Source: Paraphysomonas bandaiensis (Eukaryota; Protista; Chrysophyceae). From it: a DNA stretch of 14,116 nt. Every line of letters starts with the position of its first letter. Positions within the stretch are counted from its first letter, which is position 1. A program made the translations under genes and the position numbers. The notes beneath the pieces were generated by a model, which worked only from the letters and a program-made list of their open reading frames with translations, was not told the origin of the DNA and searched no databases. Shown one piece after another: positions 1 to 14,116 of the stretch. The stretch lies in the NCBI GenBank assembly GCA_965644295.1, contig CBFFRP010000084.1, positions 1 through 14,116 of the forward strand. The letters run 5' to 3'.

Positions 1-491
1 CGGTATACATATACAGCTGTATGTGCGAATACAGTACAGTACAAGATGAGGCAGCAGTACAGTGCAATCGTATAGTATCTATATACGATCTTCACACTAG
101 CTATAGAGGCTGTAGAGAATTGCTTAGTATAGCATACAGAGGGCGATGAAGACGGTGAAGATATGCTAGGTAGCATTGAGAAGGAAGTAAAGGTGAAATG
201 GGTTGGTATTTTAAGTGAATGTTTCATATGAGGAGTAAGAGGACTGTATTAAGTATTAAGTTAAGTACAGTCACTGTAGTGGTTGTGCTGTAGGTGTTGT
301 GTATATGCACAGGGATTGTACAGCTACAGGAGACAACCGAATACTCAGCGACAGAATGTATGCATGTATTGCCCCATATTGACAGCGTAACTAATCACTG
401 CGTGCGGCCCTCTAGTGGGTGCGGCTGAGTGCTACAACTACACTATGGTAATCATCAATGTGGCAATAATCAAGGAACTGTGAGAACTACC

Positions 492-1190
492 TCAGAAAAA
501 ATGAGGACATCTTCGGACCCGAAGTAAATAAATTTCTTGTTCTGTTAGACCAGTTAATTTTGGATTCCGCCTCTGAATTTGTTTATCAATTTCTGCCTTA
601 GTTTTTTGCCAACACCTCATTGTTTCATGGCCATCTGGTAGCATCTTCTTTTCCAGTATGTACTGATCAACAGTTTCGAGTGCTTCGGGTACACATGGAC
701 TGAATCTAGATTACATTCATTTCCTGTATGATGATTTCTGCTTTCCTCATCAACCACGTCGTCATGCGCTTAGCCCAATTGGGCACTCCGAATTGTTGAT
801 CAAAGATCAGTAACCACTTCATGCCACTTTTGTTATAACTATCACTCGCTACTATGTTCGAATTTGACATTTGACATATACCCCTTCAATAAAGTCGGAC
901 TCGCATCTTTTCGTGGTGCTCTGGGGGATAAGTACTGGAAACATTTCTCCAGAAAAATTACGAGTCAGCAGATAATCTTCTGCCCATACATAGCCATATT
1001 CTTGTGTGGGACAATGGACACTATATAAGTGTCACTTGTGTAGACATTTTTGGGCCTTGACGAATAAACAGGCATCCAAGAATAGACCCACCTCAAGGGC
1101 ATCCGGGGTATTGGGCTGCCTGCTGAAGTCAAGCATCCGTAGCGTTAAATAGTGGGATGCCATAGTTAAGCACTGACTCTTGAACTCCTA
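492..1190 (-). pseudogene. Possible degraded coding remnant of unknown family
   Basis: More balanced base composition than the AT-rich DNA at 1200-1900. Protein-like stretches occur in changing frames (FLEKCFQYLSPRAPRKDASPTLLKGYMSN, GMKWLLIFDQQFGVPNWAKRMTTWLMRKAE, PEALETVDQYILEKKMLPDGHETMRCWQKTKAEIDKQIQRRNPKL..RVRRCPHFF*). A 7-bp tandem duplication (862-875) separates the first two. No homology was recognised. Confidence 0.3.
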
Positions 1191-1216
1191 TAGCTAATAA
1201 TAAGACATTCACTACT
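1138..1216 (+). repeat. Dispersed direct repeat, copy A (pairs with 12502-12578)
   Basis: Manual alignment gives 66 of 79 columns identical (11 substitutions, 2 single-base gaps), same orientation. Confidence 0.85.
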
Positions 1217-1973
1217 GCATATCAGGATAAATCCTTCCAAGAAAGAATTCACTTTACAACATATATATTTATTTCATAAGTTTCACCTATGATGTGAACA
1301 AAAAGTAGTCCTATAATGTTTAATTATTAGTAATATATCAATATAGAATATAGCATTTGTTGTCTTCTCTTTTGAAATGGTATGATATTAACTCTTATAA
1401 ACATTTACTTAAACACCATAAAATCTCCTCGATTTTCCAATTCCCACACAATTGCAATATGTTTATCTCTTAGACAAACACGCACCATAAATTGAAATTA
1501 TATCCTTTGTAACTATATTCATGCTGTTTCATCTATTGCACATAAAAAATCATATCGTACAGCGGACTTAACATTGAACAGACAAAAATTCCAGTTATGA
1601 TGAGAAGTTCTTAGGTCTTATCCTTTTAATCTCATCATACGGTCACTATATACCATGCTCTATGATATACATTTTGTACTGTAAGTGGTACCATTCTCAT
1701 TGGAATCTTAATGACCACTTTAGTATACAGTGGAAATCTAAACATACTTTAAGCTACCAAAGAATTATTACAAGAATGTGCAGTTTATGATATATATAAC
1801 GGTATAACGCTCTTCTAAAGCATCAGGTGGGGGCTAGAAGTTTACTACATAGCAGCATAGTACTCTCTGGGCATCTGGTCACATCGAGTAAGATTCAAAG
1901 TTATAAGGCAACGGGATATTAATTGACCACCACAACTTGTACTATACAGAACTTAGCTATTAGTTTTGTTTAT

Positions 1974-3066
1974 CTATTTGCTACTTGATGTGTCGCTGCT
2001 TAAGAATAACGAATCGATATCGTCGTTAAATTGTCGAAGTTGAGCTTCCAATTCTCCCATATTCTTTTCCAGATTCAACCCATCGTTCAGGACCTACTCA
2101 AATTCCGACAATACACATAATAATACAAGGCCATCGGCTTAAAAAGAACAATAAAATACCTCTTGGTCATCTCCTTGAGCGTTTGACTCCTCACGCGCCT
2201 GTGACATTATTTCATTTGTTCGCTCTCATCAACAAAAGAATACGTAGAGGGTTCAATTATGTCAATATAAAATGTACGATCTACTACGTAGCCAAATCAA
2301 TTTCATAGCCTATATTGCACAGAGATATCACGCACAGGTACCCATTCCATTATTCTATTGTGACAGTCCGACGCATACAGTACCTGTAATTCAATTTTTT
2401 TGAACTTCGTTGTGTACTCACTCTCGTTTCGTCGCTTCTCCTGTTTTTCATCGTCTTCTTCATCCTGGTTGCTGCGAGGGGAACGCAAAAGGGTCTCAAG
2501 TGACTGCAGCTACATGATGTGTCACATATTTACAATTGAGGTTACGTCTACCCTGCTGCAGAAGTACCTTTGCTGTATTAGCAGTGTGTATTCTCGCTGC
2601 AACATTCGCTTCATCTTCAGTGTAAGGGTACTCAAAAGTTGGAATATCCTCAGGAAGCTCATCGCACTCATATTGGCTTCTATTCTCTTTCCACCTCTTC
2701 AAGTCTTCAAGTGCAGAGTCCATGTCACTGAGAAACATGCGATGCTCTAAGTCATCTCCTCCCTGCAGCAGAAACTATAACATATATACTACATCGTAAA
2801 CATCACCATACCATGTTAATTTTATCTTGTAATATATCTTCAATTAAGCTTGAATCATCAAGATAACCTTTACTTTCAGTACATGAGCTGTCTAGAGCCT
2901 GTGCTCCCACTAATCTTAAACGTGGTGTAGAAACAAACATTCCATCTGCTTCAAACTCATCATTTTTATCATCTCCATTCCAATCATCACTCCTTTCCGC
3001 TTCATCTTCAAATTCTTTTTCAATATCACTATTATTTTGATGTATATCTTCATTGTTTTGACTCAT
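1974..3066 (-). CDS. Spliced hypothetical protein, acidic and predicted helical/coiled-coil; likely exons 3066-2812, 2762-2568, 2509-2384, one uncertain segment, about 2198-2160, 2093-1974
   Basis: Three consecutive - strand ORFs join in frame through phase-0 GT-AG introns 2811-2763 (49 nt) and 2567-2510 (58 nt). A CAG|GTACTG donor lies at 2383. Intron 2159-2094 (66 nt) links AREESNAQGDDQE to VLNDGLNLEKNMGELEAQLRQFNDDIDSLFLSSDTSSSK*. The structure between 2383 and 2199 is ambiguous, and no domain was recognised. Confidence 0.7.
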
Positions 3067-3863
3067 TCTAACACTACTTTACTATTAAGTTACTAGAGAT
3101 GAGAACTATGAAATAACTGGATGGTAAGTTAATTATAATGATGAAACGATGATATGTAATGTGTCCCGCATGATAAGGGAATGGAATTAATCACTCTTAG
3201 TTTAGATGGAGTGATATCTAGTTATATATATGTCGTTAATACTTAAGAGGAAACTGTGAGTTGATATCTTGTACACACACATATAGAGCAGTCAGTACAT
3301 CAACTGTACATACAGTATTTTCCCGTTATTTTGTATATTTTGTTTACTTTAAAGCCTATAAAACTTATATTTTCTTACTTTTCCATAATTTTCTACTCCA
3401 AAAGCCATAATTCTTATCATTTCTAGATTCAAAATCGAAATATTAGATGCAAAAATCAAAGTACGTACGATATATCCTCAATTCACATTTCTTACGAATT
3501 TCCCAGAGTTTGTATGAACTGAAAATATCCATTCAAGATACTATCAAAAGTGTTGTATGCCTCGAATTCACTGACACTCATATGGTCTTGAAGGAATAAA
3601 AAGAAGTTCAAGATGAACCCATACTTCCGTCATCGCCAATATACACTTTCATCATATGATACTACGGAAATTTTGCAAGTAGGTAAATATACATAGAAAT
3701 CAACTGAAATTTTCAAGTTTAGGTTGTCATAATTACCATAATTAACTGATAGATCGGATATCTTCTATAAATTTATTACCTATCAAGTAGTACATTCATA
3801 GTGGGATATATGCCACTTTTATGAGATAGATGATGATGATTTAATTGATTTTATTGGGATACA
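3067..3863. promoter_or_regulatory. AT-rich intergenic region between divergent genes; candidate bidirectional promoter and 5' UTRs
   Basis: 797 bp separate the ATG at 3066 (-) from the ATG at 3864 (+). The region has no ORFs. The call is positional; no specific element was identified. Confidence 0.45.
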
Positions 3864-6800
3864 ATGACTGATGAAGGGAAGACAAGTATCTATGAAGGGG
3901 CAGATGTATGGAGTCTCTCAGATGACACAGAAGCTGTATGGAAGAAAGCAATAGTTAGAGATATTGGTGATATAGGAGATCTTGGAGGGAAAATAGAAGT
4001 TCATGTGGATTATTTGAATGGTGAAAGGGATATAATTAAGACCAGATATGAGGAGGATGAGGTCGATGAATTTCAGCATATTAAACCAAGAAGCTGTTGT
4101 CAATTTGATCAGATACCAGGATTAGATTTATCAGCATTACCAGTTATTAATGAACCGGAGATTGTGGAGTGTATGCAGCAATGTTTTAATGATAATATTC
4201 GTTATTTGTCTGTTGGTCCGGTGTTGATATCAATTAATCGACATGAGGTTATTCCTACTGTTGTCAACGAAAAGATGTACAAATCTTACTTTTTGATTGA
4301 CAAAGCACAACAAGACATGGTGAATCCTGTGCGTGCTGATGTGATAAACCTGGCCTATAGAAAGTACCTTAAGTTACATCCCGCCAACACTCCACTTCAG
4401 AGTGGGGGTAATCAGGCGGTCATAATGCTAGGGGAATCTGGAGCTGGAAAGTCCCGCTGTGCGCGGGAGCTCTGTAACCACATTGCCTTCATTGCGAATA
4501 AGCTTCGACGGCGCTCATCAACCGATACCTCATTTACTCCTGATATAAAGTTCTTCGATCAAGTCAATACCATTTTGGAGTCATTTGGTCACGCACAGAC
4601 GGTGAAAAACTCAAGCTCGTCAAGATTCTCCAAAGCGGTGAAGTTAACTTTCGATGAGAACACAGGGGCAATTAAAGGAGTCTTATTCCGCTGTTTTCAC
4701 TTGGAAATAGGTCGTGCGACCACTCAGTATCCTGGGGAATCAAATTACAACGTCTTTTTCGATGTATTCGACGACATATACTTCGCGGCCCAGGCGATGA
4801 GTAAGTACGGTATCGACAACCTTACGACTTTTAGATACGCTATGCACCGCCCTAAGACGGTGTTCCGTCCGGGTAAGTCGAGTTACAAGGATTTAGCTGC
4901 TGCATTGGATACGATCGCGAAAGTTCCCAAGGTGAAGCAGAATGCGTCAATTTTTGCTGTTTTAGCAGGAATTTTGCATCTTGGACAAATTGAGCTTGAG
5001 GAAGTAGATAACTATGGTGACGTGTCTACAGTTCTTTCTTCTGATCCGGCTAGTGTAGATCATATGAATAGAGTTTTTAAGTTACTGGGCATTTCACTGG
5101 AGGCACTTCTTGCTGTGATAGCGAAAAGGAATCTCAACTTCGCAGGAAACATCGTGGAGAAGAACTTAGACCTTGCAGAGTCCTTAGCAGCACGTGATAG
5201 CTTTGCGAGCCAGATGTACTCCGCACTGTTCCGATGGGTGATAAGCAAAATGAATTCGGGGATTGCGGAGTTGTTCAACTCTACAGATGAAGCCAGTGGT
5301 GGAGGTAGTCCTAGGAAGTCGGAAACCTCGTTCTCTGACAATGGAGATGCATTTGACAGTCCAGAATCATCTTTAGATAAGAACCAGTTCAGTATCTATG
5401 ACTTTACTGGGTTCGAATGCTTCGACAAGAATTCTCTTGAGCAGTTATGTGTCAACTACGCCAATGAGCGCCTGTATCAGTTCCTTAACCAAATGGTTTT
5501 TGTGCTTGACAAGGAGCTCTTCTACTCAGAGAATGTTAATGTAGGAGCCCTCACGTTCATAGACAATGCTTTAACTATACGCCTTATCGACAACAAATCA
5601 AATGGCATCTTTACAATTTGCGATGACCAATTGAAACTGAAATCTTCCACCTCTGATGAAAAGTTGGCGAGTATATTATACGCGCAGCACTCAAATAACA
5701 AAATGTTCATCGCTGGTCGAAATGAGCATAAGAACTGTCAATTTTTGATTCGGCACTACGTGTCGTTCGTTCGTTATGATGTAAATGGGTTTACAAATAG
5801 TAACAAAGTTGAGCCGGCTCAGGAAATACTGGAGTGTCTTCGATCGTCCACTATATCCTTTGTCCAGGAGGAGTTAGCCACATTTTGTGACATTCGGTCC
5901 TTGTTTAACCAGGCCCACTCCTCCGGTCTTGTTCCCCCTCCTTCCCTTGACCTCTCACCACCAAGAGCATCGTTTGGAGCTGGAAAGCAATCAAGTTCAC
6001 GAAATTTACTTGGTGGGCACTCCCGATCTCCCAGTTTACGGAATGTGATGCAAGAACGATCGCCGAGCCTACGTGGACACTCCTTCGAGCTAGCAGCGAA
6101 TGGCAACTCTCCTGTAACCGAGAATCGCCGTGATTCATTTTCACGGTCCAGGTCTGCTCACCCATCATTGGTACAGGATGGCTCCAGTCCATTTTCTGGC
6201 CGTCCCGGTCTTGGTCCCCGTTCTTCATCCATAATAAACAGGGGCGGGGCGAAAGTGTGCACCTTAACCTCTATGTTCTCGCTACAGATGGCAGAGGTTC
6301 TCGCAGAAGCAAAAGCTGCGGATACATCGTTTATGCTATGTATCAAACCGAATGACTCCCAGAACCCCACTCTTTTTGACCAGCGTATTGTGCTGCGGCA
6401 ACTACACCCTTTTGGGTGCGGAAGTATTTTGACATTTTACAAAAGGACATACCCCTATCGTATGGACCCAATATCATGGGTTAATCGGTACAGCCCCATC
6501 GCCGCGCTCGCTAAAAAGTCCAATCAGTTGACGTCTCAGTTTTTAACAGCTTTATGGGATTATAGGTCACATGGACTCGAGAGTCCATCGATAAAAGAGT
6601 GGAACGAGGTTGCCGGCCAACTGGTGCAAATATTACCGTATTTACCAGAACTCAAATCACTCTGTGCAAACGTGAAGGGTGTACAACAAAACGTGGGATA
6701 CACCATTAGCGATATCTGCACAGGCATTCGTGTAGGTGACAGTCATGTCATGATGACAGCAGTGTCGTACTATTACCTTAATGCTGCGCAACAGATGGCG
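3864..6800 (+). other. Myosin head: N-terminal SH3-like subdomain plus motor domain (divergent)
   Basis: GADVW..DTEAVWKKAIV (SH3-like); DLSALPVINEPEI..GPVLISIN; P-loop GESGAGKS at 4431-4454; LESFGHAQTVKNSSSSRFSK (switch I, 4608-4634); ILHLG; ARDSFASQMYSALFRWVI; switch II DFTGFE at 5400-5417 followed by NSLEQLCVNYANERL; FLIRHY..VRYD..GF; CIKPND; YPYR. The end coordinate is approximate. Confidence 0.95.
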
Positions 6801-9800
6801 GTCAAATTGATCGGCTGTCGTATTATGCATTTCTATCGAAGTCTCAGAGATAGTGCCCTACGCGAAGCTGCTATACGTATGCAGTGTCTGATTCGTTGCT
6901 ACATTGCCAAAGCACGCGTTCGGGATGCGAGAAAAAAATGGTATACTGTCATTAAAGTGCAGTCGATTGTTCGTGGCTTTCTCTCAAGGTTGGATAAATC
7001 GCGGGAGTCCCGAAGAGCGCGTAAAGAGTTCACCTCGAAAGTTATCAAAATTCAGGCAGTGTGGCGAGGTAGTTATATCAGGCACCGACTGGCTGTTATT
7101 CGTGATAGCGAGGCAGTTTATGGGAAGGCTGCACCTCTCCATTCATTAGGTTCGTTTGGAGCGTCTCGTACAGATAGCCATCGTGAAGATGTAGGTAATG
7201 TTGAGATCGAGGAGGTGTCAATGTCCGAGGAGGAGTCGATAAAGGAGCAAAGTGAAGAAGATGATTTCTCTCTAGAGCCTATTCAACTCAATGGCAATGC
7301 CTCGAATGATAAAGACACTAGGGATACAGGTGAAGAGAAAGTAGATTCTGTCAGTACCCAACACTACCACCATGAAACCTCGACTGAAAGTGTGACATCT
7401 CCTCCACAAGATGATACCACGGTGAGAGAGTCCACCACAATTGTTTCTCAGTACTCGTTTGGATCGGACACGAGAAGGTCATCATTCAACCCCCTATCTG
7501 TACCTGTATCTCGGACCCACCAAGCGAAGATCAGAGAACTACAGGCGACTATTGAAGCTCTGGAGGCGGAGAACTCACGTCTGAAGAGGAAACTGAAAGC
7601 AGAAGCTTCACCCGGTGAGGATGAAAAGCAGCAGGATGAGGACGAACACTATGTTGGACAGGATAAGGGGCCATACAGGAAAATGATATCGAATAGACAG
7701 TCCACCGTTGGGGAGTTCACTCCTCAAAGTGTATACGGCGGGGAATATGCTAGCCCACATACCATACAAAAGGTTGAAACGAGAAGACCAGAGTATGAGA
7801 TGTACATATCGCGGACATTAAAAGCGCTTGAAGATGATATCTCGTATCTGTTAGAACGTAAGTGTGTTTCGCATTCGCGGTGTGTTTTAAAAATGGTTCA
7901 TTTAGCGACCCCATTTTATAAGTTTGGAAGAAACGGAAGTGTACGGAAGACCCTGGTAATGATAACACCCGATTTTCAGTATTTGCAATGGAAGCCAAAG
8001 AATGTACTTCTCAAGTCGAGTAAGGACTGCAAAGGTGGTTTTAAATCGCTTCTCATTATTGTATACCTCACTAACTTGACATGTATATGTGCAGTTGATT
8101 TACGGCTAGTATGGAGACTGGTTGCTGGACAGTCTACGCCCCCTTTTGATGCATACAAGGGTGTGTCACATGGTCCAATGCCTCCTTCACGCTCTTTCTC
8201 ATTGGTTTATGGTTTCCGCTCGCTTGATTTGTGTGCCGTTGACGATGAAACCTATGAAGACTGGTTCGCCGGACTGCGATATATATTGCAGCTTATTAAT
8301 GGCGACCTGCAAGAAGCTGGAATCGACCGCCAGCTACTGCGTAAAAAATGGAATTTCTTGGATACGAAGCACCATGGTTTCTTGTCTCGTAGGGAAGTAA
8401 TTCAGCTAGTGTCCAATTTAGGTATCCAGTTTGACCGGGCAAGTTTTACGTCTGCGCTTTTACGTAGCACTATCGGCAATTCAACTCACGATGAAATAAC
8501 ATTCTCGCAATTTGATAGCCTGGTTTACCAGTTGCGAAGACGGTGAGTTTTTATAGAGTTGTGCACGTTGAATCTAATTCGTTCCTGTAGTCCGGATTTA
8601 GAGATCATATGGAGTAAGATACTGATCGGATACGATTTCTCACGTGATATCTTTCCTCTTCACGTGGATGGCGAGTTTGATACCGCCTTGCTTCATGAGG
8701 TGATTGGTATTCCGACGTTCAAACAGTTTTGGAAACTTTCCCAGGGTAGAGTGTTGACAAATGACGAAGCTCGCAAGATGATAGAGGAGGGTATGGGAGA
8801 AATGTATTCTGAAGACTTCCCTGTTTTATCATATAATGGGTTTATGAATATTATGACTAGTCATAAGAATGACGGGTTCGATCCTGTGCAGTCCGTGCCA
8901 TCTGCAAAAGATATGTCTCACCCGCTCCAGCACTACTATATTTCTACATCTGAAGGACTGACAGGAGACGTCCCCTACCATCAGGTGGATGATGATTCTT
9001 TGCTAGACGATCAACTACCAAACTGTTATGCGACTGCTATCGAGCAGGGATGTCGGGCTCTTGAACTGCGGTTGTTTGAGGACCGAATAAATCCCCGCGG
9101 AGAACAAACAGATTTGTACGTTGGGTCTAGCCGTGGTAGAGAAAGAGTTACTTTCAAAGGTTTGTCCTATGGTATTCACATGTTTTGTTGTGATATAGTT
9201 TATCAGATACCATTCTGTTTATTCAGCGGGTTGCCTTTGCGTACACTCAGTACCCATTGATTTTGATGATTGAAGTGTCTTGTGGAATCGCGCAACAGAA
9301 GCGAGCAGCTAGATTGCTCAAGAAGGTGTTTGGTGATGCGATATTCACTCCTGCTGAAGTTCAAAGCCAACTTCTACCATCACCCAACGAATTGAGGAAT
9401 AGGGTCATAATGTTTCTGACTCACCGTAAAAAAGATATTCAAACCGCCTATCGAGTGGACAATTCAGATATCGCTGCTGCATTATCGCCCTATGAATCGT
9501 TCGCCGACAATGGAAACAACCTGACCACCTCATCAGCTCCTTATGATGGGGAGTCTGAAGAGAAGGTCACAGAGTATGACTCCGAGAAAGAGTTCGCACT
9601 CAATTCGAAACTCAATACTGTGGAAGAAAACTCTCAAGGTAGCCCTGATCCGCGCAACTACGGTATTGTGGATGTTGAGTCATCCCTGCGCTCTGACTAC
9701 AAGAATCAAAGCGGTGTGGACGACAATGCTCGCGGTATTCATCCCAATTTAATGCGTTTACTACATTATTCCCATGGCATGCGTGTCGGTTGTCATCGTC

Positions 9801-11983
9801 TTCGAGACATGCTCGCTCGAATCGCTGAGTATCCTGATGCTGAAGAATCACTTACCAAATTTAATATGAAAAAGTTCTGGTATGTTTCGTTTTCTCCGTT
9901 TATATTCTTCTAATTATTTTGCAGTTTTATATATATGGATTCTAATACGAAGAAGTTTGGTTCATACGGTAGCATGGTTACTGCATGGGATTGTGGAATA
10001 TCATTTCTATCTCTATGTCACCGGTATCCATCTTTGGGTACAAAGATCAATCATGGCCGATTCAGGATGAATGGTGGCTGCGGATACGTACTGAAGCCCA
10101 TAAGACTTCGCACTCCGAGAGAACATCTGCCGTCAATGCCATATATATTGACCTTGCATGTTATCAGTGGCCGGGAGCTTCCCGTGTTTTCTTCGAAGAA
10201 GTCTAACATGACACAAGTTCACGAAACTCCTACCAAGATGATGTCCAATCCGCTCCTGCACAGTAAATCTAGACCTTTTGATTCAGAGGATGGAAAGTTT
10301 AGCGATGACGAAAGCCACCCACTACGTAACGTACGTGAAGCTGAGGTAGGATAAGTAATCGTGAGGGAGTATCCTATTGTAACATTACGTAACAGCTTGG
10401 GTCACACGGTCGTCACCACAAAGCCAAAAGTAAAGGATTCTACGTTGCCCTTGACCTCAACGGAACGCCCTGCGAGGAGGTTCAGCAAAAGACGAGGTGC
10501 ATTAAGAAGCATGGAAGAAATCCTTTTTGGAATGAGGTATAACAGTGACTCACATCCTGGCCAGCCTAATTTTTGTATGCAGGTTTTTTCTTTTGCATTG
10601 AAAGATACAACTCAGGGACAGCTAACGTTGAGGATATTTTCACATGACGAGTGCACTGCTTTTGTATCTATACCGTTATCATGCCTTCGTCAGGGATATA
10701 GAAATCTGACTCTATTCGAAGAACCAGAAGATAACAATTTTGTCATCCGAAAGCTTCCGCTGTCTGGACTTTTTGTCCGAGTGAAATTTGACACTGCTGC
10801 TGACTTTAACACCATTCAACAGGCCGACCTTCCTGCCACTCACACGGCGATTGAAAACCTTAAGGTTTTAGAGGATTGCCAGCGGTCAGATATGCCTGAA
10901 GTGGATGTAGCACATCGTGGACCACAACGAACGCCGCTGAAAGATCTTGAGGCGCCAGATTCTGTAGATCCTAGAGAGAGCTCTCCAAGGGGCCGGTCCT
11001 CGTCTCAGAAAGATGTGCGAGATATGTCAGGAGAGAAGAAAAAGGACTACTCATCCCGAGGACAATTGAGTTTTGATTCTGCTCCAGGCCTGACGAGTGG
11101 AACCAACCTGTCCCCTGAACGGAGTGATAAGCGCGTCCACCGCTCTTCTTCTCGCCACCGAGATAGAGAGCATGACCGTCACCGTAGCTCCAGTCGCGAT
11201 TTACATAGGCGAAGCAGTAGTCACCATGACGACGATCGTCGCCACAGGCGCTCTAGCCGAGATCTTCACCGTAGGAGTAGCAGCGGTCACCACCGTAGCA
11301 GTCGGGACTTGCATAGACGCAGCAGTAGTGGAGTACATGATCATCGCAGCAGTCGAGATTTGCATAGAAGGAGCAGCAGCGGTCATCACCGTCATCACCG
11401 GAGTTCTAGTCAAGACTTACATCGGCGTAGTAGTCATGATGAGTACAGAAGAAGCAGCAGCCATCGGGATGATTACGACAGAGATCGAGATCGGAGGCGT
11501 TCATCTGTGCACCGGCAAGAAAGCTCATCTTCTCGCCATCACCGAAGTAGTCGACGCAACAATGTTAGACGATACGATGATCGGTACCGACGCGTAAGTA
11601 GTTTGCAATCCGTGGATGAGAATGAGATGGAAGAGATAATTGAAACGATAGCGAACTCTCAGAAGCAGTCAGCTGTCACACAAAGTGGTGAAAATATTCA
11701 CCCCCCTGATGAGGAAGATTTGCCTCATTTCCAAGAAGAAGATACAGCGGAGTTCGAAAATGAGGATGAAAACGAGAGGCTTCCCAGTTATTCTTCTGCG
11801 GTAAACATGAAGCAAATGTACCTAGAAGAACTCCAGGAGACCACTCATAAGTCTGAAGCTGAGGACAATGGCGATATGTCACCGGCCAATCGAATTATTA
11901 AGGATGTGATATACGAAAGTGACGAACAAGTCGAAAATGCGGAAGTAGATGATGATTATGAAACGTGGAGATCGCCGGTGTAA
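3864..11983 (+). CDS. Myosin motor / PI-phospholipase C-like fusion protein, about 2607 aa; predicted exons 3864-8034, 8095-8542, 8591-9159, 9207-9879, 9925-10345, 10396-10536, 10583-11983
   Basis: Five consecutive + strand ORFs join through six GT-AG introns of 45-60 nt. The spliced length is 7824 nt (2608 codons including stop), and every junction keeps the frame. Most junctions restore a PLC motif: KDCK-VDLRLV, RRR-PDLEII, VTFK-DTILFIQRVAFAYTQYPLIL, KKF-CFIY, NPFWNE-VFSF. Myosin motifs (GESGAGKS, SSRF, DFTGFE, CIKPN) lie in exon 1. Confidence 0.93.
6867..7092 (+). other. Three IQ (calmodulin/light-chain binding) motifs, myosin neck
   Basis: AAIRMQCLIRCYIAK, TVIKVQSIVRGFLSR and KVIKIQAVWRGSYIR match IQxxxRGxxxR/K (the first has C at the G position). 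Confidence 0.9.
7518..7604 (+). other. Short coiled coil within the low-complexity linker between neck and PLC module
   Basis: HQAKIRELQATIEALEAENSRLKRKLKAE shows heptad-spaced I/L residues. Confidence 0.75.
7884..8290 (+). other. PLC-type PH domain (interrupted by intron 8035-8094)
   Basis: FYKFGRNGSVRKTLVMITPDFQYLQW, VDLRLVWRLVAGQSTPPF, SFSLVY..RSLDLCA...YEDWFAGLRYI. These resemble the PLC PH consensus I..I..IR.G..T, FSI.Y, LDL.A and W..GL..L. Confidence 0.9.
8035..8094 (+). other. Spliceosomal intron 1 (60 nt, in-frame, no stop codon)
   Basis: AAG|GTGGTT donor, CACTAAC branch site at 8069-8075, TGCAG acceptor. Removal deletes a 20-aa hydrophobic insert from the PH domain. Confidence 0.85.
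8334..8880 (+). other. PLC-type EF-hand array
   Basis: LLRKKWNFLDTKHHGFLSRREVIQLVSNL; ITFSQFDSLVYQLRRRPDLEII after splicing (the PLC R-P-E/D-L/I signature); FKQFWKLSQG; LSYNGFMNIMTSHKNDGFDP (compare LS.DGF..YL.S..N..F.P preceding the X domain). Confidence 0.85.
8543..8590 (+). other. Spliceosomal intron 2 (48 nt)
   Basis: GTGAGT donor (contains the apparent TGA stop of the 1560-aa ORF), CTAAT branch at 8574-8578, CCTGTAG acceptor. The frame is preserved. Confidence 0.93.
8910..9420 (+). other. PI-PLC X domain, catalytically degenerate
   Basis: DMSHPLQHYYISTS, LLDDQL, YATAIEQGCRALEL, FKDTI..I.RVAF..TQYPLILMIEVSC...QQKRAARLLKKVFGD, LPSPNELRNRVI. These follow the X-box consensus in order. Confidence 0.93.
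9160..9206 (+). other. Spliceosomal intron 3 (47 nt)
   Basis: AAG|GTTTGT donor and TTTATCAG acceptor. It resolves the frame change between ORFs 8559 and 9257 and restores FKD..I...AF...YP.IL. Confidence 0.92.
9737..10099 (+). other. PI-PLC Y domain, degenerate
   Basis: IHPNLMRLLHY, LTKFNMKKFCFIY, AWDCGISFLSL, INHGRFRMNGGCGYVLKP. The last is a near-canonical Y-box end (N.G.F..NG.CGYVLKP). Confidence 0.93.
9880..9924 (+). other. Spliceosomal intron 4 (45 nt)
   Basis: GTATGT donor, TTCTAAT branch at 9908-9914, TTTTGCAG acceptor. It is T-rich and removes an in-frame TAA. Confidence 0.93.
10346..10395 (+). other. Spliceosomal intron 5 (50 nt)
   Basis: GAG|GTAGGA donor and AACAG acceptor. It removes the TAA at 10352-10354 and enters the frame encoding the C2 core. 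Confidence 0.85.
10537..10582 (+). other. Spliceosomal intron 6 (46 nt)
   Basis: GAG|GTATAA donor, CCTAAT branch at 10565-10570, TGCAG acceptor. It joins NPFWNE to VFSF. Confidence 0.92.
11189..11434 (+). repeat. Coding tandem repeat, 5 x SS[R/Q]DLHRRSS, in an Arg/Ser/His-rich tail
   Basis: Five near-identical peptide copies separated by short His-rich spacers in the last exon. The surrounding sequence (about 11130-11600) is R/S/H/D low complexity and is followed by an acidic C-terminus. Confidence 0.92.
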
Positions 11984-12501
11984 TTGGCTATCTTCATGGT
12001 AGTGCCATATAAAATTCCGCGTATTTTTTGAGGATAACTCATTCATATTTACTGACGCTGGAATAATATGTAGTTGTAGATTAGTCACGTGAAATCAGTT
12101 GTTGTATATGCAACATATTAACACATTGTTGTAATTGTTTTTGCGATGGGTATGTATTGAGTTCATGAGCTCAATTTTATATATGAGTGTATGCATTGTA
12201 CTCACGTTGCAGTTAATTGAAATTATTGATGAAGCTGGACAATCGTGTAGCGCGGTAACGCCCTCTCAATATAGTAAGAAGTAGCGTTAATAAGGAGTAT
12301 GCATGTTTCTTCAATAATTAGGTGCATTTTATGAATCAGGCCACACAAGAAATTGACTAAAAGATATAGGATCGTGCCTATCAAAGATCGTTTTGATTGG
12401 TAGTTGAGAGAATACATGTCAGGTATATCTTGTTTGCTCACTGCGCTTGCTTTGAGCGAAAGTGGTTGCACCTTGGTGCTTGTGGTGACACAAGCAGCTT
12501 T

Positions 12502-12578
12502 CGTAGCGTTAAGTAGTAGGGTGTCAGAGCTAAGTACTGACTCTTAAACGGCTATTGCTAATATAAGACATCACTACT
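12502..12578 (+). repeat. Dispersed direct repeat, copy B (pairs with 1138-1216)
   Basis: cgtagcgttaagtagtagggtgtcagagctaagtactgactcttaaacggctattgctaatataagacatcactact aligns to copy A at about 84% identity. Confidence 0.85.
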
Positions 12579-13167
12579 AATTATACTAATTGATTACTGT
12601 GTGAGTTCAAGTTCAGTTACTCAAGTTATTTTACTATCTTAATATGTTGTATGTTGCCACCCCCGTATAGCGTATAGGGGAGGTTGAAGAGGTTGGCTGT
12701 CATTGAAGTGAGAGCTTGGCTGGATAGTATACAGTATACAGCTGTTTACTGCACTATACAGTTATACAGTTGCCCCCCCGAGATATAGCACATAGCACTG
12801 ATTCTACCACCCGCCTACCCGGGAACCAATGTAGTTGACATATAGATCACGCGCAGATTCTGTTGCCGCCCCACCCGTGTTCACCTTTGCTAAGATTACG
12901 CGGGATTTCTCAAAACTATGCATTATTTTTATATGTAATTCGCACAGATTCTAGTAGAACCATGTGTACCTTCCTATTACGTAACAAAGATTACACGAAG
13001 CTTCTCGTGACCATGCACGGCTCAGTATACTAAGTCTAGTGTGGCATTGGCCGCCCCCTCTCTTCCCCTAGAATGGGCGGAGTTTCTCGTATTCCCATAA
13101 AGGCTATGAAAGTATAGTGTGATCTAGCAAGAACTTGCTTGGTGCCGACACACAAAGAATACTCTGA

Positions 13168-13810
13168 GATCGACGGCCGCATCGCACGAGCCCCCTGCTC
13201 ACGGATGTCCAATCCCTCCGCAGTCAACGGACGCTGGAGGCATACACTGCCATCAGAGACCAACGCTACGGTCACAATCCCGACCGGGCACCTGGGTATT
13301 GGACGGACAGTGGGACACTACTTCCGCGCAAACTGGCACAAGCAGATAGTGGTCCCTCAAAGGATAAAGATAGCTCCTACCTACGCCAGCGAGTACTCAA
13401 TGCAGCATTGACATGGGACAAATCTTTCAGCATAGGGAGAAACCGGGCTAAAACCAAACACGGACTCGACCTGGCCAAAGCCGCATGTTCTGACTGCGGA
13501 TTTCGGCTAGACTCACTCAAGCACATGTGTCTAGACTGTACAAATGACGCCATCACGCAGATAAGAGAGTCTGCATTTCACAGCCACAAAAACGCGCTTC
13601 AAGAATTACTGAGAAATCCGGTCCTACCCCACTGGACCACCACCGCACTACAGCGGCTCTCCAGCAGGGCCTGGAACCCCTCCGTTTCACAGGTGGAGAG
13701 ATTTTGGACAGGTACCATCACCACTGCACAACTCGAGACGGTTTTTGGAGATCACATCCATGAGTCCCTGACACCCCAAGGACTGCGCAACATTGAATCA
13801 GCTTGCTTCT
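13168..13810 (+). mobile_element. Probable truncated non-LTR retrotransposon (LINE-like) ORF fragment with a C-terminal CCHC zinc knuckle
   Basis: The frame of ORF 13408 is open from 13168 (after TGA 13165-13167) to 13851. CSDCGFRLDSLKHMCLDC at 13486-13539 is C-x2-C-x8-H-x4-C with the D/E-S/T-x2-H signature found after RT in non-LTR elements. The segment is visibly C/GC-rich against AT-rich flanks, with an abrupt edge near 13810. No RT or endonuclease motif is present. Confidence 0.55.
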
Positions 13811-14116
13811 ACGGGTATCTGTTAGCTGCTATAAACACATATATACTTTAGTATTGTTACAATCATATGACTGTATATATGAGTATATTCACAGTCAGAG
13901 TATATATCATTTATATAATCACCTCAATAATGAAATGAATCTCTGAGCTTCTCAATTATGTGGATATTGAATTTACGTAATGATTATGAGAATCTCAAAA
14001 CGTTTGTCAGGCAACAAGTATTTTGAATTTATTACTATGCATTAATAGGGGTTGTTAACAATGGACATTTCACTGAAGTTAACTTTGCTCTACGCGTAAA
14101 CCGTAACCTTACTGTT

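Follow-up and report, generated by a model that had tools for sequence, protein, structure and literature searches.

A myosin gene with a phospholipase C-like tail predicted to be a pseudoenzyme

The tail of a myosin decides the cargo of its motor. Enzyme or signalling modules are found in this position in class III (kinase), class IX (RhoGAP) and class XVII/36 (chitin synthase), and lipid-binding myosins include class I (through TH1/PH-like domains) and class X (PH domains). The diatom myosin classes named by Kollmar and Muhlhausen are 29, 47, 51, 52 and 53. In animals, the phospholipase C (PLC)-shaped protein PRIP (PLCL) binds phosphatases and Atg8-family proteins. Stramenopile class XXX myosins have been described with PH or PX tails (PMC3942036), and, according to a study published in 2024 (PMC11420354), functional characterisation had until then been lacking for diatom myosins. 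Three reports (PMC4058080, PMC6726632, PMC5390332) describe PRIP as devoid of PLC activity, as having binding and adaptor roles for PI(4,5)P2/IP3, and as an influence on vesicle transport by KIF5B.

The locus described here lies within a 14,116-nt stretch of DNA (the window) and encodes, in order, a myosin motor, three IQ motifs, a coiled coil, PH, EF, X, Y and C2 domains and an Arg/Ser/His-rich tail. Its PH-EF-X-Y-C2 layout is that of PLC-delta and PRIP, and its catalytic residues are lost by sequence; PRIP, however, is a stand-alone animal protein, whereas the predicted pseudoenzyme is fused behind a myosin motor. As in the lineage-specific inventions of classes III, IX and XVII/36, a motor and neck are followed by a large borrowed module, but here the borrowed enzyme appears to be catalytically dead. 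The PH-type tail domain is a likely membrane anchor, as in classes I, X and XXX, although these have isolated PH or PX domains and the present tail comprises an entire PLC core, including EF hands, TIM barrel and C2 domain. Canonical PI-PLCs (delta, zeta, gamma) have the same domain order and fold, and differ in sequence (identity of the myosin-PLC family to any canonical PLC compared was at most 33%), in the catalytic residues, and in long disordered inserts that a model of the relative P0003 places in the X-Y linker and within a loop of the C2 domain. No PLC, PI-PLC-X/Y or C2 was found in the texts, supplements and domain lists of myosin classification surveys including Sebe-Pedros 2014 and Kollmar 2017, PLC was not mentioned in the text of a diatom myosin study, and a full-text literature search for myosin with PI-PLC or phospholipase C returned nothing relevant, in agreement with an earlier statement that a myosin-PLC class is not known to have been described. 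The locus adds a domain combination absent from the surveys searched. The combination was likewise not found in named protein records; tiny in-frame introns and introns of 45-60 nt conceal such genes from ORF-based or prokaryote-style gene calls, which may explain this absence.

The region from 3864 to 11983 on the forward strand is a single expressed gene of eight exons (Table 1). Its spliced model has a CDS of 7,776 nt (2,591 codons; protein of ~2,590 aa) that is free of internal stops and open in frame over all seven junctions. Two transcript contigs of 8,172 and 6,205 nt cover 6001-12000 unbroken, with all seven introns (GT..AG, 45-60 nt) removed. The gene is present in four RNA-type data sets, the RNA type being on record for X5 and X8 and putative for X1 and X4; the removal of introns in the X1 and X4 contigs argues that these are also RNA. 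The RNA metatranscriptomes X5 and X8 hold four junctions each and five between them. The preliminary description of this DNA had read a stop-free frame at 3864-8546 (1,560 codons) from the motor through the IQ motifs into PH and EF domains, extended by short canonical introns through X, Y and C2, and had pointed out that the ORF track splits the gene into five pieces. The five pieces were seen, and the frame was present but spans two in-frame introns missed at that time (introns 1 and 2), and the stop codon that ends it (8544-8546) falls within intron 3. All seven introns were seen as joints in the transcript contigs, which also cross the span of about 6000-9000 for which a transcript had been sought, and the proposed fusion is borne out by one spliced mRNA and its conservation in relatives.

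Table 1. Features of the myosin-PLC gene (window coordinates), with the evidence for each.
Feature	Position	Strand	Evidence and remarks
Putative 5' UTR	3754..3863	+	X1 8,172-nt contig reaches 2,247 nt upstream of 6001; assumes 3754-6000 intronless
Exon 1: N-terminal extension, motor, three IQ motifs, Ser/acidic linker, short coiled coil, PH start	3864..7857	+	
Myosin head (motor)	4125..6521	+	Pfam PF00063; genome scan; motifs
Three IQ motifs	6879-6911, 6957-6989, 7050-7082	+	Pfam IQ; pattern search
Short leucine-zipper-like coiled coil	7527..7661	+	Weak bZIP, TSC22 and ZapB-type Pfam matches; heptad-like sequence
Intron 1	7858..7905	+	48 nt, in frame, GT..AG; joint in X1, X4 contigs
Exon 2: PH domain, N-terminal half	7906..8032	+	Homology to P0003 PH domain
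Intron 2	8033..8092	+	60 nt, in frame, GT..AG; transcript joint
Exon 3: PH C-terminal half and first EF-hand pair	8093..8541	+	
Intron 3	8542..8589	+	48 nt; joint in X1, X4, X5
Exon 4: second EF-hand pair and X domain N-terminal half, catalytic motif degenerate	8590..9157	+	
Intron 4	9158..9204	+	47 nt; joint in X1, X4, X5, X8
Exon 5: X domain C-terminal half, X-Y linker, Y start	9205..9878	+	
Intron 5	9879..9923	+	45 nt; joint in X1, X4, X5, X8
Exon 6: Y C-terminal half, first C2 strand, C2 insert start	9924..10343	+	
Intron 6	10344..10393	+	50 nt; joint in X1, X4, X8
Exon 7: C2 middle strands	10394..10534	+	Weak Pfam C2 match; homology to P0003 C2
Intron 7	10535..10580	+	46 nt; joint in X1, X4, X5, X8
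Exon 8: C2 end, Arg/Ser/His-rich tail, acidic C-terminus, stop codon	10581..11983	+	
Putative 3' UTR	11984..12269	+	X1 contig reaches 269 nt past 12000

The start Met aligned to Met1 of the relative P0001, and intron 1 was found to be an insertion of the window alone when compared with P0001 and P0002. Conservation is highest in exon 3, with 93% aa identity to the paralogue C218. The repetitive Arg/Ser/His-rich tail lies at about 11150-11560 in the 466-aa last exon, in which no domain was found by Pfam, and the acidic C-terminus has short motifs common to the window protein and P0003. Flanking ORFs of the window had no Pfam match.

In three stretches, the motor matched Myosin_head (PF00063; 330.7 bits, E = 2e-98). 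By motif search, the P-loop was located at 4431-4454, switch I at 4608-4634 and switch II at 5400-5417, all close to consensus (GESGxGKS, SSR-F-x-K and DxxGFE, respectively), with a Ser where Gly is usual in switch I. A Ser/Pro/Arg-rich insert of ~130-150 aa at about 5930-6300 probably lies in loop 2. The coiled coil that follows the IQ motifs may serve in dimerisation.

The window was searched exon by exon, and the uninterrupted relatives P0001 and P0003 stand in for the whole protein. In the window, Pfam placed PI-PLC-X in two stretches (8913-9080, 9197-9412) and PI-PLC-Y at 9977-10100; the PH, EF and C2 matches of its exons were weak and below cut-offs. In P0003, Pfam PH_12, PI-PLC-X, PI-PLC-Y and C2 were all above cut-offs, and a PDB sequence search found this protein collinear with PLC-gamma1 (E = 2e-29). 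The AlphaFold model of P0003 (pLDDT 77.6, pTM 0.73) was matched by Foldseek to PLC gamma, beta, zeta and delta1 (E 1e-34 to 1e-27; target TM-score for the PLC-delta1 core, 0.77-0.80), as well as to the PH domain of PLC-delta1 and to C2 domains. The X domains of myosin-linked members scored 56-83 bits, and those of canonical PLCs 180-216 bits. The EF region beside the X domain is similar to the canonical PLCs of the host genome, and a cluster of basic residues is kept in the first PH strands of the window protein. The module is probably derived from a stramenopile-type PI-PLC.

Several ocean metatranscriptomes contained the architecture. Myosin_head and PI-PLC-X occur together in six proteins of other marine samples (P0001-P0005 and P0161), and P0001 and P0003 are encoded by uninterrupted ORFs of 6,138 and 6,783 nt, respectively; eight further long PLC-bearing proteins (P0024, P0058, P0063, P0070, P0121, P0129, P0135 and P0145) had no myosin head. 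The host genome has six PLC-X loci; four of them closely follow, in the downstream direction, a myosin head of the same strand, and the remaining two are canonical with intact catalytic residues. In an X-domain tree, all myosin-linked modules were grouped together by a branch (SH-aLRT 91) at which long branches meet, separate from every canonical PLC in the comparison, those of the host genome among them. This separation, in a tree that holds no PRIP sequence, and the EF resemblance suggest that catalytic loss was probably independent of PRIP. In the motor tree, the window motor grouped with C218, P0001 and P0004 in a well-supported clade, and the placement of C188 and C255 was not resolved; one clade of fused motors is not rejected, and likewise not proven, by an AU test (p = 0.29). 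Over six segments compared with C218, dN was 0.04-0.23 and dS was saturated in four; the two unsaturated segments had dS values of 1.5 and 2.7 and a dN/dS of 0.04-0.08. The PLC-like module is under strong purifying selection.

Active-site residues were compared using PLC-delta1 numbering, in which His311 and His356 correspond to His335 and His380 of gamma1 and His327 and His372 of gamma2. Both catalytic His residues, Asn312 and Asp343 were found to be absent from all nine myosin-linked X domains. By contrast, these residues were kept in all 15 canonical PLCs, two of which are the intact copies of the same genome. The myosin-linked members have E/D/P for His311, G/S for Asn312, R/H for Asp343, V/M/A or no aligned residue for His356, and Y/F for the catalytic Arg of the Y domain; in the window, His311-Asn312 is Glu-Gly, Asp343 is Arg, His356 is Val and Arg549 is Phe. 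Two of the four calcium ligands (Asn312 and Asp343) are thus lost, and Glu341 and Glu390 are kept in the window and in most members. Substrate-phosphate contacts in P0003 are altered at Lys438 (Ile), Lys440 (Arg) and Arg549 (Tyr), with Tyr551 kept; since contacts for the 4- and 5-phosphates are partly lost, the dead pocket may not bind PI(4,5)P2 or IP3 at all. With catalytic residues gone in every member, the tail is predicted to be a PLC-like pseudoenzyme and not an active PLC, such that the motor could not deliver canonical PLC activity. The preliminary description had referred to a complete phospholipase C, which is correct for the domain layout in PLC-delta order but not for the catalytic centre.

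One expressed gene for a motor, IQ motifs and a PLC-derived pseudoenzyme whose tail binds cargo or membrane is, as a whole, the explanation that we consider best and probable. The dead module would act as the cargo- or membrane-binding tail, in which the strongly conserved PH-EF part together with the C2 domain would do the binding, light chains would occupy the three IQ motifs, and a membrane with phosphoinositides or a bound partner would be tethered or carried along actin by the motor. Tethering to phosphoinositide membranes, the milder suggestion of the preliminary description, is plausible, and the closest analogy for such a tail is animal PRIP/PLCL, an adaptor for membranes and motors.

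Other readings of the locus were weighed against this explanation. Two neighbouring genes joined by read-through or in a chimeric assembly might be suspected from the five-piece ORF track and from an overlap of the window's contig with the end of another contig, but this is scarcely credible: no break in the frame occurs at any of the seven spliced junctions, the ORFs of relatives from other samples extend without interruption from the motor as far as Y or C2, DNA-type runs contain every sampled word of 6000-12000, and three further loci of the same order occur in the genome. The interval 7100-7900, at which a chimera had been thought conceivable, is covered by these runs and crossed unbroken by the contigs; an assembly chimera and two separate genes were rejected on the spliced contigs, relatives' ORFs, DNA-type runs and paralogous loci taken together. 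Still further from credible is a decaying pseudogene with a drifting PLC part, with which the loss of catalytic residues would agree; it is contradicted by an open frame without a stop or frameshift, by expression in the four RNA-type data sets, by a dN far below dS relative to an old paralogue, and by identical substitutions conserved across species.

The remaining alternatives concern the role of the tail. In bacterial PI-PLC, an Arg takes the place of calcium. The Arg that replaces Asp343 loosely recalls this residue, and, with the full PLC domain order and fold and the retention of Glu341 and Glu390 in most members, could speak for an active tail by which the motor carries a phosphoinositide phosphodiesterase along actin for local production of IP3 and DAG, a stronger form of the preliminary reading; the replacement of the His pair, Asn312, Asp343 and the Y-domain Arg in nine of nine members and the low X-domain scores render this very improbable. 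A less remote, though still unlikely, alternative is that the dead module functions mainly as a protein-protein scaffold or an autoinhibitor of the motor and not as a lipid anchor. The partial loss of substrate-phosphate contacts and the conserved C-terminal short linear motifs (including an LPSY-type motif) common to the window and P0003 are consistent with such a role, as is the precedent of PRIP, a PLC-shaped pseudoenzyme and adaptor that modulates KIF5B-driven transport (PMC4058080). However, the basic cluster of the first PH strands and the C2 domain are kept, and no partner is known. An additional internal transcription start giving a stand-alone PLC-like protein is also possible.

The preferred reading, a cargo- or membrane-binding pseudoenzyme tail, may be extended, more tentatively and with less than even confidence, to an undescribed, multi-paralogue myosin class of single origin in diatoms (the host lineage being judged from the silicon-transporter genes of the genome), in which the tail would be a phosphoinositide- or calcium-responsive adaptor coupling cortical or organelle membranes to actin. 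If so, this class would represent a covalent version of the animal PRIP-motor partnership and a handle on membrane/actin processes of diatoms. The locus hints that actin and phosphoinositide membranes are directly linked in these major primary producers, with the host taken as such. A whole signalling enzyme appears to have been recruited as a tail, to have lost catalysis and to have been kept under strong selection, and its four copies in one genome would offer a clear example from nature of an enzyme converted to an adaptor.

A frame without stops was found on the forward strand of the window at 3864-8546 (1,560 codons; ORF reading of the window), in which Pfam detected Myosin_head (330.7 bits, E 2e-98) and IQ domains, bearing out the preliminary description of one open frame with a myosin head and IQ motifs. 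The motor ATPase motifs recovered by motif search were near consensus, and the motor is apparently competent. A Ser/Pro/Arg-rich motor insert, probably located in actin-binding loop 2, precedes the CIKPN helix and is common to the whole subfamily composed of the window gene, its relative on contig C218 of the same genome and the environmental proteins P0001-P0005. In open frames farther downstream, Pfam placed PI-PLC-X at 8913-9080 and 9197-9412, split into two pieces, and the end of PI-PLC-Y at 9977-10100.

Features of the window gene and of further myosin + PLC loci in the same genome (G000); for L013-L015 the gene order was read from genome sequence alone
Feature	Position	Strand	Basis or content
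P-loop	4431-4454	+	motif search
Switch I	4608-4634	+	motif search; usual Gly replaced by Ser
Switch II	5400-5417	+	motif search
Ser/Pro/Arg-rich motor insert, ~130-150 residues	~5930-6300	+	sequence reading
IQ motifs (n=3)	6879-6911, 6957-6989, 7050-7082	+	Pfam IQ, motif search
Intron 1, 48 nt	7858-7905	+	skipped in contigs, GT..AG
Intron 2, 60 nt	8033-8092	+	skipped in contigs, GT..AG
Intron 3, 48 nt	8542-8589	+	skipped in contigs, GT..AG
Intron 4, 47 nt	9158-9204	+	skipped in contigs, GT..AG
Intron 5, 45 nt	9879-9923	+	skipped in contigs, GT..AG
Intron 6, 50 nt	10344-10393	+	skipped in contigs, GT..AG
Intron 7, 46 nt	10535-10580	+	skipped in contigs, GT..AG
Locus L013	G000:C188:10574-16687	one strand	head, IQ, PH-like, PI-PLC-X, PI-PLC-Y
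Locus L014	G000:C255:171848-177487	one strand	head, IQ, PH-like, PI-PLC-X, PI-PLC-Y
Locus L015	G000:C218:153121-161130	one strand	head, IQ, PH-like, PI-PLC-X, PI-PLC-Y

Positions 6000-12000 were present wholly or in part in 20 public sequencing runs, four of which (X1, X4, X5 and X8) were compared with 6001-12000. The whole of this interval was spanned by one contig from X1 (8,172 nt) and one from X4 (6,205 nt), giving continuous sequence across the ~6000-9000 region where motor and PLC parts meet. Seven segments, all of 45-60 nt and all bounded by GT..AG, were absent from the transcript contigs. X5 and X8, on record as RNA metatranscriptomes, each contained four of the seven junctions (five combined); for X1 and X4 an RNA origin is no more than a guess, and the removal of introns argues that their reads represent processed transcripts. 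By exon-wise translation, the open frame was kept over all seven junctions for a coding total of 7,776 nt (2,591 codons and, at 11981-11983, the stop). The short canonical introns proposed to extend the gene through the PLC domains were thus removed in transcripts, and the observation made in the preliminary description is confirmed. If 3754-6000 is free of further introns, the X1 contig comprises a 110-nt 5' UTR, the coding sequence and a 286-nt 3' UTR. Introns 1 and 2 are hidden in the long ORF because they are in frame (multiples of three) and stop-free; the stop that terminates this ORF lies inside intron 3. Compared to P0001 and P0002, introns 1 and 2 were the sole window-specific insertions of intron length (16 and 20 residues), and two further 9-residue insertions fell in the variable linker that follows the IQ motifs, within a stretch that the transcript contigs cross unbroken. 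An ORF-based reading places 36 false residues, from these two introns, into the PH domain. Single-base differences at 7075 (A>G), 9029 (T>C) and 11606 (C>G) were common to X4 (organism B) and metatranscriptome X5 but not X1, and are probably strain or allele variation.

The same domain combination was recovered from other environmental samples. A PH-EF query returned five proteins of 1,724-2,260 aa, all with Myosin_head and PI-PLC-X and most with Y, and a second search for relatives added P0161. Since P0001 (6,138 nt, on a 23-kb metagenome contig) and P0003 (6,783 nt) are each encoded by a single unbroken ORF, the fusion is independent of any splicing model. When 1.84 billion representatives were scanned exhaustively with HMMER, family members were 38-78% identical, followed by a gap, with canonical PLCs at 33% or less. 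Every family member traces to environmental data of ENA, JGI or Logan, and none had an NCBI/UniRef accession or informative name. A myosin head was sought in eight other long PLC-bearing proteins and was absent from all eight. The terms 'PLC', 'phospholipase' and 'PI-PLC' were absent from the main text of Sebe-Pedros 2014, Kollmar and Muhlhausen 2017, Odronitz and Kollmar 2007 and a 2024 diatom myosin paper (PMC11420354), as well as from supplementary material of the first two; the domain abbreviation list of the Kollmar 2017 supplement includes neither PLC nor C2. Full-text searches combining myosin and PLC terms, with many subscription papers outside their coverage, returned nothing relevant. 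A myosin-PLC fusion was therefore not found in the literature, which is short of being proven new. The window protein is a myosin whose tail module has been borrowed.

Evidence for the fold and full layout of this tail came from residues 1040-1970 of the relative P0003, in which PH_12, PI-PLC-X, PI-PLC-Y and C2 each scored above the Pfam cut-off and the order PH, EF hands, X, Y, C2 was collinear with PLC-gamma1 (phmmer, E 2e-29). The AlphaFold model of this module (mean pLDDT 77.6, pTM 0.73), with disorder confined to the X-Y linker and an insert in a C2 loop, matched PLC gamma2, beta, zeta and delta1 (E 1e-34 to 1e-27; target TM-score 0.77-0.80 to the delta1 core); further matches were the PH domain of PLC-delta1 and C2 domains in isolation. 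By this evidence from P0003, the tail is PLC-shaped.

The active site, by contrast to this fold, was found to be lost. In PLC-delta1 numbering, verified by alignment against natural numbers (human PLC-gamma2 His327; rat PLC-gamma1 His335 and His380), Glu341 and Glu390 were kept in the window protein and P0003, with Asn312 replaced by Gly and Asp343 by Arg in both, His311 by Glu (window) or Asp (P0003), His356 by Val (window or P0003), and Arg549 of the Y domain by Phe (window) or Tyr (P0003); Lys438 and Lys440 were Ile and Arg in P0003. In a single alignment, all nine myosin-linked X domains were without both histidines, Asn312 and Asp343, whereas the SSHNTY, ELDxW and xHG motifs were intact in 15 of 15 canonical PLCs. 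Two canonical PLC genes with intact motifs are present in the same genome (contigs C308 and C331), with a flanking EF region similar to the one in the window protein. Judged by these residues, the PLC-fold module is predicted to be a pseudoenzyme incapable of canonical catalysis. Thus, the interpretation of a myosin fused to a complete PLC holds in part: the fusion is real, and the PLC appears catalytically dead.

The genome (62.6 Mb, 669 contigs), identified as that of a diatom by its several silicon-transporter genes, was found to contain six PI-PLC-X loci, four of which (C84, the window contig, with C218, C188 and C255) lie a few kb downstream of a same-strand Myosin_head. Catalytic motifs were dead at the C188, C255 and C218 loci; at both C188 and C255 the X domain is separated from the motor by PH-like sequence, and the C188 motor was much more canonical (579 bits). 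The window gene and C218 are old paralogues, 73% identical in amino acid sequence across the first ORF (from the motor to where PH starts). Between these two genes dN was 0.04-0.23 in each of six segments, and dS was saturated in four and 1.5 and 2.7 in the others, giving dN/dS of 0.04-0.08 for those two. The best-conserved segment was the C-terminal half of PH with the first EF-hand pair (93%), the motor being lower (81%). By these comparisons the dead PLC-like tail is maintained by selection. In the X-domain tree a branch with SH-aLRT 91, at which long branches meet, separated all myosin-linked modules from the rest. The motor tree grouped the window, C218, P0001 and P0004 (support 100) and left C188 and C255 unsettled; one motor clade was not rejected by AU test (p 0.29). 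A single origin of the fusion would be compatible with these data, no stronger. Myosin_head matches in the genome numbered 101, on about 40 loci, against the 10-11 myosins reported for model diatoms (PMC11420354). Because some pairs are near-identical (C150/C19 and C284/C255a), part of the myosin excess may represent haplotigs.

In the proposed function, the short coiled coil would dimerise the protein and the IQ motifs would bind calmodulin-like light chains, while the PH-EF part and C2 may attach the motor to a membrane or partner that would then be tethered or moved along actin. The first strands of the PH domain retain a basic cluster; lipid binding would be expected from PH and C2 and not the barrel, since several old active-site phosphate contacts are gone. 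The best functional analogy for the tail is animal PRIP/PLCL, likewise a pseudoenzyme with the shape of a PLC, which binds both PI(4,5)P2 and IP3 as well as modulating transport driven by KIF5B (PMC4058080, PMC6726632).

Beyond the module, an Arg/Ser/His-rich repetitive stretch (~11150-11560; units of SRDLHRRSSS type), in which Tandem Repeats Finder reported only one 24-nt, two-copy match (11254-11302), could serve as a spacer, phosphorylation-rich or disordered. The C-terminus (~11780-11980) has short motifs in common with the distant relative P0003: LPSY(S/N)SAVN, which resembles LPxY and could as such bind WW domains, and a terminal W(R)SP(P)V. The flanks (1-3750 and 12270-14116) contained no ORF with a Pfam match, and the upstream region is AT-rich (GC 31-34% around 2500-4000). 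Window positions 1-5919 matched the last 5.9 kb of contig C36 (G000:C36:136132-142049; 99.98%, one gap); thus C84 overlaps and continues C36 (assembly redundancy), and the upstream neighbours of the window gene are on C36.

What the first reader, a model, noticed from the sequence alone, without database searches (positions are those of the whole stretch)
8910..10099. The PLC barrel looks like a pseudoenzyme: both catalytic histidines and most ligands are lost
Seen by manual alignment to PLC-delta1. SSSHNTY becomes STSEGLT (His311 and Asn312 lost). ELDCWD becomes ELRLFE (Glu341 kept, Asp343 to Arg). IYHG becomes YVGS (His356 lost). LENHC becomes IEVSC (Glu390 kept). ILLKGK becomes VIMFLT (Lys438/440 lost). 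SRIYP becomes CFIYM (Arg549 lost, Tyr551 kept). Structural motifs (GCR.LEL, YP.IL, QQ..A..L...FGD, LPSP..L, NGGCGYVLKP) are well conserved. Established: these residues perform acid/base catalysis, Ca2+ binding and inositol-phosphate recognition, and inactive PLC-like proteins (PRIP/PLCL) act as scaffolds. Inference: the fold is kept for cargo or membrane binding rather than hydrolysis.
Basis: partly seen in the sequence, partly recalled or inferred. Interest (0 to 1): 0.85.

Follow-up and report, generated by a model that had tools for sequence, protein, structure and literature searches.

The report
Myosin carrying a dead phospholipase C
A marine flagellate (Paraphysomonas) makes one 2,591-residue protein that joins an actin motor to a whole phospholipase C whose active site has been dismantled but whose fold is strongly conserved, so the former enzyme most likely serves as the motor's cargo-binding tail.

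Summary
Observation confirmed. The stretch is the X/Y barrel of a spliced, expressed gene (3864-11983, 7 introns, all seen in RNA contigs) encoding myosin motor-3 IQ-coiled coil-PH-EF-X-Y-C2-Arg/Ser/His tail. Against PLC-delta1, 8 of 11 active-site residues are changed (H311E, N312G, D343R, H356V, K438F, K440T, S522C, R549F); E341, E390 and Y551 remain. The same pattern (acid-Gly at 311-312, Arg343, no His356) holds in 11 of 11 clade members, 8 of them seen joined to a myosin. Two more distant fused paralogues also lack both histidines, while the genome's two free PLCs are intact. The barrel is under purifying selection, and an orthologue's model matches PLC-delta1 (Z 31.9). So it is a maintained pseudoenzyme, not decay. 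The PH domain's PIP2 arginine and most EF-hand and C2 calcium ligands are lost too, yet PH-EF is the best-conserved part; this favours a protein-binding cargo tail over specific lipid binding. Dead PLCs are known (PRIP); one as a myosin tail is in neither myosin survey I searched. The scan had already met sister genes in this genome. Inactivity is inferred, not assayed.

The parts
3864..11983 (+). Whole gene: myosin-pseudo-PLC fusion, 8 exons, 2591 aa
   Evidence: Stop-free spliced model; one 8172-nt RNA contig spans motor to tail with all 7 introns removed
4125..6833 (+). Myosin motor domain; P-loop GESGAGKS at 4431, switch I at 4608, switch II DFTGFE at 5400; divergent, with a Ser/Arg/Pro insert near 5904-6263
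   Evidence: Pfam Myosin_head E 2e-98; motifs
6876..7118 (+). Three IQ-type motifs (lever arm)
   Evidence: Pfam IQ E 1e-5; pattern scan finds three
7506..7613 (+). Short predicted coiled coil
   Evidence: Weak coiled-coil family hits at aa 1216-1266; inference
7836..8303 (+). PLC-type PH domain (introns 7858-7905, 8035-8094); Thr at the position of the PIP2-binding Arg40 (codon 7950)
   Evidence: Clade profile hits PLC-delta1 PH 1mai E 5e-11; PH_12 in orthologues
8304..8909 (+). EF-hand region (intron 8543-8590); EF1 and EF2 loops lack most Ca2+ ligands that the free PLCs keep
8910..9427 (+). PI-PLC X box (intron 9160-9206) with H311E, N312G, D343R, H356V, K438F, K440T; E341 and E390 kept
9428..9736 (+). 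Acidic X-Y linker, poorly conserved, predicted disordered
9737..10111 (+). PI-PLC Y box (intron 9880-9924) with S522C, R549F; Y551 kept
10142..10792 (+). C2 domain with a long insert (introns 10346-10395, 10537-10582); most Ca2+-loop aspartates lost
   Evidence: Pfam C2 in orthologue P0004; fold match
11075..11617 (+). Arg/Ser/His-rich low-complexity tail, followed by an acidic end closing in W-x-x-P-V
   Evidence: Composition; similar tails in C218, P0004, P0014 and L015

Best explanation
The barrel is a catalytically dead PI-PLC domain inside a whole PH-EF-X-Y-C2 module that serves as the globular tail of an unconventional myosin. Shown: one expressed fusion; loss of the acid/base pair, of Ca2+ ligands N312 and D343 and of the phosphate ligands; conservation of these losses and of the fold. 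Inferred: a copy of the lineage's own PLC-delta-like gene fused behind a myosin lever arm, probably once, and lost hydrolysis; Arg343 now fills the Ca2+ site between the retained carboxylates (311, 341, 390) and plugs the pocket; the rigid four-domain unit binds a protein partner on a membrane cargo, mainly through the very conserved PH-EF surface, helped by unspecific electrostatic contact with anionic lipid, while the motor moves or holds that cargo on actin. The two intact free PLCs keep the signalling role.
For: Site table and published roles of the residues (PMC12195575, PMC10149971). An Asp-to-Arg change in the X box, D210R, is the standard dead mutant of PLC-zeta (PMC3195387); that D210 equals D343 is my own knowledge. 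Same pattern in 11/11 clade members; motor in the same protein or just upstream in 8. X+Y pN 0.07 against pS 0.71 versus paralogue C218, motor pN 0.11. PH and EF1-2 are 76-95% identical among four close relatives whose motors are 41-85% identical by segment. Model of orthologue P0004 matches PLC-delta1, Z 31.9, rmsd 3.4, 472 aligned. All 12 His-less modules fall on one branch (SH-aLRT 94) next to a Mallomonas PLC, share intron positions with the free PLCs and all four fused paralogues have Thr at PH Arg40.
Against: No activity or binding data. No partner identified. The confident model used an alignment rich in active PLCs; a clade-only model was poor (pLDDT 49). Side-chain geometry could not be inspected. 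The motor is divergent (switch I N-S-S-S-S-R-F-S-K, long loop insert) and its motility is unproven. Single origin is not rejected (p-AU 0.37) but not shown; C188 and C255 are long branches.
Confidence: 0.6

Rival explanations
1. Dead enzyme, but the module is mainly a lipid anchor in the manner of PRIP: it ties the motor directly to phosphoinositide or other anionic membranes.
For: Whole PLC membrane-facing architecture kept; PH keeps the beta1 Lys and other basic residues; the loop that holds Y358 and F360 has become basic (S-S-R, R-N-R, K-S-K) and the Y box is net basic; PRIP works through its PH domain (PMC5511194).
Against: PH Arg40 position is Thr in all fused copies (register may slip by one, giving Leu); PRIP loses PIP2 binding on a single Arg-to-Gln change; K438, K440, R549 and the hydrophobic residue at 360 are lost; C2 and EF Ca2+ ligands are lost. 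Lipid binding alone would hardly need 80-95% identity.
Confidence: 0.22
2. The pocket has been rebuilt into a new active or ligand site: acid 311, E341, R343 and E390 act without Ca2+, with Arg taking the metal's place as Arg69 does in Bacillus PI-PLC (own knowledge), on another substrate or a basic peptide.
For: D/E311, G312, E341, R343, E390 and a new Asp next to position 353 are invariant in the clade although the X box is only about 54% identical by column; they sit at or near the C-terminal ends of barrel strands in the model.
Against: No general acid at 356 (Val, Leu, Met); no invariant histidine elsewhere (the His at 523, 441 and 578 positions vary); Bacillus-type enzymes still need both histidines (own knowledge); the distant fused paralogues have different residues (C188 D/E/H/E, C255 P/Q/H/D), so there is no family-wide site. 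A structural salt bridge explains the pattern more simply.
Confidence: 0.1
3. The module is mostly regulatory: it folds back on the motor to switch it off, or binds and tunes the two active PLCs or their regulators.
For: Tail-to-head autoinhibition is common in myosins (own knowledge); long charged linkers and an Arg/Ser/His tail fit phospho-regulation.
Against: No direct evidence; the trypanosome dead PLC does not modulate its active paralogue in vitro (PMC10051276). Not exclusive with cargo binding.
Confidence: 0.07
4. Artefact or decay: mis-assembly, wrong splicing or a dying gene.
For: Window start overlaps another contig end; PLC scores are low.
Against: One RNA contig spans the fusion; introns seen in up to four runs; open frame of 2591 aa; purifying selection; orthologues in independent samples.
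Confidence: 0.01

Closest known systems
Eukaryotic PI-PLC delta type (rat PLC-delta1, PDB 1qas/1djg)
   Same: PH-EF-X-Y-C2 order, barrel fold (Z 31.9), structural motifs, E341, E390, Y551
   Different: No H311, N312, D343, H356, K438, K440, R549; PH Arg40, EF and C2 Ca2+ ligands lost; fused behind a myosin
PRIP-1/2 (PLCL1/2), vertebrate inactive PLC-related proteins
   Same: Delta-like domain order without PLC activity; scaffolds tied to trafficking (PMC5390332, PMC5511194)
   Different: PRIP is a free protein that binds IP3 and PIP2 through an intact PH Arg; here that position is Thr, the pocket is far more altered, and the module is covalently joined to a motor. Its nearest active kin here are chrysophyte PLCs, so the origin looks independent (PRIP itself was not in the tree)
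Trypanosoma brucei PI-PLC-like; Arabidopsis PLC8/PLC9
   Same: PLC relatives without activity (TbPI-PLC-like, PMC10051276) or without both histidines (AtPLC8/9, PMC11174929) that still matter to the cell
   Different: X plus PDZ only, or EF-X-Y-C2 only; no motor
Unconventional myosins of stramenopiles (e.g. classes with a C-terminal PH domain)
   Same: Motor-IQ-coiled coil-globular tail plan; a sister myosin in this genome ends in a PLC-type PH domain alone
   Different: No PLC tail is mentioned in the text or held supplements of two surveys (PMC3942036, PMC5583752), whose text names no chrysophyte where I looked; class not assigned here

Membership tests
Active eukaryotic PI-PLC | X and Y boxes forming a TIM barrel, with EF and C2 | tested here: met
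   orthologue model vs 1qas Z 31.9, alignment-biased; clade-only model inconclusive
Active eukaryotic PI-PLC | Catalytic His311 and His356 | tested here: not met
   Glu and Val
Active eukaryotic PI-PLC | Ca2+ ligands N312, E341, D343, E390 | tested here: not met
   Gly, Glu, Arg, Glu
Active eukaryotic PI-PLC | Head-group ligands K438, K440, S522, R549, Y551 | tested here: not met
   Phe, Thr, Cys, Phe, Tyr
Active eukaryotic PI-PLC | PIP2 hydrolysis | not testable with these tools
   Needs an assay
PRIP/PLCL | PH-EF-X-Y-C2 with lost catalytic residues | tested here: met
PRIP/PLCL | PH domain with the Arg needed for IP3/PIP2 binding | tested here: not met
   Thr (or Leu) at the Arg40 position
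PRIP/PLCL | Common descent with vertebrate PLCL; PP1, PP2A and GABARAP binding | not tested
   No PRIP sequence in the tree; nearest active relative was a Mallomonas PLC
Myosin superfamily | Motor domain with P-loop, switch I, switch II, followed by IQ motifs | tested here: met
Myosin superfamily | Placement in a named class | not tested
   No classified reference set was available; tree holds only genome and metagenome motors
Myosin superfamily | Actin-activated ATPase and motility | not testable with these tools
   Needs an assay
Ca2+-independent bacterial PI-PLC mechanism | Arg at the D343 position together with both histidines (own knowledge) | tested here: not met
   Arg present, both histidines absent

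The most novel reading that the evidence does not exclude
The clade-invariant acid311-Glu341-Arg343-Glu390 set is a rebuilt, calcium-free active or ligand site, so this myosin carries a PLC barrel with new chemistry or a new ligand rather than an inert plug.
Probability: 0.1. Interest if true: 0.85.

Novelty: new variant of a known kind. Interest (0 to 1): 0.55.

Why it matters
It adds a tail type to the myosin superfamily: an entire four-domain signalling enzyme recycled as a non-catalytic module, kept in four copies in one genome and conserved across related flagellates. It is also an apparently independent origin of a pseudo-PLC, with intact paralogues in the same genome as natural controls, which makes the question 'what does a PLC do apart from hydrolysis' testable. 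It points to actin-based membrane transport in a grazing flagellate lineage that the myosin surveys I read do not name. Limits: dead PLCs and odd myosin tails are each known, the range seems narrow, and no function is shown.

Tried and rejected
Wrong splicing hiding the histidines: rejected, the H311, E341/D343 and H356 positions lie within one exon and all introns are confirmed. Replacement histidines: candidates at the 441, 523 and 578 positions are not invariant. A fused copy with an intact site: none found in three homologue searches and one representative search. A fifth fused copy on C36: it is an assembly overlap with this window. Two scans of metagenome contigs gave nothing. Atlas search returned only ordinary PLC clusters. 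Four paper searches for myosin with PLC found no description. Clade-only structure prediction was too poor to use. An 18S search failed technically; the genus came from a 100% protein match instead. W555 and L320 were dropped as ridge markers because active PLCs vary there or the alignment is unsure. Papers on PRIP's exact substitutions and the Ellis 1998 mutagenesis were not held. My recollection that the trypanosome protein modulates its active paralogue was wrong.

Full report
Setting. The window is a whole contig (C84) of a 62.6-Mb eukaryotic assembly with 45-60-nt introns. A myosin from the Paraphysomonas transcriptome MMETSP1103 (taxid 36769, Chrysophyceae) is 100% identical to a gene of this genome, so the organism is a Paraphysomonas. 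The finding lies inside one gene, 3864-11983 on the + strand. Seven introns (7858-7905, 8035-8094, 8543-8590, 9160-9206, 9880-9924, 10346-10395, 10537-10582) give a stop-free protein of 2591 aa. All seven are removed in contigs of two runs taken for RNA (their kind is a guess of the tool, but they are spliced) and several in two metatranscriptomes; one 8172-nt contig runs from the motor to the tail. Order: myosin motor, three IQ, short coiled coil, PH, EF hands, X, linker, Y, C2, Arg/Ser/His tail. It was used only inside local scripts, and folding was done on a natural orthologue (P0004).

Observation. Numbering was tied to rat PLC-delta1 through the alignment of an active PLC with PDB 1qas. 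The window has E at H311, G at N312, E341, R at D343, V at H356, E390, F at K438, T at K440, C at S522, F at R549 and Y551. Published roles: H311 and H356 are catalytic (PMC10149971); N312, E341, D343, E390 bind Ca2+; K438, K440, S522, R549, Y551 bind the head group; L320, Y358, F360, L529, W555 form the membrane ridge (PMC12195575). In 24 PLCs chosen only for having the SHN motif, the other eight key positions are all kept. An Asp-to-Arg change in the X box, D210R, is the routine inactive control of PLC-zeta (PMC3195387); I recall it as the D343 position but could not read a paper that says so.

Is it conserved? The genome has six PLC loci. Four lie behind a myosin motor (C84, C218, C188, C255); my models of C218 and C188 are open from motor to C2, and that of C255 from PH to C2. 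All four lack both histidines. The two free PLCs (C308, C331) are intact. Outside the genome, full-length or partial orthologues come from ENA, JGI and Logan assemblies. In 11 clade members with the X box, position 311 is Asp (9) or Glu (2), 312 Gly, 341 Glu, 343 Arg, 390 Glu, and 356 is Val, Leu or Met. Eight have the motor in the same protein or directly upstream on the contig. No fused copy with an intact site was found. Between C84 and C218 synonymous sites are saturated (pS 0.71) while the X and Y boxes have pN 0.07, below the motor's 0.11. The barrel is thus maintained, not decaying.

Fold. An AlphaFold model of the orthologue's EF-X-Y-C2 (pLDDT 73, pTM 0.73) matches PLC-delta1 best (Foldseek E 3e-29; Z 31.9, rmsd 3.4 over 472 residues). 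Its alignment held many active PLCs, so this shows compatibility with the fold, not independence; a clade-only model was poor. Side chains could not be inspected. By sequence, no histidine in the barrel can stand in: those near strands 5, 6 and 8 are replaced by Asn, Ser, Tyr or Arg in some members.

The rest of the module. The PH domain has Thr where PLC-delta1 has the PIP2-binding Arg40 (Leu if the register slips by one); all four fused paralogues have Thr there and the free PLCs have Arg or Lys. PRIP loses PIP2 binding on one such Arg-to-Gln change (PMC5511194; the equivalence of the positions is my own knowledge). EF1 and EF2 loops and the C2 loops have lost most aspartates that the free PLCs keep. 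The ridge loop at 358-360 has turned from hydrophobic to basic. Yet PH and EF1-2 are the best-conserved parts: 76-95% identity to C218, P0001, P0002 and P0004, against 59-83% for X and 41-85% for motor segments. Such conservation without the lipid and calcium ligands suggests a protein interface.

Origin. All 12 histidine-less modules lie on one side of a branch (SH-aLRT 94, quick tree, two long branches), the core ten at 100, next to a Mallomonas PLC. Introns sit at the same places as in the free PLCs. The fused motors fall in one clade with nine motor sequences that carry no PLC tail where I checked; one origin is not rejected (p-AU 0.37) and not proven. The simplest history is one fusion of a duplicated chrysophyte PLC, loss of catalysis, then duplication.

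Mechanism. Best reading (0.6): a motor whose globular tail is a dead PLC that binds a protein partner on membrane cargo, with Arg343 plugging the former calcium site between three carboxylates. Rivals: direct lipid anchor (0.22), rebuilt active or ligand site (0.10), mainly autoinhibitory or PLC-regulating (0.07), artefact (0.01). Taken alone, the claim that it has no PLC activity stands at about 0.9. What the cargo is remains unknown; feeding or scale traffic are guesses.

Comparison and novelty. It works like PRIP/PLCL in being a delta-type PLC without catalysis, but fails PRIP's PH test and seems to have arisen separately. Other inactive or histidine-less PLCs exist in trypanosomes and Arabidopsis. 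A PLC tail is not mentioned in the text or held supplements of two myosin surveys (figures are not held and one supplement is cut), nor in four literature searches. Earlier agents of this scan reported sister genes in this genome with the same verdict; my reading was written before that look-up, and their agreement is not independent evidence. Verdict: real, conserved pseudoenzyme in an apparently undescribed myosin architecture; new variant of a known kind; interest 0.55.

Noticed in passing
window 1-5919: Matches the end of contig C36 at about 100% (one indel in the 2.5 kb aligned): an unmerged assembly overlap, so the C36 myosin hit is not a separate gene.
   Followed up: yes
window 883-1139: Interspersed repeat of about 260 bp with at least 40 copies at 80-83% identity in the genome.
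   Followed up: partly
window 13168-13802: Interspersed repeat of about 635 bp, at least 40 copies at 87-94% identity; overlaps two short ORFs without Pfam hit (one tested); perhaps the end of a mobile element.
   Followed up: partly
window 2000-3070, minus strand: Short acidic ORFs separated by intron-sized gaps; probably a small spliced gene divergent from the myosin; no Pfam hit.
   Followed up: no
window 5904-6263: About 120-aa Ser/Arg/Pro-rich insert in the motor at about the loop 2 position; 79% identical in C218 and 40-48% in orthologues.
   Followed up: partly
L042 / G000:C152:23267-27288: Myosin of the sister motor clade, identical to a Paraphysomonas transcriptome protein (MMETSP1103); ends in a PLC-type PH domain without the rest of the PLC.
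   Followed up: partly
L014 / G000:C331 about 30900-34900, minus strand: An open frame of over 1300 codons of Ser/Pro/Gln repeats runs up to the PH exon of an intact PLC; it may be a very long N-terminal extension.
   Followed up: no
genome G000: Myosin_head gives 99 exon matches on dozens of loci, a very large myosin repertoire, including open frames above 5000 codons.
   Followed up: no
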